Part shown: positions 1 through 64,000 of the stretch, piece after piece
Layout of the letters: every line of letters starts with the position of its first letter
How positions within the stretch are numbered: the stretch's first letter is position 1
Assembly: GCF_055900595.2 (NCBI RefSeq)
Contig: NZ_CM148325.1
DNA: 64,000 nt
Strand: one strand, 5' to 3'
Position numbers and translations under genes: made by a program
Notes under the pieces: generated by a model
Database searches by the model: none
Seen by the model: the letters and a program-made list of their open reading frames with translations, nothing else
What the model was told of the DNA's origin: nothing

Positions 1-675
1 AGCGATATCCTCATGGATATCGAAATTGACCACGCAGACCAGACCGAAGAGAGCGATATATCCTTCCTGACCCGCATGGCTGAAATGCTGGGTGCGATTG
101 CCACCGTAAAAAACGGCAGCCTGTTATTCATTCTGCCGGGTGGCGGAACCGGGCCGGACGGAAGAGCCCTGCCTTCGTTCGCCATTACCCGCAGCAGCGG
201 CGACAGTCACCGCTTTCGCATTGCTGACCGTGATGCGTATACGGGGGTCCGGGCGCACTGGCTCGATCTGAAGTTCGGGCAAAAGAAAAAAGTGAACGTG
301 AAGCGACGCAGGGAAGCCGGGAAACAGAAACAGGAGAAGAGCAGCAGCCGGGAAGGTGATTACATGGAGGGCGCGGAAGGGAACGTCTACGTTCTGCGCA
401 GGACTTACCAGAATGAAGAAACCGCACGACGTGCAGCAGCTGCAAAGTGGCAGGAACTACAGCGGGGCGCGGCATCATTCTCCATCACGCTGGCGCGCGG
501 TCGTGCCGACCTGTACCCTGAAATGCACGGCAGGGTAACAGGTTTTAAAAGCGAGGTGGACAATCAGGACTGGATTATTGCCAGGGTGGAGCACAGCATA
601 GATGAAAGCGGCTTCACCACACAACTGGAGCTGGAAGCGAAAATCCCCGAATGGATAGCAGATTCAGGCGGATAA
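1..675 (+). CDS. P2-like phage late control protein D (gpD), C-terminal part; ORF is open at window start so 5' end lies upstream
   Basis: Translation recognised as gpD-like tail/late protein; frame open from position 1; followed 44 bp later by an ogr-like gene as in P2 gene order D-ogr-att. Confidence 0.75.
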   Translation, partial: SDILMDIEIDHADQTEESDISFLTRMAEMLGAIATVKNGSLLFILPGGGTGPDGRALPSFAITRSSGDSHRFRIADRDAYTGVRAHWLDLKFGQKKKVNVKRRREAGKQKQEKSSSREGDYMEGAEGNVYVLRRTYQNEETARRAAAAKWQELQRGAASFSITLARGRADLYPEMHGRVTGFKSEVDNQDWIIARVEHSIDESGFTTQLELEAKIPEWIADSGG

Positions 676-718
676 AATTAAAATGAGCCATCTCCACTCA
701 GCCAGATAAGGAGAAGCC

Positions 719-970
719 ATGTTCCGTTGTCCCCTGTGCGGTGCATCCGCACGTATCCGCACCAGTCGCAATGAAAATGATTCAGGCACAGTTCGCCTGA
801 AGTACTACCAGTGCAATAACCTCGAATGCGGGATCGGCTTTACCACACTGGAGGGTTTTAACAAATTCACATCAAAACGCGCCCCGTCGCCGCAGGGTAC
901 AGAGCGGATACCGTGGGAAGATTTTCCGGGATCTCACAGGGGGAATGCTCAGATGAATCTTGATATTTAA
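719..970 (+). CDS. ogr: Ogr/Delta-family zinc-finger late transcription activator (P2-like phage)
   Basis: 83 aa, Cys4 motif C-x2-C-x24-C-x4-C (CPLC...CNNLEC), AAGGAG RBS 7 nt upstream of ATG, position immediately after gpD. Confidence 0.8.
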   Translation: MFRCPLCGASARIRTSRNENDSGTVRLKYYQCNNLECGIGFTTLEGFNKFTSKRAPSPQGTERIPWEDFPGSHRGNAQMNLDI

Positions 971-980
971 GAACAATAAT

Positions 981-1114
981 CAGGTTGAGAGGACATCATA
1001 AGGCAAGTAGATTAACGGCAGATACTTTCCCGCAACCACGGGCAAGTATTTAATTATCCATGATGAAATATGACCTAAATTGTTTTTTGCCCGCCGGAAA
1101 GCGGGCATTTTTTT
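981..1114 (+). repeat. Partial copy (U0) of a repeated unit, ending in terminator hairpin T0; candidate phage attR / 3' end of an sRNA-like gene
   Basis: Shares ggttgag, agtagattaac, attatccatgat and the terminator with the units at 1626-1783 and 1828-1987. Confidence 0.5.
1088..1114 (+). terminator. Intrinsic terminator-like hairpin T0 (tgcccgc-cggaaa-gcgggca + T7)
   Basis: 7-bp GC stem, 6-nt loop, 7 consecutive T; identical to T1. Confidence 0.7.
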
Positions 1115-1328
1115 ATTCTTTTGTGGTTATGGGGTCATCAGGAACCACGTGCAGATTATATTTTTGTTTTTTTGGCGTTCCTCCGGCAGCAACGAGTTCA
1201 TCAATAAGACACTGACACGCCTGAACATCCCGGGCATGTCTTAGTTTCACCTTTATTGATTTAACCTTATCCTCACCGGAGGAGAAATGCAGTTCAATCT
1301 CAATATCGTTTCTTCGGAACAATCTCAT
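1113..1328 (-). CDS. Hypothetical small protein (71 aa), orphan ORF between repeat copies
   Basis: ORF with G-rich RBS-like tract (caggggggcgt) directly upstream of ATG; no family recognised; stop codon abuts T0. Confidence 0.35.
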   Translation of the reverse strand: MRLFRRNDIEIELHFSSGEDKVKSIKVKLRHARDVQACQCLIDELVAAGGTPKKQKYNLHVVPDDPITTKE

Positions 1329-1554
1329 ACGCCCCCCTGAACATATCAGAAATGCTAGTATCGAAAAATGAGAAAACAGTTAGACAGGAGAAACATATTA
1401 ACACAAATCATTTATACCTATAGATGAAATTATAATTTCATTCATGAATATGATAGATAACTATATTGTGAACAAAATGAAAAATGGCTAAATTAAAAAT
1501 GGGCATGGAGGAATGCCTCGTAATCAGTAATACATGATCCATACTTCCTTGTTT

Positions 1555-1581
1555 TGCCCGCCGGAAAGCGGGCATTTTTTT
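1555..1581 (+). terminator. Intrinsic terminator-like hairpin T1 (identical to T0)
   Basis: Same stem-loop and T7 run as T0; preceded by conserved catgat motif. Confidence 0.7.
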
Positions 1582-1625
1582 GGCGGTTACCATCGCCTCA
1601 CCTTCCTGGTTCACACAAAGCAACC

Positions 1626-1783
1626 CTGATTTTCCATGAAAACTTCAGGGTTGAGCCAAAAGCACAAAGACAGTAGATTAACCAAGGGTACCCGCCACCT
1701 GCCAACAGGAACGGTATCCAGTACGTATTAATGACTGACAATTCACATTGCTGTTTTGCCCGCCAGAAGGTGGGCATTTTTTT
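1626..1783 (+). repeat. Repeat unit A (about 158 bp) ending in terminator T2; candidate sRNA-like gene copy
   Basis: About 85 percent identical to unit B over the first 75 nt; ends in hairpin gcccgcc-agaa-ggtgggc (one G.U pair) + T7 at 1757-1783. Confidence 0.55.
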
Positions 1784-1827
1784 GGCAGTTATCATGGACG
1801 CACCTTCATGACACATATTAAGCAGAC

Positions 1828-1987
1828 CTGATTTTTCCATGAAAAATTCATGGTTGAGACAAAAGCACAAAAACAGTAGATTAACCACGGGTGCCTGCCA
1901 CCTGACAACAGGAAGGGGTGTCCATTATCCATGATATACAAACGAAAAGTCTTGTCTTTTGCCCGCCGTTGCGCGGGCTTTTTTTTT
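1828..1987 (+). repeat. Repeat unit B (about 160 bp) ending in terminator T3; candidate sRNA-like gene copy
   Basis: Homologous to unit A and to U0; ends in hairpin gcccgc-cgttgc-gcgggc + T9 at 1961-1987. Confidence 0.55.
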
Positions 1988-2016
1988 GCCACCCTCACCA
2001 GTGAGGGTACCATCAT

Positions 2017-2238
2017 TCAGAGGCGCGTAAGCCACCCGGCGTTAACATCCTGCCCGTCAACCCTGACCGCAGAGTCTGAACGGCAGGCACCGGAAGCAGT
2101 ACCAAAAACACCTCTGACAAGTTCCGCCACCTTCCCGATATCATCAGGCGCCACATTCCTCACCTCGACAGCGATCCGTGGCGTACCATCATCGTTAACA
2201 AGCGTGGCTTTAAGGCTGGTACGACGGGCAAATAACAT
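2017..2238 (-). CDS. Hypothetical protein (73 aa, MLFARRTSLKATLVNDDGTPRIAVEV...)
   Basis: ORF with GGAGG-type Shine-Dalgarno (gggaggggg) 8 nt upstream of ATG, balanced amino-acid composition; family not recognised. Confidence 0.4.
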   Translation of the reverse strand: MLFARRTSLKATLVNDDGTPRIAVEVRNVAPDDIGKVAELVRGVFGTASGACRSDSAVRVDGQDVNAGWLTRL

Positions 2239-2294
2239 CAACACCCCCTCCCTTCGGTTCGTTGCACTGGCAGCACGATACCACCAGGAAAAAG

Positions 2295-2329
2295 AAAAGC
2301 CCACAACGTCAGGATTGCGGGCTTTTTTT
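2295..2329 (+). terminator. Hairpin T4 with A-tract upstream and T7 downstream (bidirectional terminator-like)
   Basis: aaaagccc...gggcttttttt about 70 bp upstream of copA -35. Confidence 0.5.
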
Positions 2330-2394
2330 CTTCAAAAATGGACACTACGTGGACACTGATTAAATAATCCTTTCTTAATCAGACTGTTAAAATG

Positions 2395-2431
2395 CTTGAC
2401 CTTCCCCTTGCTGGAAGGTTTAACCTTTAAC
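2395..2431 (+). promoter_or_regulatory. copA promoter with CueR (MerR-family) operator dyad ccttcc-N7-ggaagg between -35 and -10
   Basis: Sequence cttgaccttccccttgctggaaggtttaacc recognised as the copA/CueR box; AAGGAG RBS at 2454-2459. Confidence 0.85.
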
Positions 2432-2465
2432 ACAGTCAGTCAACACTGTCTTAAAGGAGTACGTT

Positions 2466-4970
2466 ATGTCACAAACTATCGACCTGACCCTGGACGGCCT
2501 GTCCTGCGGTCACTGCGTTAAACGCGTGAAAGAAAGTCTCGAACAGCGCCCGGATGTTGAGCAGGCGGATGTGTCTATCACTGAAGCGCACGTTACCGGT
2601 ACTGCCAGTGCAGAACAGCTGATCGAAACCATCAAACAAGCGGGTTATGACGCATCTGTAAGCCACCCAAAGGCTAAACCGCTGGCGGAGTCATCAATCC
2701 CGTCGGAAGCACTGACAGCGGTTTCTGAGGCGCTTCCGGCAGCAAACGCCGATGACGATGACAGTCAGCAGTTGCTGCTGAGCGGCATGAGCTGCGCCAG
2801 CTGTGTTACCCGCGTACAAAATGCGCTGCAAAGCGTACCGGGCGTCACTCAGGCACGGGTAAACCTGGCGGAGCGTACTGCGCTGGTGATGGGCAGTGCC
2901 TCCCCACAAGATTTAGTGCAGGCAGTGGAAAAAGCGGGCTACGGCGCGGAAGCGATTGAAGATGACGCTAAACGCCGCGAGCGCCAGCAGGAAACCGCCG
3001 TCGCTACCATGAAGCGCTTCCGCTGGCAGGCAATTGTCGCTCTGGCGGTAGGTATCCCGGTGATGGTCTGGGGGATGATCGGCGATAACATGATGGTCAC
3101 CGCCGACAACCGCAGTCTGTGGTTAGTTATCGGCCTGATAACGCTGGCGGTAATGGTTTTCGCCGGCGGGCATTTTTACCGTAGCGCATGGAAAAGCCTG
3201 CTGAACGGTGCGGCGACAATGGATACGCTGGTGGCGCTGGGTACTGGCGTGGCGTGGCTCTATTCAATGAGCGTCAACCTGTGGCCGCAGTGGTTCCCGA
3301 TGGAAGCGCGACATCTTTATTACGAAGCCAGTGCGATGATTATCGGTCTGATTAATCTCGGTCATATGCTGGAAGCGCGCGCACGTCAGCGTTCTTCAAA
3401 GGCGCTGGAGAAATTACTCGATTTAACCCCGCCGACGGCGCGCCTGGTCACTGACGAAGGTGAAAAAAGCGTGCCGCTGGCAGATGTTCAGCCTGGTATG
3501 TTACTACGCCTGACGACCGGCGATCGCGTACCGGTAGATGGTGAAATTACCCAGGGCGAAGCGTGGCTGGATGAAGCAATGCTGACGGGCGAACCTATTC
3601 CGCAGCAAAAAGGCGAAGGCGATAGCGTTCATGCAGGTACCGTGGTGCAGGACGGTAGCGTGCTGTTTCGTGCCAGTGCGGTTGGCAGCCATACTACGCT
3701 GTCACGGATCATTCGTATGGTGCGCCAGGCCCAGAGCAGTAAACCGGAAATCGGCCAGTTGGCGGATAAAATCTCTGCCGTATTTGTGCCGGTAGTGGTG
3801 GTGATTGCGCTGGTCAGTGCGGCAATCTGGTACTTCTTTGGTCCGGCACCGCAAATTGTTTATACCCTGGTGATTGCCACTACGGTACTGATTATCGCCT
3901 GCCCGTGTGCGCTGGGGCTGGCAACGCCAATGTCGATTATTTCCGGCGTCGGGCGTGCGGCTGAATTTGGCGTGCTGGTGCGGGACGCCGACGCGCTGCA
4001 GCGCGCCAGTACGCTCGACACCGTAGTGTTCGATAAAACCGGGACGCTGACCGAAGGGAAGCCGCAGGTTGTCGCAGTAAAAACATTTGCTGATGTTGAT
4101 GAAGCGCAAGCATTGCGTCTGGCGGCGGCACTGGAACAAGGTTCCAGCCATCCGCTGGCACGGGCGATCCTCGATAAAGCAGGCGATATGCAGCTGCCGC
4201 AGGTCAACAGCTTCCGTACATTGCGTGGGCTGGGCGTGAGCGGTGAAGCAGAAGGTCATGCGTTATTGCTGGGTAATCAGGCGTTGTTAAATGACCAGCA
4301 AGTCGATACTAAAGCGATTGAAGCAGATATTTCAGCCCAGGCATCGCAAGGGGCAACGCCTGTGCTGCTGGCGGTTGACGGGAAAGCGGTGGCCTTGCTG
4401 GCGGTGCGCGATCCGTTGCGTAACGATAGTGTGGCGGCACTGCAACGTCTGCATAAAGCGGGATATCGTCTGGTGATGCTAACCGGGGATAACCCGACCA
4501 CCGCCAATGCGATCGCCAAAGAAGCAGGGATTGATGAGGTGATAGCCGGCGTGCTGCCAGACGGTAAAGCCGAAGCGATCAAACGTCTGCAAAGTGAAGG
4601 ACGTCAGGTGGCAATGGTGGGCGACGGCATTAACGACGCGCCAGCGCTGGCTCAGGCGGATGTCGGTATTGCTATGGGTGGCGGCAGCGATGTTGCCATT
4701 GAAACCGCGGCGATTACCCTGATGCGCCATAGCCTGATGGGTGTTGCGGATGCGCTCGCAATTTCCCGCGCAACGCTGCGCAACATGAAGCAGAACCTGC
4801 TCGGTGCGTTTATCTACAACAGCATTGGTATTCCGGTCGCCGCCGGTATTTTGTGGCCGTTCACGGGAACACTGCTTAACCCGGTGGTTGCCGGAGCGGC
4901 AATGGCGCTCTCGTCGATTACCGTAGTGAGTAACGCCAACCGGTTGCTGCGGTTTAAACCGAAGGAATAA
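2466..4970 (+). CDS. copA: Cu(I)-translocating P-type ATPase
   Basis: 834 aa; two N-terminal GxxCxxC metal-binding domains, CPC motif, DKTGT phosphorylation site. Confidence 0.97.
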
Positions 4971-5165
4971 GTATGTCATTGCGGATGCGCTGCTTTAGGG
5001 TGGCGCATCTGGCATCGACGCATGCCTGCCGGATGCGGCGATGTTTTGGCCTTACGCGACCTTTTTGCACGTTTTCCCCGGCGTGCCAAATATTTAATCC
5101 GTCCCAACTCCATTTGCGCCATCCCTCACCGCGCGCTAGCATGATATTTCACAAAGGGAGGTCGT

Positions 5166-5960
5166 ATGGATCTGTTGTACCGGGTAAAAACGCTTTGGGC
5201 CGCGCTGTGCGGTAATCATTACACCTGGCCTGCTATCGATATCTCTCTTCCCGACCATCGCCATTTTCATCTAATCGGCAGTATTCATATGGGTAGCCAC
5301 GATATGGCTCCCCTGCCCACCCGTTTGCTCAAAAAGCTCAAAAACGCCGATGCGCTGATCGTCGAGGCGGATGTTTCTACCAGCGATACGCCTTTTGCCA
5401 ATTTGCCTGCCTGCGAGGCGCTGGAAGAGCGCATTAGCGAGGAGCAACTCCAAAACCTGCAGCACATTAGCCAGGAGATGGGCATTTCTCCGTCGCTCTT
5501 TTCTACCCAACCGCTGTGGCAAATCGCGATGGTTCTTCAGGCAACGCAAGCGCAAAAACTGGGGCTGCGGGCAGAATATGGTATCGATTACCAGCTATTG
5601 CAGGTGGCGAAGCAACAACATAAACCCGTGATTGAACTGGAAGGGGCAGAAAACCAGATTGCCATGTTGCTCCAGCTCCCTGACAAAGGACTGGCGCTGC
5701 TGGACGATACGCTGACCCACTGGCACACCAACGCTCGTTTGCTGCAACAAATGATGAGTTGGTGGCTGAATGCACCACCGCAAAATAATGAAATAACGCT
5801 GCCCAATACGTTCAGTCAGTCGCTGTACGATGTGTTGATGCATCAGCGAAATCTCGCCTGGCGGGACAAATTACGCGCTATGCCGCCGGGGCGCTATGTG
5901 GTCGCGGTCGGTGCACTACACCTGTATGGAGAAGGGAATTTGCCACAAATGTTGCGCTAA
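5166..5960 (+). CDS. ybaP: TraB-family protein YbaP
   Basis: 264 aa, recognised as YbaP; GGAGG RBS. Confidence 0.9.
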   Translation: MDLLYRVKTLWAALCGNHYTWPAIDISLPDHRHFHLIGSIHMGSHDMAPLPTRLLKKLKNADALIVEADVSTSDTPFANLPACEALEERISEEQLQNLQHISQEMGISPSLFSTQPLWQIAMVLQATQAQKLGLRAEYGIDYQLLQVAKQQHKPVIELEGAENQIAMLLQLPDKGLALLDDTLTHWHTNARLLQQMMSWWLNAPPQNNEITLPNTFSQSLYDVLMHQRNLAWRDKLRAMPPGRYVVAVGALHLYGEGNLPQMLR

Positions 5961-6042
5961 AAAAATGGCCAATATCGCTATTGGCCCGTCAAAGAGGAAT
6001 TTCATTTTTTTATTATTATGCCGTCACTTTAAGCGACGGTGT
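5959..6042 (-). ncRNA. chiX: ChiX (SroB/MicM) Hfq-dependent small RNA
   Basis: Reverse complement matches remembered ChiX sequence ACACCGTCGCTTAAAGTGACGGC...GGCCAATAGCGATATTGGCCATTTTTTT; 3' end overlaps ybaP stop codon. Confidence 0.9.
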
Positions 6043-6163
6043 AACTCGATTGTCGCTCAATCTCACCATCCTGCCAATACTCTTAGGCAAGATGACTCTT
6101 TTTTTTGGACCGCCATCAGGCGTATGCTTGCTTCGTTTTTTTGTTTAAGGCAGGAAAATTACC

Positions 6164-6643
6164 ATGACACCCGCAGTTAAATTACTCGAAAAAAACAAGA
6201 TTTCGTTTCAAATCCATACCTACGAGCACGATCCAGCTGAAACCAATTTTGGCGATGAAGTCGTCAAAAAATTAGGTTTGAATCCGGATCAGGTCTACAA
6301 AACGCTGCTGGTCGCAGTGAACGGTGATATGAAACATCTGGCAGTGGCCGTTACGCCGGTCGCCGGTCAACTGGATCTTAAAAAAGTAGCAAAGGCGTTG
6401 GGTGCCAAGAAAGTTGAGATGGCCGATCCGATGGTCGCGCAGCGTTCGACGGGATATCTGGTTGGGGGGATTAGCCCACTGGGGCAGAAAAAACGCCTGC
6501 CGACGATTATCGACGCCCCCGCGCAAGAGTTTGCCACTATTTTTGTTTCTGGCGGCAAGCGCGGGCTGGACATCGAACTGGCGGCAAGCGACCTGGCGAA
6601 GATCCTCGATGCCAAATTTGCTGATATCGCTCGTCGCGATTAA
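6164..6643 (+). CDS. ybaK: Cys-tRNA(Pro)/Cys-tRNA(Cys) deacylase
   Basis: 159 aa, recognised. Confidence 0.93.
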
Positions 6644-6679
6644 GCATTGTGCCGGATGCGAACATCCGGCACTTTCGGA

Positions 6680-8332
6680 TTACTGCCAGCTCACCTCACC
6701 TTTCGGTTCATAGACACTCACATCCAGCGGCGAGTTTTTCTGGATATACGCTTTCAGCACTTCAGCATCAATAAAGCCGGTATTCACATAGCCCGGTTTG
6801 TTATCCAGACGCGGATAGCCATCACCGCCAGTGGCATTGAAGTTTAATGTCGCCATACGGTAAGTTTTCGCCGGATCGACCGGTTCGCCTTTGATTTTCA
6901 GGTCGTTCAGTTTGCCGTCTTTCGCCACAAAGCTAACGTTGGCAAATTGCGGATAGGCACCAGAATCAGGCTTCATTTGTGCGACGGCGGTCAGGTAATC
7001 AATCACCTCTTTACCGGTCATGTCGGCATACACCACCACATTGCCGAATGGCTGCACTTTCAGCACATTTTTATAGCTGATATCACCTGTTTCGATAGAA
7101 TCACGAATTCCGCCTCCGCTCATCACCGCAAAGTCGGCACCAGTGCGATCCATTTGTGCTGCCAGAATCAACCGCCCCATATTGGTCTGTACAAAACGCA
7201 CTTTGCTGCGGTCGCCTTCCAGACGACCATTGGTTTCGCCTATTTTCACTTCCAGCTGCGCTTTGCCTTTGTTCTGGAACGGTGATAACAGCGAAATCAT
7301 TTGCTGGTTTTCGGCGATTTCAGGGGTGTAAAGCACACGCTCGCTTTTCCCGTCTTCCCAGGTCACTTTCTTCTTCAGGTTTACCGGAATCAACTGGTAG
7401 TTGACCATTTTCATTTCGCCGTTGCGAAACTCAAAGTCGGCCCGACCAACGTACTTGCCCCACTCATGCGCTTGTACAATCCAGATGCCATTTTGTTGAT
7501 CCGGTTTGCATGGCGTACCAGGAACGTAATCGACCTGTTTTTTATTTTCTGCCGCCATACAGACTGGATCTTGCGAGTGACCTCCGACGATCATCGCCAG
7601 CGATCCGGCAGGCAGCGCGCGTGCCATCTCCACATCGCCCGCTGCATTAGAGCCGTGCTCACCATTGTCGTAATGCCCCATATGGGTTGCCGCGATAATA
7701 ATGTCTGGCTTTTCTGTCTGTTGCAGCTCCTGAATCACCAGCTTCGCTTTATCAGCGGGCTTACGAAATTCGATATCAGTGAAGTATTCCGGGTTACCAA
7801 TTTTGGCTGTGTCATCGGTTGTCAGCCCAATAACGGCAATTTTCAGATCCTGACGCTTAAACAGCGCCCATGGTTTAAACAGGCGCTCACCAGTGCTTTT
7901 TTGGTAGATATTGGCGGAAAGCAACGGGAACTTAGCCCACTTTTCCTGCTGGCGTAATACGGTGAGCGGGTTATCAAATTCATGATTACCGATCGCCATT
8001 GCATCATAGCCCACCAGATTCATACCTCGAAAATCAGGTTCGGCATCCTGTAAGTCGGACTCGGGCACGCCAGTATTAATGTCGCCACCGGAAAGTAGCA
8101 GCACGCTACCACCTTCAGCCGCAACCTCTTTGCGAATACCGTCCACCAGCGTTTTTTGCGCCGCCAGACCATATTCGCCATATTCATTACGCCAGAAATG
8201 ACCATGATGATCATTGGTATGCAGAACTGTAATTTTGTAGGTTTTATCCTGCTCATAAGCCAGAGCAGTTTCACTCGCCAGTGTAAATGTGGTTAACAGT
8301 GCTAACGCCACGCCCCGCTGCAATAATTTCAT
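6680..8332 (-). CDS. ushA: UDP-sugar hydrolase / 5'-nucleotidase (periplasmic)
   Basis: 550 aa with signal peptide, metallophosphatase motifs. Confidence 0.95.
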   Translation of the reverse strand: MKLLQRGVALALLTTFTLASETALAYEQDKTYKITVLHTNDHHGHFWRNEYGEYGLAAQKTLVDGIRKEVAAEGGSVLLLSGGDINTGVPESDLQDAEPDFRGMNLVGYDAMAIGNHEFDNPLTVLRQQEKWAKFPLLSANIYQKSTGERLFKPWALFKRQDLKIAVIGLTTDDTAKIGNPEYFTDIEFRKPADKAKLVIQELQQTEKPDIIIAATHMGHYDNGEHGSNAAGDVEMARALPAGSLAMIVGGHSQDPVCMAAENKKQVDYVPGTPCKPDQQNGIWIVQAHEWGKYVGRADFEFRNGEMKMVNYQLIPVNLKKKVTWEDGKSERVLYTPEIAENQQMISLLSPFQNKGKAQLEVKIGETNGRLEGDRSKVRFVQTNMGRLILAAQMDRTGADFAVMSGGGIRDSIETGDISYKNVLKVQPFGNVVVYADMTGKEVIDYLTAVAQMKPDSGAYPQFANVSFVAKDGKLNDLKIKGEPVDPAKTYRMATLNFNATGGDGYPRLDNKPGYVNTGFIDAEVLKAYIQKNSPLDVSVYEPKGEVSWQ

Positions 8333-8549
8333 ACTTCTCTCCCTGATCAGATTTCAACGTGTTGAAAAATAGTATGACGCGACATCATAGACAAGTCTGC
8401 GTCCGGTGAAGATAAATCTGCATCCAGATTAGAAATTCTGTATTCAGCGTTGAGACTTCCTTCAGGCGGCGCATACAGGTATGTTAGTCGGGTAATAATC
8501 ACAAATAAGATCATTCTTTACATCGCAACCCTGAAAAAGTGACTTTCCT

Positions 8550-9770
8550 ATGGCAATGAGTGAACAAACCCAGCCAGTGGCTGGCGCTGCTGCGTCAACG
8601 ACCAAGGCCCGAACATCGTTTGGTATTTTAGGTGCTATCAGCCTCTCACATCTGCTGAACGACATGATCCAATCGCTGATTCTGGCGATTTATCCCCTGC
8701 TTCAGTCAGAATTTTCTCTGACATTTATGCAAATTGGCATGATAACCCTCACCTTCCAGCTCGCCTCTTCACTATTGCAACCGGTGGTCGGCTACTGGAC
8801 GGATAAATATCCGATGCCGTGGTCGTTGCCGATTGGCATGTGCTTTACCTTAAGCGGTCTGGTGCTGCTGGCGCTGGCGGGCAGTTTTGGCGCAGTTCTG
8901 CTGGCGGCGGCGTTGGTCGGCACTGGTTCGTCGGTCTTTCACCCGGAATCCTCACGCGTGGCCCGAATGGCGTCTGGTGGCCGTCATGGTCTGGCGCAAT
9001 CTATCTTCCAGGTCGGCGGAAACTTTGGCAGTTCACTTGGTCCCTTGCTGGCGGCGGTAATTATCGCGCCTTATGGCAAAGGTAACGTGGCGTGGTTTGT
9101 ACTGGCTGCTCTGTTAGCTATCGTGGTGCTGGCGCAAATCAGCCGTTGGTACTCTGCACAGCACCGAATGAATAAGGGCAAACCCAAAGCAACGATTATC
9201 AATCCACTGCCGCGCAACAAAGTGGTACTGGCGGTCAGCATTCTGTTAATCCTGATTTTCTCGAAATATTTCTATATGGCGAGCATCAGCAGCTATTACA
9301 CCTTTTATCTGATGCAAAAATTCGGATTATCTATCCAGAATGCCCAGCTTCATCTATTTGCATTCCTGTTTGCCGTTGCGGCAGGTACGGTGATCGGCGG
9401 GCCTGTAGGGGATAAAATTGGACGGAAATATGTGATTTGGGGCTCTATCCTCGGCGTTGCGCCGTTTACGCTGATTTTACCCTACGCCAGCCTGCACTGG
9501 ACGGGGGTTTTAACGGTGATTATTGGATTTATCCTCGCTTCGGCGTTCTCTGCCATTCTGGTCTACGCTCAGGAGCTACTTCCAGGACGTATCGGTATGG
9601 TTTCTGGACTCTTTTTCGGTTTTGCTTTCGGCATGGGGGGTCTGGGAGCGGCAGTTCTGGGGCTTATCGCCGACCACACCAGCATCGAGTTAGTCTATAA
9701 AATCTGTGCTTTCCTGCCACTATTGGGGATGTTGACCATATTCCTACCTGATAACCGGCATAAAGACTGA
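8550..9770 (+). CDS. fsr: Fosmidomycin resistance MFS transporter
   Basis: 406 aa, multi-pass membrane protein, recognised. Confidence 0.92.
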   Translation: MAMSEQTQPVAGAAASTTKARTSFGILGAISLSHLLNDMIQSLILAIYPLLQSEFSLTFMQIGMITLTFQLASSLLQPVVGYWTDKYPMPWSLPIGMCFTLSGLVLLALAGSFGAVLLAAALVGTGSSVFHPESSRVARMASGGRHGLAQSIFQVGGNFGSSLGPLLAAVIIAPYGKGNVAWFVLAALLAIVVLAQISRWYSAQHRMNKGKPKATIINPLPRNKVVLAVSILLILIFSKYFYMASISSYYTFYLMQKFGLSIQNAQLHLFAFLFAVAAGTVIGGPVGDKIGRKYVIWGSILGVAPFTLILPYASLHWTGVLTVIIGFILASAFSAILVYAQELLPGRIGMVSGLFFGFAFGMGGLGAAVLGLIADHTSIELVYKICAFLPLLGMLTIFLPDNRHKD

Positions 9771-10007
9771 TTTCATTGCAGCCAAAGGCAAACTTTGGCT
9801 GCATCGTTTTACAGTCGCCATAAGCCTTTCCTCTGTTAAACCGCCTTCTGTTTTCCGATCCGTGCTTTTTTTGCCGCTAATTCCATTTTTCTGCAAAATT
9901 CAACAATTATTCATAAACATCATCAATGAAATTGTCATAAACTATTACCTGTAATTTTGGTTTTCCCGGCCAAAAATGGACAATAACCACCAGGAAAAGG
10001 AGACGGA

Positions 10008-11684
10008 ATGCATCACGCCACCCCGCTTATCACCACCATTGTTGGCGGCCTTGTGCTCGCCTTTATCCTCGGCATGCTGGCCAATAAACTACGCATTTCT
10101 CCTCTGGTGGGATACCTGTTAGCAGGTGTGCTGGCGGGACCATTCACTCCTGGCTTTGTTGCCGATACCAAGCTCGCGCCGGAACTGGCGGAGCTGGGCG
10201 TTATTCTGCTGATGTTCGGCGTCGGTTTGCACTTTTCGCTGAAGGATTTGATGGCGGTAAAGGCCATCGCCATTCCCGGCGCGATCGCCCAGATAGCCGT
10301 GGCGACGCTGCTGGGTATGGCGCTCTCCGCCGTGCTGGGCTGGTCGTTAATGACCGGTATCGTGTTCGGTTTATGTCTTTCCACCGCCAGTACCGTGGTG
10401 TTACTGCGCGCACTTGAAGAACGGCAATTAATAGACAGCCAGCGTGGGCAAATCGCCATCGGTTGGTTGATTGTGGAAGACCTGGTCATGGTTCTGACGC
10501 TGGTATTGCTGCCCGCAGTAGCAGGAATGATGGAACAGGGCGATGTGGGCTTTGCCACTCTTGCAGTCGATATGGGGATCACCATCGGCAAGGTGATCGC
10601 ATTTATCGCCATTATGATGCTGGTAGGTCGCCGTCTGGTGCCGTGGATTATGGCACGCAGCGCAGCAACCGGTTCCCGCGAGCTGTTTACCCTGTCGGTG
10701 CTGGCGCTGGCGTTAGGGATTGCCTTTGGTGCGGTGGAGCTGTTTGATGTCTCCTTTGCACTCGGTGCGTTCTTTGCCGGGATGGTACTGAACGAGTCTG
10801 AACTGAGTCACCGTGCTGCCCACGATACGCTGCCATTACGCGACGCGTTTGCGGTGCTGTTTTTTGTCTCCGTCGGAATGCTGTTTGATCCGTTAATTCT
10901 GATTCAGCAACCACTGGCGGTGCTAGCGACGCTGGCGATTATTCTGTTTGGTAAGTCATTAGCCGCGTTTTTCCTGGTGCGACTGTTTGGTCACTCTCAA
11001 CGTACGGCATTAACTATCGCCGCCAGCCTGGCGCAAATTGGTGAGTTCGCTTTTATCCTGGCGGGGCTGGGGATGGCGCTGGATCTGTTGCCGCAGGCCG
11101 GACAAAACCTGGTGCTGGCAGGGGCAATCCTGTCGATTATGCTTAACCCGGTGCTGTTCGCGCTGCTGGAGAAATATCTGGCGAAGACCGAAACGCTGGA
11201 AGAGCAGACGCTGGAAGAAGCTATCGAAGAGGAGAAGCAGATTCCGGTGGATATCTGCAACCATGCGCTGCTGGTAGGTTATGGTCGTGTGGGCAGCCTG
11301 CTGGGGGAGAAGTTGCTCGCATCTGATATTCCTTTAGTGGTGATTGAGACGTCACGTACTCGCGTCGATGAACTGCGCGAGCGCGGGGTCCGGGCGGTAT
11401 TAGGCAACGCGGCGAATGAAGAAATTATGCAACTAGCGCATCTGGAATGCGCAAAATGGCTGATCCTGACGATTCCCAATGGTTACGAAGCAGGCGAGAT
11501 TGTGGCGTCTGCTCGCGCGAAAAACCCGGATATTGAGATTATCGCCCGCGCCCATTATGACGACGAGGTAGCATATATTACCGAGCGCGGGGCGAATCAG
11601 GTGGTAATGGGCGAGCGTGAAATCGCCCGTACTATGCTGGAACTGCTGGAAACGCCACCGGCGGGTGAAGTGGTGACGGGGTAA
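10008..11684 (+). CDS. ybaL: CPA2-family putative K+/H+ antiporter with C-terminal RCK/KTN domain
   Basis: 558 aa, recognised. Confidence 0.92.
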   Translation: MHHATPLITTIVGGLVLAFILGMLANKLRISPLVGYLLAGVLAGPFTPGFVADTKLAPELAELGVILLMFGVGLHFSLKDLMAVKAIAIPGAIAQIAVATLLGMALSAVLGWSLMTGIVFGLCLSTASTVVLLRALEERQLIDSQRGQIAIGWLIVEDLVMVLTLVLLPAVAGMMEQGDVGFATLAVDMGITIGKVIAFIAIMMLVGRRLVPWIMARSAATGSRELFTLSVLALALGIAFGAVELFDVSFALGAFFAGMVLNESELSHRAAHDTLPLRDAFAVLFFVSVGMLFDPLILIQQPLAVLATLAIILFGKSLAAFFLVRLFGHSQRTALTIAASLAQIGEFAFILAGLGMALDLLPQAGQNLVLAGAILSIMLNPVLFALLEKYLAKTETLEEQTLEEAIEEEKQIPVDICNHALLVGYGRVGSLLGEKLLASDIPLVVIETSRTRVDELRERGVRAVLGNAANEEIMQLAHLECAKWLILTIPNGYEAGEIVASARAKNPDIEIIARAHYDDEVAYITERGANQVVMGEREIARTMLELLETPPAGEVVTG

Positions 11685-11689
11685 GACAT

Positions 11690-11885
11690 TGATTCCATTG
11701 CCGGATGCGATGCTGGCGCATCTTATCCGGCCTACAGGTGCCACCTTCCAAAGGTCGGATAAGGCGTTTATGTCGCATCCGACTGTCATTGCCGGATGCG
11801 ATGTTGACACATCTTATCCAGCCTACAGGTGCCATCTTTCGTAGGTCGGATAAGGCGTTTATGCCGCATCCGACTGTCATCAGTC
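11690..11885. repeat. REP/BIME cluster (two tandem about 95-bp palindromic units)
   Basis: gccggatgcg...cgcatccggc palindromes typical of E. coli REP elements between convergent ybaL and gsk. Confidence 0.8.
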
Positions 11886-11892
11886 CGATAAC

Positions 11893-13197
11893 TTAACGAT
11901 CCCAGTAAGACTCTTCCAGACTGTCTTCACGCTCCGGTAAGCCGCGCGTTAAACGAGGTGAATGCTGGTTCAGTACCTGATAGCTCACACGGTTAGCATA
12001 TTTACACACCTGCGCTAATGACGAATACGTTAACCAGGTGAATTTATGTTTGCTGGAGTTTGGTACGTTGCTACGGTGGTAGCTGTTGGCGGTAATGTCA
12101 TGCAGCAATGCTGCCAGTGCGCCATCCCCGGCACCGTTGGTGTTCATGATCTTTTCCGGCCCGCCCATGTACGGCGCAATGTGAGAATAGACGCGCAGCG
12201 GGTTCTGGCAATCTTTATGGCGCATGGCGCGGCTAAACTCATACTGGTTAAATTCCGCTATAGCGCCCGGCAGCAGCGGATGCTGGGTTTTACGTTTCGC
12301 TTCGTCTTCAGTAAAGCCCGCCATATACAAGCCGATTGGCCCGGCGGTGCACAGCACCAGATCAACCCAGTCCAGCGCCTTGTCAGATGCCAACAACGGA
12401 TCGCTTTCTCCGGTCAACGCTTCGGCCTCATCTTCGTTCATCGCAAGGATAGAGACGTGATCTTTGAGGAATTGCTGCCACCACTGCGGATTCTCGGCAA
12501 TGACAAACTTGGTGCCCAGCGTCAGCACCACCGGTACGTTATATTTCTTCGCGTACTCAATGGCTTTCATGGTTGCTTCCGGCATGGGTTCACCCGGCTT
12601 ACAACGCACCAGATAAGAAGTGAGAACCAGTGCCGAGGCTCCGGCAATCACATCTTCCGGAATACTTTCAGCCCGCAGCTGGTTCATGTGGCCAGGGCTG
12701 ATAGCAAAGGTACGTTCCCCGGACTCGCCAATCAGGGTAAAGCAGCGACCAATCGGGCCGTCCACGCCTTGCAGATAGTTAAGATCGGTACGGCTGGAGG
12801 TGTTACACAGGTAACGATAGGCATAGCTGCCAATTTCAATATTGCTGCACATGACGCCCAGCAGCACCGAACGGTCGTCCGCGAGCACCGAGTAGTTGTG
12901 CATGGTGTTACCAATGGTGCCACCCGCAAACTGGTGAGTAATCAGGTTTTTCTGTTTCAGCTCCTGATAAAGTGCTTCGGCAACATCATCCTCAATCACC
13001 AGTGAATGCCCGGCGCTTAATCCATAACGCTCAATGAACTCATCATCCACTTTCGCTTCAATATCGACCAGCGTTTGATCGATACCCACTACCCAGGCAG
13101 CGCTGGTTTCGTTTTCTGGCTGGAATTGCTGAAGCAGCGGATCGCGTGCGTTTACGGGAAAATAATGTTTGGATTTACGTTTGCCGGGAAATTTCAT
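11893..13197 (-). CDS. gsk: Inosine-guanosine kinase
   Basis: 434 aa, recognised. Confidence 0.95.
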   Translation of the reverse strand: MKFPGKRKSKHYFPVNARDPLLQQFQPENETSAAWVVGIDQTLVDIEAKVDDEFIERYGLSAGHSLVIEDDVAEALYQELKQKNLITHQFAGGTIGNTMHNYSVLADDRSVLLGVMCSNIEIGSYAYRYLCNTSSRTDLNYLQGVDGPIGRCFTLIGESGERTFAISPGHMNQLRAESIPEDVIAGASALVLTSYLVRCKPGEPMPEATMKAIEYAKKYNVPVVLTLGTKFVIAENPQWWQQFLKDHVSILAMNEDEAEALTGESDPLLASDKALDWVDLVLCTAGPIGLYMAGFTEDEAKRKTQHPLLPGAIAEFNQYEFSRAMRHKDCQNPLRVYSHIAPYMGGPEKIMNTNGAGDGALAALLHDITANSYHRSNVPNSSKHKFTWLTYSSLAQVCKYANRVSYQVLNQHSPRLTRGLPEREDSLEESYWDR

Positions 13198-13348
13198 GGT
13201 TGTTTTTACGGGTGGTTAACTGAGCGGCGAATGTTAACACAATCAGACGGGAGCGCGCGAGACGCAGCCAGTTTCAATATCAGCAGGCGGGATCGCATTT
13301 TCATGGCAGTGGTTCCTTACAATGACGTAATTTGAAAGGAGTTTTTGC

Positions 13349-14308
13349 ATGAAGCCGGAAAACAAATTACCCGTTCTGGACCTTATTTCTGCTGAAATGA
13401 AGACCGTTGTGAATACTCTTCAGCCGGATTTACCGCCCTGGCCCGCAACGGGAACGATTGCTGAGCAACGACAGTATTACACACTTGAGCGCCGATTCTG
13501 GAATGCGGGCGCTCCAGAAATGGCAACCAGCGCTTACATGGTTCCCACACCTTATGGTCAGGTCGAGACTCGCCTCTACTCACCCAAAAGTCACAGCCCG
13601 GCGACACTATTTTATCTGCATGGTGGTGGTTTTATTCTCGGCAATCTTGATACCCACGATCGGATTATGCGACTGCTGGCAAATTACACCCAATGTACAG
13701 TGATTGGTATTGCTTACACTCTTTCGCCGGAAGCACGTTTTCCGCAGGCAATAGAGGAAATTGTGGCTGCCTGTTGCCACTTCCACCAGCAGGCAGAGGA
13801 TTATCAAATCAATATGTCACGCATTGGTTTTGCTGGTGATTCTGCAGGCGCAATGCTGGCGCTCGCCGGTGCGTTGTGGTTACGTGATAAACAGATAGAT
13901 TGCGGTGAAGTTGCGGGCGTTTTGCTGTGGTATGGGCTTTACGGATTACGGGATTCCGTGACTCGTCGTCTGTTGGGCGGTGTTTGGGATGGCTTAACGC
14001 AAGAGGATTTACAGATGTATGAAGAGGCGTATTTAAGCAACGACGCTGACCGCGAGTCGCCGTATTACTGCCTGTTTAATAATGATCTCACTCGTGAGGT
14101 TCCGCCCTGTTTTATTGCCGGAGCGGAGTTCGATCCGCTGCTGGATGACAGCCGTCTGCTTTACCAGACGTTAGCGGCGCATCAGCAGCCCTGTGAGTTC
14201 AAACTCTACCCAGGCACGCTGCACGCCTTTTTGCATTATTCACGGATGATGAAAGCCGCCGACGAGGCTCTTCGCGACGGCGCTCAGTTCTTTACCGCTC
14301 AGCTTTAG
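13349..14308 (+). CDS. aes: Acetyl esterase
   Basis: 319 aa, HGGG motif, GDSAG serine motif. Confidence 0.95.
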
Positions 14309-15267
14309 CGATACGCGGCAACAAGATTAGCCATCATTTCGATATGTTCCGGTGTGGCATTAAGCGCCGGAATATATTCGTATTTTTTCCCGCCCGCACC
14401 GAGGAAGACCTCACGGTTTTGCTCGGCAATCTCTTCCAGCGTCTCCAGACAATCTGCAGCAAAGCCCGGGCACATCACCTGAATATGACCTACGCCTTTT
14501 TCTCCGAGCATTTTCAGCGTTTCATCGGTATAAGGCATTAGCCAGGGTTCCCGACCAAAACGCGACTGAAAGGTCATCATCACTTTTTCCGGAGCCATTC
14601 CCAGTGCGGAAGCCAGTTCACGTGTAGTTGTGCGACAACGTTGCGGGTAATCATCGCCTTCATCGGCATAACGCTGGGGAATGCCATGATAAGAGAGCAG
14701 CAGCAGATCCGGTTCGCCATGTTTGGCAAAAGAAGCACGTACGCTGTTCGCCAGTGCATTAATGTAATCGTGGTTATCGGCGTAATCACGAATAAACGAT
14801 ATCCCCGGAATGCTACGTTTGCGCGCCAGAATGCGTGCCAGTTCATCCCATACCGCACCGACCGTTGAACAGGAGTATTGCGGATAAAGCGGAAGCACCA
14901 CAATATGATCTACATGCTCTGCCAGGAGTTCATCTACGGCGCTTTCCAGTGATGGCGAGCCGTAGCTCATTCCCAGCGCTACGGGCGTCTCCGGTAAACG
15001 TTGTGCCAGCGCCTGCTGTTGCTGGCGGCTGTAAACCATCAGTGGCGAGCCGCCCTCCATCCAGACAGAGGCATACAACTTCGCCACACGCGGCGAGCGC
15101 AGCGGCAAAATCACGCCGTGCAGCAACGGCCACCACAACAGCCGTGAGGTATCAACCACGCGTCTGTCGCTTAAAAATTGTTTCAGGTAGCGTTTTACCG
15201 CTTCAGGAGTGGGGGCATCGGGTGTACCCAGGTTTGCCAGCAGAATACCGGTTTTAGTTTGACGCAT
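14305..15267 (-). CDS. hemH: Ferrochelatase
   Basis: 320 aa; 4-bp convergent overlap with aes. Confidence 0.95.
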
Positions 15268-15398
15268 TACCGCCTCTTATCGATTCAACTTGTTGATAAT
15301 TGTAGCGGAAAAGTGAAGAAGAAGAACTAATTGCTGTGAGAGGTTTTGCCTGAGGAGGATGAGCAGACCTGCCCGAAAGCAGATCTGCTGCGGCTTAA

Positions 15399-16115
<717 letters not shown>

Positions 16116-16223
16116 TCAAGAAAGGCACCTGAGGCTGAAACGGTTAATGGCGAGATAATTTGCGGAAAGGACAGATGATGAAAAGAAAAATGCCGGATGA
16201 CACGAGGGTCATCCGGCATTACA

Positions 16224-18098
16224 TCAGGAAACCAGCAGCTGGTTCATACGACGAATAAACAGGTTCGGATCTTCCAGCGTACCGCGCTCTGCCAGCAGCG
16301 CCTGATCCAACAGTAATTCTACCCACTCGCTGAACTTCGCTTCATCTTCAGTATCTGCCGCACGTTTCACCAGTACGTGATCCGGGTTCAGTTCGAAGAT
16401 GTATTTCACTTCTGGTACTTTCTGGCCCGCCGCAGCGAACAGTTTCGCCATCTGGGTGCTCATTTCGTCCGCGTCGGTCGAAACGATCGCTGGCGTATCG
16501 GTCAGACGGTGGGTCAGACGGACATCTTTCACGCGCTCGCCGAGCAGGGCTTTCACACGGTCGATGAACGGAGTCAGTGCTTTCTCCGCTTCTTTCGCGT
16601 TCTCATCAACTTCGTCAGCCAGTTTTTCCAGCGACTCGTCAACTTTAGACACAGACTGGAACGGTTTACCGTCGAACTCAGTCAGATAGTTCATCATCCA
16701 CTCATCGATGCGGTCGGAAAGCAGCAGAACTTCGATGCCTTTCTTACGCAGCAGTTCCAGGTGCGGGCTGCTCTTCGCTGCCGCATAGCTGTCTGCGGTG
16801 ATGTAGTAGATTTTCTCCTGCCCTTCTTTCATGCGGGAAACGTAGTCTTCCAGAGACACGGTCTGCGCAGAAGAGTCGGTATGGGTAGAAGCAAAACGCA
16901 GCAGTTTGGCGATCGCTTCCTGGTTAGCGAAATCTTCCGCCGGACCTTCTTTCAGTACCAGGCCAAACTGTTGCCAGAAGGTCTGGTATTTTTCCGCGTC
17001 GTCTTTCGCCAGTTTTTCCAGCATTTGCAGCACACGCTTGGTCAGCGCATTGCGCAGGTTGCGGGTTACGGTGCTGTCCTGGAGGATTTCACGGGAAACG
17101 TTCAGCGGCAGATCGCTGGAGTCAATCAGACCACGCACGAAGCGCAGATAGTTCGGCATGAACTGTTCTGCGTCGTCCATGATGAACACACGCTGGACGT
17201 ACAGTTTCAGGCCGTGCTTATGATCGCGGTTCCACATATCCCACGGTGCCTGCGACGGAATATACAGCAGGCTGGTGTACTCCTGCTTACCTTCGACACG
17301 GTTGTGGCTCCAGGTCAGCGGATCGTTAAAGTCGTGAGCGATGTGTTTGTAGAACTCTTTGTACTCTTCATCGGTGATTTCCGACTTGTTACGAGTCCAC
17401 AGCGCCTGCGCTTTGTTGATTTTCTCCCAGGAGATAACGGTTTCGCCGTCTTTCTCTTCGCGTTTTTCGATCTCTACCGGCAGCGCGATATGGTCGGAGT
17501 ATTTGCTGATGATGGAACGCACGCGCCAGTCATCGAGGAACTCGTCTTCGCCTTCACGCAGATGCAGGGTGATTTCAGTACCACGATCTTCTTTGGTGAT
17601 GTCGGCAACGGTATATTCACCTTCGCCAGCCGATTCCCAGAAGACGCCGTTTTCTGGTTTTTCGCCTGCCGCGCGAGTACGCACGGTCACTTTGTCGGCC
17701 ACGATAAACGCAGAGTAGAAACCAACACCAAACTGACCGATCAGTTGGCTGTCTTTCGCCTGGTCAGAACCCAGGGATTCGAGGAATGATTTGGTGCCGG
17801 ATTTAGCGATAGTCCCCAGATGGTCAATCACTTCGTCGCGGGTCATCCCCACGCCGTTATCGGAGATGGTAAGCGTGCGCTTGTCTTTATCGAAAGAGAC
17901 ACGAACGCGCAGTTCGCCATCACCTTCGTACAGGTCCGGGTTGGAGAGCGCGCGGAAACGCAGCTTGTCCGCCGCATCGGAGGCGTTAGAGATAAGCTCA
18001 CGCAGGAAGATTTCTTTATTGGAATAGAGAGAATGGATCATCAGGTGCAGAAGTTGTTTCACTTCTGACTGAAAACCACGAGTTTCTTGTCCTTTCAT
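16224..18098 (-). CDS. htpG: Hsp90-family chaperone
   Basis: 624 aa, recognised. Confidence 0.97.
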
Positions 18099-18207
18099 GT
18101 AGGTCTACCTCAATAATGCCATTTTAAGGTTAAAAACAGGATGAGGGAGAGATGGGGACAAGGGAGAATAATTTCAAGCGAGAGCAGGTGATCCTGCTCT
18201 CGTTTGC

Positions 18208-18812
18208 TTAAAAACGAATCTTATGACGCCCGGCAAGGGAGTGTGACAGCGTGGTGCCATCGACCATTTCCAGCTCGCCGCCAACCGGTACGCCATGAGC
18301 GATTCGGCTGGCTTCCACGTCATATTGCGCGCAAAGCTCGGCAATGTAGTTAGCGGTAGCTTCACCTTCAACCGTGGGGTTGGTGGCTAGGATCACTTCA
18401 GTGATTTTTTCCTCTGCCAGACGCTGTTCCAGACGATCAAGGCCGATATCATCCGGACCGATGCCGTCCAGCGGTGACAGATGTCCCATCAACACAAAAT
18501 AACGACCTGAAAACTGCCCCGTCTGCTCAATGGCATAAATGTCCGCCGGACTCTCCACCACGCAGATTTGACCGTTTTCCTGACGACGCGGATTCGAACA
18601 GATGTTACAGACTTCCTGTTCGGTGAAAGTGCGGCAATCGGCGCAGTGGCCGATTTCCGACATCGCCCGGGTGAGCGCCTGCGCCAGACGCATCCCGCCG
18701 CTACGATCGCGCTGAAGCAGCGTGAACGCCATACGCTGCGCCGACTTCGGGCCAACGCCCGGCAGACAGCGCAGTGCTTCCATAAGCTGTGTTAACAGCG
18801 GGCTGGTTTGCA

Positions 18813-18813
<1 letters not shown>
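18208..18813 (-). CDS. recR: Recombination protein RecR
   Basis: 201 aa, C4 zinc finger and Toprim region. Confidence 0.95.
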
Positions 18814-19157
<344 letters not shown>

Positions 19158-19194
19158 TCACGTTAAGGATGACGAACGTAAGCTGTGCTTACGA

Positions 19195-21126
19195 TCAAAT
19201 GGGGCGGATACTTTCTTCATCCAGCTCCGCATCGAAGAATCGACGCAGGGTCTGAATATTATTATCCGCAATAATGGACTCGCGCGCCTGCGCAAGTTTT
19301 TCTTCGTATATCGCCTGACGCCATTCCAGCGGCGTGCGCACCGCGGGATTATCATCTTCAACGATAGTCAGTTCAACCGTTGAACCTTTTAACGTGCTCA
19401 ACGCTTCAGCCAGTTTTTGCTGTGCACCGCGGTTGTTTAAATGCCGCTGAGAGGAGCGCAAATGCAGACATACTGCGTTGTCGCTCTCCTCTTTCCAAGC
19501 ATTTAACGCCACCTGTTCGACCAGTTTTGGTAGCGAAAGTTGGCTCACCTGTGCCGCCCAAGGATCGCGGTCAATGGCTTCTGCCGCCAGCTTTGCCGCC
19601 AGTTCCGGCGTTTTTTCATGTTCCAGCGCTTTTTTCAGCGCCTTCGGCGTGGCGACCACCTCTTTTTGCTGCATCACTGGAGTGGTAGCCTTCCAGCGAT
19701 ACGCTTCTTTTTTGGCTGGTGCTTTTTCCAGCGCCGATGGCCCCGGACGCGCCTGAACGCGATCGGTGACCGAAGCCAGTCTTTCCAGCGCAGCGTTATT
19801 CACCGGCCGCGCGCGGGTAGCGGCTGCCGGTTCACTCTTTTTTGCTTTGGTTGCTCCCTGTGCGCGCTGCAGTTGTTGGCGCGCTGCCAGCACCTGGCTG
19901 GTGGTTTCTGAGAGCGGTACAGTCGGTGCCTGCTGCGGTGCTGATTGCGGTTGCGGCGGCACCTGGGTTGGCGTCATTACTGCCGTTGGCGCGACGGGCG
20001 CAAAAGACTGGCGTGGCACTTCTGGCTCAGGCAGCGGCATACGCGGATGAAACGCCAGTGCGCGCAACAGTGTCATCTCAACGCCCATGCGGCGGTCCGG
20101 CGCATACGGTAATTCTTTGCGACCAATCAACAGCGTTTGATAGTAAAGCTGAATATCCGTCGGCGGTATGGTGCGCGCCAGTTCACGCATCCGCAGCTCG
20201 ATGGCGGCCATGTCGTTGCCCAGCGCAGCAGGGGAAAGTTGCACCATTGCAATGCGGTGCAACAGGCCGAGCATTTCTACCAGCAACGCTTCCCACTCAA
20301 TACCACGAGCGGCGGCTTCATTAATCAGCGACATTACACGCTCGCCGTTGGCTTCAACCATCGCTTCAACCAGCGACAGCGCCTGATCGTCGTCAAGCGT
20401 ACCCAGCATCGCACTGACCGCCTGGGTTGAAACCTGGCCGTCACCGCTGGCAATTGCCTGGTCGGTTAAACTTAGGGCATCTCGCAAGCTGCCTTCAGCG
20501 GCGCGCGCCAGCAGTTGCAGCGCCCGCGGCTCGTGAGCGATATGTTCTTCGTTGAGGATGTGCTCAAGCTGATGGCGAATTTGCTCGACATCCAGCGCCT
20601 TGAGATGAAATTGCAGGCAGCGTGACAAAATCGTCACCGGCAATTTCTGCGGATCGGTCGTCGCCAGCAGAAACTTGACGTGCTCCGGCGGTTCTTCAAG
20701 GGTTTTTAACAGTGCGTTAAAGCTGTGGCGCGACAGCATATGCACTTCGTCGATCAGATAAACTTTAAAACGACCACGCGCTGGCGCGTACTGGACGTTA
20801 TCCAGCAGGTCGCGGGTATCTTCGACTTTGGTGCGCGAGGCGGCGTCGATTTCAATCAGATCGACAAAGCGCCCCTGCTCAATTTCACGACAGTTATCGC
20901 ACACGCCGCACGGCGTCGCGGTAATGCCGGTTTCGCAGTTTAGCCCCTTCGCCAGCAGTCGGGCGATAGAGGTTTTTCCGACGCCACGGGTGCCGGAAAA
21001 AAGATAAGCATGATGAATACGCCCTAACGACAAGCCGTTCGCCAGTGCGGTCAGCACATGTTCCTGGCCGACGACGTCAGCAAAGGTTTGTGGGCGCCAT
21101 TTTCGGGCTAAGACCTGATAACTCAT
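19195..21126 (-). CDS. dnaX: DNA polymerase III tau subunit (gamma produced by programmed -1 frameshift)
   Basis: 643 aa, AAA+ Walker motifs; slippery heptamer A AAA AAG at 19837-19843 (minus strand). Confidence 0.97.
   Translation of the reverse strand: MSYQVLARKWRPQTFADVVGQEHVLTALANGLSLGRIHHAYLFSGTRGVGKTSIARLLAKGLNCETGITATPCGVCDNCREIEQGRFVDLIEIDAASRTKVEDTRDLLDNVQYAPARGRFKVYLIDEVHMLSRHSFNALLKTLEEPPEHVKFLLATTDPQKLPVTILSRCLQFHLKALDVEQIRHQLEHILNEEHIAHEPRALQLLARAAEGSLRDALSLTDQAIASGDGQVSTQAVSAMLGTLDDDQALSLVEAMVEANGERVMSLINEAAARGIEWEALLVEMLGLLHRIAMVQLSPAALGNDMAAIELRMRELARTIPPTDIQLYYQTLLIGRKELPYAPDRRMGVEMTLLRALAFHPRMPLPEPEVPRQSFAPVAPTAVMTPTQVPPQPQSAPQQAPTVPLSETTSQVLAARQQLQRAQGATKAKKSEPAAATRARPVNNAALERLASVTDRVQARPGPSALEKAPAKKEAYRWKATTPVMQQKEVVATPKALKKALEHEKTPELAAKLAAEAIDRDPWAAQVSQLSLPKLVEQVALNAWKEESDNAVCLHLRSSQRHLNNRGAQQKLAEALSTLKGSTVELTIVEDDNPAVRTPLEWRQAIYEEKLAQARESIIADNNIQTLRRFFDAELDEESIRPI
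19837..19843 (-). other. dnaX: dnaX programmed -1 ribosomal frameshift slippery site (A AAA AAG)
   Basis: Plus-strand cttttttg; protein context ...ATKAKK SEPAAATRARP matches the known gamma C-terminus region. Confidence 0.85.
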
Positions 21127-21254
21127 TGGCAGGCTCTGAAACGCTGGAAGGTGGATTCACGAAGGGGTAATGCTAACACAGCCCCGTCAGAACGGCGAGG
21201 CTGAATGCACATCTTGTGCTGTCCGTAGCGTGGGCAGCACAAGACTGGCAATAA

Positions 21255-21806
21255 TTAATGGCCCGGGAACGGGACAAGGCTGTAGCTGGTAATGCCCTGT
21301 TTTTCCAGACGCTGTTCGCCGCCGAGATCGAACAGGTTGATAATGAACGCAGCATCAGCCACTTCACCACCCAGACGACGGATCAGTTTAACGGTCGCTT
21401 CGATAGTGCCGCCGGTTGCCAGCAGATCGTCCACCACCAGAACTTTGTCGCCCGGTTTGATGGCATCAACGTGGATTTCCAGCTGATCGGTGCCGTATTC
21501 CAGGTCGTAAGTTTCACTGATGGTTTCACGCGGCAGTTTGCCCGGTTTACGGACCGGTACAAAGCCAACGCCCAGACCCAGAGCTACCGGAGCGCCAAAC
21601 AAGAAGCCACGCGCTTCGGTGCCGACAACTTTGGTAATGCCCGCATTTTTGTAACGCTCAACCAGTAAATCGATGCTGAGAGCGTAAGCTTTCGGGTCTT
21701 CCAGTAAGCTGGTGACATCGCGGAAAAGAATGCCGGGTTTTGGGTAGTCCTGAATGCTTTTGATGCTATTTTTGAGATACTCAAGCTGCTGTGCAGTCGC
21801 GGTCAT
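21255..21806 (-). CDS. apt: Adenine phosphoribosyltransferase
   Basis: 183 aa from [16 protein letters not shown]; longer ORF is an upstream extension. Confidence 0.95.
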
Positions 21807-21958
21807 AAGTGTATGCCTGCTTGTTACGGTGGTACTCACGGCGCGTTTTAAACGAGTCAAAAGTAACAGTTGTTTAACCTTTGACCGCCTGCGCCTGTGC
21901 TCGAAAACGCCAGAATGTACTGGCTGTGGGCGATAATTGCAACAGCGATTGTTGTGCT

Positions 21959-22336
21959 TCAGTGCTTTTCTTGCTTTTCATCAATCACCGGAATTCGCCA
22001 CATATAAAAAAGCAAACAGGCGAGAATTACCAGCAACATGATGCGCCCCCATGGCATCTGGACGAACCACAGAGAAATGGCAAACGTGAGTAAAATAAGC
22101 AAAATCGCCCGCGGTTTGACGCCGCGCGGCATCGCATGATGTTTCTGCCAGAAACGTAGATAGCTGCCAAACCATGAGCGGTAGAGCAACCAGGCGTGAA
22201 AGCGCGGGGAAGAACGGGCAAAGCACCAGGCCGCCAGCAGGATAAACGGCGTCGTCGGTAATACCGGTAATACCACGCCCAGCGTACCCAGCACTACCGC
22301 CAGCCAGCCAATGATGATTAAAATGATTCGTTGCAT
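21959..22336 (-). CDS. ybaN: Inner membrane protein YbaN (DUF454)
   Basis: 125 aa, hydrophobic. Confidence 0.9.
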
Positions 22337-22405
22337 ATTGAGTGTTGTCAGCTTACAGAGTGGCTACTTTAGCATAACAATTATCATTTTCATTGAGGTC
22401 TTATC

Positions 22406-22933
22406 GTGAAAACCGCCCTGCTGCTGGAAAAACTGGAAGGACAGCTCGCCACGCTGCGTCAGCGTTGTGCCCCGGTAGCGCAATTTGCCACGCTAAGTGC
22501 CCGTTTTGACAGGCACCTTTTTCAGACCCGTGCGACAACACTACAGGCTTGTCTCGATGAGGCGGGCGATAATCTGGCTGCGCTTCGTCATGCGGTTGAG
22601 CAGCAACAGATGCCGCAAGTGGCCTGGCTGGCGGAACATCTGGCTGCACAACTGGAAGCCATCGCGCGTGAAGCCTCCGCCTGGTCATTGCGCGAGTGGG
22701 ACAGTGCGCCACCGAAAATTGCCCGCTGGCAGCGTAAACGTATTCAGCATCAGGATTTTGAGCGGCGACTTCGTGAGATGGTTGCCGAACGTAAAGCCCG
22801 CCTGGCGCGGGTGACCGATCTCGTGGAACAGCAAACGCTGCATCGTGAAGTAGAAGCCTATGAAGCACGCCTGGCACGCTGCCGTCATGCGCTGGAAAAA
22901 ATCGAAAACAGGATAGCGCGTTTAACTCGCTAG
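22406..22933 (+). CDS. priC: Primosomal replication protein N''
   Basis: 175 aa, recognised. Confidence 0.93.
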
Positions 22934-22946
22934 CAATGGAGAGAGT

Positions 22947-23108
22947 ATGTCACTGGAAAATGCCCCTGACGATGTCAAACTGGCCGTCGATTTGATTGTG
23001 CTGCTGGAAGAAAATCAGATCCCAGCCCGCACCGTACTGCGCGCGCTGGATATTGTAAAACGCGATTATGAAAAGAAATTAACGCGCGATGATGAGGCGG
23101 AAAAGTGA
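22947..23108 (+). CDS. ybaM: Small protein YbaM (DUF2496)
   Basis: 53 aa [45 protein letters not shown]...; GGAGAG RBS; not in ORF track because under length cutoff. Confidence 0.8.
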
Positions 23109-23149
23109 GAAATAAATGGGGCCGCTAAATGTCCCCTAAGATTGCGGGT

Positions 23150-23265
23150 AAACGCAAAACTGCCTGATGCGCTACGCTTATCAGGCCTACACCGCTCCTG
23201 CAATATATTGAATTCTTGCGGTTTCGTAGGCCGGATAAGGCGGTCACGCCGCATCCGGCATGAAC
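23150..23265. repeat. REP-like palindromic elements
   Basis: gccggataaggcg...cgccgcatccggc motifs downstream of ybaM and mscK. Confidence 0.7.
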
Positions 23266-23319
23266 AACGCGCACTTTGTCAGTAATCTCGGGGCAACTAA
23301 ATGTCGCCCCCTTTGGTTA

Positions 23320-26300
23320 TTACCCTACCGCTGGTGTCGGATCGTCGCCTTTGTAGTCGCGTTTTACTTCCGTCACCTCATCGCCCTTCTCGTTGTGCAG
23401 ATGCACTTCAAGCTGGTTAAAGGCAATGTTGATGTCGTTTTCACGGCACAGCTGATCGATAGTACGGTTCAGCTCATCGACAGTACGGCTACGGTCACGC
23501 AGTTCACGCACATACAGACGCAGCTCATGATCCAACGTGCTGGCACCAAACGCCGTAAAGAAGACTTCCGGCATTGGTTCGTGCATCACCCTTGGGTGCT
23601 CAGTCGCCGCCTTCAGTAACACTTTACGCACTTTTTCCAGATCGGAGCCATAGGCCACACCGAGACGGATCACCAGACGCGTAGTAGTGTCAGTCAACGA
23701 CCAGTTGATCAGACGCTCGGTAACAAACGCTTTGTTCGGGATGATCACTTCTTTGCGATCGAAATCGGTAATCGTTGTCGCACGAATACGAATCTTACTT
23801 ACCGTCCCCGAGAAGCTACCAATGGTTACCGTATCGCCAATGCGTACCGGACGTTCGAACAGAATGATCAAACCGGAGACAAAGTTACCGAAGATCTCTT
23901 GTAAACCAAAACCAAGACCTACGGATAATGCTGCCGCCAGCCACTGGAGTTTATCCCACGAGACGCCCAGCGATCCGAACACCGTCATCGCACCAACGGC
24001 AATAATGATGTAGTTAAGGATGGTAGTAATGGCATACGACGCGCCCTGGCGCATATTCAGGCGCGAGAGCACCAACACTTCCAGCAAACCAGGCAGGTTG
24101 CGAATCAACGCCCAGGCTACCATTGAGGCGATAATCGCAAACAACAGACTGCCCATGGTGACGTTTTTCACCACCGCAGCGCCAGCTTCAGTGCCGTTGT
24201 AATGCCAGAGCGTGATGCTGTCGAGATAGCTGAACACGGTGATCAAATCTGACCAAATTGCCCAGAACATGACACCGAACAGCGCAAACATCAGCAACAT
24301 AGTAATACGCAGCGTCTGTTGGTTAACCTGCTCCAGTGCAATGGTTGGTTCTTCCGGCGGTTCGGCACCTTCTGCGCCCTCTTTCACCAGATTCTGTCGA
24401 CGCGCTAGCGCACGACGCCAGGCGATACGCCGCGCCGCTACGCTTAAGCCGCGCAATACCGTCTGGTACAGCAGGTTCCAGATAATCACCAGATACACGG
24501 TTTCAATCCAACGTCCGGAGAGGCGCAGTGTGGTGTAGAAATAACCCGTGGCGGTCAGCACCATCAACGCAATCGGGATTATCGACAGTATGGTAATGGT
24601 GACAAGTCGCATGGTGTGCGACTCTTTATCACGCCAGCTTTCGCGGCACATTGGCCATACCAGGAAGGCAATCAGCAGCAGGTTGAAGAAAATCATCGCC
24701 TGCCCCAGCACATCATCCATCAGATGCAGCGGGGAAAGTTCTGCCACCACAGACCAGAAATGGATAGGCAGCAACGCGAGACTGATGCGGACAATTTGCC
24801 GACGCCAGTGGCTGGTCTGCTGTTCCGGCATGCCGAAGTGACGCACGGCAACACCGTTTTTCTCCAGTACCTTCCAGCACAGGCCAAACACCAGCCAGAA
24901 AATCGCCAGTTTTTTACTGAACGACCATAGCAGTTCGCTGATGTTGAGCTGCATGGTCAACAGAATCAGGCCAACCGCGAGAATAATCAGGCACACCGGC
25001 AGCGCACGGATCAGGTCGATAAGGATCGCTTTTGGTGTGTTGAGCTGGCTGTCGTTACGCAGGGAACCCACAGCGGAAGCCAGTTTTTGTTGATACGCTT
25101 TCAGCCAGCCCAGACGCCAGTGGATCAGCCCGGCAATTAATAGCAGTGGCAAACCAGCGAGGAAAGCGATAAAGACGGCAGGCCAGGCTTTTTCCCAGTT
25201 TACCGTGATCTTCATCGACTTAAATTCATCTTTCAGCGTTTGTGGGAACGCTTTGATCCAGTCCCAGTCCATTGGACGGTTACTGTTCACCCAAAAGATT
25301 TGCTGAGTCAGGATCGATTTCAGGTTTTTCGACACGCTCATTAACTGCTGCTGGTTGATTTGCAGGTTAATGGCCATCATCAGCTGGTTACCCAACTGTT
25401 TGTTAAGCTGATCCAGCAATTCGCGACGCATATCAACTACTTGCAATAACGCATCGTGAACTTCGCTGTTGACTTCGTTGGTGTGACCTTCTTCCAGTTT
25501 GTTGACGAACGCATCGCTCTGGAAGAGTGCATCACGCTGCTGGTTAACTTCAAACTGTTCGAGACGCAAATCCGCGATGCGGTTGGTCATGTTTTCCAGT
25601 TCATCCGCCGAGGGCAGCGTTTGTTGTTGCTGGTAAAGGATACGAGACAACAGCAGACTGCCCTTCAGGACGGCAATCTGCTCCTTAATATTTCGTTCCG
25701 ATTGCAGCGCCCGCTCAAGCCAGTTTTTGACTTTAATGTTTTGCTGCATTAGCTGATTACCGTTTTCAGTCGCGGTAATCAGACGCTGACTCAACTGCTG
25801 GTTAATTTCCAGTTCCTGTTTCACCAGAGGATTAGCCTGAATACGTGCAGCTTCATCCGGGGAGACGGCTTCCTGCGCCGTTTTTTCGGTTAAGGTCAGG
25901 CGCTTACTGTTTACCGCTTCTTGCAACAGTTGCAACTGGTGTTCCAGACGAGCACTGTTCGCCGTCACGTAATCACGCTGCTTTTGCAAGGTATCCTGTA
26001 AGACGGTGTTCCCTTCCAGGCTTTTTCGCTGCTGGTCAATCTCAGCATTCAGCAAAACCTGCTGGGCCTGCATCAACACTTTCTGGCTGGGACGTAAGGC
26101 AGTATCGCCAACATCAGTGCCATCCAGGCGGCTGCGAATTTGTTGCAGCTGCTGCGAAGCGTTATACATCGCATTTTGCACGCGTTCGGGCTGCGTCTGT
26201 AACGAAACCAGCTGGCTGTTATAAGACGCCAGATCGTTTTGTGCGTTTTGCAAATCGTCCAGCGCCTGGGCAACGCGAGTTTCCAGCTGGCGCAACGAAA

Positions 26301-26682
26301 GCGTGCTCAGAATTTTGCGCGTTTCTTCGTCGTTATCGACATCGCTAAGTGCTGTTAACGCCGCGGTCGCCTGACGCATTTTTTCCGGCGCTTCAGCGAC
26401 TTTTTGCCGTAGCTGAACTGTCTCTTCTTTTATGCGATCGATTTTATCGAGGGTGGCTAATGTATCTGTCAGATCCTGCTGCACCAGTTTGTCCTGAGCA
26501 GAAAGATCTTTTTGTTTATTCAGTGAGTCAAGTTGTGCCTGCAGGTCCGCTTTTGTTGGCAGATCACCATTCGATGGCGCCCGCGCAAACGCCGTGTTCT
26601 GGCATAACAAGACAAAAACAAAAGCAATAAATGCTGAAAAAACAAAATGCCGTGATCGTTTGTAATACTGGAACATAGTCAT
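23320..26682 (-). CDS. mscK: Potassium-dependent mechanosensitive channel MscK (KefA)
   Basis: 1120 aa, signal peptide, long coiled-coil periplasmic region, MscS-like C-terminal domain. Confidence 0.96.
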   Translation of the reverse strand: MTMFQYYKRSRHFVFSAFIAFVFVLLCQNTAFARAPSNGDLPTKADLQAQLDSLNKQKDLSAQDKLVQQDLTDTLATLDKIDRIKEETVQLRQKVAEAPEKMRQATAALTALSDVDNDEETRKILSTLSLRQLETRVAQALDDLQNAQNDLASYNSQLVSLQTQPERVQNAMYNASQQLQQIRSRLDGTDVGDTALRPSQKVLMQAQQVLLNAEIDQQRKSLEGNTVLQDTLQKQRDYVTANSARLEHQLQLLQEAVNSKRLTLTEKTAQEAVSPDEAARIQANPLVKQELEINQQLSQRLITATENGNQLMQQNIKVKNWLERALQSERNIKEQIAVLKGSLLLSRILYQQQQTLPSADELENMTNRIADLRLEQFEVNQQRDALFQSDAFVNKLEEGHTNEVNSEVHDALLQVVDMRRELLDQLNKQLGNQLMMAINLQINQQQLMSVSKNLKSILTQQIFWVNSNRPMDWDWIKAFPQTLKDEFKSMKITVNWEKAWPAVFIAFLAGLPLLLIAGLIHWRLGWLKAYQQKLASAVGSLRNDSQLNTPKAILIDLIRALPVCLIILAVGLILLTMQLNISELLWSFSKKLAIFWLVFGLCWKVLEKNGVAVRHFGMPEQQTSHWRRQIVRISLALLPIHFWSVVAELSPLHLMDDVLGQAMIFFNLLLIAFLVWPMCRESWRDKESHTMRLVTITILSIIPIALMVLTATGYFYTTLRLSGRWIETVYLVIIWNLLYQTVLRGLSVAARRIAWRRALARRQNLVKEGAEGAEPPEEPTIALEQVNQQTLRITMLLMFALFGVMFWAIWSDLITVFSYLDSITLWHYNGTEAGAAVVKNVTMGSLLFAIIASMVAWALIRNLPGLLEVLVLSRLNMRQGASYAITTILNYIIIAVGAMTVFGSLGVSWDKLQWLAAALSVGLGFGLQEIFGNFVSGLIILFERPVRIGDTVTIGSFSGTVSKIRIRATTITDFDRKEVIIPNKAFVTERLINWSLTDTTTRLVIRLGVAYGSDLEKVRKVLLKAATEHPRVMHEPMPEVFFTAFGASTLDHELRLYVRELRDRSRTVDELNRTIDQLCRENDINIAFNQLEVHLHNEKGDEVTEVKRDYKGDDPTPAVG

Positions 26683-26809
26683 GATGAATGAAGGTTTCTG
26701 AACCTGAAGAACGACCTGAAAAAGTCAAACCGCAAGAATATCACGACGCAGTGAACCAGAATAGCAACGACGAAAATGTCCAGGAAAAATCCTGGAGTCA
26801 GATTCAGGG

Positions 26810-27457
26810 TTATTCGTTAGTGGCAGGATTACGAAGCGTGGGGCACAGGAGATACATCTCCAGTAAGATGGCGACGTAATCGCGGGCTTCTTTTTTAAGA
26901 TCAAAAGATTGCGGGGCAAAGAGCCAGTTTTCCATCAGGCCGGAAATATAGCCGCGCATAATAATTGCTGCGCGACGCGTCATTAAATCCGCAGGCAACA
27001 TTTTCGCTTCAATACAATGTTTTAACGTTTGTTCTATACGGTCATAACTTTCCAGACAGAGATTACGTTGTGCCTGTTGCACAACAGCCATTTCTCCGAC
27101 AAATTCGCATTTGTGGAATATAATCTCCATCAATAATCGACGCCGTTCTTCTGTCACCGTGGATTCAAGAACATGAATTAATATCTCTCTTAATACTGAG
27201 AGTGGATCGCCAGGGAATTTTGCCTGATACTCAAGCTCTAGTTCACCAATATTGGATTCTGACAGTTCCCAGATCTCACTGAACAAATCCGACTTGTCTT
27301 TAAAATGCCAGTAGATTGCACCGCGCGTAACGCCAGCTGCTTTTGCAATCTCACCCAGCGAGGTGGATGATACCCCCTGCTGTGAGAAAAGACGTAGAGC
27401 CACATCGAGGATGTGTTGGCGCGTTTCCTGCGCTTCTTGTTTGGTTTTTCGTGCCAT
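26810..27457 (-). CDS. acrR: TetR-family repressor of acrAB
   Basis: 215 aa, recognised. Confidence 0.96.
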
Positions 27458-27485
27458 ATGTTCGTGAATTTACAGGCGTTAGATT

Positions 27486-27509
27486 TACATACATTTATGA
27501 ATGTATGTA
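27486..27509. promoter_or_regulatory. AcrR operator, 24-bp perfect palindrome tacatacatt-tatg-aatgtatgta in acrR/acrAB divergent promoter
   Basis: Palindrome seen directly; matches remembered AcrR binding site. Confidence 0.8.
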
Positions 27510-27598
27510 CCATAGCACGACGATAATATAAACGCAGCAATGGGTTTATTAACTTTTGACCATTGACCAATTTGAAATCGGACACTCGAGGTTTACAT

Positions 27599-28792
27599 AT
27601 GAACAAAAACAGAGGGTTTACGCCTCTGGCGGTCGTTCTGATGCTCTCAGGCAGCTTAGCCCTAACAGGATGTGACGACAAACAGGCCCAACAAGGTGGC
27701 CAGCAGATGCCCGCCGTTGGCGTAGTTACAGTCAAAACTGAACCTCTGCAGATCACAACCGAGCTTCCGGGTCGCACCAGTGCCTACCGGATCGCAGAAG
27801 TTCGTCCTCAAGTTAGCGGGATTATCCTGAAGCGTAATTTCAAAGAAGGTAGCGACATCGAAGCAGGTGTCTCTCTCTATCAGATTGATCCTGCGACCTA
27901 TCAGGCGACATACGACAGTGCGAAAGGCGATTTAGCGAAAGCCCAGGCTGCAGCCAATATCGCGCAATTGACGGTGAATCGTTATCAGAAACTGCTGGGT
28001 ACGCAGTACATCAGTAAGCAAGAGTACGATCAGGCTCTGGCTGATGCGCAACAGGCGAATGCCGCGGTAACTGCGGCGAAAGCTGCCGTTGAAACTGCGC
28101 GTATCAATCTGGCTTACACCAAAGTCACCTCTCCAATTAGCGGCCGCATTGGTAAGTCAAACGTGACGGAAGGTGCCCTGGTGCAAAACGGTCAGGCGAC
28201 TGCGCTGGCAACCGTGCAGCAACTTGATCCGATCTACGTTGATGTGACTCAGTCCAGCAACGATTTCCTGCGCCTGAAACAGGAACTGGCAAATGGCACG
28301 CTGAAACAAGAGAACGGCAAAGCCAAAGTGTCGCTGATCACCAGTGACGGCATTAAGTTCCCACAGGACGGTACGCTGGAGTTCTCTGACGTTACTGTCG
28401 ATCAGACCACCGGGTCTATCACCCTACGCGCTATCTTCCCGAACCCGGATCACACTCTGCTGCCGGGTATGTTCGTGCGCGCACGTCTGGAAGAAGGGCT
28501 TAATCCAAACGCCATTTTAGTCCCGCAACAGGGTGTAACCCGTACGCCGCGTGGCGATGCTACCGTACTGGTGGTTGGCGCGGATGACAAAGTGGAAACC
28601 CGTCCGATCGTTGCAAGCCAGGCTATTGGCGATAAGTGGCTGGTGACAGAAGGTCTGAAAGCAGGCGATCGCGTAGTAATAAGTGGGCTGCAGAAAGTGC
28701 GTCCTGGTGTCCAGGTAAAAGCACAAGAAGTTACCGCTGATAATAACCAGCAAGCCGCAAGCGGTACTCAGCCTGAACAGTCCAAGTCTTAA
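27599..28792 (+). CDS. acrA: Multidrug efflux periplasmic adaptor (lipoprotein)
   Basis: 397 aa from MNKNRGFTPLAVVLMLSGSLALTGC (lipobox). Confidence 0.97.
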   Translation: MNKNRGFTPLAVVLMLSGSLALTGCDDKQAQQGGQQMPAVGVVTVKTEPLQITTELPGRTSAYRIAEVRPQVSGIILKRNFKEGSDIEAGVSLYQIDPATYQATYDSAKGDLAKAQAAANIAQLTVNRYQKLLGTQYISKQEYDQALADAQQANAAVTAAKAAVETARINLAYTKVTSPISGRIGKSNVTEGALVQNGQATALATVQQLDPIYVDVTQSSNDFLRLKQELANGTLKQENGKAKVSLITSDGIKFPQDGTLEFSDVTVDQTTGSITLRAIFPNPDHTLLPGMFVRARLEEGLNPNAILVPQQGVTRTPRGDATVLVVGADDKVETRPIVASQAIGDKWLVTEGLKAGDRVVISGLQKVRPGVQVKAQEVTADNNQQAASGTQPEQSKS

Positions 28793-28811
28793 CTTAAACA
28801 GGAGCCGTTAA

Positions 28812-31964
<3,153 letters not shown>

Positions 31965-31982
31965 TACAACGTGTAATCACTA

Positions 31983-32006
31983 AGGCCGCGCAAGCGGCCT
32001 TTTTTA
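31983..32006 (+). terminator. acrB intrinsic terminator (aaggccgcgcaagcggcctttttt)
   Basis: GC hairpin plus T-run 18 bp after acrB stop. Confidence 0.7.
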
Positions 32007-32510
32007 GATGCATAACCTACGAGTTGAATGGGGAACTGAACAATCAACTCAGAATCTCATATGAAAACCAGTATTAACTTCGCATAAAATTCATAAAAAA
32101 TACTGATTGTTAGTTAATTTATATTAAGCAGGGCTAATAGATTTAATAATCCATAATCATTTAGAGGCTTTTCTTAATTATTTGCGGTAATTCTTTATTC
32201 ATTCATCGGTTATTACGACATATTCAGAGCATTCCTGGTATTAGTGTGACCAATTTCATCTGGCGATAATCCTGAAATGTTATGAACAGTTCGAGCAAAC
32301 TGCTTTTACCTGCAGCGGGTTGGTGCTAGTATGAAAAAGTGAGTCCTATCCCGCTTCCTTCCTATTTGTAATTTTTCGTAATAATGCGATGAAAACCTGC
32401 AAAGAGTGGCTTATAGTTAAGCTAACAAACGAGAGGGCAAGTCCAGGTCAGTAAGTTTTTTCCATCCCGAAAGGTGTCCGTTAGTTCAACCGCTAAGAAG
32501 GGGACGCGTT

Positions 32511-32885
32511 ATGGATGAATACTCACCCAAAAGACATGATATCGCACAGCTTAAGTTTCTCTGTGAAACCCTGTATCATGATTGCCTTGCAAACCTTGAA
32601 GAAAGCAACCATGGCTGGGTTAACGACCCAACCTCGGCGATCAACCTCCAGTTGAATGAACTGATTGAGCATATTGCGACCTTCGCACTTAATTACAAAA
32701 TTAAGTATAATGAAGACAATAAGCTCATTGAGCAGATCGACGAATATCTGGATGACACCTTTATGTTGTTCAGTAGTTATGGTATTAATATGCAGGATCT
32801 TCAAAAATGGCGGAAGTCAGGTAATCGACTATTCCGTTGTTTTGTCAATGCGACGAAAGAGAATCCTGCGAGTTTATCTTGTTAG
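32511..32885 (+). CDS. tomB: Hha toxicity modulator TomB
   Basis: 124 aa, recognised; AT-rich upstream region. Confidence 0.93.
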
Positions 32886-32910
32886 AATTATTACAACCAT
32901 GGGTAGAAGT

Positions 32911-33129
32911 ATGTCCGAAAAACCTTTAACGAAAACCGATTATTTAATGCGTTTGCGTCGTTGCCAGACAATTGACACGCTGGAGCGTGTTATCGAGAAA
33001 AATAAATACGAATTATCAGATAATGAACTGGCGGTATTTTACTCAGCCGCAGATCACCGCCTCGCCGAATTGACTATGAATAAACTGTACGACAAGATCC
33101 CTTCCTCAGTATGGAAATTTATTCGCTAA
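32911..33129 (+). CDS. hha: Haemolysin expression modulator Hha
   Basis: 72 aa [35 protein letters not shown]...; the 154-aa track ORF 32665-33129 contains it in frame. Confidence 0.93.
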
Positions 33130-33300
33130 TAAATAATTGGCTTTCGGAGCTATAACCAGCTGTTTATTAATAATTTTATACTTTATCGCCATGAAGGCGC
33201 ACCCTATGTGATCTTCATCACACAGACGTAATGGGAACGTTCTCTTCACTGACTTTTCGTCTTACTGTGTTGCCGCATTTTCAGCAACCGGAGGTCAGTA

Positions 33301-33852
33301 ATGAGCACAGAAAAAGAAAAGATGATTGCTGGTGAGTTGTATCGCTCGGCAGATGAGACGTTATCTCGCGATCGCCTGCGCGCTCGTCAGCTTATTCACC
33401 GATACAATCATTCCCTGGCGGAAGAGCACACATTACGCCAGCAAATTCTCGCTGATTTATTCGGTCAGGTGACAGAGGCTTATATTGAGCCAACGTTTCG
33501 CTGTGACTATGGCTATAACATTTTTCTCGGCAATAATTTTTTCGCCAACTTCGATTGCGTGATGCTTGATGTCTGCCCTATTCGCATCGGTGATAACTGT
33601 ATGTTAGCGCCAGGTGTTCATATCTACACAGCAACACATCCCATCGACCCTGTAGCACGTAATAGCGGTGTTGAACTGGGGAAACCCGTCACCATCGGTA
33701 ATAACGTCTGGATTGGCGGACGCGCAGTCATTAACCCTGGTGTGACCATTGGTGATAACGTCGTGGTAGCCTCAGGTGCAGTTGTCACAAAAGATGTCCC
33801 GGACAATGTTGTCGTGGGCGGTAATCCAGCCAGAATCATTAAAAAATTGTAA
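33301..33852 (+). CDS. maa: Maltose O-acetyltransferase (hexapeptide repeat)
   Basis: 183 aa, recognised. Confidence 0.95.
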
Positions 33853-33967
33853 CCTGTTTTTCGCAACTGTTATGCAAAATCGTGGCAAATCTGTTACTTT
33901 CCCTCTACTATTCCCACGTTAAAATAGGGTGTTCCCTGGAAAGTTGCAGATACCACGAAGGCAAACG

Positions 33968-34438
33968 ATGACCGAAATACAACGCCTGCTGACCGAAACG
34001 ATTGAGTCTCTGAATACCCGCGAAAAACGCGACAACAAACCCCGCTTTAGTATCAGTTTTATCCGTAAACATCCGGGGCTGTTTATCGGTATGTACGTTG
34101 CTTTTTTTGCCACCCTGGCGGTGATGTTGCAGTCCGAAACGCTGTCAGGCTCTGTCTGGCTACTGGTTGTATTATTTATCCTGCTTAATGGTTTCTTCTT
34201 TTTCGATGTCTACCCACGCTACCGCTATGAAGATATCGACGTGCTGGATTTCCGCGTTTGCTATAACGGCGAATGGTACAACACGCGCTTTGTACCTGCC
34301 GCGCTGGTTGAAGCCATCCTGAACTCTCCGCGTGTCGCGGATGTTCATAAAGAACAACTGCAAAAAATGATCGTCCGTAAAGGTGAACTGTCTTTTTACG
34401 ATATTTTTACCCTCGCTCGCGCCGAATCAACATCTTAA
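33968..34438 (+). CDS. ylaC: Inner membrane protein YlaC
   Basis: 156 aa from [15 protein letters not shown]; longer ORF is an upstream extension. Confidence 0.88.
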
Positions 34439-34595
34439 GTTAGGGTTACATACCAGGCGTAAAGCTCTACGCCTGGTCAAATGACAACGATCGTTTCCAC
34501 CCATCGCTTCATGAAATACCAGCTCTACCTCCTTATCTCCTGCCTGCCTTTTTCCACAATCAGATATACTTTCCCTACACTGTGTTAATAAGGAT

Positions 34596-36152
34596 ATGCT
34601 GGTGAGAACACGACATCTGGTCAGCCTGATTTCGGGAGTACTGATTCTTTCAGTATTACTGCCTGTCGGCTTAAGCATCTGGCTGGCCCATCAGCAAGTA
34701 CAAACATCGTTTATTGAAGAGCTGAATACTTATTCCTCCCGCGTCGCTATTCGGGCCAATAAGGTGGCGATACAAGGGAAAGATGCTCTGCAGGAGCTGG
34801 AAAGGTGGCAAGGTGCGGCCTGTAGCGCAGCCCATCTCATGAAAATGCGTCGGGTATCTTACAGTTATCGCTATATTCAGGAAGTGGTCTATATCGATAA
34901 CAACGTTCCCCAGTGTTCGTCTCTGGAGCATGAAAGCCCACCCGATGCCTTCCCCGAGCCAGGTAAAATTTCGAAAGATGGTTATCGGGTCTGGTTAACA
35001 TCGCATAACGATTTAGGCATTATCCGTTACATGGTCGCCATAGGAACGGCACATTATGTCGTCATGATCGACCCCGCTTCCTTTATTGATGTCATTCCCT
35101 ATAGCTCATGGCAAATTGATGCCGCCATTATTGGCAATGCCCATAATGTTGTCATAACCAGCAGCGATGAAATTGCTCAGGGAATTATTACCAGGCTACA
35201 AAAAACACCCGGTGAGCATATCGAAAATAATGGAATTATTTACGATATCCAGCCCTTCCCGGAGATGAATATTTCGATCATCACCTGGGCTTCAACGAAA
35301 ATGTTGCAGAAAGGCTGGCATCGGCAAGTCTTTATTTGGTTACCGCTCGGGTTGGTGATTGGCCTGCTGGCAGCGATGTTTGTGCTGCGTATTTTGCGCC
35401 GTATCCAGTCACCGCATCATCGGCTGCAGGATGCTATCGAAAATCGTGATATTTGCGTGCACTATCAGCCGATTGTCTCCTTAGCCAATGGCAAAATTGT
35501 CGGTGCTGAGGCACTGGCGCGCTGGCCGCAGACAGACGGTAGTTGGTTGTCACCAGATAGTTTTATTCCGCTGGCACAGCAAACGGGGCTTTCTGAGCCG
35601 TTGACGCTACTGATTATAAAAAGTGTCTTTGAAGATATGGGCGACTGGCTGCGTCAGCATCCGCAGCAGCATATTTCGATCAATCTTGAATCCACCGTGC
35701 TCACCTCGGAAAAAATCCCGCAATTGCTGCGTGAAATGATCAATCACTATCAGGTTAATCCCAGACAGATCGCGCTTGAACTCACTGAACGCGAGTTTGC
35801 CGATCCGAAAACCAGCGCCCCGATAATTTCTCGCTACCGGGAGGCGGGCCATGAAATTTATCTCGATGATTTTGGTACGGGGTATTCAAGTTTAAGCTAT
35901 TTACAGGATCTGGATGTCGACATTCTGAAGATCGATAAATCTTTCGTTGATGCGCTGGAATATAAAAATGTCACGCCACATATCATCGAAATGGCAAAAA
36001 CACTGAAACTGAAAATGGTAGCGGAGGGAATCGAAACCAGTAAACAAGAAGAGTGGCTACGCCAGCATGGCGTGCACTACGGCCAGGGCTGGCTCTATAG
36101 CAAGGCATTACCGAAAGAGGATTTCTTACGCTGGGCCGAGCAACATTTGTGA
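34596..36152 (+). CDS. pdeB: c-di-GMP phosphodiesterase PdeB (YlaB), CSS + EAL domains; annotated start may be the GTG at 34602
   Basis: 518-aa ORF, TM helix, EAL motif region recognised. Confidence 0.9.
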   Translation: MLVRTRHLVSLISGVLILSVLLPVGLSIWLAHQQVQTSFIEELNTYSSRVAIRANKVAIQGKDALQELERWQGAACSAAHLMKMRRVSYSYRYIQEVVYIDNNVPQCSSLEHESPPDAFPEPGKISKDGYRVWLTSHNDLGIIRYMVAIGTAHYVVMIDPASFIDVIPYSSWQIDAAIIGNAHNVVITSSDEIAQGIITRLQKTPGEHIENNGIIYDIQPFPEMNISIITWASTKMLQKGWHRQVFIWLPLGLVIGLLAAMFVLRILRRIQSPHHRLQDAIENRDICVHYQPIVSLANGKIVGAEALARWPQTDGSWLSPDSFIPLAQQTGLSEPLTLLIIKSVFEDMGDWLRQHPQQHISINLESTVLTSEKIPQLLREMINHYQVNPRQIALELTEREFADPKTSAPIISRYREAGHEIYLDDFGTGYSSLSYLQDLDVDILKIDKSFVDALEYKNVTPHIIEMAKTLKLKMVAEGIETSKQEEWLRQHGVHYGQGWLYSKALPKEDFLRWAEQHL

Positions 36153-36193
36153 ATTTTTGGGCTGACGGCACGCCGCACAGCCCGTCACGCTAC

Positions 36194-36547
36194 CTATTCG
36201 TCGATGATTGACTCGAATCCGCCATAGATCATTCGCTTGCCATCAAACGGCATGGACTCGCCGAACTCCTTCATCCGTGGGTCCGACATCATCTTTTGAT
36301 TAGCAGCGTCGCGGACCTCTTTTGAAGGGTATTCAATCCAGCTAAAGACAACCTCTTCATTCTCTTCCGCTTTCACCGCCATACGAAAATCGGTCACTTT
36401 GCCATCCGGTACATCGCTGGCCCAGCATTCGACAATACGAAGCGCGCCAAACTCTTTAAACAATGGCGCGGCCTTAGCGGCCATTTCCCGATAGGCATCC
36501 TTTTTATCGGCAGGAACGGCAACCACAAAACCATCAACATACTTCAT
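36194..36547 (-). CDS. ybaA: DUF1428 protein YbaA
   Basis: 117 aa, recognised. Confidence 0.9.
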   Translation of the reverse strand: MKYVDGFVVAVPADKKDAYREMAAKAAPLFKEFGALRIVECWASDVPDGKVTDFRMAVKAEENEEVVFSWIEYPSKEVRDAANQKMMSDPRMKEFGESMPFDGKRMIYGGFESIIDE

Positions 36548-36657
36548 CAGACATACCTCCGAAGCGTACTGCGCAGCCAGACAATTCTTGCGACGTCAGT
36601 TGTGGTTAAAGTTTAGCCATGTTGGGATTTTTTGACGAAACGGGGGGAGGCAAAAAT

Positions 36658-36771
36658 GGGTGGGGGCCCTGCCAGCTACATCCCGGCACACGCGTCATCT
36701 GCCTTGGCTGCTTCCTTCCGGACCTGACCTGGTAAACAGAGTAGCGTTGCGGGAGAACCAACAGAGCCCCC
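36658..36771 (-). ncRNA. ffs: 4.5S RNA (signal recognition particle RNA)
   Basis: 114 nt; reverse complement matches GGGGGCTCTGTTGGTTCTCCCGCAACGC...GGGCCCCCACCC. Confidence 0.95.
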
Positions 36772-36847
36772 ATTGAGAGCGTTGAGAACCAACGCGCAGG
36801 CGCATTATCACTGCTGCCCCGGCTAATTGCAACCCATTGCGTGCCAG

Positions 36848-37237
36848 ATGCTGGTTTCTTGCGCAATGCGGCTTCACTCGGGCGTTTTTCCAGATTATGC
36901 TGAAAAATTACCTCAGGAAGAAAAGATGGAAAAAGAAGATTCATTTCCCCAACGCGTCTGGCAAATCGTAGCCGCTATTCCCGAAGGCTATGTCACCACT
37001 TACGGTGATGTGGCGAAACTGGCGGGATCGCCCCGCGCCGCGCGCCAGGTGGGTGGTGTGTTAAAGCGTCTCCCGGAAGGCAGCACCTTGCCCTGGCATC
37101 GGGTGGTTAATCGCCACGGCACCATTTCGCTAACCGGACCGGATTTACAGCGTCAGCGACAGGCATTACTGGCAGAAGGTGTGATGGTGTCAGGAAGAGG
37201 GCAAATCGACTTGCAGCGTTATCGCTGGAACTACTAA
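36848..37237 (+). CDS. atl: DNA base-flipping protein Atl (alkyltransferase-like, YbaZ)
   Basis: 129 aa from MLVSCAMRLHSG; longer ORF is an upstream extension. Confidence 0.88.
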   Translation: MLVSCAMRLHSGVFPDYAEKLPQEEKMEKEDSFPQRVWQIVAAIPEGYVTTYGDVAKLAGSPRAARQVGGVLKRLPEGSTLPWHRVVNRHGTISLTGPDLQRQRQALLAEGVMVSGRGQIDLQRYRWNY

Positions 37238-37267
37238 CCCTCTCCGGGCGGAGAGGGTTAACTTCGC

Positions 37268-37840
37268 TTAATATTGCGTAGGAGCTGGAACTGCCGAAGA
37301 CGGATTCACCTGGGTTGGTGAAGTTGATGGTACGGTAGTCGTTGCGCCACCGCTGGCCTGAACCGGCACGGCGGTTTGCTGCACCGGCACCAATGTCAGG
37401 TCAGCTTTAGTTCCGCCCTGGTTGATCACCGGCTGAACGGTATCGGTAATAAATACCAGTTTGTCATTCACGGTAATCGCCGCACTCAACAGAATACGCG
37501 CGTTCGGCTGAACATCTGCCGGGTTAAATGGCAGAACAAAGCTGAATGGTGACTGTTTACCTTCAGTACGCACCGCTTTTTGAGCCAGCACTTTTGACGG
37601 TGCATCGGCTAATGATGCGTCAGAAAGTGTCACGGTCAGCACGGCATCAGGCGGCAGTGCGACTTTCTGACGGATCCAGACGGTACCGGAAACATTCGGT
37701 TGCTGGATAGCAGGTTGCTGTTTTGCTGAAATAGACGTATTTGCAGCCGGTGCTGGCGTCTGAATATCCGCGCTTTTATCTGCGCAAGCCGCCAACGCAA
37801 TCGCAACCGCTAAACCACTGGCCATGTGCACGAGTTTCAT
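37268..37840 (-). CDS. ybaY: Lipoprotein YbaY
   Basis: 190 aa, signal peptide with lipobox LAACA..., recognised. Confidence 0.9.
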   Translation of the reverse strand: MKLVHMASGLAVAIALAACADKSADIQTPAPAANTSISAKQQPAIQQPNVSGTVWIRQKVALPPDAVLTVTLSDASLADAPSKVLAQKAVRTEGKQSPFSFVLPFNPADVQPNARILLSAAITVNDKLVFITDTVQPVINQGGTKADLTLVPVQQTAVPVQASGGATTTVPSTSPTQVNPSSAVPAPTQY

Positions 37841-38057
37841 TCACTTCTCCTTATTATCAATGCACCAGCGGGCTAACTTTCCTCGCCGGAAGAGTGGTTA
37901 ACAAAATAGTAACGTCAACAAGTGTGGCACACATCACGCATTTCTGCCTGTAATTGGCTAGTAATTCAGACTATTGCACCCATCGGACCAGTGGCAAATT
38001 TGCGTTATACTCAACTCACTTTGGCTTGCTGCGGCAGCTTTGTTACTGGAGAGTTAT

Positions 38058-38918
38058 ATGAGTCAGGCGCTAAAAAATTTACTGACATTGTTAAATCTGG
38101 AAAAAATTGAGGAAGGACTCTTTCGCGGCCAGAGTGAAGATTTAGGTTTACGCCAGGTGTTTGGCGGCCAGGTCGTGGGTCAGGCCTTGTATGCTGCAAA
38201 AGAGACTGTCCCTGAAGAGCGGCTGGTCCATTCGTTTCACAGCTACTTTCTTCGCCCAGGCGACAGTAAGAAGCCGATTATTTATGATGTCGAAACGTTG
38301 CGTGACGGTAACAGCTTCAGCGCCCGCCGGGTTGCTGCTATTCAAAACGGTAAACCGATTTTCTATATGACAGCCTCTTTCCAGGCTCCGGAAGCGGGTT
38401 TCGAACATCAAAAAGCTATGCCACCCGCACCCGCACCTGATGGCCTGCCTTCAGAAACGCAAATCGCCCAATCGCTGGCGCACCTGCTGCCGCCAGTGCT
38501 GAAAGATAAATTCATCTGCGATCGTCCGCTGGAAGTCCGTCCGGTAGAATTTCATAACCCACTGAAAGGGCATGTCGCAGAACCACATCGTCAGGTGTGG
38601 ATCCGCGCAAATGGTAGCGTACCGGATGATCTGCGTGTTCATCAGTATCTGCTCGGTTACGCTTCTGATCTTAACTTCCTGCCGGTAGCTTTACAGCCGC
38701 ACGGCATCGGTTTTCTCGAACCAGGGATTCAGATAGCAACCATCGACCATTCCATGTGGTTCCATCGCCCGTTTAATTTGAATGAATGGCTGCTGTATAG
38801 CGTGGAGAGCACCTCGGCGTCCAGCGCACGCGGCTTTGTGCGCGGTGAGTTTTATACCCAGGACGGCGTGCTGATTGCCTCGACCGTTCAGGAAGGGGTA
38901 ATGCGTAATCACAATTAA
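38058..38918 (+). CDS. tesB: Acyl-CoA thioesterase II
   Basis: 286 aa from [24 protein letters not shown]. Confidence 0.95.
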
Positions 38919-38919
38919 A

Positions 38920-38960
38920 AAAAAAGCCGGAGGTGAAAACCGTCCGGCTGTTTTTTGCAG
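38920..38960. terminator. Bidirectional terminator between convergent tesB and amtB
   Basis: aaaaaaaagccggaggtgaaaaccgtccggctgtttttt: hairpin flanked by A- and T-runs. Confidence 0.7.
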
Positions 38961-38966
38961 TGCTTA

Positions 38967-40253
38967 TTACGCGTTATAGGCATTTTCGCCGTGGCTGTTG
39001 ACGTCCAACCCTTCTCGCTCCTGTTCTTCCGGTACACGCAGACCAACCGTCAGATCCGCCAGTTTGTAGCCAATAAACGCCACCACACCGGACCAGACAA
39101 TCGTAATGGCAATGCTTTCCAGCTGTACCAGCAACTGATGGCCCATCGTCACACCTTCAGCGAAGCCCACTCCGCCCAGCGAACTGGCGGCAAAAATCCC
39201 AGTCATGATACAGCCGACAATGCCACAAACGCCGTGCACACCGAAGACATCACAGGGATCATCCACCCGCAGCAAGCGTTTGAGCATGGTAACGCCCCAC
39301 AAGCCCGCCAGACCAGCGACTACGCCGATAATCAACGCGCCGCCAACACCAATGTAGCCACAGGCTGGCGTCACGCCGACCAGACCGGCAATCGCGCCTG
39401 AACACGCTCCCAGCAGTGAAGGCTTACCACGCAGCGCCCATTCACCGAAGATCCAGCCAAGAATTGCCGCCGCAGTTGCGACCACAGTATTCACAAATGC
39501 CAGTGCTGCAATTTCATTCGCCGTGCCCGCTGACCCGGCATTAAAGCCAAACCAGCCGATATAGAGAATGGCAGTGCCGGTAAAGACCATCGGCAGGTTG
39601 TGCGGTTTAAACGCCTCTTTGCCGAAGCCCACGCGTTTACCAATTAGATATGCGCCCACCAGACCTGCAATAGCGGCGTTAATGTGCACCACCGTGCCAC
39701 CCGCAAAATCCAGCGCACCGTGAGAAGCCAGCAAACCGCCGCCCCAGACCATATGCGCAATCGGAATGTAAGAAAGCGTCAGCCACACCACCACGAAAAT
39801 CAGCACAGCTGAGAAGCGGATCCGTTCCGCCAGCGCCCCGACGATCAAGCCTACGGTAATGCAGGCAAACGATCCCTGAAACGCCACGTGGATATACTGA
39901 TAAATGCTGCCCATCACCGCCGTCAGTTCGATGTTTTTCAGCATCAACCAGTTAATGTTGCCAAAGAAGTTGTTGCCCTCACCAAACGCCAGCGAGTAAC
40001 CGTAAACCACCCAGAGAATACAGACCAGTGCAAACGTCACCGTCACCTGCGTCAGCATCGACAGCACGTTTTTGCCGCGAATTAACCCACCGTAAAACAG
40101 GGCAATACCCGGAATAGTCATAAACAGCACCAGCGCAGTACAAATCATCATAAACGCATTGTCAGCTTTATCGGCCACCGCAGGTGCAGCCATTACCAGT
40201 CCCGGCAGCATCGCCAGTGAAGCAAGCCCAGTTTTTATCGTCGCTATCTTCAT
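38967..40253 (-). CDS. amtB: Ammonium transporter
   Basis: 428 aa, recognised. Confidence 0.97.
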   Translation of the reverse strand: MKIATIKTGLASLAMLPGLVMAAPAVADKADNAFMMICTALVLFMTIPGIALFYGGLIRGKNVLSMLTQVTVTFALVCILWVVYGYSLAFGEGNNFFGNINWLMLKNIELTAVMGSIYQYIHVAFQGSFACITVGLIVGALAERIRFSAVLIFVVVWLTLSYIPIAHMVWGGGLLASHGALDFAGGTVVHINAAIAGLVGAYLIGKRVGFGKEAFKPHNLPMVFTGTAILYIGWFGFNAGSAGTANEIAALAFVNTVVATAAAILGWIFGEWALRGKPSLLGACSGAIAGLVGVTPACGYIGVGGALIIGVVAGLAGLWGVTMLKRLLRVDDPCDVFGVHGVCGIVGCIMTGIFAASSLGGVGFAEGVTMGHQLLVQLESIAITIVWSGVVAFIGYKLADLTVGLRVPEEQEREGLDVNSHGENAYNA

Positions 40254-40282
40254 TTTTCGTTCCTGTTGCTGTGTGCCAGAGA

Positions 40283-40621
40283 TTACAGCGCCGCTTCGTC
40301 GGCTTCGCCGGTACGAATACGAATGACGCGTTGCAATTCAGCGACGAAGATTTTGCCGTCGCCAATTTTTCCGGTGTAAGCCGCTTTGCTGACGATATCG
40401 ATCACTTCATCGAGTTGGTCATCAGCAATCGCCACATCAATTTTTACTTTTGGCAGAAAGTTGACGCTGTATTCCGCCCCCCGGTACAGCTCGGCATGCC
40501 CTTTCTGACGCCCGAAACCTTTCACTTCGGTGACGGTCAGGCCCTGAATACCAATGGAAGATAACGCTTCACGAACGTCTTCCAGCTTGAATGGTTTGAT
40601 TATCACGGTCACCAGCTTCAT
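40283..40621 (-). CDS. glnK: Nitrogen regulatory protein PII-2
   Basis: 112 aa from MKLVTVIIKPFKLEDV. Confidence 0.96.
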   Translation of the reverse strand: MKLVTVIIKPFKLEDVREALSSIGIQGLTVTEVKGFGRQKGHAELYRGAEYSVNFLPKVKIDVAIADDQLDEVIDIVSKAAYTGKIGDGKIFVAELQRVIRIRTGEADEAAL

Positions 40622-40801
40622 AGATCCCCTCCGGTCAGAATTCGGTAATGGTTCTGCTACACGAATAAGGTATTGCAAGCGGTGTGCCAGAAATGAAAAA
40701 CGAGAAAGAGAGCAGGAAGTTAAGAAGATTGAAAACAAAAACGCACTATGACAGTGCACAGTGCGTTACATTTTTGCACCAACGATGAAATATTGCGCTA
40801 T

Positions 40802-44348
<3,547 letters not shown>

Positions 44349-44377
44349 GCGTAGTGTCCTGACCTGATTCTGGATAT

Positions 44378-44836
44378 TTATTCGATGGGTAAAGAAGTGG
44401 TGTATTTAATCTGTTCCATCGCGAAGCTGGAAGTGACGTCCGACAGCCCCGGCACGCTGTTTACCAGACGCTTATAAAACTCGTCGTAGCGTTTCATATC
44501 GGCAACCTGGACGCGCATCAGATAATCGTATTCCCCGGCCATGCGCCAGAACCCCAGCACTTCTGGCATTTCAGTAACCACCGTGACAAAGCGGCAATAC
44601 CATTCGCTGCTGTGATGTTGCGTTTTTATCAGCACAAAGGCGGTCAGACCGAGGCCAATTTTTTCCGGGTCCAACAGGGCGACTTTGCCGATAAGGATAC
44701 CGTCATCCTCCAACCGTTTCAGTCGCTTCCAGCAAGGCGTGGTTGTCAGATTAACGGCTTCAGCCAGTGCCTGCAAAGAGAGGGTGCAATCCTGCTGTAG
44801 TAAGGCCAGCAGCTTACGGTCAATTTTATCTAACAT
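44378..44836 (-). CDS. ybaO: Lrp/AsnC-family transcriptional regulator YbaO (DecR)
   Basis: 152 aa from [16 protein letters not shown]. Confidence 0.92.
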
Positions 44837-44988
44837 AACCCTTCCACAGAGAAATTTTTTCTCTTTTAATTCTATTTTAAAGGTGAAATCGCGACAATTT
44901 ATTCTGTGCGGTTTAAACACCACGGCACAAAATGACAAATTCAACGCAAAAAAAACCGGGCAATTGCCCGGTGCTGGAAGGGATCTCG

Positions 44989-45807
44989 TTATTCGGGGGA
45001 ATAAGGTAGATGTGGATAGTCCAGCCAGTGCGTCAAATAGTGAGAGACCGCCTGATTTCGGCAATGTCCAATCACCGGTAAATGAGGGAGCTCCGCGCGC
45101 AGTTGCGGCATCGCATTGCCCATAATAAAGCCGCTACCGACGCTGCCTAACATTTCGCGATCGTTCATCGCATCACCAAAGGCCATGCAATCGCGCAACG
45201 ATAAACCTAAATGTTGGGTCAGCACCGTCAATGCAGCGCCTTTATTGCAGCCCACCGGGAGCACTTCGAGGCAATCCGTCGCGGAAAAACACAAATGTGC
45301 ACGCTCGCCTAATGCTTCGTGTAGTTGGATCTGCAAGCGTGTAAGATCGTCGTGATCGCCACAGAAGCAGATCTTGGTGACGCGATCGAGTGGCATTTTT
45401 TTAACATCGATTATCTGATAACGAAAACCGCTATAGACAAATGCCTGCAACAACGCAGGGATCTCTTTTCCGGTAAACCAACCATCGTCATTGAAAATAT
45501 GCATGCTAGCTCGGGTATCCCATTGCTGATACAGCACCAGCTCTGCCACATCCGCAGGTAAATCATCACGATGTAAAAGTTCACCTTCCAGAGAATGCAC
45601 GCGCGTTCCGTTGCCGGTAATCAAATACGCATCCAGCGATAGTGCCCCGAGAATATGCTGCATCTCCAGCGCATGACGACCTGTGGCGAAAGTGAGGGTA
45701 ATGTCGCGTTCACGCAGTCGTGCCAAAGTAGAGAGTGTTTTCTCACCTAAATGATGGTCAGGCATCAATAAAGTGCCGTCCATATCAAATGCTGCCAGAC
45801 GAGCCAT
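44989..45807 (-). CDS. cof: HMP-PP phosphatase (HAD superfamily)
   Basis: 272 aa from [14 protein letters not shown]. Confidence 0.93.
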
Positions 45808-45906
45808 TTCTTTCTCCACTCTGTGACACGGTTAATAGCGATTGAGTATCACCTGATATATACGGAAGTAATAGTGAATAGTTAAATAATATTGTTCCGG
45901 GTTTAT

Positions 45907-47607
45907 ATGCGACTGCTCAACCGTCTTAACCAGTATCAACGTCTGTGGCAACCTTCTGCCGGAAAGCCGCAAACCGTCACCGTCAGCGAACTGGCCGAAC
46001 GCTGTTTTTGCAGCGAACGCCATGTTCGTACGCTGTTACGCCAGGCACAGGAGGCGGGATGGCTGGAGTGGCAGGCGCAGTCAGGACGCGGAAAGCGCGG
46101 TCAACTACGCTTTCTGGTCACGCCAGAATCGCTACGCAATGCGATGATGGAACAGGCGCTGGAAACCGGAAAGCAGCAAGATGTGCTGGAGCTGGCGCAA
46201 CTGGCCCCAGGTGAGCTGCGCACTCTGTTACAGCCGTTTATGGGCGGACAATGGCAAAACGATACGCCCACGTTGCGTATTCCCTACTATCGCCCGCTCG
46301 AACCGCTACAACCGGGCTTTTTGCCCGGCCGTGCCGAGCAGCATCTCGCCGGACAGATATTTTCCGGCCTGACCCGCTTCGATAATCATACCCAGCGCCC
46401 GATTGGCGATTTAGCGCATCACTGGGAAACCTCTGCTGACGGGTTACGCTGGGACTTTTATCTTCGTTCAACCCTACACTGGCATAACGGCGATGCAGTA
46501 AAAGCCTCACACTTACACCAGCGGTTATTGATGCTGTTACAACTGCCAGCACTGGATCAATTATTTATTAGCGTGAAGCGTATTGAAGTCACCCATCCGC
46601 AGTGTCTGACCTTCTTTTTACATCGCCCTGATTACTGGCTTGCACACCGACTGGCGAGCTACTGCAGCCATCTGGCGCATCCGCAATTCCCCCTGATCGG
46701 CACTGGTCCTTTTCGCTTAACACAATTCACAGCGGAACTGGTGCGCCTGGAGAGCCATGATTATTACCATTTACGTCATCCGCTGCTTAAAGCGGTTGAG
46801 TACTGGATAACTCCGCCGCTTTTCGAAAAAGATTTGGGAACCAGTTGTCGGCATCCCGTGCAAATCACCATCGGCAAACCGGAGGAGCTGCAACGGGTCA
46901 GCCAGGTCAGTAGTGGCATCAGTTTAGGTTTTTGCTATTTAACGTTGCGCAAAAGTCCCCGACTGTCCCTCTGGCAGGCGCGAAAAGTGATCTCCATTAT
47001 TCATCAATCCGGTTTATTACAAACGTTAGAAGTCGGAGAAAACCTGATCACCGCCAGTCATGCATTACTGCCAGGCTGGACTATTCCGCAATGGCAAGTA
47101 CCGGATGAAGTCAAACTACCGAAAACCTTGACGCTGGTTTACCACCTGCCGATAGAACTTCATACCATGGCAGAACGCCTACAGGCGACACTGGCCGCGG
47201 AAGGCTGTGAACTCACAATTATTTTTCATAACGCAAAAAACTGGGACGACACGACCCTACTGGCACACGCAGACCTCATGATGGGCGACAGGTTAATTGG
47301 CGAAGCACCGGAATATACCCTGGAGCAATGGCTGCGTTGCGATCCACTGTGGCCACATGTTTTCGACGCTCCAGCATATGCACATTTGCAATCGACACTG
47401 GACGCGGTGCAAGTAATGCCTGATGAGGAAAACCGATTTAATGCCCTGAAAGCGGTTTTTAGCCAATTAATGGCAGATGCGACGCTGACGCCGCTGTTCA
47501 ACTATCACTATCGCATTAGCGCCCCTCCCGGCGTGAACGGTGTGCGACTGACACCGCGAGGCTGGTTTGAATTTACCGAAGCCTGGCTTCCCGCGCCGTC
47601 GCAATGA
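45907..47607 (+). CDS. ybaE: Uncharacterized protein YbaE (solute-binding-like)
   Basis: 566 aa from MRLLNRLNQYQRLWQ. Confidence 0.9.
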   Translation: MRLLNRLNQYQRLWQPSAGKPQTVTVSELAERCFCSERHVRTLLRQAQEAGWLEWQAQSGRGKRGQLRFLVTPESLRNAMMEQALETGKQQDVLELAQLAPGELRTLLQPFMGGQWQNDTPTLRIPYYRPLEPLQPGFLPGRAEQHLAGQIFSGLTRFDNHTQRPIGDLAHHWETSADGLRWDFYLRSTLHWHNGDAVKASHLHQRLLMLLQLPALDQLFISVKRIEVTHPQCLTFFLHRPDYWLAHRLASYCSHLAHPQFPLIGTGPFRLTQFTAELVRLESHDYYHLRHPLLKAVEYWITPPLFEKDLGTSCRHPVQITIGKPEELQRVSQVSSGISLGFCYLTLRKSPRLSLWQARKVISIIHQSGLLQTLEVGENLITASHALLPGWTIPQWQVPDEVKLPKTLTLVYHLPIELHTMAERLQATLAAEGCELTIIFHNAKNWDDTTLLAHADLMMGDRLIGEAPEYTLEQWLRCDPLWPHVFDAPAYAHLQSTLDAVQVMPDEENRFNALKAVFSQLMADATLTPLFNYHYRISAPPGVNGVRLTPRGWFEFTEAWLPAPSQ

Positions 47608-47671
47608 ATAGCTGGTCCGGGTTAATCGCAGGCGTTACCATAACGCTTTTATTGTTCAAGCAGGATTATCT

Positions 47672-48367
47672 ATGAAACGTGCTGTCGTTGTGTTCAGTGG
47701 AGGCCAGGATTCCACCACCTGTCTGGTGCAGGCATTACAACAATATGATGAAGTCCATTGCGTGACGTTCGATTACGGTCAGCGACATCGCGCAGAAATC
47801 GACGTGGCACGCGAACTGGCGCTGAAACTGGGCGCTCGTGCACATAAAGTGCTGGATGTAACGCTGCTCAACGAACTGGCGGTCAGCAGCCTGACGCGTG
47901 ACAGCATTCCGGTGCCTGATTATGAACCTGAAGCTGATGGCATCCCGAATACGTTTGTCCCTGGGCGTAATATTTTGTTCCTGACACTGGCGGCAATATA
48001 TGCGTATCAGGTAAAAGCAGAAGCCGTAATTACCGGCGTCTGCGAAACGGATTTCTCCGGCTACCCAGATTGCCGCGATGAGTTTGTGAAAGCACTAAAC
48101 CATGCTGTCAGTTTAGGCATGGCGAAAGATATTCGTTTTGAAACGCCGCTGATGTGGATTGATAAAGCGGAAACCTGGGCGCTGGCTGATTATTACGGCA
48201 AACTAGATTTAGTCCGTAACGAAACGTTGACCTGCTATAACGGCATTAAAGGCGACGGTTGCGGTCATTGTGCGGCGTGTAATTTACGCTCCAACGGTTT
48301 GCATCATTATCTGGCCGATAAACCGACGGTGATGGCAGCGATGAAGCAGAAAACCGGGTTGAAGTAA
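47672..48367 (+). CDS. queC: 7-cyano-7-deazaguanine synthase
   Basis: 231 aa, SGGxDS PP-loop, C-terminal Cys cluster. Confidence 0.95.
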
Positions 48368-48418
48368 TTATTCCGGGTGTCGCCGGATGCGGCTTGAGCA
48401 TCCGGCACCACAAAACGT

Positions 48419-48817
48419 TTACTTAACCATCTGCTCCAGCTTTTCGCGCAATTCCCCTTCCAGAGCTAATGCTTTCTGCGTTTTAAGATCAATACAAACA
48501 AACGTAATAAGCGCATCCGCGACCACCTGCCCTTCCGGCTCCAGTGTAATGACCTGGCTTAAGATGCCGCTTTTACCGTTTAATTGCTGCAACTGACTGG
48601 TAATGGTTAACAGGTCGCTTAATACCGCCGGGCGACGATAGTTAATATTGATATTGACCACGACGAAGGCGATGTTATGGGCCGTCATCCACTGAAAACT
48701 GTCGCTATTTTCCAACCCATCCCAGCGGGCTTCTTCGAGAAACTCAAGGTAGCGGGCGTTGTTTACGTGCTGGTAAACGTCGAGATGATATCCACGAACT
48801 TTGATTTGTGTTTGCAT
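48419..48817 (-). CDS. fadM: Long-chain acyl-CoA thioesterase III
   Basis: 132 aa, recognised. Confidence 0.93.
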   Translation of the reverse strand: MQTQIKVRGYHLDVYQHVNNARYLEFLEEARWDGLENSDSFQWMTAHNIAFVVVNININYRRPAVLSDLLTITSQLQQLNGKSGILSQVITLEPEGQVVADALITFVCIDLKTQKALALEGELREKLEQMVK

Positions 48818-48870
48818 AGCGCAATAACCTTACGTTGTTGTTATAAGAACTGTTATAAGTGCAGAGGTCA

Positions 48871-48902
<32 letters not shown>

Positions 48903-48903
48903 T

Positions 48904-49336
<433 letters not shown>

Positions 49337-49350
49337 ACAGTGAAAACAGG

Positions 49351-51316
<1,966 letters not shown>

Positions 51317-51507
51317 GGTGTAACAACACTCCGCTGTAGATGACTGTGTACCTCACGCAACGTATCGATGCGCGCAAAGGCCTATTGTGACAAGAAACGG
51401 GGGCAATTGTCAGCCCACAAGACGCAGAAAGTCACCGAATACAAATAAAAAAGGCACATCAGTAGATGCGCCCTTGAACTTCGTCACATCCCCACTGGGG
51501 ACAACGC

Positions 51508-51780
51508 TTAGTTTACCGCGTCTTTCAGTGCTTTACCTGCACGGAAGCTCGGTACTTTAGCGGCAGCGATGGTGATCTCTTTACCGGTCTGCGGGTTGCG
51601 GCCAGTACGGGCAGCACGCTCTTTAACGGCAAAAGTACCAAAACCTACCAGTGCTACATCATCCCCTTCTTTCAGAGATTCAGTTACGGAAGCAATAATA
51701 GCATCTAACGCACGGCCAGCCGCAGCTTTAGAGATATCAGCCCCTGCAGCAATCTTGTCGATCAATTGAGATTTATTCAC
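51508..51780 (-). CDS. hupB: DNA-binding protein HU-beta
   Basis: 90 aa, recognised. Confidence 0.97.
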
Positions 51781-51924
51781 TCTTCTCTTCCTCTTTATAA
51801 TTTATATCGCACTTGAATCCTTCAAGGTACGAACGCGCAGCAGTTATATCAGGCCAGCCATCCCCTTACAACACCCCTTAATAAGGGCAAGCCCAATCCG
51901 CCATCTAACTTAGCGAGACAAAAA

Positions 51925-51968
51925 AAGGCTGGCAAGTCCGAATTAGCCTGCCAGCCCTGTTTTTATTA
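51925..51968 (-). terminator. lon intrinsic terminator
   Basis: Minus-strand hairpin ggctggca...tgccagcc followed by T7. Confidence 0.7.
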
Positions 51969-51988
51969 GTGCATTTTGCGCGAGGTCA

Positions 51989-54343
51989 CTATTTTGCAGT
52001 CACAACCTGCATGCCAGACGGTTCATTTTGCAGCGCAAGAGTCAGAACTTCCTCAATGCGTTTCACAGGATGAATGTCCAGATCAGCAATTACGTTGTCA
52101 GGAATCTCTTCCAGATCGCGTTTATTTTCGAACGGAATTAACACTGTTTTAATCCCGCCGCGATGCGCTGCCAGTAGTTTTTCTTTCAAACCACCGATCG
52201 GCAGTACCTGACCACGCAGAGTGATCTCACCAGTCATTGCCACATCGGCACGAACCGGGTTACCGGTCAGGCAAGAAACCAGCGCGGTGCACATAGCAAT
52301 ACCGGCACTCGGACCATCTTTCGGCGTCGCACCTTCCGGTACGTGGACGTGGATGTCGCGTTTTTCGTAAAAATCAGGGTTGATCCCCAGTTTTTCCGCA
52401 CGCGCACGAACCACCGTTAACGCCGCCTGAATGGACTCCTGCATCACTTCGCCGAGCGAACCGGTATAGGTCAGTTTGCCTTTACCCGGAACGCACGCGG
52501 TTTCAATGGTAAGTAAGTCACCGCCCACTTCCGTCCACGCCAGACCGGTTACCTGACCGACACGGTTTTCGTTATCCGCGCGTCCATAGTCGAAACGCTG
52601 AACACCGAGATAGTCATGCAGGTTATCGCCGTTAATTTCGATATGTTTTAATGACTTATCGAGCAGTAACTGCTTAACCGCTTTGCGACACAGTTTGGAG
52701 ATTTCACGCTCCAGGCCACGCACGCCCGCCTCACGGGTGTAGTAACGAATAATGCCGATAATGGCGCTATCGTCGACGGTCAGTTCACCTTTTTTCAGTG
52801 CATTACGTTCAATCTGCTTCGGCAGCAGGTGACGTTTGGCGATGTTCAGTTTTTCATCTTCGGTATAACCGGAGAGGCGAATCACTTCCATACGATCCAG
52901 CAGTGGTGCCGGAATGTTCATGGAGTTTGACGTCGCGACAAACATCACGTCGCTAAGGTCGTAATCCACTTCCAGGTAGTGGTCGCTGAACGCTACGTTC
53001 TGCTCTGGATCCAGCACTTCAAGCAGTGCGGAAGCCGGATCGCCACGCATGTCAGAAGACATTTTGTCGATCTCATCGAGCAGGAACAGCGGGTTTTTCA
53101 CGCCCACTTTCGCCATTTTCTGGATCAATTTACCCGGCATAGAACCGATGTAAGTACGGCGGTGACCACGGATTTCCGCTTCGTCACGCACGCCGCCCAG
53201 CGCCATACGAACATATTTACGTCCGGTAGCTTTGGCGATGGACTGACCCAGGGACGTTTTACCTACCCCCGGCGGCCCAACCAGGCAGAGGATCGGTCCC
53301 TTGATTTTGTTGACACGGCTTTGAACCGCAAGATACTCAAGGATACGATCTTTAACGCGCTCCAGACCATAATGGTCGGTATCAAGGATTTCTTGCGCCT
53401 GACGCAGATCTTTTTTGACCTTGCTACGCGCATTCCACGGCACCTGCACCATCCAGTCGATATAACCACGCACCACGGTCGCTTCTGCCGACATCGGAGA
53501 CATCATTTTCAGCTTCTGCAGTTCTGCTTCCGCTTTCTCTTTTGCCTCTTTCGGCATTTTCGCCGCGTCGATTTTCCGCTTCAGGGCTTCGTTTTCGTCC
53601 GGCGCGTCGTCCATTTCACCGAGTTCTTTCTGAATAGCTTTCATTTGCTCGTTCAGATAGTACTCACGCTGGGATTTCTCCATCTGCTTTTTAACGCGGT
53701 TGCGAATGCGTTTCTCAACCTGCAGCAGATCGATTTCCGATTCCATCATTGCCATCAGATATTCCAGACGTTCGTTAACGTCGGACATCTCCAGAACGGA
53801 CTGTTTGTCAGCCAGTTTCAGCGGCATATGTGCAGCAATGGTATCCGCCAGACGCGCCGGATCGTCGATGCTATTCAGCGACGTCAGCACTTCTGGTGGA
53901 ATTTTTTTGTTCAGCTTGATGTAGCCTTCGAACTGGCTGATTGCAGTACGCACCAGCACTTCCTGTTCCCGCTCATCAATGGTCGGCGACTCCAGATACT
54001 CCGCCTTCGCAGAAAAGTGTTCGCCATTGTCAGAGAGCGCAGAAATACGCGCGCGCTGTAACCCCTCGACCAGCACTTTGACGGTGCCGTCAGGCAGTTT
54101 CAGCATCTGCAATATAGAGGCCACGGTCCCGACGGTGAAAAGATCGTTTACACCCGGCTCATCCGTTGAAGCTTCTTTCTGCGCGACCAGCATAATTTTT
54201 TTATCATGGTCCATCGCCGCTTCCAGACAACGGATAGATTTTTCCCGCCCGACAAATAAGGGGATGACCATGTGCGGATAAACCACCACATCGCGCAGCG
54301 GCAATACGGGGATTTCAATGCGTTCAGAACGCTCAGGATTCAT
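51989..54343 (-). CDS. lon: ATP-dependent protease Lon
   Basis: 784 aa from [16 protein letters not shown]. Confidence 0.97.
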
Positions 54344-54450
54344 AGAGCTCTCTCTTAGTTTAATTTCCGCCAGGTAATCAGATGACACGACTGTGCTTCA
54401 CGCCATCTATTAACATGTACGTCAGTATATGGGGATGTTTCCCCCACATT
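54344..54450 (-). promoter_or_regulatory. lon heat-shock promoter region, uninterrupted
   Basis: Recognised leader ...CCCCATATACTGACGTACATGTTAATAGATGGCGTGAAGCACAGTCGTGTCATCTGATTACCTGGCGGAAATTAAACTAAGAGAGAGCTCT ATG. Confidence 0.6.
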
Positions 54451-54530
54451 CAACGCCGAGAATAGAGGAAAAATTAAAGGGGAGATAAAATCCCCCCTTT
54501 TTGGTTAACTAATTGTATGGGAATGGTTAA

Positions 54531-55805
54531 TTATTCACCAGATGCCTGTTGCGCTTCCGGCTTGCCATAAATCAGCAACGGCTTGCTTTGACCATCAATT
54601 ACCGATTCGTCGATAACCACTTTTTCGACGTCTTCCATGGACGGCAGATCGTACATGGTATCGAGCAGTGCGGCTTCTACGATGGAACGCAGGCCACGGG
54701 CACCGGTTTTACGCGCCATCGCTTTCTTAGCGATAGCATCCAGCGCCTCGTCACGGAATTCCAGATCCACGCCTTCCAGATTAAACAGCGCCTGATACTG
54801 CTTGGTCAGGGCGTTTTTCGGCTCTTTGAGGATCTGAATCAGAGCTTCTTCGCTCAGTTCATTCAACGTTGCGACAACCGGCAGACGACCAATGAACTCA
54901 GGGATCAGACCAAACTTGATCAGATCTTCCGGTTCAACCTGCGCCAGCAGCTCGCCTTCACTTGCTTTGTCAGATTTCGCTTTTACCGTCGCGCCAAAAC
55001 CAATGCCGGAGCCTGTTTCTACACGATGGGAAATCACTTTATCCAGACCGGCAAACGCACCGCCACAGATAAACAGGATCTTAGAGGTATCAACCTGCAA
55101 GAATTCCTGCTGCGGATGTTTACGCCCACCTTGCGGTGGAACAGCAGCTACCGTACCTTCGATCAGTTTCAACAGTGCCTGCTGTACGCCTTCACCGGAA
55201 ACGTCTCGGGTAATGGACGGGTTGTCTGACTTACGAGAAATCTTGTCGATTTCATCGATGTAGACAATCCCGCGCTGCGCTTTCTGTACGTCGTAATCGC
55301 ACTTTTGCAACAGCTTCTGAATGATGTTTTCAACGTCTTCGCCCACATAACCGGCTTCGGTCAGCGTGGTTGCATCGGCCATGGTGAACGGGACGTCCAG
55401 CAGGCGCGCCAGCGTTTCGGCCAGCAGCGTTTTACCGGAACCGGTCGGACCGATCAGCAGAATGTTACTTTTGCCCAACTCGACACCATTGCTGGTATCT
55501 CCGTTGCGCAGACGTTTGTAGTGGTTGTATACCGCGACCGCCAGCACTTTTTTCGCCTGTTCCTGACCGATAACGTAATCGTCCAGGTGGTTGCGAATTT
55601 CATGCGGCGTCGGTAGCGCACTGCGTTCACGATGCGGTGCAACTTCTTTAATCTCTTCGCGAATGATGTCGTTACATAAATCAACACATTCGTCGCAGAT
55701 ATACACGGATGGACCGGCAATCAGCTTGCGCACTTCATGCTGGCTTTTGCCGCAAAAAGAGCAATACAGCAATTTGCCTGAGCCATCTTTGCGTTTATCT
55801 GTCAT
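54531..55805 (-). CDS. clpX: ATP-dependent Clp protease ATP-binding subunit ClpX
   Basis: 424 aa, N-terminal C4 zinc finger, Walker A. Confidence 0.98.
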
Positions 55806-55930
55806 GGGTCAAAACCTCTTCTTTGTTCTTTGTGCCGCACACGACGACGCAAATGCCATTCTCAGGCGCAAGCCGCTTACAGCGTTGTGCCGCCCTGGAT
55901 AAGTATAGCGGCACAGTTGCGCCTCTGGCA

Positions 55931-56554
55931 TCAATTACGATGGGTCAGAATCGAATCGACCAGACCGTATTCCACCGCTTCAGGGGCGGAAAGGAAGCGA
56001 TCGCGCTCGGTATCACGTTCAATCTGTTCTAATGATTGACCCGTATGAAGCGCCATAAGTTCATTCATGCGCCCTTTAACTTTCAGAATTTCACGGGCAT
56101 GAATTTCGATATCGGTCGCCTGGCCCTGGTAGCCGCCCAACGGCTGGTGAATCATCACGCGCGAATTCGGCAAGCAGAAACGTTTACCTTTTGCCCCTGC
56201 AGTCAGCAAGAAAGCGCCCATCGAAGCCGCCTGGCCCATACAGATGGTGCTGACATCAGGCTTGATAAACTGCATGGTGTCATAGATAGACATCCCGGCA
56301 GTGATCACCCCGCCTGGGGAGTTAATGTACAGATAGATATCTTTTTCTGGGTTTTCTGCTTCCAGGAACAGCATCTGCGCCACAATCAGGTTAGCCATGT
56401 GGTCTTCAACCTGGCCAGTCAGAAAAATGACGCGTTCCTTAAGTAGACGAGAATAGATATCAAAAGAGCGCTCACCACGTGAGGTCTGTTCAATGACCAT
56501 CGGCACCAGCGCCATATGGGGTGCAAAGTTATCTCGTTCGCCGCTGTATGACAT
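55931..56554 (-). CDS. clpP: ATP-dependent Clp protease proteolytic subunit ClpP
   Basis: 207 aa, recognised. Confidence 0.98.
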
Positions 56555-56799
56555 TTCCGTCTCCTGGATAAAATTGAAAAAACCTGCTGTACCGATTGTA
56601 ACCTTATGGACGGATTATCAGCTAGTCCCTGTGTTATGGGTACGGCATCACCATATTTCAAGCATAACAATCTTTTGTTGTTACGCTAACACCGAAAGAG
56701 GCTTTTCGCACGGTTCCATGCAAAATTCATGACAAAAAAAGGCCCACCACCTGGCGGTGATGGGCCTTTGTGCGAATTTAGCGCGTTATGCTGCGTAAA

Positions 56800-58107
<1,308 letters not shown>

Positions 58108-58441
58108 TCAAAAAATCACAGTGCTCGGTCAACTCTTACCCCGCAAGCACAGGTTGTTGGCTTCGCGGAACCGGGATGTTCTTATAATCAATCACATTCC
58201 CTGTTACCAGAATCATCCCGAAAGCATTCAAATAGGACGCGGCATTATAGCGGCATCACTTTTATGAGTCGAGAACGGTTATTGCGCGCTGTCGCGTATT
58301 TTTTCACAATTCCCGGGCAATTTTCGTCTGAATGCTGGGCAAAAAGCGCAAAATCCAGACAAAACAAAACGGCCCGCAGGCCGTTTTTCATAAAATCTTT
58401 AGCAACATACTGGAAAAGCGCCGACAGTTGCAAATGCGTTT

Positions 58442-58759
58442 TTACGCGATGCTTCCTGCTCCACGACAGGGAGGAGAGGCAAAGACGGTGTCCTGCAACC
58501 CTTCCCACTCCTTAATAGTGTAAGTATGCAGAGCCAGCGCATGAACGGTAGTAGAGAGTTCCTCCGCTAAAGTACTGTAAATCATTCGATGACGATTCAG
58601 AAAACGTTCACCCGTAAAACGATCGCTGACCAGCACAACTTTAAAATGGCTTTCAGAGCCGGCTGGGACATTGTGACGATAGCTTTCATCCACTACTTCG
58701 AGGAATACGGGTTGGAACGCCGCCCTTAATTTTTCTTCTATCCGCTCACGTATCATCAT
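58442..58759 (-). CDS. bolA: Stress/morphogene transcriptional regulator BolA
   Basis: 105 aa from [15 protein letters not shown]. Confidence 0.93.
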
Positions 58760-59063
58760 GAAATATCTCCTCCGACAACGCTGAGATGTCATCCATCCCT
58801 TTAAATACTAGCCGCTTTTACCGTTTCCATTGCAGCTTAACAACAAATATTTAGGTTTCGTCCTGGTTTTTCCGTCAAGCGTATGAAGTTTACTGATTTA
58901 AAGATTGAAACACAGGCCTCGCATCAGCGTTTCTTTTACCAGGGGCGATTATTTCGTCAACATGATGAATTTACATGCCTTACCCACTTCCCCTCGCCGT
59001 TGGCAATGTTATGATGGCGGGAATTTTTACCAAACACGCTTAAGAGTCTCTGAGAGCCCGAAC

Positions 59064-59642
59064 ATGTTCAAAAAAATCCTCTTCCCGTTAGTTGCTCTGT
59101 TTATGCTTGCAGGATGCGCAAAACCGCCAACAACTATTGAAGTTTCACCGACGATAACACTGCCACAGCAGGATCCAAGCCTGATGGGCGTCACCGTAAG
59201 CATTAATGGTGCCGATCAGCGTACCGATCAGGCGCTGGCAAAAGTCACCCGCGATAATCAAATCGTTACCCTGACTGCCTCCCGCGATCTGCGTTTCCTG
59301 CTGCAAGAAGTGCTGGAAAAACAGATGACCGCGCGCGGTTACATGGTTGGTCCGAATGGCCCGGTTAATCTGCAAATCATCGTTAGCCAACTGTATGCTG
59401 ACGTGTCCCAGGGCAACGTGCGCTATAACATCGCCACCAAAGCGGATATCGCTATCATCGCTACCGCGCAGAATGGCAACAAAATGACCAAAAACTATCG
59501 TGCCAGCTACAACGTTGAAGGTGCGTTCCAGGCCTCCAACAAAAATATCGCCGATGCGGTTAACAGTGTGCTGACCGATACCATCGCTGATATGTCTCAG
59601 GACACCAGCATCCACGAATTCATCAAGCAGAACGCGCGTTAA
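59064..59642 (+). CDS. yajG: Lipoprotein YajG
   Basis: 192 aa from MFKKILFPLVALFMLAGC (lipobox). Confidence 0.9.
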   Translation: MFKKILFPLVALFMLAGCAKPPTTIEVSPTITLPQQDPSLMGVTVSINGADQRTDQALAKVTRDNQIVTLTASRDLRFLLQEVLEKQMTARGYMVGPNGPVNLQIIVSQLYADVSQGNVRYNIATKADIAIIATAQNGNKMTKNYRASYNVEGAFQASNKNIADAVNSVLTDTIADMSQDTSIHEFIKQNAR

Positions 59643-59685
59643 TTTCTGCCCTCTGGCCCGGTGCAAGCCGGGCCTGTAGACGCCC

Positions 59686-61161
59686 ATGTCCAGTCAATAT
59701 TTACGTATTTTTCAACAGCCACGTTCAGCCATATTGCTGATTCTGGGTTTTGCTTCCGGGCTACCGCTCGCCCTGACATCCGGCACCTTACAGGCCTGGA
59801 TGACGGTCGAGAATATCGATCTTAAAACCATTGGTTTCTTCTCTCTGGTAGGCCAGGCTTACGTTTTTAAATTCCTCTGGTCACCGCTGATGGACCGCTA
59901 CACGCCCCCATTTTTCGGGCGGCGGCGCGGTTGGCTGCTCGCCACGCAAATCCTGTTATTAGTCGCCATTGCGGCGATGGGTTTTCTCGAACCAGGCACC
60001 CAGCTCCGCTGGATGGCGGCACTGGCGGTGGTGATCGCTTTTTGCTCTGCCTCCCAGGATATTGTCTTCGATGCGTGGAAAACCGATGTGCTCCCGGCAG
60101 AAGAGCGTGGTGCGGGCGCGGCAATCAGCGTGCTGGGTTACCGTTTAGGGATGCTGGTTTCCGGCGGCTTAGCCCTGTGGCTGGCAGATAAATGGCTGGG
60201 CTGGCAGGGCATGTACTGGTTGATGGCGGCGCTGTTGATCCCCTGTATTATCGCGACGTTACTTGCACCAGAACCAACCGACACCGTTCCTGTGCCCAAA
60301 ACGCTGGAACAAGCGGTTGTTGCACCTCTGCGCGATTTCTTTGGTCGCAATAACGCGTGGCTTATTTTGCTTCTCATCGTGCTGTATAAGCTGGGCGACG
60401 CATTCGCCATGAGCCTGACAACCACTTTTTTGATTCGCGGCGTCGGATTTGATGCAGGTGAAGTAGGCGTGGTTAACAAAACGCTTGGCTTGCTGGCGAC
60501 CATTGTTGGCGCGTTGTACGGTGGGATTTTGATGCAGCGCCTGTCACTGTTCCGGGCGCTGCTGATTTTCGGTATTTTACAAGGTGCGTCTAACGCCGGT
60601 TACTGGCTGCTGTCGATTACTGATAAGCATCTCTACAGCATGGGCGCAGCCGTCTTTTTCGAAAACCTCTGTGGCGGGATGGGTACATCAGCCTTTGTCG
60701 CGCTGTTAATGACGCTGTGTAATAAGTCATTTTCCGCTACTCAATTTGCCCTGCTCTCAGCGCTTTCTGCTGTAGGGCGAGTTTATGTCGGCCCCGTGGC
60801 GGGTTGGTTTGTTGAAGCACACGGCTGGTCGACATTCTATCTGTTCTCCGTCGCCGCTGCCGTACCAGGGCTTTTTTTGCTGCTGGTTTGTCGCCAGACG
60901 CTTGAATATACACGAGTAAATGACAACTTTATCTCCCGTACTGAATATCCGGCAGGTTATGCCTTTGCCATGTGGACATTGGCGGCGGGCGTCAGCCTGT
61001 TGGCCGTGTGGTTACTGCTGTTGACGATGGACGCGCTGGATTTGACGCACTTCTCTTTCCTGCCTGCGCTGCTGGAAGTCGGGGTTTTAGTCGCCCTTTC
61101 TGGCGTCGTGCTTGGTGGTTTACTGGATTATCTGGCGCTACGAAAAACGCATCTGACGTAA
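59686..61161 (+). CDS. ampG: Anhydromuropeptide permease (MFS)
   Basis: 491 aa, recognised. Confidence 0.95.
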   Translation: MSSQYLRIFQQPRSAILLILGFASGLPLALTSGTLQAWMTVENIDLKTIGFFSLVGQAYVFKFLWSPLMDRYTPPFFGRRRGWLLATQILLLVAIAAMGFLEPGTQLRWMAALAVVIAFCSASQDIVFDAWKTDVLPAEERGAGAAISVLGYRLGMLVSGGLALWLADKWLGWQGMYWLMAALLIPCIIATLLAPEPTDTVPVPKTLEQAVVAPLRDFFGRNNAWLILLLIVLYKLGDAFAMSLTTTFLIRGVGFDAGEVGVVNKTLGLLATIVGALYGGILMQRLSLFRALLIFGILQGASNAGYWLLSITDKHLYSMGAAVFFENLCGGMGTSAFVALLMTLCNKSFSATQFALLSALSAVGRVYVGPVAGWFVEAHGWSTFYLFSVAAAVPGLFLLLVCRQTLEYTRVNDNFISRTEYPAGYAFAMWTLAAGVSLLAVWLLLLTMDALDLTHFSFLPALLEVGVLVALSGVVLGGLLDYLALRKTHLT

Positions 61162-61620
61162 TCTGTAAATATTATTTAGCCGTAGTAATCACTCGCCGTA
61201 ATTATTACGGCTAAATAAACATCAACATCGCTTATTAATATTTGTTCTTCTGTGCGGCTTAGCGTCTGGAAATTATTGACGCCATTTATGAATTCTATTT
61301 TTCTTACACGATTCAGCTAATGAGTCTTTATTTTCTCACTACCCAGTTGTCACCTTAATGATAATTGTTTGTTAAATAATTGTTTTATTTTGTATTGGTT
61401 ATACCAATTGCCCGCCCAAACTCCTTCTGCACTCCCCTTTCGTTATAACGCCCTTTTGCAACAGCTTCTTAAAATCAACTTGATATGTTTTGCAACATAT
61501 GTGACCTGATAGCCAAATCCAAGTAACAGGAATTTAATCATGTTTACAGTAATGCAACCTTCCCGTAAAATGCCCACACACTTTAAACGCCACCAGATCC
61601 CGTGGAATTGAGGTCGTTAA

Positions 61621-62568
<948 letters not shown>

Positions 62569-62577
62569 AGGGGTTGA

Positions 62578-64000
<1,423 letters not shown>

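Follow-up and report, generated by a model that had tools for sequence, protein, structure and literature searches.

At the left edge of the window (the whole 64,000-nt stretch of DNA that was analysed) lie the last 224 codons of gpD, a P2-family tail/late-control gene D (1–675, plus strand), the start of which falls left of the window. Read in frame 1 from the left edge, this sequence matches the P2-family gpD/tail families phrog_12925 (7e-93) and phrog_52 (2e-90) in PHROGs; the protein identical to its product is named 'phage late control D family protein' in RefSeq, and its 363-aa homologues carry Phage_GPD (PF05954). Next to it is ogr (719–970, plus strand), which encodes an Ogr/Delta-type zinc-finger late-gene activator of 83 aa with matches to PF04606 (Ogr_Delta, 7.8e-14) and phrog_603 (4e-14), as well as a match to NF007241 (3e-10) that is under the curated cut-off of that model. 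A preliminary description of this DNA had recognised the 3' part of gpD and an Ogr-type gene in P2 order, and the PHROGs and Pfam matches bear this out. The right-end order is gpD, ogr, attR core (1–675, 719–970, 2395–2414), as in the P2 family. The right-hand neighbour is the host gene copA (2466–4970, plus strand; 834 aa).

The 20-bp attR core, CTTGACCTTCCCCTTGCTGG (2395–2414, plus strand), is found at both ends of the prophage and as a single copy in empty sites. It contains the −35 hexamer of the copA promoter along with the left half, the 7-bp centre and the first two right-half bases of the CueR box. The promoter as a whole (2396–2426, plus strand) consists of a −35 TTGACC (2396–2401), the CueR box CCTTCC-N7-GGAAGG (2400–2418) and a −10 TAACCT (2421–2426), and is of the CueR type in that a 19-bp spacer between −35 and −10 holds the box. 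It is identical to the K-12 PcopA fragment; both the CueR-binding fragment, TTGACCTTCCCCTTGCTGGAAGGTTTA (PMC9004249), and the CueR box with the 19-bp spacer (PMC8169799) have been described. Up to 2414 the promoter is a phage-borne copy and the remainder is host, and the sequence 5' of copA is identical to the native promoter through 2429. Alignment to K-12, proposed in the preliminary description as the way to place the exact junction, located the core at 2395–2414, with one copy in K-12. The phage end had been put directly upstream of the copA promoter; the junction is instead inside the promoter, 2394 being the base before the core.

Two direct TGGACA repeats 11 bp apart (2339–2355, plus strand) match the P2-type arm consensus tgTGGaCa (PMC3448106) and are assigned as Int arm-type sites of the P arm. 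The repeat pair is also present in the P' arm at attL (L002 15492–15508), and it is kept in two other P2-like elements at the copA site and in a sibling phage located at the serS terminator (serS-type). The integrase of the prophage is a tyrosine recombinase with Int_N and Phage_integrase domains and, as for P2-type Int, paired direct tgTGGaCa arm repeats are found on both sides of a core common to attB. A predicted IHF site, AATCAGACTGTTA (2377–2389, plus strand; consensus WATCARNNNNTTR), lies between the arm sites and the core, and the P' arm has a second consensus match (L002 15437–15449). Between the phage genes and copA there is also a G+C-rich hairpin (2295–2326) flanked by an A-run and a T-run, terminator-like on both strands: a terminator scan found it on the minus strand, while the plus strand aligns to the terminator part of the Thr-leader model. 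The hairpin is conserved in the serS-type sibling. At the empty site a perfect CpxR box lies 20 bp upstream of the −35; in the lysogen it stays at attL, 34.6 kb away.

The interval between ogr and attR contains two orphan ORFs on the minus strand. The first (1113–1328; 71 aa, WP_001236182.1) is annotated in relatives and conserved in all phages of the lineage. It matches only the C-terminal half of phrog_14142 (function unknown, 5e-12) in PHROGs and nothing in Pfam, NCBIfam or PADLOC, and the in-frame DNA upstream of it holds stop codons only. The second (2017–2238; 73 aa, WP_029490443.1), annotated in the relative CS5L, is the last gene before attR, and a full-length homologue of 84% identity lies beside attR in the serS-type sibling. 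It has no family match in PHROGs, Pfam, NCBIfam or PADLOC, and BLASTP did not support it as a short HicB or as a paralogue of the 71-aa ORF. PADLOC gave no defence-system match for the small ORFs of the window.

Three candidate small-RNA genes lie in the same interval on the plus strand. In U0 (983–1114) a promoter, TTGAGA-N17-TAGATT (985–1013), precedes a predicted transcript of ~95 nt (1020–1114), which is predicted to fold (z = −3.4) into a 5' hairpin and a terminator with U-tail, separated by an A/U-rich single strand. U1 (1649–1783) has its promoter at 1651–1679 and a predicted transcript at ~1686–1783, and U2 (1852–1987) has its promoter at 1854–1882 and a predicted transcript at ~1889–1987. 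In promoter and terminator scans, consensus matches to a sigma-70-like promoter and a Rho-independent terminator bound each of the predicted transcripts, which would be ~95–100 nt long. A truncated unit (1526–1581, plus strand), detected by repeat search and terminator scan, consists of a 3' half and a terminator, the latter identical to that of U0, without the conserved promoter; it has partial nhmmer matches at the equivalent place in relatives. The units are absent from P88 and from 77 IMG/VR P2-like loci with ~72%-identical Ogr (nhmmer). Since chance alone would be expected to produce a single hexamer, the TGGACA in the unit hairpins probably does not serve as an Int site. The idea that the repeated terminators are stacked att relics of the copA site was dropped, since they travel with the phage to other sites.

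In K-12, where the preliminary description had placed glsA-ybaT-cueR divergent from copA, glsA is left of the copA promoter, 261 bp off and divergent. The two genes directly adjoin in 5402 of 5422 complete E. coli genomes, where the site is empty, and ~20 of the 5422 are occupied; gpD and ogr are consequently not native to this locus in most strains. The junction (window 1–2460) is found in five complete E. coli genomes at 99.6–99.8% identity. Over 14,970 nt, GCA_027274655.1 and the window are identical but for 3 nt; in this genome int adjoins glsA, and the 20-bp core recurs 34,635 bp to the left of its attR copy. Strains of the same background that lack the prophage have one core copy, and their flanks differ by 1 nt in 2556 on the right (from the window) and by 1 nt in 3000 on the left (from the attL flank). 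CS5L has 2 mismatches to the window in 1–2429 and ~5% divergence from 2430, the first host difference being 16 nt past the core. Since the phage part is 99.9% identical while the host part differs by ~5%, this is the same phage in different hosts. An identical Int adjoins glsA in 10 of the 10 contexts listed, and these cover three or more host backgrounds. Another P2-like lineage, whose Int is 82% identical, occupies this site too and shares its right core boundary (...CTTGCTGG), and in other strains the copA site holds degraded P2-like remnants interrupted by IS1 or IS4.

The window holds the right end only; the body left of position 1 is known from near-identical genomes. Between glsA and copA, CS5L has int, a repressor, replication gene A, portal, terminase, capsid, lysis, baseplate, tail fibre, sheath/tube and tape-measure genes, D and ogr. 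The P2-type modules tested – an int-repressor-cox-like early region, A, the Q-P / O-N-M-L head, lysis, the V-W-J-I baseplate, the H-G fibres and the FI-FII-E-T-U tail – form a full set in near-identical relatives, as judged by the annotation of CS5L and by Pfam families in GCA_027274655.1. These genomes confirm the earlier view of an island junction with the prophage body to its left, both through the junction shared by five complete genomes and through the full P2-family gene set in CS5L. They also contain the integrase expected on that side, adjoining glsA in GCA_027274655.1, and far more than the two phage genes that would have spoken for an isolated fragment. Cargo such as defence genes had been anticipated there as well. 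The A-Q cargo hotspot of CS5L does encode two toxin-antitoxin-like pairs (RelE/ParE with an HTH protein, and DUF6516/TumE with a regulator), but no defence system, the eight CS5L prophage cargo proteins having generic HTH matches only in PADLOC.

Window 1–2414 is very probably the right end of a ~34.6-kb P2-family prophage (Peduoviridae, related to P88/Xuanwuvirus) that entered the copA promoter by Int-mediated site-specific recombination. Its anatomy, the duplicated core, the empty site, the recurrence in different hosts and the P2-type arm motifs are direct observations. There is next to no probability that the prophage stops shortly after ogr as in P2, with host or unrelated island DNA at 971–2394. 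P2 and most of the P2-like contigs retrieved do end ~340 bp after ogr, and GC content falls to 33–44% in 1050–1650. However, 971–1986 is found in only 30 of 5426 genomes, each time after ogr; it is 99.8–99.9% identical in siblings by ihfA and ~90% identical in those by serS. Similarly, 1987–2360 is ~90% identical in the serS-type phage, and the Int arm sites fall at 2339–2355. Comparison with the empty site refutes such a short prophage, as none of 971–2394 is present at empty copA sites, where the glsA side lies left of the core. Judged from these alignments, the interval 971–2394 belongs to the prophage. The preliminary description had the phage ending ~1.4 kb from the promoter, which holds for the recognised phage genes but not for phage DNA, which runs through 971–2394.

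Another conceivable history, very unlikely in our estimation, is that the element arrived not by Int-mediated integration but by homologous recombination of a lysogen's glsA-copA flanks during transduction or conjugation. Recombination is frequent in E. coli, and from the right side alone a breakpoint very near the junction is possible because the host sequence has its first SNP 16 nt past the core. But such transfer needs right-hand breakpoints no more than ~16 nt from the core, same-background uninfected strains match the attL flank of GCA_027274655.1 to 1 nt in 3000, and the second Int lineage has the same core boundary; moreover, it concerns only the route into this strain and not the nature of the element. 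It is also rather improbable, though less so than the recombination route, that the prophage is a cryptic, immobile remnant inherited only vertically, with the junction as a fossil. The reconstructed attP junction (GTTAAAATG-core-GGACAAAG, exact) had no match in IMG/VR or JGI metagenome contigs, and no free or circular form was found there. Megablast of 1–2414 against 50,697 phage records (INPHARED) gave no DNA-level match to any isolated phage, the best Int match among these phages being 53% identical. The degraded, IS1- or IS4-cut remnants at the same site elsewhere would also fit a fossil, as would the tape-measure gene, which PGAP flags as incomplete. The tape-measure ORF is nevertheless a single intact frame of 1185 aa, and CS5L has a full gene set, an intact int and both att arms. 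Near-identical phage DNA next to copA genes that differ by ~5%, and an identical Int by glsA in several backgrounds, require recent horizontal spread.

For the three repeats between ogr and attR there is an appreciable chance, somewhat short of even, that they are decayed duplicates of a terminator segment, such as hok-type relics or phage right ends that have become stacked, and yield no RNA of their own. U1 and U2 arose by recent tandem duplication and are 80–89% identical over the whole 203-bp repeat, so conservation within this pair is uninformative. Among seven distinct unit sequences, double changes occur in only 2 of 19 predicted pairs, and the covariation term (+0.25) is about zero. 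Searching Rfam with 1–3000 at E≤1 returned no family and only sub-threshold matches; those to Thr/Trp leaders and Hrs1 were rejected as terminator-driven. A first target scan with the three candidate RNAs gave self-antisense matches only, and in a second scan, of the prophage, a single weak lead (−29.3 kcal/mol; lowest shuffled value −22.6) was the only result clearly above shuffled controls. In P88 and in the serS-type phage, hok has a promoter and 5' end similar to those of the units, and the serS-type phage has stacked right-end remnants. On the other hand, comparison of the divergent U0 with U1/U2 shows differences in the spacer and the body, whereas both promoter hexamers are kept, always 17 nt apart. 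Also conserved between them are a short A/U-rich stretch and a U-rich stretch with terminator and U-tail, all three units fold alike into a 5' hairpin, a single strand and a terminator, and the four terminators are all in one orientation.

Under the preferred reading of Int-mediated entry, the phage attP core is a 20-bp copy of host sequence that runs from the −35 through the left half of the CueR box and its 7-bp centre to the second base of the right half. Int and IHF would act at the arm, IHF and core sites, and the crossover would fall in the centre of the CueR box. At attL the host −35 and half operator are joined to the phage P' arm and int, leaving a dead promoter beside glsA; from int, read-through could reach glsA-ybaT. 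At attR the phage P arm is followed by a phage-borne −35 and half operator and then by the host right half-site, the −10 and copA. With an exact −35 box and half a CueR operator brought in by the phage, the core promoter on which CueR acts is, at the level of nucleotide sequence, rebuilt at attR base for base as in the empty site. Because of this identity, copper-inducible copA expression should survive lysogeny and copA would stay CueR-regulated in the lysogen. The DNA upstream of −36 has been swapped for the predicted phage IHF site, the Int arm repeats and the terminator-like hairpin, and Cpx input to copA would probably be lost.

CueR binds its palindrome as the apo form and as the Cu(I) form, and activation involves bending and untwisting of the DNA. 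A more far-reaching proposal, which we consider unlikely as a whole, is that CueR occupancy or copper gates Int at attB and attR, that lysogeny rewires copA, and that the units are a new family of phage small RNAs. If so, CueR would compete with Int or serve as an accessory factor, and integration and excision would be gated by CueR occupancy or copper. Lysogeny would keep CueR control of copA while cutting off the upstream CpxR box, and transcription of the three promoter-hairpin-terminator units at the end of the prophage would yield lineage-specific phage small RNAs.

Searches of the literature turned up no relevant account of a prophage at copA, glsA, ybaS or the copA promoter, nor of small RNAs in P2-like prophages, and the supplements of a 2026 P2/P4 survey do not mention copA, glsA or ybaT. 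The element is of an ordinary kind and its site is unusual; we found no description of that site, and the general view of P2-like phage function is unchanged. What the P2 family gains is an attachment site mapped with precision (the core and both arms, the empty site, two Int lineages, a sibling with a swapped core) that lies inside a textbook MerR-type promoter and not a tRNA gene or terminator. Lysogens, which keep the CueR core promoter and lose the CpxR box, would offer a natural experiment on the contribution of upstream DNA to copA, and isogenic lysogen/cured pairs could separate CueR from Cpx input to copper efflux.

The prophage has the same D-ogr-attR right end and int-repressor left end as P2, and the P2 recombination system likewise has two direct arm repeats matching tgTGGaCa on each side of the core. 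P2-type integrases have been reported to integrate between genes and not into tRNA genes (PMC3448106), and the same is true here. The core and attB of P2 are different from those in the copA promoter, and most P2-like contigs lack an equivalent of the 1.4-kb accessory interval between ogr and attR. Xuanwuvirus (P88 type) includes the closest isolated phages by gpD (~81% aa identity). P88 has a comparable accessory stretch from ogr to the end of its genome (~1.1 kb, with hok/gef), but no repeated units, and its integrase and att site differ. With gpD at this identity and no megablast match of 1–2414, the prophage lacks the high nucleotide identity that would place it in Peduovirus or Xuanwuvirus.

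The sibling phages are closer. Over gpD, ogr and the units, those next to ihfA are 99.8–99.9% identical and those at the serS terminator ~90% identical, and each has its own att-side cargo (hicAB at ihfA, hok at serS). The 73-aa ORF, the hairpin and the arm repeats of the copA-type phage are all present in the serS-type phage, and homology continues through the arm repeats, breaking off only ~35 bp ahead of the core. The two Int proteins are 50% identical and most alike at the N-terminus and in the catalytic domain. Comparison of the two types reveals the mode of retargeting: the arm sites are retained, as are the N-terminal and catalytic portions of Int, and ~55 bp of spacer and core are swapped together with the core-binding part of Int. 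Both types land on the left half of a host palindrome: the serS-type core, AAAAGCGCCCGCAGG, is the left half and centre of the serS terminator, as the copA-type core is in the CueR box.

The units resemble Hfq-dependent enterobacterial small RNAs in predicted architecture alone, with a putative promoter of their own, a length of ~100 nt, a 5' hairpin, an A/U-rich single strand, and a U-rich stretch ahead of a putative Rho-independent terminator and U-tail; in contrast to those RNAs they have no Rfam family and are confined to ~30 of 5426 E. coli genomes. In phage 21 and e14, which integrate in icd, and in tRNA-gene phages such as 186, the att core duplicates the end of a host gene, and integration restores that gene. 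As in these phages, a phage copy of the interrupted host sequence would preserve function at one junction here. The difference is that the CpxR box is not restored and that the restored sequence is not the 3' end of a coding or tRNA gene, but a −35 box and half of a MerR-type operator.

The window opens in the right end of a prophage. Nucleotides 1–675 (plus strand) are an open frame entering from the left edge, the 3' part of the gene for gpD, the P2-family tail/late-control protein D (phrog_12925, 7e-93; phrog_52, 2e-90), and are followed by an 83-aa ogr (719–970, plus strand) with an Ogr/Delta zinc finger (PF04606, 7.8e-14). These PHROG and Pfam matches bear out the gpD portion and Ogr-type activator of the preliminary description, which also placed the prophage body to the left. 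In E. coli strain CS5L, a relative with the same junction, what separates glsA from copA is indeed a complete P2-type gene set. It comprises int, repressor, a 172-aa ORF, replication gene A, portal, terminase, capsid, lysis, baseplate, fibres, sheath/tube, tape measure, U, D and ogr. The 172-aa ORF occupies the place of the annotated Cox-family gene of a serS-type sibling. The suggested defence-system scan, run on the CS5L cargo hotspot, gave no known defence system; the hotspot has only toxin-antitoxin-like pairs. The tape-measure gene of the lineage (13538–17095, minus strand, in a relative's prophage, L001; its counterpart lies left of the window) is marked incomplete by RefSeq, leaving 1.7 kb unannotated. 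A single intact ORF of 1185 aa in fact fills the region – unusually long beside P2 gpT, at ~815 aa.

In K-12, glsA faces the copA promoter with 261 bp between, in line with the preliminary description. A 600-bp piece of K-12 with the glsA-copA intergenic region at its centre was compared with complete E. coli genomes; the site was uninterrupted in 5402 of 5422 matching genomes, which supports an island junction. Window 1–2460 was found in five genomes at 99.6–99.8% identity. Aligning the K-12 empty site with the left junction of CS5L and the right junction of the window defined a 20-bp core, CTTGACCTTCCCCTTGCTGG; K-12 has a single copy, and the prophage has one at either end (2395–2414 in the window). 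The window and CS5L differ at two positions in 1–2429 and at ~5% of positions from 2430, which argues that the mobile DNA ends at the core and that the same phage sits in different hosts. In the near-identical relative GCA_027274655.1 (3 nt different in 14,970), an identical integrase adjoins glsA, and two core copies lie 34,635 bp apart. The three differences are at 164, 1342 and 7750; CS5L disagrees with the window at the first two as well, which marks them as variants private to the window's assembly or as sequencing errors in it. The uninfected same-background strains AP025754.1 and CP098223.1 have one core each; on the copA side their flank shows a single difference in 2556 nt, and on the glsA side one in 3000 nt. 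Insertion was thus precise, converting B-O-B' to B-O-[phage]-O-B'.

The core starts at the base preceding the copA -35 hexamer TTGACC (2396–2401), takes in the left CueR half-site CCTTCC and the 7 bp at the centre of the box, and stops after GG, the first two bases of the right half-site. The CueR box is at 2400–2418, the -10 TAACCT at 2421–2426 and the copA start at 2466 (plus strand); both the sequence of the promoter and its 19-bp spacer containing the CCTTCC-N7-GGAAGG box follow PMC9004249 and PMC8169799. The junction described at copA is real, but the prophage ends inside the promoter, not 1.4 kb away. At attR, the -35 and left operator half come from the phage and the remainder from the host, and the hybrid does not differ in sequence from the native promoter. 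The -35 and half-site of the host at attL join phage DNA (GGACAAAGAACTG...) without a second half-site or a -10. The crossover probably lies in the 7-bp CueR-box centre. A short way upstream of the core, the window has two TGGACA direct repeats 11 bp apart (2339–2344 and 2350–2355), which fit the published P2-type arm consensus tgTGGaCa (PMC3448106), and an IHF consensus match (2377–2389); the CS5L P' arm has a mirror set. The integrase has Int_N and Phage_integrase domains (Pfam).

With the CueR-dependent core promoter left intact, lysogens should still express copA in response to copper. All DNA upstream of -36 is replaced. K-12 and the empty sites have a perfect CpxR box, GTAAAAGTCCGTAAA (consensus GTAAA-N5-GTAAA), 20 bp upstream of the -35 (7471–7485 in the K-12 locus, L003). 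In lysogens it remains at attL (15345–15359 of L002, the CS5L attL side), 34.6 kb from copA, and none was found in window 971–2465. Cpx regulation has been reported for both copA and glsA (PMC9600279, PMC11005409), so lysogens may lose Cpx input to copA. A hairpin at 2295–2326, flanked by A and T runs and terminator-like on both strands, would shield copA from phage transcription. On the attL side (L002 15399–15470), int and glsA share a strand and are separated by no more than a weak hairpin (GCGTGGTG..CACCACGC), so that read-through from the int transcript could enter glsA-ybaT in the sense direction.

About 15 further genomes have other P2-like elements or remnants at this site, with a similar P arm. 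The H1827/12 integrase is 82% identical, and its left junction likewise stops at ...CTTGCTGG. The exact Int protein adjoins glsA in all ten contexts listed, in at least three host backgrounds, and the index places it in 1108 blocks of the assembly collection. Siblings adjacent to ihfA are 99.8–99.9% identical over gpD, ogr and the repeated units described below, and carry hicAB; those at the serS terminator are ~90% identical there and carry hok. Homology to the serS type continues through a 73-aa ORF, the hairpin and the arm repeats, and divergence starts ~35 bp before the core. The serS-type core, AAAAGCGCCCGCAGG, is the left half and loop of the serS terminator, and its Int is 50% identical, with the likeness highest at the N-terminus and catalytic domain. 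The lineage therefore retargets itself by swapping its core together with the part of Int that binds it. Both types use a host palindrome as target. In the serS-type prophage L005, the ogr-attR region (6500–8800) holds an internal second P-arm-like remnant (TGTGGTCA..TGGACA near 7350–7370), then a truncated copy of a 71-aa ORF and more units; it looks like two stacked phage right ends.

The 1.4 kb between ogr and copA is lower in G+C and contains four same-sense terminators, three repeated units of ~135 bp (U0, U1 and U2; 983–1114, 1649–1783, 1852–1987) and two small minus-strand ORFs. Of the latter, the 71-aa ORF (1113–1328) matched one uncharacterised PHROG in its C-terminal half only, the 73-aa ORF (2017–2238) has an 84%-identical counterpart at the same position in the serS-type phage, and neither has a recognisable family. 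In each unit, TTGAG(A/C)-N17-TAGATT precedes a 5' hairpin, which is followed by an A/U-rich single-stranded part, a stretch rich in U and a U-tailed terminator. Between the divergent U0 and U1/U2, conservation falls on the promoter hexamers and their fixed spacing, a short segment resembling UAUCCAUGAU, and the terminator, a pattern as would be expected of small-RNA genes, which on balance the units probably are. There are just seven distinct variants with negligible covariation, no Rfam family was matched, and target scans gave no convincing RNA target. The U0 single strand (1052–1087) has 14-nt complementarity, with two G-U pairs, to early codons of a 161-aa ORF on the minus strand of the prophage's early region (L002 ~19544–19557, minus strand; duplex -29.3 kcal/mol, shuffled minimum -22.6). 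The units are present in just 30 of 5426 E. coli genomes and were not found in 77 other P2-like loci or in phage P88. The hok mRNA promoter and 5' end in relatives (TAAATTACGCGCGGGTGCC, L005 6843–6870; ATAGATTACGCGCGGGTGCC in P88, L125 ~3480–3520) resemble those of the units (TAGATTAACCACGGGTGCC, window 1674–1695 and 1877–1898), so the units may derive from hok-type loci.

The ybaQ gene, between copA and ybaP in K-12, is absent (4971–5165), leaving ~195 bp between those two genes; other strains have ybaQ or a longer spacer. Rfam gathering-score matches in the window are all ones to be expected of the host: sroB/ChiX, the dnaX frameshift element, SRP RNA and sraA (5959–6042, 19798–19862 and 36667–36763, minus strand; 54415–54510, plus strand). 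In the host background with the window's CopA allele (L100-L108, L114-L116), ybaT is followed on its left, outside the window, by genes for an outer-membrane efflux protein and a ~7,000-aa BapA/Big_13 repeat adhesin, where K-12 has cueR directly.

No description of a prophage at the copA promoter was found in the literature searched. According to a 2026 survey, P2/P4 elements use about 30 places on the E. coli chromosome; this one may be included without being named. What stands out is the attachment core embedded in an operator, the displacement of the CpxR box and the candidate small-RNA units; none of these overturns current understanding. The phage collection gave no DNA-level match, and the best integrase match among isolated phages was 53%. 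The closest isolated phages are the P88-type Xuanwuvirus (Peduoviridae), with gpD ~81% identical; by structure the element is a P2-family prophage, outside every named genus compared.

Follow-up and report, generated by a model that had tools for sequence, protein, structure and literature searches.

A row of candidate small-RNA genes between ogr and the attachment site of a P2-like prophage at the copA promoter

Between the late activator gene ogr and the attachment site of a P2-like prophage lies an array of four ORF-less promoter-to-terminator units in a row, three long (U0, UA and UB) and one short (U1), all oriented outward on the + strand. A conserved sigma-70-like promoter was found approximately 80–100 nt upstream of every + strand terminator in all four units. 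With moderate confidence, and with sequence features as the basis, we propose that the units are paralogous phage sRNAs of the Hfq type, each transcribed on its own and each with a seed segment that can be swapped. The window, that is, the whole stretch of DNA that was analysed, spans 64 kb, and no further copies of the unit were found elsewhere in it.

Results

The prophage end

Comparison of attL, attR and the empty site placed the attachment core at 2395–2414 (CTTGACCTTCCCCTTGCTGG). This 20-bp sequence combines the −35 hexamer of the copA promoter with the left half of its CueR operator (CueR box), occurs once in the BL21 empty site and is found again at the lysogen's glsA-side junction (L003, 7372–7391). 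In 5415 of 5426 Escherichia coli genomes, the match to the query began only at the core (2395). Since the core lies at 2395–2414, all of 971–2394 is phage DNA between ogr and attP; it constitutes the accessory ('moron') region of this P2-like prophage, which occupies the copA promoter, and ogr is the final conserved phage gene ahead of the array. The int-proximal arm (L003, approximately 7489–7515) carries a counterpart to the repeat pair of the P arm, TGGACAC followed by TGGACAT. We take the TGGACAC repeats to be Int arm-type sites, as presumed from P2 Int. The features of the region are as follows.

719–970, + strand: ogr/Delta-like zinc-finger late activator, from the annotation (WP_000488096.1) in near-identical (99.7–99.9%) loci
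985–1114, + strand: U0 (long, linker class I), from promoter and terminator scans; promoter-like TTGAGA 985–990, 17-nt spacer, TAGATT 1008–1013; predicted start ~1020, 5′ hairpin 1020–1051, single-stranded linker 1052–1087, terminator T0 1088–1114
1113–1328, − strand: ORF71, 71-aa hypothetical protein, convergent with U0
1376–1465, no strand: AT-rich stretch between ORF71 and U1, with homology to the attP P arm
1466–1581, + strand: U1 (short type), from alignment and terminator scan; promoter-like TTGTGA 1466–1471, 17-nt spacer, TAAATT 1489–1494; predicted start ~1501, hairpin GGGCAU-GGAGGA-AUGCCU 1501–1518, linker 1519–1554 with the anti-Shine-Dalgarno-like CUUCCUU, terminator T1 1555–1581
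1582–1650, + strand: spacer from T1 to the UA promoter, with a small hairpin (GGCGGTTACCATCGCC) and the palindrome CCCTGA-N15-TCAGGG
1651–1783, + strand: UA (long, linker class II), from repeat comparison, promoter and terminator scans and alignment; promoter-like TTGAGC 1651–1656, 17-nt spacer, TAGATT 1674–1679; predicted start ~1686, 5′ hairpin 1686–1719, linker 1720–1756 with UCACAUUGCU, terminator T2 1757–1783
1854–1987, + strand: UB (long, linker class I), from promoter and terminator scans; promoter-like TTGAGA 1854–1859, 17-nt spacer, TAGATT 1877–1882; predicted start ~1889, 5′ hairpin 1889–1923, linker 1924–1960, terminator T3 1961–1987
2017–2238, − strand: ORF73, annotated hypothetical protein, convergent with UB
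2295–2394, no strand: attP P arm as in attR, with a hairpin (2295–2326) and TGGACAC direct repeats (2339–2345 and 2350–2356)
2395–2414, no strand: attachment core at attR (CTTGACCTTCCCCTTGCTGG), from the attL/attR/empty-site comparison

Architecture of the units

The four hairpin-plus-U-run elements of a preliminary description of this DNA were all recovered as T0–T3, and 700–2500 contained seven terminator-like sites versus 1.9 ± 1.3 in shuffled sequences. Two of the promoters passed a strict scan with 9 of 12 matches; those of UA and U1 (8 of 12) fell below it. No tRNA or tmRNA genes were detected in 700–2600 with ARAGORN. Two points had been absent from the preliminary description: T1 closes a short unit (TTGTGA-17-TAAATT, 1466–1494), and a promoter-like site precedes every hairpin.

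The reported 30-nt match between T0 and T1 was confirmed, with TTTTGCCCGCCGGAAAGCGGGCATTTTTTT identical at 1085–1114 and 1552–1581; the same block has 90% identity at 1754–1783 and 83% at 1957–1986. Selection on RNA structure had been argued from paired, stem-keeping substitutions in T2 and T3. None of these was compensatory: the 6-bp stem (GCCCGC/GCGGGC) is unchanged except for one G-C to G-U change in T2, and the remaining differences lie in the loop, where one in T2 creates a seventh pair. The argument fails, and covariation is weak, with one of 19 pairs changed on both sides among seven distinct, closely related sequences. The bodies at 1626–1756 and 1828–1960, described as about 85% identical, reach 86.6% over the 5′ 95 nt and 79% overall, the last 33 nt being unrelated (49%). 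What had been read as a partial copy after ogr is a complete unit (981–1114) with its own −35 and −10 (985–1013). The spacers behind the terminators are homologous, as had been noted (1550–1633 versus 1752–1835, 80% identity). The palindrome of the spacer at 1582–1650 directly abuts the −35 of UA, and this spacer is 76% identical to the homologous one at 1784–1853. The terminators are spaced 467, 202 and 203 nt apart. The linkers of U0 and UB have AUUAUCCAUGAU in common.

Constant and variable segments

Among seven distinct long variants, GGTTGAG (−35) and AGTAGATTA (−10) were invariant, and the 17-nt spacer differed at many positions. The U-tract/hairpin/poly-U module never changed in the long variants, whereas variation falls in the promoter spacer, in the single-stranded linker and in the loop of the terminator; the loops CGGAAA, CGGAGA, CGAAGC, CAAAGC, CGTTGC and AGAA were all found on a constant stem, U-tract and poly-U. 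This 3′ module (UUUU, GCCCGC(C)...GCGGGC and 7–9 U) is present in all four units of the window and in every distinct unit variant (15 of 16 terminator-bearing sequences, the sixteenth being the hok mRNA terminator). The predicted transcript length of the long type stays at 96–102 nt, although the paralogs are just 60–79% identical. Given the narrow distribution, the invariance may come from recent duplication or gene conversion instead of selection.

A consensus of two-tier 5′ hairpin, unpaired linker and terminator was predicted with RNAalifold. The two tiers of the U0 hairpin are formed by other sequences (AGAUACUU/AAGUAUUU and CCCG/CGGG versus GGGUACC/GGUAUCC and CCUG/CAGG); its hairpin is analogous in form, and the homology of the U0 columns is uncertain. 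The U0 fold (1019–1114) had −27.8 kcal/mol with z = −3.71, U1 and UA had z scores of −2.26 and −2.35, and the whole-RNA fold of UB was not exceptional against shuffles (z = −0.69). The scores with CM R1, which was built from sequences including U0, UA and UB, were 88.5 (U0), 39.3 (U1), 90.3 (UA) and 105.2 bits (UB). The hairpin alleles GGGTACC and GGGTGCC occur with linker classes I and II in all four combinations, which points to recombination of scaffold with linker.

An ORF conserved across variants was not found in the units in any frame, in agreement with the earlier remark that protein-level constraint is not evident. The + frame ORF has 21, 31 or 50 aa depending on the variant, and its start lies upstream of the −35; the two 31-aa ORFs in the + frame differ at 14 residues, matching the 14 codon differences counted before. 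Minus-strand ORFs have 59, 46, 68, 31 or 69 aa by variant, with a shifting frame, and one variant has none of at least 20 aa. The ATG in each linker was rejected as a gene, as it reads into the terminator without a stop codon.

A proposed family of phage sRNAs

By sequence prediction, each of the four units has the promoter and Rho-independent terminator around a non-coding segment of approximately 50–300 nt that mark the sRNA class, and each contains the sequence of a 3′ Hfq-binding module (U-tract, hairpin and at least 6–7 U). Enterobacterial base-pairing sRNAs reportedly bind Hfq through just this canonical combination of U-tract, hairpin and poly-U. The array would contain four sRNA genes of approximately 80–100 nt, each under its own sigma-70-type promoter, from which the lysogen would transcribe four RNAs. 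Each RNA would comprise a 5′ stem-loop, an AU-rich single-stranded linker of 33–37 nt and a 3′ U-tract, GC hairpin and 7–9 U, and Hfq would bind this 3′ module. The linker may be the seed of a trans-acting regulator, and its partners would be mRNAs of the host or of competing phages, paired at their translation-initiation regions; CAU (anti-AUG) is present in the linkers, and that of U1 would offer its CUUCCUU to Shine-Dalgarno sequences as well. The paralogs differ chiefly in the linker, in two long classes and a short type, and inter-unit recombination would shuffle scaffold and seed. For 49 translation-initiation regions (prophage genes and the flanking copA and glsA), the best duplexes were no better than those of shuffled linkers. 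A small-RNA paralog family had been one of the two readings in the preliminary description; it fits the promoters, the predicted structure and the lack of an ORF, and loses the argument from compensatory changes.

Occurrence in other genomes

The unit family was present in 30 of 5426 complete E. coli genomes, and in every locus inspected (the window and nine E. coli genome loci) it directly followed ogr of a P2-like prophage. Related prophages occupy four integration sites, with arrays of 4–9 terminators. In related phages, the ogr–attP interval houses hok/sok, HicAB or a com/methyltransferase module, and sok was the only recognisable Rfam family in the sister arrays. BLAST searches of phage and plasmid collections did not retrieve the unit family, and pattern scans of viral contigs, of one genome per species and of metagenomes yielded nothing beyond these E. 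coli prophage variants and matches that were unrelated or due to chance. One contig (L056) made U1 look like the 3′ terminus of a host gene; its junction joins approximately 25% GC, Clostridia-like DNA to prophage and is most likely a chimeric assembly. Full-text literature searches retrieved no paper on sRNAs beside ogr or in P2-like prophages, and none with the terminator sequence.

Known RNA families

With Rfam 15, no match to 981–2040 was obtained at the gathering threshold, nor at E ≤ 1 beyond terminator-driven noise. This bears out the earlier statement that the unit is not recognised as any known sRNA, REP, ERIC or IS end. Dispersed repeats (REP/BIME, ERIC, IS ends) were rejected on the occurrence in 30 of 5426 genomes, on the post-ogr location in the loci inspected and on the lack of further copies in the window. 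The Rfam models of DicF, IpeX, AgvB/AsxR, PasA-D and IsrK gave no match above threshold (AgvB 23 bits versus 56). A type III toxin–antitoxin system of the ToxIN kind (repeats of approximately 36 nt and a toxin gene) was discarded as well: the period is approximately 200 nt with a promoter and terminator per unit, no gene in the same orientation follows, and PADLOC gave no match for either of the annotated neighbouring ORFs.

Class II linkers share CUCACAUUGCU (sister variants) or UCACAUUGCU (UA of the window) with the RyhB core, and RyhB of Intestinirhabdus alba ends in the same terminator motif (TTTTGCCCGCC...GCGGGC). The local alignment with RyhB, which has an 11-nt shared core, had an uncorrected p of approximately 0.001–0.002. 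Membership in RyhB (RF00057) was rejected at 24.4 bits versus a threshold of 55, with 11 nt of the core GCACGACAUUGCUCACAUUGCUUCCAGU kept, and so was homology, since the unit model scored I. alba RyhB at 22.7 bits, below most terminator-matched control loci. Mimicry fared no better: predicted pairing with sodB had p values of approximately 0.26–0.28 against shuffles, versus 0.05 for RyhB itself. No Fur box was evident by eye at the units.

We regard it as unlikely that the array is a phage sRNA cassette platform, in which a fixed promoter/5′ hairpin and Hfq/terminator module would carry exchangeable seeds imitating host sRNA seeds. On such a platform, seeds would be shuffled between units and related prophages and would tap host regulons or hinder competing phages; the class II linker, with UCACAUUGCU (CUCACAUUGCU in sisters) of the RyhB core, which covers the sodB start codon, would be an example. 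The ancestral source of the units could then be a chromosomal sRNA-like gene of Rahnella, which has an identical terminator and whose linker begins in a similar way.

Neighbouring reading frames

The ORF71 stop codon falls within the T0 U-run, close to where the run ends downstream. Its relatives among 5.8 billion proteins were five near-identical sequences, all from E. coli, and it aligned to the phrog_14142 profile at positions 72–127 only (of 128), i.e. the C-terminal half; no match to Pfam, PADLOC or NCBIfam was found. ORF71 is probably a remnant of a longer phage gene. The coding status of ORF73 is doubtful: only four relatives were found, it had no significant match in Pfam or NCBIfam, and its dN/dS of 0.63, versus 0.79 and 1.03 in the other two frames, gives no clear sign of purifying selection. 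The starts of ORF71 and ORF73 are somewhat CsrA-like, and the units have CAGGAAG or a GGAGGA loop. A CsrA-like protein with sponge RNAs was nevertheless ruled out by the lack of a CsrA match in Pfam or NCBIfam, the 1–2 GGA motifs per RNA and the selection pattern of ORF73.

Alternative explanations

The main alternative, possible if less likely, is that the units are inert relics, functionless duplicates in the debris of repeated recombination at prophage ends (tandem lysogeny and deletion, or int–attP exchange). The segment between ORF71 and U1 (1376–1465) has degenerate arm repeats and the palindrome ATGAAATTATAATTTCAT, and it aligned both with the genuine P arms, in the window and in L004 (a related locus), and with internal L004 copies that still bear GTGGACA. 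Whole segments of approximately 1.2–2 kb (unit, ORF71, short unit, long unit and hok/sok) are duplicated in L004, where the ORF71 paralogs are truncated or lost. Further points for relics are that ORF71 itself aligns with only half of a phage protein family, that the breakpoint separating copA-type from ihfA-type arrays coincides exactly with the end of T3, and that the distribution is narrow and covariation weak. The earlier idea of successive attachment scars survives here in a weaker form, as P-arm homology from ORF71 to U1 and duplicated ogr-to-attP ends in the sister arrays, and not as repeated cores. Decay, however, should lose promoters and alter length, and paralogs at 60–79% identity have kept −35 and −10 at a constant spacing, an even transcript length and the complete 3′ module, while loops, spacer sequence and linker vary freely. 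In the sister arrays, neighbouring ORF71 copies decay, whereas the units keep promoter and terminator.

That the array is a stack of terminators insulating the host gene from ogr and late read-through, with incidental promoter-like sites, appears improbable. All 4–9 terminators per array point from ogr to the host junction, the stretch from the ogr stop to the next unit has T0 as its sole terminator-like site, and the prophages lie directly upstream of or against copA, ihfA, serS and zapB, host genes that are essential or regulated. A single terminator would suffice for this purpose, however, and the invariant −35 and −10 before each one would launch outward transcription and defeat insulation; the model also gives no role to the 5′ hairpin, although it is conserved, or to the constant length of the units.

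We consider it very improbable that the units are type I toxin–antitoxin repeats of the Sib/Ibs or Ldr/Rdl kind, with the + strand RNA as antitoxin against a minus-strand toxic peptide. The tandem units of approximately 200 bp with an sRNA-like gene in each, the partly hydrophobic minus-strand ORFs traversing them (e.g. PWLIYCLCAFGSTL) and the toxin–antitoxin modules (hok/sok, HicAB) next door in sister phages all recall such systems. This explanation is largely refuted by the minus-strand ORFs, which shift in frame and length between variants. The ATG and Shine-Dalgarno sequence opposite U1 are lost in other short-type variants, the differences between UA and UB are nearly all non-synonymous in the minus-strand frame too, and the two neighbouring annotated ORFs, to which the scan applied, matched neither PADLOC nor Pfam.

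The other reading of the preliminary description, that each terminator is an integrase core reiterated by successive integrations, as in P2 and cyaR, has next to no probability and, as far as the resident phage is concerned, is refuted. In its favour, cores shaped like terminators are frequent among P2-family phages (the serS-type relative apparently uses the serS terminator region), and T0 and T1 are identical over 30 nt. Against it, attL, attR and attB share a core in the copA promoter and not one of the terminators, the terminator motif (TTTTGCCCGCC...GGGC) is absent from the glsA-side junction and the empty site, the same array stands unchanged in prophages at four chromosomal sites, and the P-arm-like relic is approximately 160 nt from T1 versus real arm-to-core distances of approximately 45–55 nt.

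Discussion

The candidate sRNA units resemble OmrA/OmrB of E. coli, PrrF1/PrrF2 of Pseudomonas, LhrC1-5 of Listeria and Qrr1-5 of Vibrio in being adjacent, co-oriented (here predicted) genes of approximately 80–110 nt, each bounded by a promoter and a Rho-independent terminator of its own and each with conserved ends around a segment that diverges. Those families are chromosomal, genus-wide and conserved in the seed, whereas the units occur in rare prophages in 4–9 copies and are most variable in the presumed seed, the linker. To our knowledge, the known E. coli prophage sRNAs (DicF, AgvB/AsxR, Pas and IpeX) are all lambdoid-derived, single dispersed genes. Like DicF, IpeX, AgvB/AsxR, PasA-D and IsrK, the units are accessory prophage cargo that varies between strains in presence and copy number; those RNAs belong to lambdoid or Stx-type prophages and have dispersed copies, in contrast to the tandem units between ogr and attP of P2-like (Peduoviridae-type) prophages. 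In the survey of Pas RNAs, too, the copies were not tandem (bioRxiv 10.64898/2026.05.13.724894).

Sib/Ibs (QUAD) and Ldr/Rdl (LDR) are likewise tandem repeats of a few hundred bp with a terminator-capped sRNA, but opposite the sRNA they carry a small hydrophobic ORF that is conserved, and the units have no conserved one. The analogy with P2, whose attP core lies in the cyaR terminator, extends to a P2-family phage with a terminator-shaped element beside ogr; it is inapplicable to the core, which is here copA promoter sequence (2395–2414). The units also read away from ogr, unlike the opposite-facing cyaR. The latter presumably faces ogrK.

If expressed, the units would mark the first assignment of a tandem sRNA gene family to the ogr–attP cargo region of a P2-like phage and would offer a compact natural case of seed diversification on a constant scaffold. 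Approximately 1.4 kb with two doubtful 'hypothetical protein' annotations would then be re-read mostly as RNA genes and recombination relics. If silent, the locus would be an unusually clear record of duplicated scars accumulating at prophage ends. Integration of the phage into the copA promoter and CueR operator rebuilds the promoter, which may matter for copper regulation in lysogens.

Layout of the ogr–copA interval

In and around the interval between the ogr/Delta gene and copA, the window contained the following features:

13–675: end of a P2-type gene D (ORF listing and reading of 1–3000)
719–970: ogr/Delta zinc-finger gene (ORF listing)
ogr/Delta gene to copA promoter: stretch of ~1.4 kb with small ORFs only (ORF listing)
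985–1013, + strand: promoter-like TTGAGA-17-TAGATT of unit U0 (promoter scan)
1113–1328, − strand: ORF71, annotated neighbour, doubtful gene
1466–1494, + strand: promoter-like TTGTGA-17-TAAATT of unit U1 (alignment A1)
1651–1679, + strand: promoter-like TTGAGC-17-TAGATT of unit UA (alignment A1)
1854–1882, + strand: promoter-like TTGAGA-17-TAGATT of unit UB (promoter scan)
2017–2238, − strand: ORF73, annotated neighbour, doubtful gene
2466–4970: copA, preceded by the copA promoter (ORF listing)

The four hairpin-plus-U-run elements of the preliminary description, T0 (1088–1114), T1 (1555–1581), T2 (1757–1783) and T3 (1961–1987), were recovered by the repeat finder, 467, 202 and 203 nt apart from start to start, and all were called + strand intrinsic terminators in the consensus scan. 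The 30-nt match reported between T0 and T1 was confirmed: TTTTGCCCGCCGGAAAGCGGGCATTTTTTT was identical at 1085–1114 and 1552–1581, with 90% identity at 1754–1783 and 83% at 1957–1986 (repeat finder). Since 700–2500 contained seven terminator-like sites, versus 1.9 ± 1.3 in shuffles (consensus scan), the four-terminator observation is real and not due to chance. The paired substitutions described for T2 and T3 were not compensatory. Their GCCCGC/GCGGGC stem was unchanged save one G–C to G–U in T2, and the other differences were in the loop, where one T2 difference added a seventh pair.

A sigma-70-like promoter, overlooked in the preliminary description, was located 80–100 nt upstream of every hairpin, so that the interval holds four units, each complete from promoter to terminator. 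Three of them (U0, UA and UB) are of a long type and U1, previously not recognised as a unit, is of a short type. The supposed partial copy after ogr was the complete unit U0. Identity between UA and UB, estimated at about 85%, was 79% overall; the estimate was good for the first 95 nt, which span the upstream palindrome, the promoter and the 5' hairpin (86.6%), and failed for the 33 nt preceding the terminator, which were unrelated (49%). The UB linker, the single-stranded stretch between 5' hairpin and terminator, had AUUAUCCAUGAU in common with U0. A second small hairpin was found 3' of each terminator (GGCGGTTACCATCGCC in the window, 1582–1597; GCGCCTGCCATCGAGGCGC in sister arrays, 2840–2858 of the sister-prophage locus L004), and a 27-bp palindrome, CCCTGA-N15-TCAGGG (1622–1650), directly adjoined the next −35. 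The palindrome could be an operator or processing site.

Judged by sequence, the units are non-coding. Their + frame ORF started upstream of the −35 without a Shine-Dalgarno sequence and was 21, 31 or 50 aa long depending on the variant, in line with the earlier remark that protein-level constraint was not evident; minus-strand ORFs across the units differed in frame and length between variants. ORF71 had only five relatives, all near-identical, among 5.8 billion proteins, matched only the C-terminal half of phrog_14142, and its paralogous copies were truncated or lost. Four relatives of ORF73 were found, with a dN/dS of 0.63 versus 0.79 and 1.03 in the remaining frames. Neither ORF had a significant match in Pfam, NCBIfam or PADLOC, and a CsrA-plus-sponge idea failed for want of a Pfam or NCBIfam match.

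Attachment site and prophage boundary

In 5415 of 5426 complete E. coli genomes, the interval was matched only from 2395 onward. The empty site in the glsA–copA interval of BL21 read ...TTTATTAATTTCTTGACCTTCCCCTTGCTGGAAGGTTTAACC..., and in the CS5L lysogen (L003) a 34-kb P2-like prophage lay between glsA and copA. The glsA-side junction in L003 was ...CTTGACCTTCCCCTTGCTGG / GGACAAAG..., beyond which lies the integrase gene, and the copA-side junction in the window was ...GTTAAAATG / CTTGACCTTCCCCTTGCTGG / AAGG. The 20-bp core CTTGACCTTCCCCTTGCTGG is therefore located at 2395–2414 (L003 7372–7391), and the whole of 971–2394 consequently belongs to the phage, as the stretch from ogr to attP. The core takes in the −35 hexamer of PcopA together with the left half of its CueR operator; at attR the promoter is rebuilt, but what lies upstream of its −35 is phage DNA. 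This comparison refuted the reading of the terminators as reiterated attachment cores; the terminator-shaped core expected beside ogr from P2 and cyaR was not applicable here, as the core is PcopA sequence.

Paired TGGACAC direct repeats were present on both att arms (window 2339–2345 and 2350–2356; L003 ~7489–7515, with the second attL copy reading TGGACAT). They resemble the arm-type sites of P2 Int and probably serve this integrase in the same way. Degenerate copies occurred within arrays (window ~1376–1400; L004 2449 and 2647). A 13-pair hairpin at 2295–2326, located at the P arm and close upstream of the ORF73 start, resembled a bidirectional terminator, as an A-run and a T-run flank it on opposite sides; its weak Thr-leader matches in Rfam were noise.

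Beyond copA, the gap to ybaP was only ~195 bp (4971–5165). BL21 and LH50-c carry a higA-like ybaQ there, LH50-c also IS1397, and ybaQ appears to be absent from the window strain. Rfam gathering-level matches in the window were ordinary E. coli core content of the chromosomal region:

5959–6042, − strand: ChiX/sroB
19798–19862, − strand: dnaX frameshift element
36667–36763, − strand: 4.5S/SRP RNA
54415–54510, + strand: sraA

Conservation and predicted RNA structure

The collection comprised 16 distinct terminator-bearing sequences, including the hok mRNA terminator; its seven distinct long-type variants formed alignment A2. Invariant in A2 were the −35 GGTTGAG, the −10 AGTAGATTA, the U-tract with 5' stem TTTTGCCCGCC, the 3' stem and the T-run. 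The 17-nt promoter spacer (with many differing positions in variant L7), parts of the 5' hairpin, the entire linker and the terminator loop were variable. Single-sequence folds placed an unpaired linker between a two-tier 5' hairpin and the terminator, with z-scores of −3.7 (U0), −2.3 (U1), −2.35 (UA) and −0.7 (UB). The RNAalifold consensus matched these folds, with just one of 19 pairs changed on both sides; this weak covariation support is largely explained by the small number and close kinship of the variants. U0 built its two-tier hairpin from other sequence (AGAUACUU/AAGUAUUU and CCCG/CGGG versus GGGUACC/GGUAUCC and CCUG/CAGG), which points to conservation of the structure, provided that the columns are genuine homologues. 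Hairpin allele (GGGTACC/GGGTGCC) and linker class (I/II) were found in all four combinations; it follows that recombination takes place between units. R1, a covariance model trained on the long units as suggested in the preliminary description, found the four units and nothing else in the 64-kb window, scoring 105, 90 and 88 bits for the long units, its own training sequences, and 39 bits for U1.

Distribution and sister arrays

Megablast and sensitive blastn alike detected the array in 30 of the 5426 genomes, with 2–8 matching places per carrier. At every inspected locus (the window and nine E. coli genome loci) it was located 3' of the ogr gene in a related P2-like prophage. These prophages occupied four integration sites: copA and ihfA, with four terminators per array, zapB with seven and serS with nine, the last terminator at zapB and serS being that of hok mRNA. 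The hok/sok modules of sister arrays scored 48 and 46 bits with the Rfam sok model, just below its threshold of 59, and other sister arrays carried HicAB. Together with a RelE-family toxin and HTH partner and a DUF6516 gene and regulator in the prophage early region (L003 17212–17926 and 16419–17176), these modules indicate a lineage rich in toxin-antitoxin cargo. In the more distant P2-like phages P88 and Chuche, the ogr–attP interval was occupied by hok/sok or a com/methyltransferase module and contained no units.

In the phage collection, ogr was the sole match to the query, and the plasmid collection gave none. A pattern scan of viral contigs yielded three prophage fragments of the E. coli type besides chance hits; that of one genome per species, 34 single terminators and no array; and that of metagenomes, five contigs with the same E. 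coli prophage variants, save for slight differences in one terminator loop and one U-run. In metagenome contig OERJ01002631.1, a ~25% GC fragment encoding a Clostridia-like oxidoreductase was joined to a U1 body at ATTAAAAATGGGCATGG (junction near position 975), most likely a chimeric assembly.

Relation to known RNAs

The terminator-motif scan chanced on the RyhB gene of Intestinirhabdus alba (Rfam, 75 bits). The RyhB core and the class II linkers had CUCACAUUGCU in common (in UA, UCACAUUGCU), with local alignment p-values of 0.001–0.002, uncorrected. Three results spoke against this lead: the Rfam RyhB model gave the units 24 bits versus a threshold of 55, and R1 gave I. alba RyhB 22.7 bits, below most loci chosen for their terminator alone; and the pairing predicted for the authentic sodB leader was no better than that of shuffles, which the RyhB core beats.

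An sRNA-like chromosomal gene convergent with a cspA-like gene was observed in Rahnella (L017 7889–7967, L030 8032–8109), with orthologous loci in ~12 Rahnella species. Its −10 is TATACT; there follow a 5' hairpin, the linker AUAAUGAAUGUCA, starting similarly to those of the units, and the terminator that the units also have (TTTTGCCCGCC..GCGGGC-poly-U). The gene scored 35–43 bits with R1, is not in Rfam, and is a possible distant relative or source of the units.

Proposed function and alternative readings

In the typical gene for an Hfq-dependent base-pairing sRNA of enterobacteria, the promoter is followed by a 5' hairpin, then by an unpaired AU-rich stretch, and last by a U-tract, GC hairpin and U-tail. 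Because the units have this predicted anatomy, ending in 7–9 U, we give roughly even chances to their being phage sRNA genes. The lysogen would transcribe all four, the linker of each RNA would serve as its seed, and the 3' module, which matches the Hfq-binding module reportedly described by Otaka in 2011 and Ishikawa in 2012, would bind Hfq. The linkers contain CAU, and that of U1 also CUUCCUU, as expected for a seed that would pair with target start codons and Shine-Dalgarno sequences. In a duplex scan of 49 translation-initiation regions (prophage genes and the flanking copA and glsA), none beat shuffled linkers.

The main alternative, which we regard as rather unlikely, is that the units are inert debris of prophage-end recombination. 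The ORF71–U1 intergenic segment aligned with the attP P arm, internal L004 copies of this segment still had GTGGACA repeats, entire end segments were duplicated in the serS-type array, and copA- and ihfA-type arrays parted exactly at the T3 end. The arrays were thus built by recombination at the prophage end, and the earlier idea of attachment scars holds, in softened form, for their architecture, not for the terminators as cores. However, promoters, spacing, length and 3' module were retained across paralogs just 60–79% identical, and the units kept their parts while adjacent ORF71 copies decayed. A pure terminator stack is weaker still and improbable, as it leaves the promoters unexplained. 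A type I toxin-antitoxin system is very improbable, and a type III system was rejected; both fail on ORF conservation and unit structure.

As candidate sRNA genes, the units would act like the tandem paralogs OmrA/B and PrrF1/2 and can be likened to the prophage sRNAs DicF, AgvB/AsxR and Pas. They lie outside all these families, from which they differ in belonging to a P2-like phage, in tandem, with the presumed seed as the most variable part. Narrow in distribution, with no target among the 49 regions scanned and with a credible relic alternative, they are a clean candidate family with an instructive architecture.

Follow-up and report, generated by a model that had tools for sequence, protein, structure and literature searches.

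A short ORF beside ogr in a P2-like prophage of Escherichia coli is a truncated member of the PHROG 14142 family

Does a reading frame of 71 codons near the end of a prophage belong to a gene, and if so, to which family of genes, and does it still act through a protein? The window analyzed here, a 64,000-nt stretch of contig NZ_CM148325.1 (RefSeq assembly GCF_055900595.2), carries such a frame on its minus strand, which a first-pass annotation made from the sequence had called an orphan lying between the first two copies of a repeat. The basic description is correct: the ORF list gives the same ATG start, 71 aa, positions 1113-1328 and protein sequence, and the two repeat copies that bracket the frame, at 1085-1114 and 1552-1581, are 100% identical. 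RefSeq catalogues the product as a hypothetical protein, and our literature search returned nothing on this protein or on the PHROG 14142 family, to which we assign it below. The features of the region are as follows.

719-970, plus strand: ogr/delta-type late-gene activator with an Ogr/Delta zinc finger (Pfam), convergent with the ORF
1085-1114, plus strand: left copy of a 30-bp direct repeat, a terminator-type hairpin with T-run
1113-1328, minus strand: the 71-aa ORF, RefSeq WP_001236182.1 "hypothetical protein", ATG start, with homology to PHROG 14142
1167-1173, minus strand: A7 run in the coding strand, a slippage site
1329-1340, minus strand: last four ancestral codons, S-G-G-R against A-G-V-I in the family, including G6 at 1332-1337
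1341-1551, minus strand: AT-rich DNA with no relation to the N-domain of the family; GC is 0.23 at 1351-1500
1552-1581, plus strand: right copy of the 30-bp repeat, a terminator without a promoter
2395-2414, no strand: 20-bp attR core, CTTGACCTTCCCCTTGCTGG, in the copA promoter region, recurring between glsA and int (attL)
2466-4970: copA, after the prophage end

The window starts within a P2-like prophage, with the C-terminus of gpD (Pfam Phage_GPD) at 13-675, ahead of ogr. The opposite end of the prophage was located in strain LH50-c, between glsA and a phage integrase gene, and CTTGACCTTCCCCTTGCTGG is found there (L023 7671-7690), identical to window 2395-2414. Core E. coli DNA begins at 2395: positions 2395-2460 are matched in 5415 of the 5426 complete genomes, and the rest of 1987-2465 in only 5. 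The att core thus places everything from ogr through 2394 inside the element, including the repeat array, the ORF and a further small ORF at 2017-2304, and the ORF of interest sits ~1.07 kb inside the true prophage end. Position 1986, where the relatives at the ihfA site diverge, was considered as the prophage end and rejected on the evidence of the 20-bp core, present both at 2395-2414 and between glsA and int. We take this core to overlap the -35/CueR-operator region of the copA promoter; on the attR side the full promoter sequence is kept from the core onward, and everything upstream is phage DNA. Direct repeats of TGGACA(CT) adjoin both ends of the prophage (window 2339-2357; L023 7783-7800) and resemble P2-type Int arm sites.

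The ORF together with its upstream DNA (1115-1551) forms a cassette between the perfect 30-bp direct repeats, within an array that also holds three plus-strand units of ~135 nt (983-1114, 1649-1783 and 1852-1986). In each unit a promoter-like TTGAGA-17-TAGATT precedes a body of ~95 nt, which contains a 5' hairpin and an A/U-rich linker, and a strong terminator follows; Hfq-type sRNA genes are built in this way. In 600-2500 no Rfam family scored above its gathering score, and a single compensatory pair was seen among six sRNA-like paralogs; the phage carries these units to all three of its integration sites. The left repeat ends sRNA-like unit 1 and possibly ogr transcripts as well. In the serS-site genomes (L003 4477-5850; also L004 and L006) the array is longer, with sRNA-like units alternating with two additional, decayed ORF cassettes and a hok locus; comparison of the arrays suggests growth and shrinkage by recombination at the common 30-bp terminator repeat. 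The array hairpin TGCCCGCCGGAA (1088-1099) reads C-P-P-E in one frame, which is both the tetrapeptide and the DNA of residues 21-24 in many full-length PHROG 14142 proteins; we considered this resemblance as a link to the att core and left it as probable chance. The second small ORF, at 2017-2304 on the minus strand between the array and attR, has a maximal length of 95 aa (73 aa in RefSeq, WP_029400554.1, hypothetical), and gave no Pfam or PHROG match; a terminator-like element lies at 2295-2326. An 89.5% identical version of this module adjoins serS (L003 6297-6701), and hicAB stands in its place in the ihfA-site prophages.

Length alone lends the 71-aa ORF no significance. Markov shuffles of 971-2394 contain 2.3 ORFs of at least 71 aa on average, with at least one in 91% of shuffles, and the real interval contains 5. 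The ORF is not the only sizeable coding candidate in the repeat region, as it had been described; it is the only array ORF with homology support, and it is this homology, not length, that marks it as coding-derived. The match to PHROG 14142 (E 4.9e-12, 46.9 bits) pairs ORF residues 1-56 with profile positions 72-127 of 128 only, and a profile search gave E values of 2e-15 to 2e-16 for the cluster of the ORF. Beyond near-identical E. coli copies, an exhaustive HMMER search reached P0009 (128 aa, Salmonella, aligned at 72-124), P0011 (133 aa, aligned at residues 72-119) and the 57-aa P0010. About 70 related protein clusters are found in Salmonella, Citrobacter, Enterobacter, Klebsiella, Yersinia, Pectobacterium, Kosakonia and others, all of them annotated "hypothetical", so that the term orphan no longer applies. 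All family members came from prophages, IMG/VR contigs and assemblies; in 50,697 deposited phage genomes, neither tblastn with the ORF and P0040 nor blastn with the region found a match.

The homologous part of the ORF is its residues 1-55, which correspond to residues 72-126 of the 128-133-aa family proteins of Enterobacterales prophages at 44-47% identity to full-length relatives, and the last ~14-15 residues form a non-conserved tail. Met72 is invariant in the family alignments and aligns with the start codon of the ORF. All invariant columns (M72, L74, E83, L100, R101, C109 and L112) fall within the C-terminal half, and the ORF retains every one of them, along with most near-invariant residues.

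Gene order agrees with this assignment. Full-length P0011 directly adjoins ogr, convergent with it, followed by gpD and tail genes, which is the slot and orientation of the window ORF (L013-15), and Klebsiella-type members (L032-36) have the same arrangement beside ogr. One divergent full-length member, on an IMG/VR contig (L039 1976-3396), is linked to int, not ogr: it has the same strand as an integrase gene that is apparently frameshifted, and lies 14 bp downstream of it. With the full-length proteins (e.g. P0009, P0040, P0011; WP_130259648.1, WP_133252896.1) the ORF shares the C-terminal module, the slot between ogr and att, and the orientation convergent with ogr. It differs from them in lacking residues 1 to ~67, the predicted beta-alpha-beta-beta-alpha N-half, and with it the two-part architecture of ~128 aa, and in having a different AT-rich upstream region and a non-homologous tail. 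Protein and DNA homology both stop four codons 5' of the ATG (S-G-G-R-M versus A-G-V-I-M; caggggggcgtATG versus gcaggggttattATG). No remnant of the family N-half was found upstream of the ORF in any frame; the DNA there is unrelated, with GC 0.23 and stops in all frames. On these alignments the ORF is evidently a 5'-truncated derivative of the family that would use the internal Met72 as its start. Since the homology reaches back to the ancestral Ala-Gly-Val codons, the G tract that had been singled out as resembling a ribosome-binding site is a relic of them; the tract itself was rightly seen, as G6 (G5 in some strains) 3 nt 5' of the ATG.

Short forms of 57-67 aa are known to us from other elements (P0010 on a P4-like satellite; P0060 and P0064 at E. 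coli prophage junctions). They resemble the ORF in the Met72 start, the module and the 5' loss, but have their own breakpoints and end at residue 57 without the extra tail. In the P4-like satellite (L009; int, AlpA, Ash, epsilon and primase, then the 57-aa gene P0010) homology reaches back to about residue 48-58, and in L016 and L021/L022 it ends at codon 44/45, the flanks being prpB in one case and ihfA in the other. Judging by these breakpoints, the other short forms evidently arose independently. Some "57-aa" gene calls (L017) turned out to be complete 128-codon frames with a GTG start. The two independent E. coli junctions, L016 versus L021/L022, have a common breakpoint, codon 44/45 (TTGCTTCTC), which lies ~170 nt 5' of the 57-aa gene; this coincidence hints at site-specific or hotspot recombination, possibly at an int/att module boundary.

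Among 5426 complete E. coli genomes, only 30 contain the block consisting of ogr, repeat, ORF and repeat, distributed over three chromosomal sites:

copA: 5 genomes
ihfA/hicAB: 4 genomes
serS/hok: 21 records

Because the same block occurs together with ogr at three sites, the ORF is phage cargo. What lies between the array and att depends on the site: one has hicAB, another hok, and copA the 2017-2304 module. The ogr-attP interval is therefore a variable cargo region, and in related prophages hok, hicAB and yafO are among the neighbouring cargo. The suggestion that the ORF is a moron at a prophage end survives in that a small accessory ORF, AT-rich relative to its surroundings, lies near the end and was carried by the phage to three sites; its orphan status falls away. 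Like the classical P2 morons (old, tin, fun/Z) and P2/P4 hotspots, it is AT-rich non-essential cargo with presumed expression signals of its own, in a variable interval, beside hok/hicAB. Those morons have no sequence relation to the ORF. On the P2 map, the old/tin and fun/Z loci differ from the ogr-attP interval.

The stop codon of the ORF (1113-1115) does meet the first terminator, as had been reported, overlapping the final two T of the hairpin and T-run at 1088-1114, but that terminator serves the plus strand only: on the strand of the ORF the hairpin is followed by A-runs with no U-tract, and the terminator scan lists the plus strand only. No sigma-70-type promoter on the strand of the ORF passed the promoter scan. 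The AT-rich segment at 1341-1551 is ~84% conserved in paralogous cassettes and includes a fully conserved block that contains TATAAA; we infer that it is presumably the promoter and 5' leader of the short gene. Most full-length genes have GAGG or GGGG 5-6 nt before Met72, formed by rare GGG/AGG codons, in clades only about 54% identical; in the most divergent clade the motif lies 14-16 nt from Met72. This Shine-Dalgarno-like (SD-like) motif is suggestive, being compatible with a natural internal start.

Searches for a function were made with the ORF and with its full-length relatives. Pfam, NCBIfam and PADLOC scans of both gave no match; with PADLOC there was nothing at E<=1 for the ORF, P0009, P0010 or P0011, which places none of them among known anti-phage defence proteins. 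An AlphaFold family model from 47 sequences (pLDDT 77.5, pTM 0.72; an earlier model from 21 sequences, with pLDDT 51, was unusable) has the full-length topology beta-alpha-beta-beta-alpha-beta-beta-alpha-beta, a generic alpha/beta sandwich, of which the ORF would retain the end of helix 2, strands 4-5, helix 3 and strand 6. This half-chain may need the N-half to fold. Foldseek against the PDB returned only weak matches, e.g. tandem ACT or KH proteins, at E >= 0.04; a BFVD structure search returned nothing, and a PDB sequence search with the family profiles nothing significant. The name "RuvC family protein" in one RefSeq record (WP_133252896.1) was set aside, as neither NCBIfam/Pfam at E<=10 nor the fold searches support it. 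A DinI/Tum lead was likewise dropped (hhalign probability 0.13%, E 0.45, against an approximate DinI sequence); DinI is absent from the structural matches. Tum and Tum72 of coliphage 186, which we take to be nested long and short products that are DinI-like, serve as an analogy only: the likeness lies in a possible long product with an in-frame, internally started short product of ~57-72 aa and in the beta-alpha-beta-beta-alpha N-half, whereas there is no sequence relation and the genome position is another. The one functional statement that the sequences permit is that the product would be a soluble protein module of the accessory kind, with a helix of the pattern K-L-R...C..L and an acidic strand, R-N-D-I-E-I-E, that is conserved.

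On balance, and by a modest preference, we regard the ORF as a small accessory gene of the P2-like prophage, a stand-alone C-terminal module of PHROG 14142 kept by selection; with the same modest confidence we infer, as to translation and present-day activity, that this shortened cassette served as a translated small gene and probably continues to do so. The main rival, appreciably less probable though by no means negligible, is a functionless relic, namely a pseudogene fragment that lost its 5' end and was left beside attP by module exchange; the ATG and the G tract would be accidental survivors, and the frame would still be open only through its shortness and a fairly recent event. The missing N-terminal half suits such a relic, as do the truncations that recur att-proximally in several lineages, as recombination rather than selection predicts, the narrow distribution, and the failure to detect a promoter or terminator for the minus strand. 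It also draws on the state of the copies. In the paralogous cassettes at the serS site, one copy is replaced after codon 24 and the other is broken by in-frame stops and by deletions of 8 bp and 2 bp, so that redundant copies in the longer arrays are, by their sequences, evidently decaying; close variants alter family-invariant or near-invariant residues (R30T = R101, D8N = D79, N7K = N78); and the ORF and its upstream non-coding DNA are equally diverged, about 16% each. A +1 slip to A8 has occurred in strain Ch1 (whose copy PGAP left unannotated) and in the P0003 cluster. Against decay, however, these frameshift alleles keep the whole conserved module and lose only the non-conserved tail, the 57-aa product ending in PKKTKI having the canonical family length, and the ORF itself has an intact frame with all family-invariant residues and about 45% identity to full-length relatives. 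The decayed paralog copy 3 has the truncated architecture in common with the ORF, and its AT-rich leader is about 84% identical, so that the differences between it and the window ORF arose after the truncation. Between the two, 16 of 34 substitutions are synonymous, where 9.0 +/- 2.4 are expected from random placement with the same transition/transversion mix (P=0.004; the other frames give 9 and 8), a signal of 34 substitutions that includes time before copy 3 died; NG86 dN/dS is 0.28 at dS 0.47. This synonymous excess after truncation means that the short form was under protein-level selection. The first-pass annotation had held that frame disruption in closely related copies would speak against a gene. 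Disruption is indeed found, as frameshift, stops and deletions, but the frameshift spares the conserved module and the substitution pattern is one of past purifying selection.

The remaining readings are all improbable, to differing degrees. The functional unit could be DNA or RNA, with an unterminated minus-strand transcript, antisense to sRNA-like unit 1 and ogr, dampening late-gene activation in the lysogen, or with the AT-rich region as a protein-binding architectural element. In its favour, ogr and the ORF converge, the strand of the ORF lacks a U-tract terminator, and among paralogs the AT-rich block upstream equals the ORF in conservation and includes a 27-nt invariant stretch; but selection at the codon level is seen specifically in the frame of the ORF, the att core proper and the Int arm-type repeats are about 1 kb away, and there are no Rfam family matches, all of which make such a unit improbable. 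Less probable again is a toxin-antitoxin component or a transcriptional regulator, the roles that the first-pass annotation had floated from the position at a prophage end. The presence of hok, hicAB and yafO in related prophages lends this some plausibility, yet the ORF list shows no partner ORF in the cassette (1115-1551), the protein is not hydrophobic, unlike type I toxins, and the family model, which resembles only generic ferredoxin/ACT-like sandwiches, contains no HTH or other DNA-binding fold and no toxin fold; nor is there a Pfam or NCBIfam match to an HTH, RHH or zinc finger, or a PADLOC match, in the ORF or its full-length relatives. There is thus no sign that the ORF is a toxin, antitoxin, regulator or known defence protein. 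A chance ORF that never coded for protein is least probable of all and is refuted: ORFs of such length are expected by chance in 971-2394, but the significant homology to a conserved family lies in exactly this frame.

Returning to the small accessory gene, we envision that an ancestral gene of ~128 aa lay between attP and ogr, convergent with ogr, and that unrelated AT-rich DNA would have taken the place of its 5' part, from the promoter through codon ~67. Translation would now begin at the internal Met72, with the G-rich tract of the ancestral Ala-Gly-Val codons as ribosome-binding site, to give a soluble peptide of ~55 conserved residues (predicted beta-beta-alpha-beta) and a dispensable tail. 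The product would have stayed under purifying selection after the truncation, and on that ground it most likely continues to work as a protein in the lysogen, probably binding a partner via its conserved face. A bolder idea, which we offer tentatively and consider rather unlikely, is that PHROG 14142 genes are nested and yield two products, the 128-aa protein and a 57-aa C-terminal protein started at Met72 behind the conserved, in-frame SD-like motif. The recurrent 5'-truncated alleles, including this ORF, would then be natural short-product-only versions that carry the active module of an unrecognised accessory factor, expressed in lysogens and encoded in the ogr-attP cargo hotspot of P2-like phages and P4-like satellites.

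The ORF is, in sum, an ordinary prophage accessory gene in truncated form, catalogued but uncharacterised. That a supposed orphan becomes a placed, truncated member of a catalogued prophage family matters little by itself. It does show the ogr-attP interval of this P2-like lineage to be a cargo hotspot, holding hok, hicAB, the sRNA-like units and the PHROG 14142 family, and if the short module is active, it would offer a compact handle on what the family does in lysogens.

What the first reader, a model, noticed from the sequence alone, without database searches (positions are those of the whole stretch)
1340..1550. AT-rich spacer with a hairpin displaying GGAGGA in its loop
The 210-bp segment upstream of T1 is under 30 percent GC, in contrast to its surroundings, and likely carries promoters for the minus-strand 71-aa ORF and/or a + strand RNA ending at T1. 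It contains the stem-loop ggcat-GGAGGA-atgcc (1502-1518) and a 22-codon hydrophobic minus-strand ORF (MPIFNLAIFHFVHNIVIYHIHE) that has no convincing RBS. It could be a type I toxin-antitoxin-like arrangement or simply promoter DNA.
Basis: inference. Interest (0 to 1): 0.3.

Follow-up and report, generated by a model that had tools for sequence, protein, structure and literature searches.

The report
Prophage promoter spacer with candidate sRNA
The AT-rich stretch is the control region of a small accessory cassette at the end of a P2-like prophage in E. coli. It most likely holds back-to-back promoters, one of which would make an unconfirmed ~80-nt small RNA; the proposed mini-toxin gene is a chance reading frame.

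Summary
Window 1340-1550 is 28.4% GC, among the lowest 0.07% of 211-bp windows. The hairpin GGCAT-GGAGGA-ATGCC lies at 1502-1517, and the 22-codon minus-strand ORF is there.

The segment is prophage DNA. A P2-like prophage sits in the copA promoter (att core 2395-2414), and the finding lies in its ogr-to-attR accessory arm.

That arm carries four cassettes of one design: a sigma-70-like promoter, a 5' stem-loop at the predicted start, a variable stretch, a U-rich tract and a shared terminator. One cassette (Ux: TTGTGA-17-TAAATT at 1466-1494, predicted RNA about 1501-1581) lies inside the finding. The GGAGGA hairpin is its 5' stem-loop and T1 is its terminator.

To the left are a 28-bp invariant island, an 18-bp palindrome and a candidate leftward promoter for the 71-aa gene.

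The type I toxin reading fails. The small ORF has no ribosome-binding site, changes mostly non-synonymously or disappears in paralogues, and 45% of shuffles give an ORF that long. No cassette RNA shows extended complementarity to the 71-aa mRNA.

There is no Rfam match, no covariation and no expression data. The element is ordinary in kind and rare: 30 of 5426 complete E. coli genomes.

The parts
1113..1328 (-). orf71, a 71-aa gene that the spacer presumably controls. It matches only the C-terminal half of phage family PHROG 14142 (function unknown).
   Evidence: ORF list. RefSeq WP_001236182.1, hypothetical. PHROG 14142 E=4.9e-12, residues 1-56 on profile positions 72-127 of 128. Long forms P0009 and P0011 and short form P0010. 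No Pfam or PADLOC hit.
1332..1337 (-). G-run (GGGGGG on the minus strand) 3 nt upstream of the orf71 ATG. It is a Shine-Dalgarno-like site.
   Evidence: Read from the sequence. Present with 4-6 G in variants X1-X3; replaced by AGGAGG in X4 (read from the alignment).
1404..1431 (.). 28-bp invariant island, CAAATCATTTATACCTATAGATGAAATT. Probably a protein-binding site or core control element for orf71.
   Evidence: 27-28 of 28 positions identical in all four spacer variants, while the flanks are about 63-79% identical in X3 and X4.
1424..1441 (.). Perfect 18-bp palindrome, ATGAAATTATAATTTCAT. Candidate operator.
   Evidence: Verified. Unique in the window and absent from the rest of the prophage. 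The half-sites ATGAAA/TTTCAT are kept in X4 while the centre changes; the right half is lost in the X3 copy that sits next to a decayed orf71.
1429..1456 (-). Candidate leftward sigma-70 promoter for orf71: CTATCA-16-TATAAT, 9 of 12 matches. Its -10 lies inside the palindrome.
   Evidence: Own hexamer scan. Not conserved in X3 or X4, so it is tentative.
1466..1494 (+). Candidate rightward promoter PUx: TTGTGA-17-TAAATT, 8 of 12 matches. Predicted start near G1501.
   Evidence: -35 invariant and -10 changed at one position (TAAATT/TAGATT) in X1-X4, spacer length constant but 6 of 17 bases differ in X4. Aligns in register with the TTGAGA-17-TAGATT promoters of the neighbouring cassettes.
1501..1518 (+). 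Stem-loop GGGCAU-GGAGGA-AUGCCU. Predicted 5' stem-loop of the Ux RNA. On the minus strand it also scores as a weak terminator.
   Evidence: Minus-strand terminator-like hit. Stem kept in X1-X3; the closing pair is G-U in two copies and G-C in one. Loop is GGAGGA, GGAGGA, GGTGGA. The hairpin is absent in X4.
1519..1551 (+). Variable, mostly unpaired body of Ux. It contains the anti-Shine-Dalgarno-like ACUUCCUU (1543-1550).
   Evidence: Only 20 of 33 positions match X2, although the upstream 1329-1500 is about 98% identical. 31 of 33 match X3. This is a mosaic. Folds.
1552..1581 (+). T1: U-rich tract, a 7-bp G+C-rich stem and seven U. It is the intrinsic terminator and resembles an Hfq-binding 3' module. 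A 30-bp exact repeat of it lies at 1085-1114.
1438..1506 (-). 22-codon ORF, MPIFNLAIFHFVHNIVIYHIHE. Judged a chance ORF.
   Evidence: Not conserved in paralogues.
985..1114 (+). Cassette U1: promoter TTGAGA-17-TAGATT, predicted RNA about 1020-1114. It converges on orf71, and its terminator tail overlaps the orf71 stop codon.
1651..1783 (+). Cassette U2: TTGAGC-17-TAGATT, predicted RNA about 1686-1783.
1854..1986 (+). Cassette U3: TTGAGA-17-TAGATT, predicted RNA about 1889-1986.
2395..2414 (.). attR core of the prophage, CTTGACCTTCCCCTTGCTGG. It lies in the promoter region about 50-70 bp upstream of the copA start codon and marks the right edge of the prophage that carries the finding.
   Evidence: 20-bp direct repeat with attL next to the integrase gene (L004 5379-5398).

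Best explanation
The AT-rich segment is the intergenic control region of a small accessory (moron-type) cassette in the ogr-to-attR arm of a P2-like prophage.

**Rightward.** A promoter, TTGTGA-17-TAAATT (1466-1494), would start transcription near G1501. It would give an RNA of about 81 nt with these parts:
- the GGAGGA stem-loop (1501-1518) at its 5' end;
- a variable unpaired stretch of about 33 nt, including ACUUCCUU;
- a U-rich tract;
- the strong terminator T1 (ending at 1581).

This is the layout of an Hfq-type trans-acting small RNA. It is also the layout of three neighbouring cassettes, U1, U2 and U3.

**Leftward.** A 28-bp invariant island, an 18-bp palindrome and a candidate promoter, CTATCA-16-TATAAT (1456->1429), would drive and regulate orf71.

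The 22-codon ORF is a by-product of T-rich sequence.

**Shown:** the sequence features, their repetition in the neighbouring cassettes, the conservation pattern and the prophage context.

**Inferred:** that either promoter fires, that the RNA accumulates and binds Hfq, and what it targets.
For: **Context.** The window up to 2394 is prophage. It carries gpD and ogr at 13-970, and a 20-bp att repeat with the integrase at the far end.

**Shared cassette design.**
- There are four terminators of one family at 1085-1114, 1552-1581, 1754-1783 and 1957-1986. Three are preceded by TTGAG(A/C)-17-TAGATT.
- The Ux region aligns in register with them. The TTG.GA and TA.ATTAA columns and the TTTT tract before the terminator are invariant.
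- In U1 and U3 the predicted stem-loop begins at the predicted start; in U2 only a short helix folds there; in Ux the first-base stem is a long-range helix in the window copy and the local hairpin in X2/X3.

**Promoter footprint.** Across variants X1-X4 the -35 hexamer is unchanged and the -10 changes at one position. The 17-nt spacer keeps its length but differs at 6 positions in X4.

**RNA scaffold.** The consensus fold of X1-X4 is a 5' hairpin plus a terminator. The stretch between them is the most diverged part: 20 of 33 positions match X2, against about 98% identity upstream. This fits a conserved scaffold with an exchangeable pairing region.

**3' module.** A U-rich tract, a G+C-rich hairpin and at least 7 U form the described Hfq-binding 3' module of enterobacterial small RNAs. 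I cite this from memory (Otaka et al. 2011; Ishikawa et al. 2012); it was not checked here.

**Leftward side.** The island is 27-28 of 28 identical while its flanks are about 63-79% identical. The palindrome half-sites are kept where orf71 is intact. The candidate promoter scores 9 of 12.
Against: - There are no transcript data of any kind.
- PUx matches only 8 of 12 consensus positions and fell below the standard scan threshold.
- A weight matrix built from the U1, U2 and U3 promoters does not place the Ux site in its top ten in the window. Homology of Ux with the other cassettes, as opposed to a shared design plus a shared terminator, is therefore not shown.
- No base pair of the hairpin shows a compensatory change.
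- Variant X4 sits next to an intact orf71 yet lacks the hairpin.
- In the window's own copy, the minimum-energy fold pairs GGAGG with the downstream CUUCC instead of forming the local hairpin. That alternative is not conserved.
- There is no Rfam family at or near threshold.
- The leftward promoter is not conserved in X3 or X4.
- All copies come from one narrow E. coli prophage lineage, so conservation may partly reflect recent common descent or gene conversion.
Confidence: 0.55

Rival explanations
1. The segment is only regulatory or spacer DNA for orf71, and no stable plus-strand RNA is made. T1 is just the joint left by recombination between terminator repeats. The hairpin is either chance or a weak minus-strand terminator that shields the orf71 promoter from leftward read-through coming from the 73-aa gene at 2238-2020.
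For: - The hairpin followed by CATTTTTAAT scores as a terminator-like site on the minus strand.
- The shared terminators are one-directional, so leftward transcripts from the right would not be stopped before this point (read from the sequence).
- The orf71-plus-spacer module is flanked by 30-bp exact repeats.
- PUx is a modest match.
- Such a hairpin arises in 5% of shuffles.
Against: - The stem is only 5-6 bp, and X4 lacks it.
- This reading does not explain why the TTGTGA and TAAATT hexamers are essentially unchanged (one change in the -10) while the spacer between them varies.
- It also does not explain why the hairpin sits exactly where the other three cassettes have their 5' stem-loops.
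Confidence: 0.28
2. Type I toxin-antitoxin module. The 22-codon hydrophobic minus-strand ORF is a small membrane toxin, and a plus-strand RNA ending at T1 is its antisense antitoxin.
For: - The peptide is hydrophobic.
- A plus-strand RNA from PUx would overlap only the first 2 codons of the ORF (1501-1506).
- Related prophage arms do carry annotated Hok/Gef toxins.
Against: - There is no Shine-Dalgarno sequence, and the ATG lies inside the hairpin stem.
- An ORF of this length occurs in 45% of shuffles.
- In the X3 paralogue, five of six codon changes are non-synonymous and the stop codon is lost.
- In X4 the ATG and the hairpin are gone although orf71 next to it is intact.
- The hydrophobicity follows from T-rich codons in 23% GC DNA.
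Confidence: 0.02
3. orf71 and Ux form a regulatory pair, either a type I-like toxin-antitoxin or a divergent small-RNA repressor. In this reading the CAUACUUCCUUG of Ux pairs with the Shine-Dalgarno and AUG region of orf71 (CAGGGGGGCGUAUG).
For: - A duplex of about -15.6 kcal/mol covering the ribosome-binding site is predicted.
- The divergent gene layout resembles tisB/istR-1, shoB/ohsC and zorO/orzO (from memory).
Against: - The orf71 start region ranks only 12th of 55 prophage start regions for pairing with the unpaired part of Ux.
- The longest shared word between any cassette RNA and the orf71 sense strand is 6-8 nt, the same as shuffles.
- Variant X2 sits next to an intact orf71 and lacks the CUUCC motif.
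- orf71 is not hydrophobic and matches no toxin or defence profile.
Confidence: 0.05
4. The whole arm is decaying, non-functional repeat DNA made by unequal crossing-over between terminator repeats. The promoter-like and hairpin features are leftovers with no present function.
For: - Expanded arrays contain truncated and frameshifted orf71 copies.
- The arm has a mosaic structure.
- Its distribution is very narrow: 30 of 5426 E. coli genomes, none of 100,044 species representatives, and no match in the phage or plasmid collections.
Against: - The 28-bp island and the promoter hexamers stay unchanged or nearly so (one -10 change; 27 of 28 in X3) in copies whose surroundings have diverged by 25-35%.
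- orf71 is identical, as WP_001236182.1, at three different chromosomal insertion sites.
Confidence: 0.1

Closest known systems
Prophage-encoded Hfq-type small RNAs of E. coli and Salmonella: DicF, the EHEC RNAs AgvB and AsxR (Tree et al. 2014, PMC4104026), and the Pas sRNAs of EPEC (Zhu, Shabalina and Storz 2026, bioRxiv 10.64898/2026.05.13.724894)
   Same: A short gene on a prophage with its own promoter. It has a stem-loop, an unpaired stretch, a U-rich tract and an intrinsic terminator with a long U tail. It is strain-specific, present in several copies, and its variants differ mainly in the unpaired region.
   Different: - There is no sequence or structure match. The best Rfam scores are about 20 bits against thresholds of 55-56, and they come from the terminator alone.
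- The carrier is a P2-like phage, not a lambdoid one.
- The copies sit in tandem about 200 bp apart. The Pas paper states that its copies are distant and not tandem.
- Expression, Hfq binding and targets are untested here.
Tandem sibling small RNAs (OmrA/OmrB, PrrF1/PrrF2, Qrr1-5); review PMC4211561
   Same: Adjacent paralogous small-RNA genes with conserved promoters and terminators and diverged bodies.
   Different: Those are chromosomal, with proven regulators and targets. Here the cassettes are phage cargo, they are interleaved with a protein gene (and with hok or hicAB modules in relatives), and they are unproven.
Type I toxin-antitoxin loci with a divergently encoded antitoxin RNA (tisB/istR-1, shoB/ohsC, zorO/orzO; ralR/ralA, PMC4041452)
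   Same: A small gene and a small RNA gene lie back to back across an AT-rich control region in a prophage.
   Different: The complementarity that defines those systems (16 nt in ralR/ralA per its abstract; about 16-23 nt in the others from memory) is absent. Neither the 22-codon ORF nor orf71 shows toxin features.
CyaR (RyeE) beside the P2 remnant gene ogrK in E. coli K-12, where the 3' end of the small RNA is the P2 attachment core (from memory, not checked here)
   Same: A small-RNA gene lies immediately after ogr at the right end of a P2-type prophage, as U1 does here.
   Different: Here the att core is the copA promoter sequence, not a small-RNA terminator. The cassettes travel with the phage to three different insertion sites. 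There is no CyaR match in Rfam.

Membership tests
Any described RNA family (Rfam 15) | Covariance-model score at or above the family's gathering threshold | tested here: not met
   Window 600-2600 at E<=1 gives only terminator-driven hits: Hrs1 24 bits against 56.4, RyhB 20.6 against 55, AgvB 20.2 against 56. The expanded array in L003 gives no hit at gathering score.
Hfq-type trans-acting small RNA gene | Own promoter upstream of a short non-coding transcript | tested here: inconclusive
   TTGTGA-17-TAAATT matches 8 of 12 positions. -35 invariant and -10 changed at one position across X1-X4 with a variable spacer. It is below the 9-of-12 scan threshold, and there are no transcription-start data.
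Hfq-type trans-acting small RNA gene | Intrinsic terminator with a long U tail, preceded by a U-rich tract (the Hfq-binding 3' module) | tested here: met
   UUGUUUU, a 7-bp G+C-rich stem and UUUUUUU at 1549-1581. The TTTT tract before the stem is invariant in all four cassettes. This is a sequence feature only.
Hfq-type trans-acting small RNA gene | Accumulation of the RNA, Hfq binding, and base pairing with target mRNAs | not testable with these tools
   No expression or interaction data are available. There is no match of 12 nt or more to the rest of the prophage. Whole-genome target prediction was not possible.
Structured RNA supported by covariation | Compensatory base changes that keep the stem | tested here: not met
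   None of 13 predicted pairs has a double change. One pair is G-U in two copies and G-C in one. The hairpin is broken in X4.
Type I toxin-antitoxin system | A small hydrophobic toxin ORF that is translated and conserved | tested here: not met
   No ribosome-binding site. The length equals chance, at 45% of shuffles. Changes in X3 are mostly non-synonymous with loss of the stop codon, and the ORF is absent in X4.
Type I toxin-antitoxin system | An antitoxin RNA with extended complementarity to the toxin mRNA | tested here: not met
   For orf71, the longest shared word with U1, Ux, U2 or U3 is 6-8 nt, equal to shuffles. Pairing at the start region ranks 12th of 55.
Intrinsic (Rho-independent) terminator, for T1 | G+C-rich stem-loop followed by a T run | tested here: met
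   7 pairs, 6 of them G-C, a loop of 6, and seven T. Six such sites were found in 900-2500 against 1.7 expected.
P2-like prophage cargo (moron) region | Location between the last late gene (ogr) and attR, inside att-bounded prophage DNA | tested here: met
   gpD and ogr at 13-970. The att core repeat is at 2395-2414 and next to the integrase gene. The same arm is found at the ihfA and serS insertion sites.

The most novel reading that the evidence does not exclude
The ogr-to-attR arm of this P2-like prophage lineage may be a recombination-driven array of sibling small-RNA genes, with Ux as one cassette.
- There are 4 cassettes in this window and at least 10 in relatives.
- The shared terminator hairpins would act as the joints at which promoter, scaffold and pairing-region modules are exchanged.
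- Different cassettes carry different pairing regions. Ux has an anti-Shine-Dalgarno ACUUCCUU, and U2-type units have a 10-11-nt match to the RyhB core (CUCACAUUGCU).
- The phage would then deliver a set of regulators, or decoys for host small RNAs, that rewire host post-transcriptional control.
Probability: 0.15. Interest if true: 0.6.

Novelty: new member of a known kind. Interest (0 to 1): 0.3.

Why it matters
If Ux and its neighbours are expressed, this would be an uncatalogued family of prophage-borne small RNAs. It is absent from Rfam and from the phage and plasmid collections searched. The genes are arranged in tandem on a P2-type phage, and their pairing regions are shuffled between copies. 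That would make a compact natural example of how phages assemble and diversify regulatory RNA cargo.

If they are not expressed, the segment is simply the AT-rich promoter region of an unknown 71-aa phage gene.

Either way, the small 'toxin' ORF can be dropped from further consideration.

Tried and rejected
1. **Split-gene idea.** I asked whether orf71 and the 73-aa ORF at 2020-2238 are the two halves of a PHROG 14142 gene interrupted by the cassette array. Position and synteny suggested it. However, the 73-aa ORF shows no significant similarity to the N-terminal halves of P0009 or P0011 (E=0.63 and no hit) and no PHROG 14142 hit. It is unsupported.
2. **Structure of the orf71 family.** The AlphaFold model from a 4-sequence alignment had mean pLDDT 47.8, too poor for a fold search, so none was run.
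3. **Weight matrix from the U1, U2 and U3 promoters.** It recovers only those three sites. Ux is not in the top ten, so sequence homology of the Ux promoter with the others is unproven.
4. **Ux as a repressor of orf71 translation.** Pairing is not specific, at rank 12 of 55, and is not conserved in X2.
5. **Antisense targets inside the prophage.** There is nothing of 12 nt or more apart from the cassettes themselves.
6. **The palindrome as a repeated operator.** It has no other copy in the prophage or the window.
7. **Wider relatives.**
   - The invariant island has no match in 100,044 species genomes.
   - The terminator pattern finds only unrelated single terminators, for example RyhB of Intestinirhabdus and a Rahnella locus.
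   - IMG/VR holds only three contigs of the same E. coli prophage.
   - The phage and plasmid collections give no match.
8. **Literature.** No paper was found on small RNAs of P2-like prophages. The Pas sRNA preprint concerns lambdoid prophages.

Full report
**1. What is in the sequence**

The finding is accurate.
- Window 1340-1550 is 28.4% GC, and 23% for 1350-1500. The window as a whole is 51.5%. Only 0.07% of 211-bp windows are as low.
- The hairpin GGCAT-GGAGGA-ATGCC lies at 1502-1517, one base shorter than stated. A sixth G-U pair is possible at 1501/1518, and the local fold is -8.8 kcal/mol.
- The 22-codon minus-strand ORF runs 1506->1438.
- T1 (1555-1581) is a strong plus-strand intrinsic terminator.

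By chance, a hairpin of this quality appears in about 5% of shuffles of the segment. An ORF of this length appears in 45%.

**2. Where it sits**

The window is E. coli.
- Bases 13-970 encode the end of a P2-type late region: gpD and an Ogr/Delta zinc-finger protein.
- copA starts at 2466.
- In a nearly identical genome (CS5L, 99.7% identity), the prophage runs from an integrase gene next to glsA to this point.
- A 20-bp direct repeat, CTTGACCTTCCCCTTGCTGG, marks attL (L004 5379-5398) and attR (window 2395-2414).

Everything up to 2394 is therefore phage DNA, and the finding lies in the ogr-to-attR arm. The repeat lies about 50-70 bp upstream of the copA start codon, and from memory I recognise it as the -35 and CueR-operator part of the copA promoter.

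The same arm, with the same 71-aa gene (WP_001236182.1), occurs in prophages inserted beside ihfA and beside serS. The spacer occurs in only 30 of 5426 complete E. coli genomes, and the neighbouring cassettes in 30 as well, the same strains in every row listed. The phage and plasmid collections give no match. IMG/VR holds three contigs of the same prophage. None of 100,044 species-representative genomes has it.

**3. The arm is a set of repeated cassettes**

Four terminators of one family lie at 1085-1114, 1552-1581, 1754-1783 and 1957-1986. The first two are identical over 30 bp.

Three of them are preceded, about 95 nt upstream, by a promoter-like site: TTGAGA-17-TAGATT for U1 and U3, and TTGAGC-17-TAGATT for U2. 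In U1 and U3 the predicted RNA begins with a stem-loop at the predicted start (in U2 only a short helix folds there). Each continues with an unpaired stretch and a U-rich tract, and ends in the terminator with at least seven U.

When the stretch upstream of T1 is aligned with these three, it falls into register. TTGTGA-17-TAAATT (1466-1494) aligns with the promoters. The GGAGGA hairpin aligns with the 5' stem-loops. The TTTT tract and terminator are invariant.

**4. Comparative evidence**

Related prophages carry expanded arrays. L003 has three copies of the orf71-plus-spacer module, two of them with a decayed orf71. It also has seven further cassettes and two hok-like loci. Together with L007, this gives four diverged versions of the spacer, X1-X4.

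The segment-by-segment identities are informative:
- The -35 hexamer of PUx is unchanged in all four versions and the -10 changes at one position. The 17-nt spacer keeps its length but differs at 6 positions in X4.
- A 28-bp island (1404-1431) is 27-28 of 28 identical in every version, while its flanks are about 63-79% identical in X3 and X4.
- The RNA body (1519-1551) is the most exchangeable part. It matches X2 at 20 of 33 positions although the 170 bp upstream are about 98% identical, and it matches X3 at 31 of 33.

The hairpin stem is kept in X1-X3, with the closing pair G-U in two copies and G-C in one. The loop reads GGAGGA, GGAGGA, GGTGGA. In X4 the hairpin is lost, although that copy sits next to an intact orf71 in L007. 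There are no compensatory changes.

This pattern fits a promoter, a conserved RNA scaffold and a swappable pairing region. All copies belong to one narrow lineage, however, and no transcript evidence exists.

**5. The leftward half**

orf71 (1328->1113) has a G-run ribosome-binding site. It matches only the C-terminal half of PHROG 14142, a family of unknown function.
- An exhaustive search found eight relatives among 1.8 billion representatives. They include 128- and 133-aa long forms and a 57-aa short form that starts at the same internal methionine.
- One long form sits convergent to ogr at the end of another P2-like prophage, which is the same position, but without any cassettes.
- There is no Pfam or PADLOC hit, and the structure model was too poor to use.

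In the spacer, a perfect 18-bp palindrome, ATGAAATTATAATTTCAT (1424-1441), overlaps the -10 of the only leftward promoter candidate, CTATCA-16-TATAAT. The palindrome half-sites persist where orf71 is intact and decay where it is not. I read this as an operator and promoter for orf71. That promoter is not conserved in X3 or X4, and the binding factor is unknown.

**6. The toxin-antitoxin idea**

The 22-codon ORF fails every test available.
- It has no ribosome-binding site.
- Its length equals chance.
- In X3, five of six codon changes are non-synonymous and the stop codon is lost. In X4 the ORF is absent.

I also tested orf71 as a toxin with a cassette RNA as its antitoxin.
- None of the four RNAs shares more than 6-8 nt with the orf71 sense strand, the same as shuffles.
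- The apparent pairing of Ux's CUUCCUU with the orf71 ribosome-binding site is generic. It ranks 12th of 55 prophage start regions and is missing in X2.

**7. Alternatives that remain**

On the minus strand, the hairpin followed by CAUUUUUAAU scores as a weak terminator. The shared terminators work only rightward. This hairpin could therefore stop leftward read-through before it reaches the orf71 promoter. That reading and the 5' stem-loop reading are not exclusive.

In the window's own copy, the lowest-energy fold pairs GGAGG with the downstream CUUCC. This alternative is not kept in X2 or X3.

**8. Comparison with known systems**

The closest known kind is the prophage-encoded Hfq-type small RNA: DicF, AgvB and AsxR (PMC4104026), and the Pas sRNAs (bioRxiv 10.64898/2026.05.13.724894).
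- The design is the same.
- Membership of any described family was tested and not met.
- Unlike the Pas genes, which that paper reports as dispersed rather than tandem, these cassettes are tandem and lie on a P2-type phage.

Type I toxin-antitoxin membership was tested and not met.

**9. Verdict**

The finding is a real feature, ordinary in kind. It is the AT-rich control region of a prophage cargo cassette. It most likely contains back-to-back promoters and the start of an unconfirmed small RNA of about 80 nt, for which T1 is the terminator.

I place 0.55 on that reading. I place 0.28 on 'promoter or insulator only, no stable RNA', and 0.02-0.10 on each of the rest.

The surrounding tandem, mosaic cassette array is the more interesting object and would justify a Northern blot or dRNA-seq experiment.

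Noticed in passing
window 2395-2414; L004 5379-5398: The P2-like prophage is inserted in the copA promoter region. The 20-bp att core, CTTGACCTTCCCCTTGCTGG, lies about 50-70 bp upstream of the copA start. From memory, it is the -35 and left half of the CueR operator. attR keeps the sequence from the core to the copA start uninterrupted, but all upstream DNA is now phage. The effect on copper regulation was not examined.
   Followed up: partly
window 2339-2360; L004 about 5488-5497; L008 3930-3950; L014 1283-1303; L010 3940-3947: Direct repeats of TGGACA (TGTCCA on the other strand) lie just inside attR, and a single copy lies next to the integrase gene at attL. They are probably integrase arm sites. 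TCCAC motifs (two copies in L008 and L014, one in L010) also lie upstream of the PHROG 14142 genes in three unrelated elements.
   Followed up: no
window 1738-1752 (U2); L003 2995-3010 and 3644-3659: U2-type cassettes carry UCACAUUGCU (CUCACAUUGCU in L003) just before the terminator. This is a 10-11-nt match to the conserved RyhB core, as seen in the Rfam consensus. It could be a RyhB-like pairing region. Given how many comparisons are possible, chance is not excluded.
   Followed up: partly
L003 1040-4700 (E. coli ECCNB12-2, prophage beside serS): The expanded arm has three orf71-plus-spacer modules, two with a truncated or frameshifted orf71. It also has seven further small-RNA-like cassettes, an annotated Hok/Gef gene (2094-2234) and a second, apparently degenerate hok-like locus (about 4090-4240). 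In the ihfA-site prophages (L002, L031, L032, L034) the arm ends with hicAB instead.
   Followed up: partly
window 1085-1114 and 1552-1581: A 30-bp exact direct repeat of the terminator flanks the 437-bp orf71-plus-spacer module. The same terminator-module-terminator arrangement recurs in L003. This suggests that modules are moved or duplicated by recombination between the terminator hairpins.
   Followed up: partly
window 1113-1115 / 1108-1114: The orf71 stop codon overlaps the U tail of the U1 terminator, which does not act leftward. Unless it is stopped otherwise, the orf71 mRNA would run antisense through U1, in the manner of lambda oop.
   Followed up: no
window 1624-1650 and 1826-1853: An inverted repeat, CCCTGA-N15-TCAGGG, contains TTTTCCATGAAAA and abuts the -35 of the U2 promoter. 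A degraded version lies before U3. It may be a regulator site. It shares the ATGAAA half-site with the spacer palindrome.
   Followed up: no
window 2020-2238 (-) and 2295-2326: A 73-aa hypothetical gene (WP_029490443.1) lies next to attR and has no family match. Between it and attR, upstream of the gene, lies a 13-bp-stem hairpin that scores as a minus-strand terminator. The same block lies next to serS in L003, so it belongs to the phage.
   Followed up: partly
L008 4500-4760; L010 3440-3700: Near the PHROG 14142 relatives there are AT-rich stretches with iteron-like repeats: GTGACGG/CCGTCAC in L008 and GTAATAA/TTACA in L010. L010 also encodes a primase and a derepression protein, so it looks like a P4-like satellite.
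   Followed up: no
L040, L041, L045, L050 (Rahnella species): A conserved Rahnella locus ends in the same terminator pattern. It is preceded by GTGCTCACCCCCGAGGGAGTAC...AATGAATGTCATAAGAAATA. It is possibly an unrelated small RNA and was not examined.
   Followed up: no

What the first reader, a model, noticed from the sequence alone, without database searches (positions are those of the whole stretch)
2017..2238. Unrecognised 73-aa ORF with strong Shine-Dalgarno, bracketed by two + strand terminators just upstream of copA
The minus-strand ORF has a GGGAGGGGG tract 8 nt before ATG and a plausible, non-repetitive amino-acid composition. It lies between terminator T3 and hairpin T4, so any + strand transcript reading out of the repeat array would be antisense to it and stop before the copA promoter. 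I cannot assign a family.
Basis: seen in the sequence. Interest (0 to 1): 0.45.

Follow-up and report, generated by a model that had tools for sequence, protein, structure and literature searches.

The report
Orphan small ORF at prophage end
The 73-codon reading frame is real and has an unusually strong ribosome-binding site, but it is a lineage-restricted orphan ORF at the end of a P2-like prophage sitting in the E. coli copA promoter, and it shows no sign of selection on its protein sequence, so it is an ordinary and possibly decaying piece of phage cargo.

Summary
A minus-strand ORF (2238→2017, 73 aa) has a GGGAGGGGG Shine-Dalgarno, the strongest of 1,639 candidate starts in the window. It lies between hairpins T3 and T4, upstream of copA.

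Everything left of 2395 is the right end of a roughly 35-kb P2-family (P88/Xuanwuvirus-like) prophage. Its att core is the copA promoter −35 plus half the CueR operator.

The ORF is already in RefSeq as the hypothetical protein WP_029400554.1. It occurs in 28 of 5,426 complete E. coli genomes, in two prophage lineages (copA site and serS site). No homologue was found in Pfam, PHROGs, NCBIfam, PADLOC, PDB, phage or plasmid collections, or 1.84 billion protein representatives.

Between the two lineages ω is 0.6–0.8, the same as the five non-coding frames; gpD gives 0.056. Frameshift alleles circulate. No conserved promoter exists. T4 is a stronger terminator on the ORF's own strand, directly upstream of it.

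Best reading: a translatable orphan cargo ORF that is weakly selected or decaying and probably poorly expressed in the lysogen. A fast-evolving functional moron remains possible. Interest is low.

The parts
2017..2238 (-). ORF73: 73-aa orphan ORF (ATG 2238-2236, TGA 2019-2017). It equals RefSeq WP_029400554.1 'hypothetical protein'.
   Evidence: Only E. coli clusters were found. NG86 omega is 0.6-0.8.
2244..2252 (-). Shine-Dalgarno GGGAGGGGG. The GGAGG core lies 8 nt from the ATG. It is retained (GGGAGGGG) in the serS-site lineage.
   Evidence: Duplex energy is -12.5 kcal/mol, the strongest of 1,639 candidate starts.
2283..2333 (-). T4: bidirectional terminator hairpin. It is stronger on the minus strand, where the U-tract TTTTCTTTTTCC follows the stem. 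It lies upstream of ORF73 on the ORF's strand.
   Evidence: makes a minus-strand call. One search gives -22.8/-19.7 kcal/mol (minus) against -18.9/-12.4 (plus) in the two lineages. The substitutions are wobble-compatible on the minus strand only.
2275..2283 (-). TGGTATCGT, an extended -10-like element and the only promoter candidate between T4 and the ATG. It is not conserved: the serS lineage has TGGTGTCGT.
   Evidence: Read from the sequence. The consensus scan finds no minus-strand promoter here.
2104..2108 (-). T5 homopolymer (codons 44-45) where natural frameshift alleles arise. They replace the C-terminal 28 residues with the -1 frame.
   Evidence: P0004 and P0036-P0039.
1992..2007 (.). 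Perfect 16-bp palindrome CCCTCACCAGTGAGGG, 9 nt after the stop codon. It is identical in both lineages.
1961..1987 (+). T3: + strand intrinsic terminator of the fourth repeat unit. It has no U tail on the minus strand. It is also the breakpoint of homology with sibling prophages.
1986..2013 (+). Promoter-like TTGCCA-16-TACCAT (TTGTCA-16-CATCAT in the serS lineage). It could drive a roughly 310-nt RNA antisense to ORF73 that would end at T4.
   Evidence: and the L003 sequence. This is a consensus match only.
1958..2367 (.). The 410-bp module (T3, ORF73, T4 and the Int arm sites) shared at about 90% identity with prophages integrated at serS/dmsA.
2339..2356 (.). Two direct TGGACAC repeats, read as arm-type binding sites of the P2-like integrase. 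Similar repeats lie at attL inside the 3' end of int.
   Evidence: The assignment as arm sites rests on established knowledge of P2 Int (TGTGGACA repeats) and was not tested here.
2377..2389 (.). IHF-like site AATCAGACTGTTA, with one mismatch to WATCAANNNNTTR, between the arm sites and the core.
   Evidence: Read from the sequence. This is an inference.
2395..2414 (.). att core CTTGACCTTCCCCTTGCTGG, duplicated at attL. It equals the copA promoter -35 plus the left half of the CueR operator. Host DNA starts here.

Best explanation
ORF73 is an orphan cargo ORF in the variable region between ogr and attP of a P2-family (P88/Xuanwuvirus-like) prophage. The prophage integrated into the copA promoter.

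Shown:
- The ORF lies about 155 bp inside the prophage's right end.
- It travels as a 410-bp module (T3, ORF, T4, Int arm sites) in two prophage lineages whose integrases are only 51% identical.
- It carries a genuine, very strong translation-initiation region.

Inferred:
- The ORF is, or recently was, a translatable gene for a small soluble protein, probably beta-beta-alpha in residues 7-45 with an unstructured tail.
- It is not currently held by purifying selection on its amino-acid sequence.
- It is poorly transcribed in the lysogen. A minus-strand intrinsic terminator (T4) sits 44 nt upstream of the ATG, and no conserved promoter lies in between.

It is therefore best read as weakly selected or decaying accessory DNA. 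The elements at this locus that are most likely to be functional are the flanking terminators and the attP arm. T4 insulates the prophage end from transcription crossing the att junction in either direction. That includes + strand read-out towards the regenerated copA promoter.
For: - Prophage context and att core. Host homology starts at 2395.
- Narrow distribution: 28 of 5,426 complete E. coli genomes, four protein clusters that are all E. coli, one identical IMG/VR contig, and nothing in the phage or plasmid collections.
- The exhaustive HMMER search of 1.84 billion representatives gave only those clusters plus spurious summed hits to repeat proteins.
- The SD is the strongest in the window.
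- Coding potential is intermediate: below 95% of true in-frame windows and above 99% of off-frame windows.
- Divergence between lineages: 17 substitutions spread 7/5/5 over codon positions; dN 0.071-0.077, dS 0.095-0.116, omega 0.6-0.8. The other five frames give 0.5-2.1. gpD from the same pair of prophages gives omega 0.056 at the same dS.
- Omega has a 95% CI of 0.27-3.0. An omega of 0.1 or less is rejected (p = 3e-5). Fisher's test against gpD gives p = 0.002.
- Divergence is 7.7% in the ORF against 11.5% in the flanks, which is not significant.
- Frameshift alleles occur at the T5 run in at least 20 contigs, including complete genomes.
- PGAP annotates the ORF only in the copA lineage.
- No minus-strand promoter is found upstream. 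T4 is stronger on the minus strand.
- The AlphaFold2 model is weak, with mean pLDDT 59.6.
Against: - The exceptional SD and the coding-like base composition (GC by codon position 0.65/0.51/0.53) argue that it is a real gene.
- With only 17 substitutions, moderate constraint (omega about 0.3-0.5) cannot be excluded.
- About 98.7% of roughly 1,650 contigs with a called ORF keep it intact.
- No indel lies inside the ORF between the lineages, while two indel events (4 gap columns) lie in the flanks.
- The copA lineage has a plausible extended -10 (TGGTATCGT) behind T4.
- Expression was not measured.
Confidence: 0.5

Rival explanations
1. ORF73 is a functional, fast-evolving moron protein: a small soluble phage accessory protein, for example one involved in phage-phage or phage-host conflict. 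It would be expressed from the weak extended -10 element behind T4 or by partial read-through. The high omega would reflect diversifying or relaxed selection rather than loss of function.
For: - The SD is the strongest in the window.
- The ORF is intact in both haplotypes and in about 98.7% of contigs.
- Recombinant alleles P0019 and P0033 keep the frame.
- The N-terminal 45 residues are retained even in the frameshift alleles.
- The composition is atypical: GC is about 58% against about 40% in the flanks, as expected for acquired cargo.
- Sibling prophages carry hok/sok and hicAB in the same ogr-attR cargo region.
- The upper confidence limit on omega allows it.
Against: - The ORF frame is not distinguishable from the non-coding frames.
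- No conserved promoter is present, and a terminator lies directly upstream.
- There is no homologue, no confident fold and no defence-system model hit.
- PGAP does not call it in 23 genomes.
Confidence: 0.3
2. The ORF is incidental and the active product is non-coding. A + strand RNA of about 310 nt would start at the promoter-like site at 1986-2013 and end at T4. Alternatively the C-rich, G-poor + strand acts only as an untranslated terminator or insulator zone between the repeat array and the copA promoter.
For: - The promoter-like -35/-10 with a 16-nt spacer is present in both lineages.
- T4 folds as a + strand terminator with a U7 tail.
- GC skew is strongly negative on the + strand, -0.31.
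- It directly follows four tandem units that look like sRNA genes.
Against: - The promoter match is only 9 of 12. Such matches number 6 against 2.7 expected in the region.
- The interior has no unusual RNA structure on the minus strand, the only strand tested without the hairpins: z = -1.0 and +0.26. The whole + strand stretch including T4 gives z = -1.8.
- No Rfam family reaches its threshold.
- This reading does not explain the outstanding SD placed 8 nt from an ATG that opens a 73-codon frame.
Confidence: 0.12
3. ORF73 is the surviving 5' part of a longer gene. The gene would have been truncated when modules were joined at the conserved terminator T3.
For: - The homology breakpoints with sibling prophages fall at T3, at 1958 and 1986.
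- The C-terminal 28 residues are predicted to be unstructured and are replaceable by another frame.
- Both P2 major capsid models give a weak match to residues 43-72, with E about 0.2.
Against: - No longer relative exists in either protein database. All relatives are 59-76 aa.
- The capsid matches are far below significance.
- Two overlapping stop codons (TGAATGA) close two frames at the same place.
Confidence: 0.05

Closest known systems
Phage morons and accessory ORFans of P2-like prophages (for example P2 old, tin and Z/fun; lambda bor and lom)
   Same: It is a small stand-alone ORF in a variable slot between conserved phage modules. Its base composition differs from the flanks, it is bracketed by hairpin terminators, and it is absent from related phages.
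   Different: It has no recognisable promoter of its own, and the terminator lies upstream rather than downstream on its strand. There is no evidence of selection on the protein. The slot (ogr to attP) is not one of the classic P2 moron positions; that last point is from memory.
hicAB type II toxin-antitoxin module carried at the equivalent position (after T3) in the ihfA-site sibling prophage
   Same: It occupies the same place and orientation, directly after terminator T3 and reading towards it. It replaces ORF73 from position 1986 onward.
   Different: BLASTP finds no similarity to HicB (E = 21). ORF73 is a single ORF without a partner gene. The hicAB prophage also has a different att region and lacks T4.
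P2 attP organisation and lambda-type terminators beyond att (sib-like arrangement)
   Same: The T4 hairpin lies just outside the Int arm-type repeats. In the circular phage it is therefore downstream of int across attP, and in the prophage it is separated from int.
   Different: int has its own hairpin before the core, so T4 is not needed to end the int transcript. No RNase III-type retroregulation was tested. This is an analogy only.
Escherichia phage P88 / Xuanwuvirus (Peduoviridae)
   Same: These are the closest sequenced phages to the prophage backbone, with about 76% DNA identity over gpD and ogr.
   Different: Nothing downstream of ogr (window 957-2394) matches any of the 50,697 phage records. 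That stretch includes the repeat array and ORF73.

Membership tests
Protein-coding gene under purifying selection | Excess of synonymous over non-synonymous change (omega well below 1) in the proposed frame but not in other frames | tested here: not met
   Omega is 0.61-0.81 in the ORF frame against 0.51-2.1 in the other five frames. The gpD control gives 0.056. The CI is 0.27-3.0.
Protein-coding gene under purifying selection | Translation-initiation signals: a start codon with a correctly spaced Shine-Dalgarno | tested here: met
   GGAGG lies 8 nt from the ATG. The duplex energy is -12.5 kcal/mol, the strongest of 1,639 candidate starts. It is conserved in the second lineage.
Protein-coding gene under purifying selection | Reading frame kept open in all relatives | tested here: inconclusive
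   Both main haplotypes are intact. Frameshift and truncated alleles (P0003, P0004, P0026, P0036-39) occur in about 1.3% of contigs. Alleles disrupted near the N-terminus would not be found by a protein search.
Phage moron (autonomous accessory transcription unit) | Located in a variable slot, and absent from related phages | tested here: met
   It is replaced by hicAB in the ihfA-site sibling and absent from all sequenced phages.
Phage moron (autonomous accessory transcription unit) | Own promoter upstream and terminator downstream on the coding strand | tested here: not met
   No minus-strand promoter reaches 9 of 12 between copA and the ATG. The only candidate, TGGTATCGT, is not conserved. 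T3 has no U tail on the minus strand, and T4 lies upstream of the ORF.
Phage moron (autonomous accessory transcription unit) | Expression in the lysogen | not testable with these tools
   No transcriptome or ribosome-profiling data are available for a carrier strain.
HicB antitoxin (the occupant of the same slot in a sibling prophage) | Sequence similarity to HicB, with a partner HicA gene | tested here: not met
   BLASTP E = 21. There is no NCBIfam or Pfam hit and no adjacent partner ORF.
Hok/Gef type I toxin (neighbour of the ORF in the serS-site lineage) | A hydrophobic peptide of about 50 aa matching PF01848 | tested here: not met
   Pfam gives no PF01848 hit. The sequence has no hydrophobic segment.
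P2-family major capsid protein fragment (PF05125 / phrog_70) | Significant match to the family profile | tested here: not met
   E = 0.19 (Pfam) and 0.26 (PHROG), over about 25 residues only.
Known structured RNA family (Rfam 15) | Score at or above the family's gathering threshold | tested here: not met
   The best match is Thr_leader at 26.9 bits against a threshold of 55, driven by the T4 hairpin. The ORF interior folds no better than shuffles.
Anti-phage defence system component (PADLOC) | Match to a defence-system protein model | tested here: not met
   No family is found at E <= 1.

The most novel reading that the evidence does not exclude
ORF73 could be a functional, rapidly diversifying small phage protein. 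Its mRNA would be controlled by a fully complementary + strand RNA running from the promoter-like site at 1986-2013 to T4. That would make a new cis-antisense-controlled module, like a type I toxin-antitoxin pair in layout but with a soluble protein. It sits in a cargo region that holds hok/sok and hicAB in sibling prophages. The high omega would then reflect arms-race evolution.
Probability: 0.07. Interest if true: 0.5.

Novelty: new member of a known kind. Interest (0 to 1): 0.15.

Why it matters
The ORF itself matters little. It is one more uncharacterised orphan ORF in prophage cargo DNA, restricted to a rare, mostly poultry-associated E. coli prophage clade, and it has no detectable selection on its protein.

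It does serve as a caution. A perfect Shine-Dalgarno and an open frame are not sufficient evidence of a maintained gene.

The context is more informative than the ORF:
- A P2-family phage uses the CueR-controlled copA promoter as its attachment site and rebuilds that promoter at attR.
- The region between ogr and attP is a modular cargo zone. Its modules are joined at a conserved terminator, and in different lineages it holds sRNA-like units, hok/sok, hicAB or this ORF.

Tried and rejected
- **Family assignment.** PHROGs, NCBIfam, PADLOC, Pfam, a PDB sequence profile and Foldseek on a weak AlphaFold2 model gave nothing significant.
- **Exhaustive HMMER search.** Three hits to very long repeat proteins (FG-GAP-like, PDZ-like and translated repeat DNA) had E values as low as 1e-17. 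These were rejected as summed weak matches over 5-20 repeats.
- **Paralogy with the neighbouring 71-aa ORF (1113-1328).** The two N-termini look similar by eye. BLASTP gives only a non-collinear 21-residue match (E = 0.009), so this was not pursued.
- **Relation to HicB.** None was found.
- **Other frames.** The 142-aa + strand ORF and the 47-aa minus-strand ORF have no family hits.
- **Structured RNA.** The strong z-score of the whole minus-strand stretch (-5.2) comes from the terminal hairpins. The interior gives -1.0 and +0.26.
- **Inverted repeat 1953-1969 / 2221-2237 linking T3 to the ORF start.** It is not conserved in the serS lineage and was treated as chance.
- **Ogr-type late promoter (TGT-N12-ACA) upstream of the ORF.** None was seen by eye.
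- **Other species.** A degenerate DDIGKVAEL pattern scan of 100,044 species genomes gave one chance hit in a TrpE-like gene.
- **Literature.** Searches for a copA-site P2-like prophage or for ogr-proximal small RNAs found nothing relevant.

Full report
**Observation**

The window carries a minus-strand ORF at 2017..2238 (73 aa; ATG 2238-2236, TGA 2019-2017). The tract GGGAGGGGG is the reverse complement of 2244-2252, and its GGAGG core ends 8 nt before the ATG.

The predicted duplex with the 3' end of 16S rRNA is -12.5 kcal/mol. That is the strongest value among all 1,639 candidate start codons of ORFs >=60 aa in the 64-kb window. It is stronger than the best start of any of the 30 ORFs of >=250 aa. 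The pairing of ORF and SD is therefore not a chance feature.

T3 (1961-1978 plus a T9 run) is a + strand intrinsic terminator. T4 (2295-2326) is a real hairpin, and the scan reports it on the minus strand. copA starts at 2466.

**Context**

The window is E. coli. Positions 1-2394 are the right end of a complete P2-family prophage of about 35 kb inserted between glsA and copA. The visible genes are gpD (13-675) and ogr (719-970), with integrase, repressor, replication, head and tail genes further left.

- Homology to ordinary E. coli genomes begins at 2395.
- The 20-bp sequence CTTGACCTTCCCCTTGCTGG occurs at both junctions and once in an empty K-12-like site. It is therefore the att core.
- From established knowledge of the copA promoter, this core covers the -35 element and the left half of the CueR operator. 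Integration regenerates the promoter at attR.
- Two direct TGGACAC repeats at 2339-2356 have counterparts at attL inside the 3' end of int. They look like P2-type Int arm sites; this assignment is from memory and was not tested.

ORF73 therefore lies inside the phage genome, about 155 bp from the core.

The closest sequenced phages are P88 and Xuanwuvirus, at about 76% identity over gpD-ogr only. Nothing after ogr matches any phage record.

**Distribution**

RefSeq already annotates the ORF as hypothetical protein WP_029400554.1.

- The 311-bp segment is present in 28 of 5,426 complete E. coli genomes. Five are at the copA site (>=99.7% identity). Twenty-three are at 92% identity in a sibling prophage between serS and dmsA, where PGAP does not call it.
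- The phage clade as a whole occurs in 30 genomes.
- A third sibling, at ihfA, shares the sequence up to 1986 and then carries hicAB instead.
- The module 1958-2367 (T3, ORF, T4, arm repeats) is about 90% identical between the copA and serS lineages, although their integrases are only 51% identical.
- The word-indexed search of 5.8 billion clusters and the exhaustive HMMER search of 1.84 billion representatives return only four E. coli clusters (about 1,650 contigs). They also return three very long repeat proteins whose scores are sums of many weak repeats.
- IMG/VR has one identical copy.
- The phage and plasmid collections have none.
- A degenerate-pattern scan of 100,044 species genomes gave only a chance hit.
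- No relative is longer than 76 aa, so the 'fragment of a longer gene' idea has no support.

**Is it a maintained gene?**

Evidence in favour:
- The SD is exceptionally strong.
- GC by codon position is 0.65/0.51/0.53.
- The codon-usage score is higher than 99% of off-frame windows, though lower than 95% of true in-frame windows of the same prophage.
- No indel lies inside the ORF between the lineages.

Evidence against:
- The 17 substitutions between lineages fall 7/5/5 on codon positions 1/2/3.
- Nei-Gojobori gives dN 0.071-0.077, dS 0.095-0.116 and omega 0.6-0.8. The five other frames give 0.5-2.1.
- gpD from the same two prophages, at the same dS (0.107), gives omega 0.056.
- The 95% interval for omega is 0.27-3.0. 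Strong constraint (omega <= 0.1) is rejected at p = 3e-5. The contrast with gpD has p = 0.002.
- Divergence in the ORF (7.7%) is not significantly below that of its flanks (11.5%, p = 0.22).
- Frameshift alleles at the T5 run (2104-2108) replace the last 28 residues with another frame. They are found in at least 20 contigs, including complete genomes. A frameshift after residue 58 and a 62-aa truncation also occur.
- AlphaFold2 gives a weak model (mean pLDDT 59.6) with a beta-beta-alpha unit in residues 7-45 at pLDDT of about 70 and a disordered tail. Foldseek and a PDB sequence profile find nothing.

**Expression signals**

T4 is more stable on the minus strand in both lineages: -22.8 and -19.7 kcal/mol against -18.9 and -12.4 on the plus strand. 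The two stem substitutions that distinguish the lineages are G-U-compatible only on the minus strand.

T4 is followed on the minus strand by TTTTCTTTTTCC. It is therefore an intrinsic terminator on the ORF's own strand, ending 44 nt before the ATG.

- The consensus scan finds no minus-strand promoter between copA and the ATG.
- The only candidate is an extended -10-like TGGTATCGT (2283-2275). It is TGGTGTCGT in the serS lineage.
- T3 lacks a U tail on the minus strand.
- On the + strand, a promoter-like TTGCCA-16-TACCAT (1986-2013) is present in both lineages and could give an antisense RNA ending at T4. Such matches are only about twice the shuffled expectation in this region.
- The ORF interior has no unusual RNA structure (z = -1.0 and +0.26).
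- No Rfam family reaches its threshold.

**Conclusion**

The best-supported reading (about 0.5) is a translatable orphan cargo ORF that is no longer, or only weakly, maintained by selection. It is probably poorly transcribed in the lysogen.

The parts of the locus most likely to be functional are the bidirectional terminator T4 and the attP arm. T4 insulates the prophage end from transcription crossing the att junction. In the serS lineage it faces read-through from serS. Here it can also stop + strand read-out before the regenerated copA promoter.

The rivals are:
- a fast-evolving functional moron protein (about 0.3);
- a non-coding role for the + strand (about 0.12);
- a truncated gene (about 0.05).

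None of these readings can be settled without strand-specific transcript and ribosome data from a carrier strain.

**Novelty and interest**

The ORF is a new, uncharacterised member of a familiar class: prophage accessory ORFans. It is already in databases as a hypothetical protein. A specialist would not find it surprising, so interest is low (0.15).

Noticed in passing
window 2395-2414 (attR core); attL copy in L004 3671-3690; empty site in L015 401-420: The P2-family prophage uses CTTGACCTTCCCCTTGCTGG as its attachment core. This is the copA promoter -35 plus the left half of the CueR operator. The promoter is rebuilt at attR, but everything upstream of the -35 is now phage DNA, and glsA and copA are separated by about 35 kb. 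No paper describing this site was found in two searches.
   Followed up: partly
window 975-1990: Four tandem units each have a promoter-like GGTTGAGA-N17-TAGATTAAC, a variable body of about 95 nt, and a conserved terminator TTTTGCCCGCC....GGGCATTTTTTT with stem changes that keep pairing. They look like an array of small-RNA genes. No Rfam family reaches its threshold, and no sequenced phage carries them.
   Followed up: partly
window 1958-1990 (T3); L002 4010-4040; L003 3850-3890 and 4334-4365: Homology breakpoints between sibling prophages fall exactly at copies of the conserved terminator. The terminator therefore seems to act as a linker at which cargo modules (sRNA-like units, hok/sok, hicAB, ORF73) are exchanged.
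   Followed up: partly
L003 2094-2234 and about 4100-4240; L002 4036-4636: The same ogr-to-attR cargo region carries two Hok/Gef type I toxin loci in the serS-site prophage and a hicAB type II module in the ihfA-site prophage. The window's copy has neither.
   Followed up: no
window 1113-1328 (-): The 71-aa ORF after ogr matches PHROG 14142, aligning to only the C-terminal half of that 128-position profile (E = 5e-12). It is 100% identical in DNA between the copA and serS lineages, although the surrounding DNA differs by about 8%. An AT-rich region of about 23% GC lies upstream of it.
   Followed up: partly
window 2339-2368 (+): The best promoter-like match in the region (TGGACA-18-AATAAT, 10 of 12) overlaps the integrase arm repeats. 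It points towards the copA promoter 27 bp downstream.
   Followed up: no
L004 29949-33482; L014 8028-11351: In both prophage lineages RefSeq marks the tail tape-measure gene as incomplete, next to more than 1 kb without annotation. The prophages may be defective, or the gene may be mis-annotated.
   Followed up: no
L004 3760-4773 versus L014 36693-37688: The integrases of the copA-site and serS-site prophages are only 51% identical and use different cores. Both have similar TGGACA-type repeats on each side of att, and they share a P-arm segment that is about 90% identical.
   Followed up: partly

Follow-up and report, generated by a model that had tools for sequence, protein, structure and literature searches.

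Introduction

Bacteriophage P2 provides the closest described counterpart of the locus analysed here. In the P2 record (AF063097), ogr is followed by a feature annotated as 'rho-independent terminator for ogr transcript and F operon' (24265–24288), the Int P arm (24293–24320), an IHF site (24324–24357), the attP core (24356–24383), the Cox sites, and an Int P′ arm that overlaps the end of int. Integrases of the P2 group share the arm-type direct-repeat consensus tgTGGaCa (Nilsson et al., PMC3448106), and P2-like phages use many intergenic integration sites (PMC3603311; PMC3448106).

Here, we describe a hairpin at positions 2295–2329 of a 64,000-nt stretch of DNA (RefSeq assembly GCF_055900595.2, contig NZ_CM148325.1), referred to below as the window. 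An initial annotation had taken this element for a bidirectional-looking hairpin that insulates the promoter of copA from an adjacent island. Our preferred reading, to which we assign a probability of about 0.78, is that it represents an intrinsic two-way terminator of the P2-family type, located at the outer edge of a phage P arm and brought to copA by integration.

The prophage junction at copA

The features of the region, in window coordinates, are:

13–675, plus strand: 3′ part of gpD (late control D), P2 family; an open reading frame (ORF) colinear with an E. coli Ch1 gene that carries the annotation 'phage late control D family protein'
719–970, plus strand: ogr/Delta-like zinc-finger late activator gene; an ORF, ogr/Delta-like in Ch1, with 80 related IMG/VR loci
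983–1987, plus strand: phage cargo of repeated modules (the 'repeat array' of the initial annotation), each with a promoter-like motif, about 95 nt, and a strong plus-only terminator
2017–2238, minus strand: 73-aa ORF of doubtful coding status (hypothetical protein WP_029490443.1 in Ch1)
2295–2329, no strand assigned: hairpin, bidirectional and intrinsic-terminator-like by fold and terminator score of either strand, at the outer end of the attR P arm; its position recurs in the P2 annotation, the WPhi sequence, and other P2-like prophages
2339–2356, plus strand: Int arm-type repeats TGGACAC-TACG-TGGACAC, matching the P2-group consensus tgTGGaCa and the annotated P2 Int arm features
2377–2389, plus strand: IHF-like site AATCAGACTGTTA, with one mismatch to WATCAANNNNTTR, an A/T-rich tract before it, and position and spacing to the core as for the annotated P2 IHF site and for the equivalent A/T-rich segments of other P2-like arms
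2395–2414, plus strand: att core (attR) CTTGACCTTCCCCTTGCTGG, identical over 20 bp at Ch1 attL and present as a single copy in the window
2396–2426, plus strand: copA promoter, rebuilt intact across the junction (−35 TTGACC at 2396–2401, 19-bp spacer, −10 TAACCT at 2421–2426; aligned with K-12)
2466–4970, plus strand: copA, Cu+-exporting P-type ATPase, chromosomal

Read from left to right, the order is ogr, 1.3 kb of cargo, the hairpin, two Int arm-type repeats, an IHF-like site, the 20-bp core, and copA, and this string of features matches that of P2 and WPhi at nearly the same spacing. Nine bases separate the T-run of the hairpin from the first arm repeat, the arm repeats keep an 11-bp register, and five bases lie between the IHF-like site and the core. 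From gpD, the prophage runs leftwards out of the window; on the chromosomal side, copA is followed by ybaP, in reversed orientation relative to K-12.

The window's own attL lies outside the window, and the evidence for attL comes from the lysogen Ch1, which is 98.7% identical to the window over 1950–2470 and colinear with it from gpD to copA. Ch1 carries a complete prophage between glsA and copA, with int adjoining glsA. At its attL, K-12 sequence ending in TTATTAATTT is followed by CTTGACCTTCCCCTTGCTGG and then by phage sequence starting with GGACAAAGAACTG. At attR, in the window and in Ch1 alike, phage sequence ending in GTTAAAATG is followed by CTTGACCTTCCCCTTGCTGG and then by AAGGTTTAACC, the latter being K-12 sequence. 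The stretch CTTGACCTTCCCCTTGCTGG was found at Ch1 attL (L006:15561–15580), at attR of the window and Ch1, and at K-12 attB. As a 20-bp direct repeat shared by attL and attR, it is therefore the att core, and the attP of the excised phage is predicted to read ...CAGACTGTTAAAATG-CTTGACCTTCCCCTTGCTGG-GGACAAAGAACTGCG....

On the host side of the junction, the −35 and −10 assignments and a CueR dyad, ACCTTCC-N7-GGAAGGT, at 2399–2419 follow what is established for the copA promoter. Under these assignments, the core covers the copA −35, the CueR left half-site together with the spacer, and, of the right half-site, two bases at its start. Because the core coincides with the copA −35/CueR operator, integration set the whole P arm directly upstream of the rebuilt copA promoter.

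A second P2-like prophage lineage (strains H1827/12 and 2-1) breaks at the same copA base, and the integrase of this H1827/12-type lineage is 82% identical to Ch1 Int. The latter shares 47% identity with P2 Int and 46% with WPhi Int, the N-terminal arm-binding region being conserved, and its gene is transcribed towards the att site. In IMG/VR, the sequence TGGACAYTAYSTGGACAC was found in 58 stretches, in most cases at the int 3′ end (the P′ arm) of a P2-like contig and in a few cases at copA together with an H1827-type hairpin; the int-side arm of the Ch1 prophage (attL) has the same repeats (TGTGGACACTCAATGGACA). Positions 2295–2394 form the phage P arm.

These data moved the boundary between chromosome and island, which had been suspected at the hairpin, to the core at 2395–2414, leaving the hairpin 66 bp inside the island. 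One might still regard the hairpin itself as the attachment site or as a boundary marker, given that P2-like phages often integrate into terminator-like sequences and that the SCU-type core at zapB and serS looks like one. We consider this highly improbable: the direct repeat of attL and attR is 2395–2414 and not the hairpin, and the homology of related phage ends at different loci goes 38 bp beyond the hairpin, to about 2367.

Several further observations concern the surroundings of such junctions. An SCU-115-type arm is joined to zapB (L004:5395–5450) and to serS (L072–L074:2815–2860) via nearly the same terminator-like core, CAAAAGCGCCCGCAGGYGC, which suggests one integrase using two attB sites. 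In strain 33-6 (L003:3900–4131), arm repeats, an A/T-rich segment, and the core are found upstream of copA without the hairpin and without a prophage; this remnant adjoins Hok/Gef and a serine acetyltransferase, and it looks like a decayed attR. The host backbone of the window at 2415–6000 (copA–ybaP) is 99.9–100% identical to eight RefSeq E. coli genomes in which this prophage is missing from copA. Several positions of the copA 5′ UTR deviate from K-12 and Ch1 (e.g. TTTAACACAGTCAGTCAACAC vs. TTTATCACAGCCAGTCAAAAC), and ybaQ, which K-12 has between copA and ybaP, seems to be missing from the window.

Origin and distribution of the hairpin

When the copA–glsA spacer of K-12 was aligned to the window, identity was seen only from 2395 rightwards; the DNA to the left of this position, hairpin included, was unrelated. 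K-12 sequence thus stops at the copA −35 and does not continue through the hairpin, in agreement with the earlier expectation of an island-borne rather than a native element. Among 5426 complete E. coli genomes, 5402 possess an uninterrupted K-12-type glsA–copA spacer with no hairpin, and about 20 an interrupted one. The hairpin with its flanks occurs in 28 of the 5426 genomes. Five of these carry it upstream of copA, with 100% identity to the window over 2225–2362, and 23 carry an 88%-identical variant, which in SCU-115, the one examined, is found at the end of a P2-like prophage adjoining zapB. The SCU-115-type variant adjoins serS in three further assemblies or contigs. With the same variant at both zapB and serS, the hairpin therefore moves with the phage, not with copA.

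A native E. coli element upstream of copA, e.g. one that ends the transcript of a divergent or upstream host gene and insulates the copA promoter, is for us practically out of the question. Only the position of the hairpin, 66 bp upstream of the copA −35, speaks for it; the hairpin is missing from K-12, whose identity starts at 2395, as well as from the 5402 genomes with an intact glsA–copA spacer, and its homologous variant at zapB and serS sits inside related prophage ends. Judging from these comparisons, the hairpin is phage DNA and not native to E. coli.

More distant relatives were sought in two further collections. A distant blastn search of the INPHARED phage records with 1950–2420 gave no match, and a flank-anchored gapped pattern for divergent hairpin variants returned only three chance matches, in Firmicutes, from the GTDB representative genomes. 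The 5426 E. coli genomes and the protein-anchored look-ups together contained only two sequence variants of the hairpin, a number that makes covariation analysis impossible.

Sequence, fold, and terminator scores

Direct reading of the sequence gives an A-tract (AAAAAGAAAA) at 2289–2298, a stem-loop (GCCCACAACGTCAGGATTGCGGGC) at 2299–2322, laid out as GCCCACAA-CGTCAG(G)A-TTGCGGGC, and TTTTTTT at 2323–2329, with 66 bases between the end of the T-run and the copA −35 TTGACC. Folded as RNA, 2295–2329 reached −12.9 kcal/mol for the plus strand, with one A·C mismatch in the stem (z −3.4), and −17.6 kcal/mol for the minus strand, with 13 contiguous pairs that include an A/U extension (z −6.3). None of 200 shuffles folded as well on either strand. 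The 24-nt stem-loop alone reached −8.5 (plus) and −13.0 kcal/mol (minus), and the T-tract 3′ of the stem reads TTTTTTTCTTC on the plus and TTTTCTTTTTCC on the minus strand. The locus thus combines what is expected of an intrinsic terminator at the sequence level, namely a GC-rich stem-loop that is stable relative to shuffles and a U/T-rich tract directly 3′ of it. The A-tract, GC-rich stem, and seven T of the initial annotation, and its 66-bp distance to the copA −35, are accurate.

Terminator strength was estimated with a d'Aubenton-Carafa-type score (d), a combination of stem energy per length and a T-tail score, which was computed with modern energy parameters and is approximate; it came to +11.5 on the plus and +19.4 on the minus strand. 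A terminator scan of 900–2600 called seven terminator-like sites, the hairpin among them, compared with 1.3 ± 1.2 in shuffles. The strand call of the scan tool was set aside: it assigned the hairpin to the minus strand only, as it did the P2 hairpin that is annotated on the plus strand, because A/T pairs are absorbed into the stem. The bidirectional look of the hairpin is substantiated by folding and d-scores, which are terminator-like in both orientations, while the terminators of the array are plus-only. This two-way character is a real property and sets the hairpin apart from the neighbouring array terminators.

A search of 900–2500 against Rfam 15 at permissive thresholds found no family at its gathering threshold. 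The sole matches over the hairpin were sub-threshold hits to Thr_leader on both strands (26.9 and 24.8 bits vs. a threshold of 55), which reflect a generic terminator resemblance. Within the 64-kb window, the hairpin is present as one copy (up to 3 mismatches allowed), and it falls outside the terminator family that is repeated four times in the upstream array. A dispersed palindrome of the REP/BIME kind was considered and rejected in view of this single copy and of an occurrence of once or twice per genome in 28 of 5426 genomes.

Hairpins at the P arms of P2-like phages

In P2 as in the window, a GC-rich hairpin framed by A's and T's precedes two tgTGGaCa repeats by 10–20 nt, followed by an IHF site (IHF-like in the window) and the core. 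In both cases, the hairpin lies between convergent transcription units on the ogr side and the int side, and both of its orientations score as terminators. The differences concern the stem, which is unrelated (GCCCCTC/GAGGGGC in P2 vs. GCCCACAA/TTGCGGGC in the window), the distance from ogr (10 nt in P2 vs. 1.3 kb of intervening cargo), the core (AAAAAATAAGCCCGTGTAAGGGAGATT in P2 vs. the copA −35/CueR operator), and the integrase, with its identity of only 47%. WPhi (AY135739), the H1827/12-type phage, and the IMG/VR loci L077–L146 extend the comparison: position and design of the P-arm hairpin were alike in every case examined, and the H1827-type phage shares the copA-promoter core with the window phage. 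The order of features seen in P2 recurs, with differing stems, in the WPhi, H1827-type, and SCU-115-type prophages. What varies is the cargo between ogr and the hairpin, the stem sequence (GCCCCTC..GAGGGGC in P2 and WPhi, GCCCGCGC..GCGGGC in the H1827 type, GCCCACAA..TTGCGGGC in the window), and, in three lineages, the T-tract, which is confined to the minus strand. The stem lies 16 nt from the first arm repeat in the window, 11 nt in P2, 15 nt in WPhi, and 19 nt in the H1827 type. The d-scores (plus/minus) are +40.0/+21.3 for P2, +24.5/+13.3 for WPhi, +16.1/+21.4 for the H1827 type, and −3.4/+10.9 for the SCU-115 variant.

A survey anchored on Ogr covered 80 IMG/VR loci, 24 of which had recognisable arm repeats downstream of ogr and which together represented 13 distinct P-arm regions. 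All 13 possess a GC-rich hairpin within 90 nt before the arm repeats. These hairpins scored d > 0 on the minus strand in 13 of 13 cases and on the plus strand in 10 of 13, the lineages of L077, L088, and L089 being the ones without a plus-strand T-tract. As a control, 300 random 102-nt windows from the same loci were scored, of which none exceeded d = 0 on the plus strand and one did so on the minus strand. Judged by its place in this arrangement, the window hairpin is the positional counterpart of the P2 ogr/F-operon terminator.

The inverted repeat lies beside the Int arm repeats and within the functional attP region, where a palindrome bound by the recombination machinery (an Int core-type site, a Cox-like site, or one for another accessory factor) would be at home, and it need not then be an RNA element at all. 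The comparison of P arms makes this very unlikely. Stems are wholly different in P2/WPhi, the H1827 type, and the window type, all of which retain the GC-stem and the T-tract, and the footprint-based annotation of P2 puts the Int, IHF, and Cox sites elsewhere. That the stem sequences diverge while the design of A-tract, GC-stem, and T-tract persists speaks for an RNA terminator rather than for a palindrome bound by a common protein. As a putative terminator, the hairpin does not differ in kind from generic bidirectional terminators between convergent bacterial genes, which have the same A-tract, GC-stem, and T-tract and score on both strands; what distinguishes it is its mobile-element context.

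The 73-aa open reading frame

The 73-aa minus-strand ORF begins with an ATG at 2238, 57 nt downstream of the hairpin, and has a good Shine-Dalgarno sequence (GGGAGGGGG). The hairpin had been proposed to occupy the position of this ORF's promoter. A scan of 900–2600 detected no sigma-70-like minus-strand promoter at the hairpin or after it, and the proposal was not borne out.

The ORF matched no Pfam or PHROG family. Its homologues comprise four protein clusters among 5.8 billion, those with a named source being from E. coli. Relative to the copy in SCU-115, it shows five synonymous and 11 non-synonymous differences (dN/dS about 0.74), and the copy at the serS site has a frameshifted C-terminus. 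By these measures, the ORF is weakly constrained and narrowly distributed. A weak resemblance to the P2 capsid, when checked against the prophage's own capsid protein, turned out to be an eight-residue coincidence.

Could the hairpin be a 5′ leader, a regulatory structure, or part of the promoter region of this ORF? Its distance to the ATG, the good Shine-Dalgarno sequence, and the annotation of the ORF in Ch1 would fit. Yet no sigma-70-like minus-strand promoter lies at or beyond the hairpin, and UUUUCUUUUU follows the hairpin on the minus strand, such that it would terminate rather than lead. Together with the poor constraint and narrow distribution of the ORF, and with P2, WPhi, and others sharing the hairpin position without such an ORF, this leaves the leader function a very unlikely one, and we retain the reading as a P-arm terminator.

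Cargo between ogr and the hairpin

Three modules make up the stretch at 983–1987. Each has a promoter-like sequence (TTGAGA-17-TAGATT) inside GGTTGAG..CAGTAGATTAAC, followed by about 95 nt with a conserved 5′ stem-loop. The module terminator, TTTTGCCCGCC..GGGCATTTTTTT, is present in four copies and is plus-only (d of +32 to +48 on the plus vs. −48 to −60 on the minus strand). The same cargo, in another copy number, moves with the phage to other att sites, as in the SCU-115 prophage.

The layout of the modules resembles that of sRNA genes; a search for Rfam families in the modules gave no match. The module promoter and first bases resemble those before a hok-like gene found after ogr in many related IMG/VR contigs, which makes an origin of the modules from hok/sok-type loci possible. 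Between ogr and the P-arm hairpin, this Ogr lineage has a variable cargo slot of 0.3–3.4 kb, often with a Hok/Gef-type toxin gene (IMG/VR loci L096–L155 at about 3750–4092; L004:4560–5000; L003:2476–2616), and the version in the window is without the hok part. On the minus strand, a 71-aa ORF (1113–1328) matches only the C-terminal half of the 128-position phrog_14142 (E 5e-12) and looks like a gene fragment. Its sequence recurs in a closely related IMG/VR contig (L077:5150–5280) immediately outside another P2-like attR, which hints at stacked or recombined prophage ends.

Transcription towards the hairpin

On the plus strand, the hairpin would stop rightward phage transcription before the recombination site and, in the lysogen, before the copA promoter. 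In P2, the transcription stopped would be that of ogr and the late F operon; in the window, it would be residual read-through from the cargo. Each cargo module has its own strong terminator, and therefore little plus-strand transcription may reach the hairpin. The plus strand is also the one with the A·C mismatch in the stem, and on it the SCU-115 variant scores slightly negative (−3.4). Of the earlier suggestion that the hairpin stops read-through from the array before copA, the position holds up; the array units terminate themselves, however, and the hairpin would be at most a back-stop. The idea of an insulator for the copA promoter seems reasonable in this limited sense.

On the minus strand, the Pc-C-int transcript of the circular phage would cross the P′ arm, the core, and the P arm before meeting the hairpin, which would then be the likely 3′ end of the int mRNA in the circular phage. 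In P2, the int transcript reportedly covers attP. The hairpins of all 13 distinct P arms scored positively on the minus strand, the strand that faces int across attP, which suggests that the hairpin also ends the int mRNA in the circular phage. Integration would unlink int from the hairpin, with int transcripts then extending across attL in the direction of glsA. On both strands, termination is inferred here from sequence, as is any effect on the expression of int or copA.

As a refinement of our preferred reading, the hairpin might work mainly on the minus strand, i.e. as a terminator or 3′ stabiliser of the int mRNA, met by transcription only where attP is intact, such that the 3′ ends of int mRNA would differ between the circular and the integrated phage in a topology like that of the lambda sib switch. 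We hold this to be a tentative possibility, less probable than not. The minus-strand fold is the stronger one (−17.6 vs. −12.9 kcal/mol, with 13 uninterrupted pairs), the minus-strand d-scores of the survey hairpins are positive without exception, including those of L077, L088, and L089, which lack a plus-strand T-tract, and in both Ch1 and P2 the direction of int transcription is towards att. The two hairpin variants differ, moreover, at two positions of the stem; both changes are G·U-compatible in the minus-strand RNA and leave mismatches in the plus-strand RNA, although two transitions are statistically meaningless (chance about 0.25). Against a mainly minus-strand role, the P2 record annotates the homologous hairpin for plus-strand transcripts only, and an inverted repeat in the P′ arm could end int transcription earlier.

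This inverted repeat, with a 9-bp stem, adjoins the core on the int (P′) side in Ch1 (L006:15526–15555) and strain 2-1 (L075:2822–2846). Both copA-site lineages have it, each with a stem sequence of its own. The scan called it terminator-like; its T-tail is weak and its d about −35. It could be a site for an accessory protein or a weak int terminator that ends the int mRNA earlier.

The sib element of phage lambda acts via RNase III cleavage of read-through PL transcripts. The likeness to lambda sib/tI is one of topology only: an RNA structure lies beyond attP as seen from int and is cut off from int by integration, with int at attL and the hairpin at attR. The structure in the window differs in being a simple terminator hairpin, and we claim no relationship in sequence or family.

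Integration next to a copper-regulated promoter

The copA promoter/CueR operator is absent from the P2-like integration sites tabulated in PMC3448106, and a literature search for a copA-promoter attB or for P2-like integration at copA found nothing relevant. Integration at the copA promoter thus appears to be undescribed. It is also rare, given the interruption of the spacer in about 20 of 5426 genomes. As many intergenic sites are known for P2-like phages, we regard it as a modest curiosity rather than a surprise.

In the region analysed, the best promoter-like match is located at 2339–2368 on the plus strand (TGGACA-18-AATAAT, 10/12), where it overlaps the Int arm repeats and points to copA. 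The likeness of the arm repeats to the −35 consensus is the probable cause of this match; all the same, CueR-independent transcription into copA could start from it.

A more far-reaching proposal would be that the copA −35/CueR operator serves as attB for a clade of P2-family integrases (mutual identity 82%, identity to P2 Int 47%), that the promoter is rebuilt exactly with nothing but phage DNA upstream of its −35, that the hairpin is chiefly a terminator of the int mRNA, and that the P arm could alter the copper response of copA. Taken as a whole, we consider this speculative and rather doubtful. If it were true, the 3′ end of the int mRNA would be switched by integration, and lysogens would have int transcripts that continue in the direction of glsA.

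The hairpin itself is ordinary, by its sequence a standard phage terminator where the P2 paradigm predicts one. What changes is the map: a P2-like prophage makes up the island, which on its right side meets the chromosome in the copA −35/CueR operator at 2395–2414. The survey may help to annotate the ends of P2-like prophages, as a hairpin that scores as a terminator on the minus strand was found beside every P arm examined. At copA, the recombination sites of a phage are set directly against a metal-regulated promoter, a modest case of a prophage rebuilding a promoter of its host.

Follow-up and report, generated by a model that had tools for sequence, protein, structure and literature searches.

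The question raised by this locus is what became of ybaQ, and whether a compact copA-ybaP spacer reflects loss of the gene or its gain in other E. coli. In the window, by which we mean the whole 64-kb stretch of DNA analyzed, copA (2466..4970, + strand; ORF of 834 aa) encodes a copper-exporting P-type ATPase, identified by the NCBIfam equivalog model NF007952 CopA with 1748.9 bits against a cut-off of 1316. The next gene, ybaP (5166..5960, +; ORF of 264 aa), encodes a protein of the TraB/GumN family (Pfam PF01963 TraB_PrgY_gumN, E 1.7e-43) and is followed by ybaK (6164..6643, +) and then ushA (6680..8332, -). The copA stop codon and the start of ybaP form the left and right boundaries of the spacer (4971..5165), and the length of 195 bp given in the original prediction is confirmed exactly by the gene coordinates 4970 and 5166. 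The prediction also placed ybaQ between these two genes in K-12 and considered the gene to be missing here, and both points hold. The order in K-12 is copA(+), ybaQ(-), ybaP(+), with an intact ybaQ of 342 bp (113 aa) on the opposite strand, and the K-12 spacer is 794 bp long and not 195 bp. No ybaQ ORF is found in the spacer of the window, and a tblastn search with K-12 YbaQ detected no further copy elsewhere in the 64 kb, the best match being a 23-residue fragment at 5116..5060(-) with an E value of 0.023. The same type of search with HigB-1 found nothing at the copA-ybaP locus, and nothing better than E 0.14 in the whole window. We consider it very likely that ybaQ is absent due to deletion and not that it was inserted in K-12, and that the higB-1/ybaQ locus was shortened by two deletions, one after the other, of which the spacer is what is left.

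The copA-ybaP junction is the position of a published chromosomal toxin-antitoxin locus of type II (HigB/HigA). In R9, the spacer measures 869 bp and contains ybaQ and, immediately upstream of it and in the same orientation, a toxin gene of the RelE/ParE family. The R9 toxin matches the Pfam family HigB-like_toxin (PF05015, E 2.7e-32), and YbaQ contains an HTH_3 domain (Pfam, E 3e-11) at residues 16-70. The toxin-antitoxin arrangement is also reported for S88, in which higB-1 is de-repressed when ybaQ is knocked down, and the essentiality of ybaQ is restricted to B2 and F strains with higB-1 upstream of it (Rousset et al., bioRxiv 10.1101/2020.05.25.114553). According to the same study, the toxin is absent from K-12 and most phylogroups, and both genes are lost in phylogroup D (Rousset et al., bioRxiv 10.1101/2020.05.25.114553). 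This loss pattern agrees with the polymorphism that we count below. K-12 YbaQ has been classified as a solitary antitoxin by RASTA-Bacteria (PMC2374986). The orphan ybaQ locus of K-12 resembles the window in its homologous flanks, in lacking the toxin and in having REPs between copA and the 3' end of ybaQ. Unlike the published higB-1/ybaQ locus, the window has neither gene and holds a remnant of the antitoxin gene only. We found no toxin with a HigB-like/RelE fold, the HTH_3 region of the HTH (Xre/HigA) antitoxin is wholly deleted, and the upstream region, where a toxin-then-antitoxin operon would have its antitoxin-bound promoter, is deleted as well. As the window strain is without both partners, neither essentiality nor regulation that depends on ybaQ is relevant to it.

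The remnant of ybaQ is found at 5052..5103 (-) and consists of 52 nt, i.e., the stop codon and approximately the last 21 codons. It is located between conserved flanks, at the position orthologous to K-12 ybaQ and in the orientation of that gene, and it aligns to nucleotides 1-65 of the gene's 3' end. Past the copA stop, window 4971-5037 matches K-12 at 63/67 positions. From there, the pairwise alignment of K-12 spacer 316-380 to the window gives three blocks. In the first, 5038-5061, all bases agree with K-12 (24/24), and it contains the stop codon of ybaQ, which on the + strand reads TTA (5052-5054), while the last ybaQ codons continue in 5062-5092 (27/31) and 5093-5103 (10/11), and the blocks are separated by a 1-nt and a 12-nt deletion. 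The 12-nt deletion is in-frame and removes ETVA, and there are additionally five substitutions. Thus, the remnant differs from K-12 and R9, which are identical to each other in this part, at 5/42 aligned bases and by two indels. Relaxed selection after the deletion would produce such substitutions and indels. Translated on the minus strand, the remnant reads ELGRIKYLARRGKRAK compared to the YbaQ C-terminus ELGRIETVAEYLARREERAKKVA and its stop, with ELGRI..YLARR..RAK in common. At the protein level this match is weak when taken alone (52 nt, E 0.023), and it is the position and the nucleotide identity that argue for a ybaQ origin.

The remnant ends at a deletion junction (5101..5107) where 352 bp are missing compared to K-12. 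The missing part (K-12 spacer 381-732) consists of 277 bp from the 5' part of the ybaQ coding region and the 75 bp that precede the gene. The break sits in a microhomology or short direct repeat, GTC(C/T)CCAA (GTCnCCAA), and the breakpoint flanks are CCGTCCCAATTC inside ybaQ and AAGTCTCCAACTCC upstream. Judged from the junction, the 352-bp deletion may have occurred in an orphan-ybaQ allele or in a full allele with toxin and ybaQ, as it fits both. SNPs in the flanks are mixed with regard to the source allele: in CCCTCACC, the window agrees with K-12 in having 'A', and 'C' is found in a metagenome contig that shares the junction.

The distribution of the alleles was analyzed in 5,426 complete E. 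coli genomes, 5,422 of which match a 1.4-kb query across the junction. Among the 5,426 genomes, 4,834 retain the part of ybaQ that is deleted in the window, 592 are without the 5' part of ybaQ, and 1,266 have the toxin gene. On the assumption that all genomes with the toxin also have ybaQ, approximately 23% carry the full module, 66% carry ybaQ alone, and 11% are without ybaQ. The window-type junction, counted with a 77-nt probe that is unable to seed on ybaQ-bearing alleles, is found in 44 genomes, including SMS-3-5 and CE10, the latter presumably a phylogroup F strain. Since the identical junction is present in 44 complete genomes, the loss of ybaQ is a lineage trait and not a single-strain event. 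The original prediction suggested a strain-specific indel at this place; the indel is real, but the loss of ybaQ is not specific to the strain. The deletion junction can serve as a simple lineage marker (44/5,426 complete genomes). SMS-3-5 belongs to phylogroup F and ST354 (PMC11537424). Phylogroup F is therefore heterogeneous at this locus, because Rousset et al. give F strains higB-1, yet SMS-3-5 shows the window-type loss.

Two other types of ybaQ-less alleles were found, and their junctions differ from that of the window. In the VCSW5 type (184-188 genomes), approximately 21 nt of the ybaQ 3' end are left, without REPs, and are joined to K-12-like sequence from upstream of ybaQ. In 347 genomes, a GC-rich intergenic repeat of ~270 bp takes the place of the whole copA-ybaP spacer. 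E. coli genomes have this repeat at a median of three places, e.g., between aqpZ and lysO, and it matched no Rfam family. This replacement may be the phylogroup D loss described by Rousset et al. Examples of it are found at L005:2072-2440 (strain 366_BP0076) and L009:2501-2771. Because the ybaQ-less genomes use different junctions, the gene has been lost at least three independent times. A separate and independent rearrangement was observed in one genome, SC418, whose copA-ybaP spacer carries an inserted transposase of the IS110 family (L006:2730-3755).

The second deletion concerns the REP region between copA and the ybaQ remnant. The original prediction described a REP-like palindrome in the spacer, and the quoted string, gcctgccggatgcggcg, is located at 5024..5040. 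The string is REP-derived, but it is not a complete palindrome. A full REP is an imperfect palindrome of ~35 nt that requires GCCGGATGCGGCG followed by CGCCTTATCCGGCCTAC, and the window has the 5' arm only, as a solo fragment of 14 nt, TGCCGGATGCGGCG (5027..5040, +). The 3' arm is present in K-12, Z0117EC0005 and SMS-3-5, and absent from the window. The GCCGGATGCGGCG motif has three matches in the window at no more than one mismatch, compared to 0.16 expected by chance. We take the repeats to be REP/BIME elements on the basis of the REP consensus, and the fragment in the window is identical to the REP 5' arm at the homologous place in K-12, SMS-3-5 and Z0117EC0005. Unlike REP/BIME elements, however, a fragment without the 3' arm forms no REP stem-loop, and it would be a recombination product of two REPs and not a functional REP. 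There are five alternating REPs between copA and ybaQ in K-12, and none in R9. While K-12 keeps its intact ybaQ and five REPs in 794 bp, the 195 bp of the window spacer contain 52 nt of ybaQ and a REP fragment of 14 nt.

How the spacer became this short is indicated by the nearest relative, Z0117EC0005, in which copA is 99.96% and ybaP 100% identical to the window. Its sequence is identical to the window on both sides of the fragment, yet it has 122 extra bases between two copies of TGCCGGATGCGGC. Based on this comparison, the fragment at 5027-5040 appears to have arisen when ~122 bp were deleted between 13-nt direct repeats and two REP 5' arms were thereby fused. All of the same-junction genomes (44/44) align to the window spacer in two pieces with spans of 287-388 bp, which correspond to spacers of 227-328 bp. 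We also observed a 7-nt microsatellite (CGGATGC) beside the REPs, the copy number of which varies among the same-junction relatives and gives spacers of 303, 310, 317 and 324 bp.

The 195-bp form was detected in 0 of the 44 same-junction genomes and in none of the 5,426 complete genomes. Additionally, an exact 36-nt probe across the REP fusion had no matches in metagenome contigs, and in the one metagenome contig that shares the window's ybaQ junction, the spacer is 328 bp long and contains three REPs. REP clusters are repetitive, and the rarity of the compact form could also mean that ybaQ is truly absent while the shrinkage to 195 bp is an assembly artefact, caused by collapse of the REP cluster. 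However, the missing 122 bp are mostly unique and flanked by repeats of only 13 nt, which are rarely collapsed by assemblers, and real deletions between direct repeats are common. Furthermore, the length of the REP cluster varies naturally, as the spacers of ybaQ-bearing strains range from 592 to ~996 bp and those of the relatives from 227 to 328 bp. An assembly error is therefore a quite unlikely explanation, and less likely than a compact form that is apparently private to the window strain. It is only this further shrinkage to which the term strain-specific can be applied.

A different reading of the locus is that the compact spacer represents an ancestral empty site, and that ybaQ, with or without the toxin, was gained by K-12 and others via a mobile toxin-antitoxin cassette. 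Toxin-antitoxin modules are often mobile, and the presence of the gene does vary, with 592/5,426 genomes being without it. Still, an empty site is rejected because the spacer keeps 52 nt from inside ybaQ, i.e., 3' coding sequence including the stop codon, at the homologous position. The frame-destroying and in-frame indels of this remnant are typical of pseudogene decay, and the three ybaQ-less allele types have different breakpoints inside or around ybaQ, which points to independent deletions. We regard a gain of ybaQ at an empty site as extremely improbable.

With deletion as the preferred explanation, the history of the locus might be as follows. The complete locus would have consisted of a HigB-like toxin gene followed by the HTH antitoxin/repressor gene ybaQ downstream on the same strand, both convergent with copA. 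In most E. coli, including K-12, the toxin would have been lost and ybaQ kept as an orphan antitoxin, while REPs accumulated between copA and ybaQ. In the lineage of the window, the 352-bp deletion would then have taken the promoter-proximal 277 bp of ybaQ together with 75 bp upstream, and we infer that it occurred between the GTCnCCAA direct repeats, with replication slippage or illegitimate recombination as the most likely mechanism. The final 52 nt of the gene would have stayed and decayed afterwards. With no toxin left to neutralise, ybaQ would have been dispensable, and its loss presumably came without a fitness cost. The second and apparently private deletion, of ~122 bp between the two 13-nt TGCCGGATGCGGC repeats, would have followed, taking out a REP pair and leaving one fused fragment in a spacer of 195 bp.

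The locus clearly illustrates how a toxin-antitoxin module decays step by step: the full module becomes an orphan antitoxin and then a remnant, and several end states have been reached independently. The sole addition made by our results would be that some phylogroup F strains, namely SMS-3-5 and, if our assignment of it to this phylogroup is right, CE10, have lost both genes via a junction unlike the other two loss types. The presence-absence pattern of the toxin and ybaQ and the outline of the decay are already known (Rousset et al., bioRxiv 10.1101/2020.05.25.114553), and the window allele is another end state and an ordinary lineage difference. It is conceivable, though unlikely, that the copA-ybaP junction is a hot spot for recurrent loss of the orphan ybaQ, given at least three losses and the IS110 variant, and that the loss was perhaps selected rather than neutral. 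If this were true, a possible cause might be other regulatory targets of YbaQ, or an anti-addiction role against incoming elements that carry higB, and lineages without ybaQ would be regulated differently or be more or less susceptible to such elements.

What remains of the spacer is non-coding and consists of the copA 3' hairpin or hairpins, the REP fragment, the ybaQ remnant and an intact ybaP leader. Just past the copA stop, a stem-loop at 4982..5011 (+) has a 13-bp stem and a 4-nt loop, and it probably functions as a copA 3' hairpin or terminator. Its sequence is conserved in K-12, R9, SMS-3-5, VCSW5 and Z0117EC0005, and in strains with the full module it is placed between the convergent copA and ybaQ. 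A second, imperfect hairpin (~5012..5048, +) is made up of the REP fragment and its flank, followed by TTTT. This hairpin is terminator-like but not statistically distinctive: a terminator consensus scan gave one site, 5027-5040 followed by TTTT, compared to 0.7 expected by chance, and the stronger hairpin at 4982-5011 is without a U-run. The ybaP leader (5104..5165, +) is a conserved stretch of 62 nt outside the deletion, in which GGGAGG (5156-5161) is the ribosome-binding site. This stretch is identical to K-12 at 62/62 and to R9 at 60/61 positions, and it is kept in all allele types examined. The leader may have a promoter role, and a consensus scan for a sigma-70 promoter in the spacer gave no site.

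It is scarcely credible that the spacer conceals a functional replacement for ybaQ, e.g., a small RNA or a small protein: although ORFs are found at 4954..5142 (-; 62 aa) and 4973..5215 (+; 80 aa) and the RNA fold of 4965-5065 is somewhat better than that of shuffled sequences (MFE -40.1 kcal/mol, z = -2.18), neither ORF matches an NCBIfam family, the 62-aa ORF runs through the ybaQ remnant in a frame other than that of YbaQ, no RNA family was found in 4800-5300 by an Rfam scan at E<=1, the spacer has no promoter-like site, and all of its segments are homologous to K-12 or Z0117EC0005, so nothing new has been inserted.

Some further observations were made in the regions around the spacer. The copA allele of the window (2466..4970) is ~5% divergent from those of K-12, SMS-3-5 and R9. 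The mismatches are unevenly distributed, with the highest density at 3466-4465, and only 8/5,426 genomes match the query 4400-5800 (the copA 3' end and ybaP) at >=99%. The uneven divergence and the few close matches suggest that copA may be mosaic or recombinant. Upstream of copA, a P2-like prophage is integrated between glsA and copA, and window 1..2394 represents its right end. The prophage genes at the start of the window encode a late control D protein, followed by an Ogr/Delta-like gene at 719..970. The copA promoter/CueR-box sequence CTTGACCTTCCCCTTGCTGGAAGG begins at 2395 and directly adjoins the prophage end. CS5L has the same glsA-copA prophage layout, with a prophage of ~36 kb and the integrase beside glsA, while Z0117EC0005, the closest relative at copA/ybaP, is without this prophage. 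On the other side of the spacer, R9 has two extra genes between ybaK and ushA, encoding a DUF6896 protein and a hypothetical protein (L003:5942-7242), neither of which is found in the window or in K-12. Finally, the small RNA gene sroB (ChiX/MicM) is found at 5959..6042 (-) in the ybaP-ybaK spacer, where it overlaps the ybaP stop codon (Rfam RF00368, 82.1 bits).
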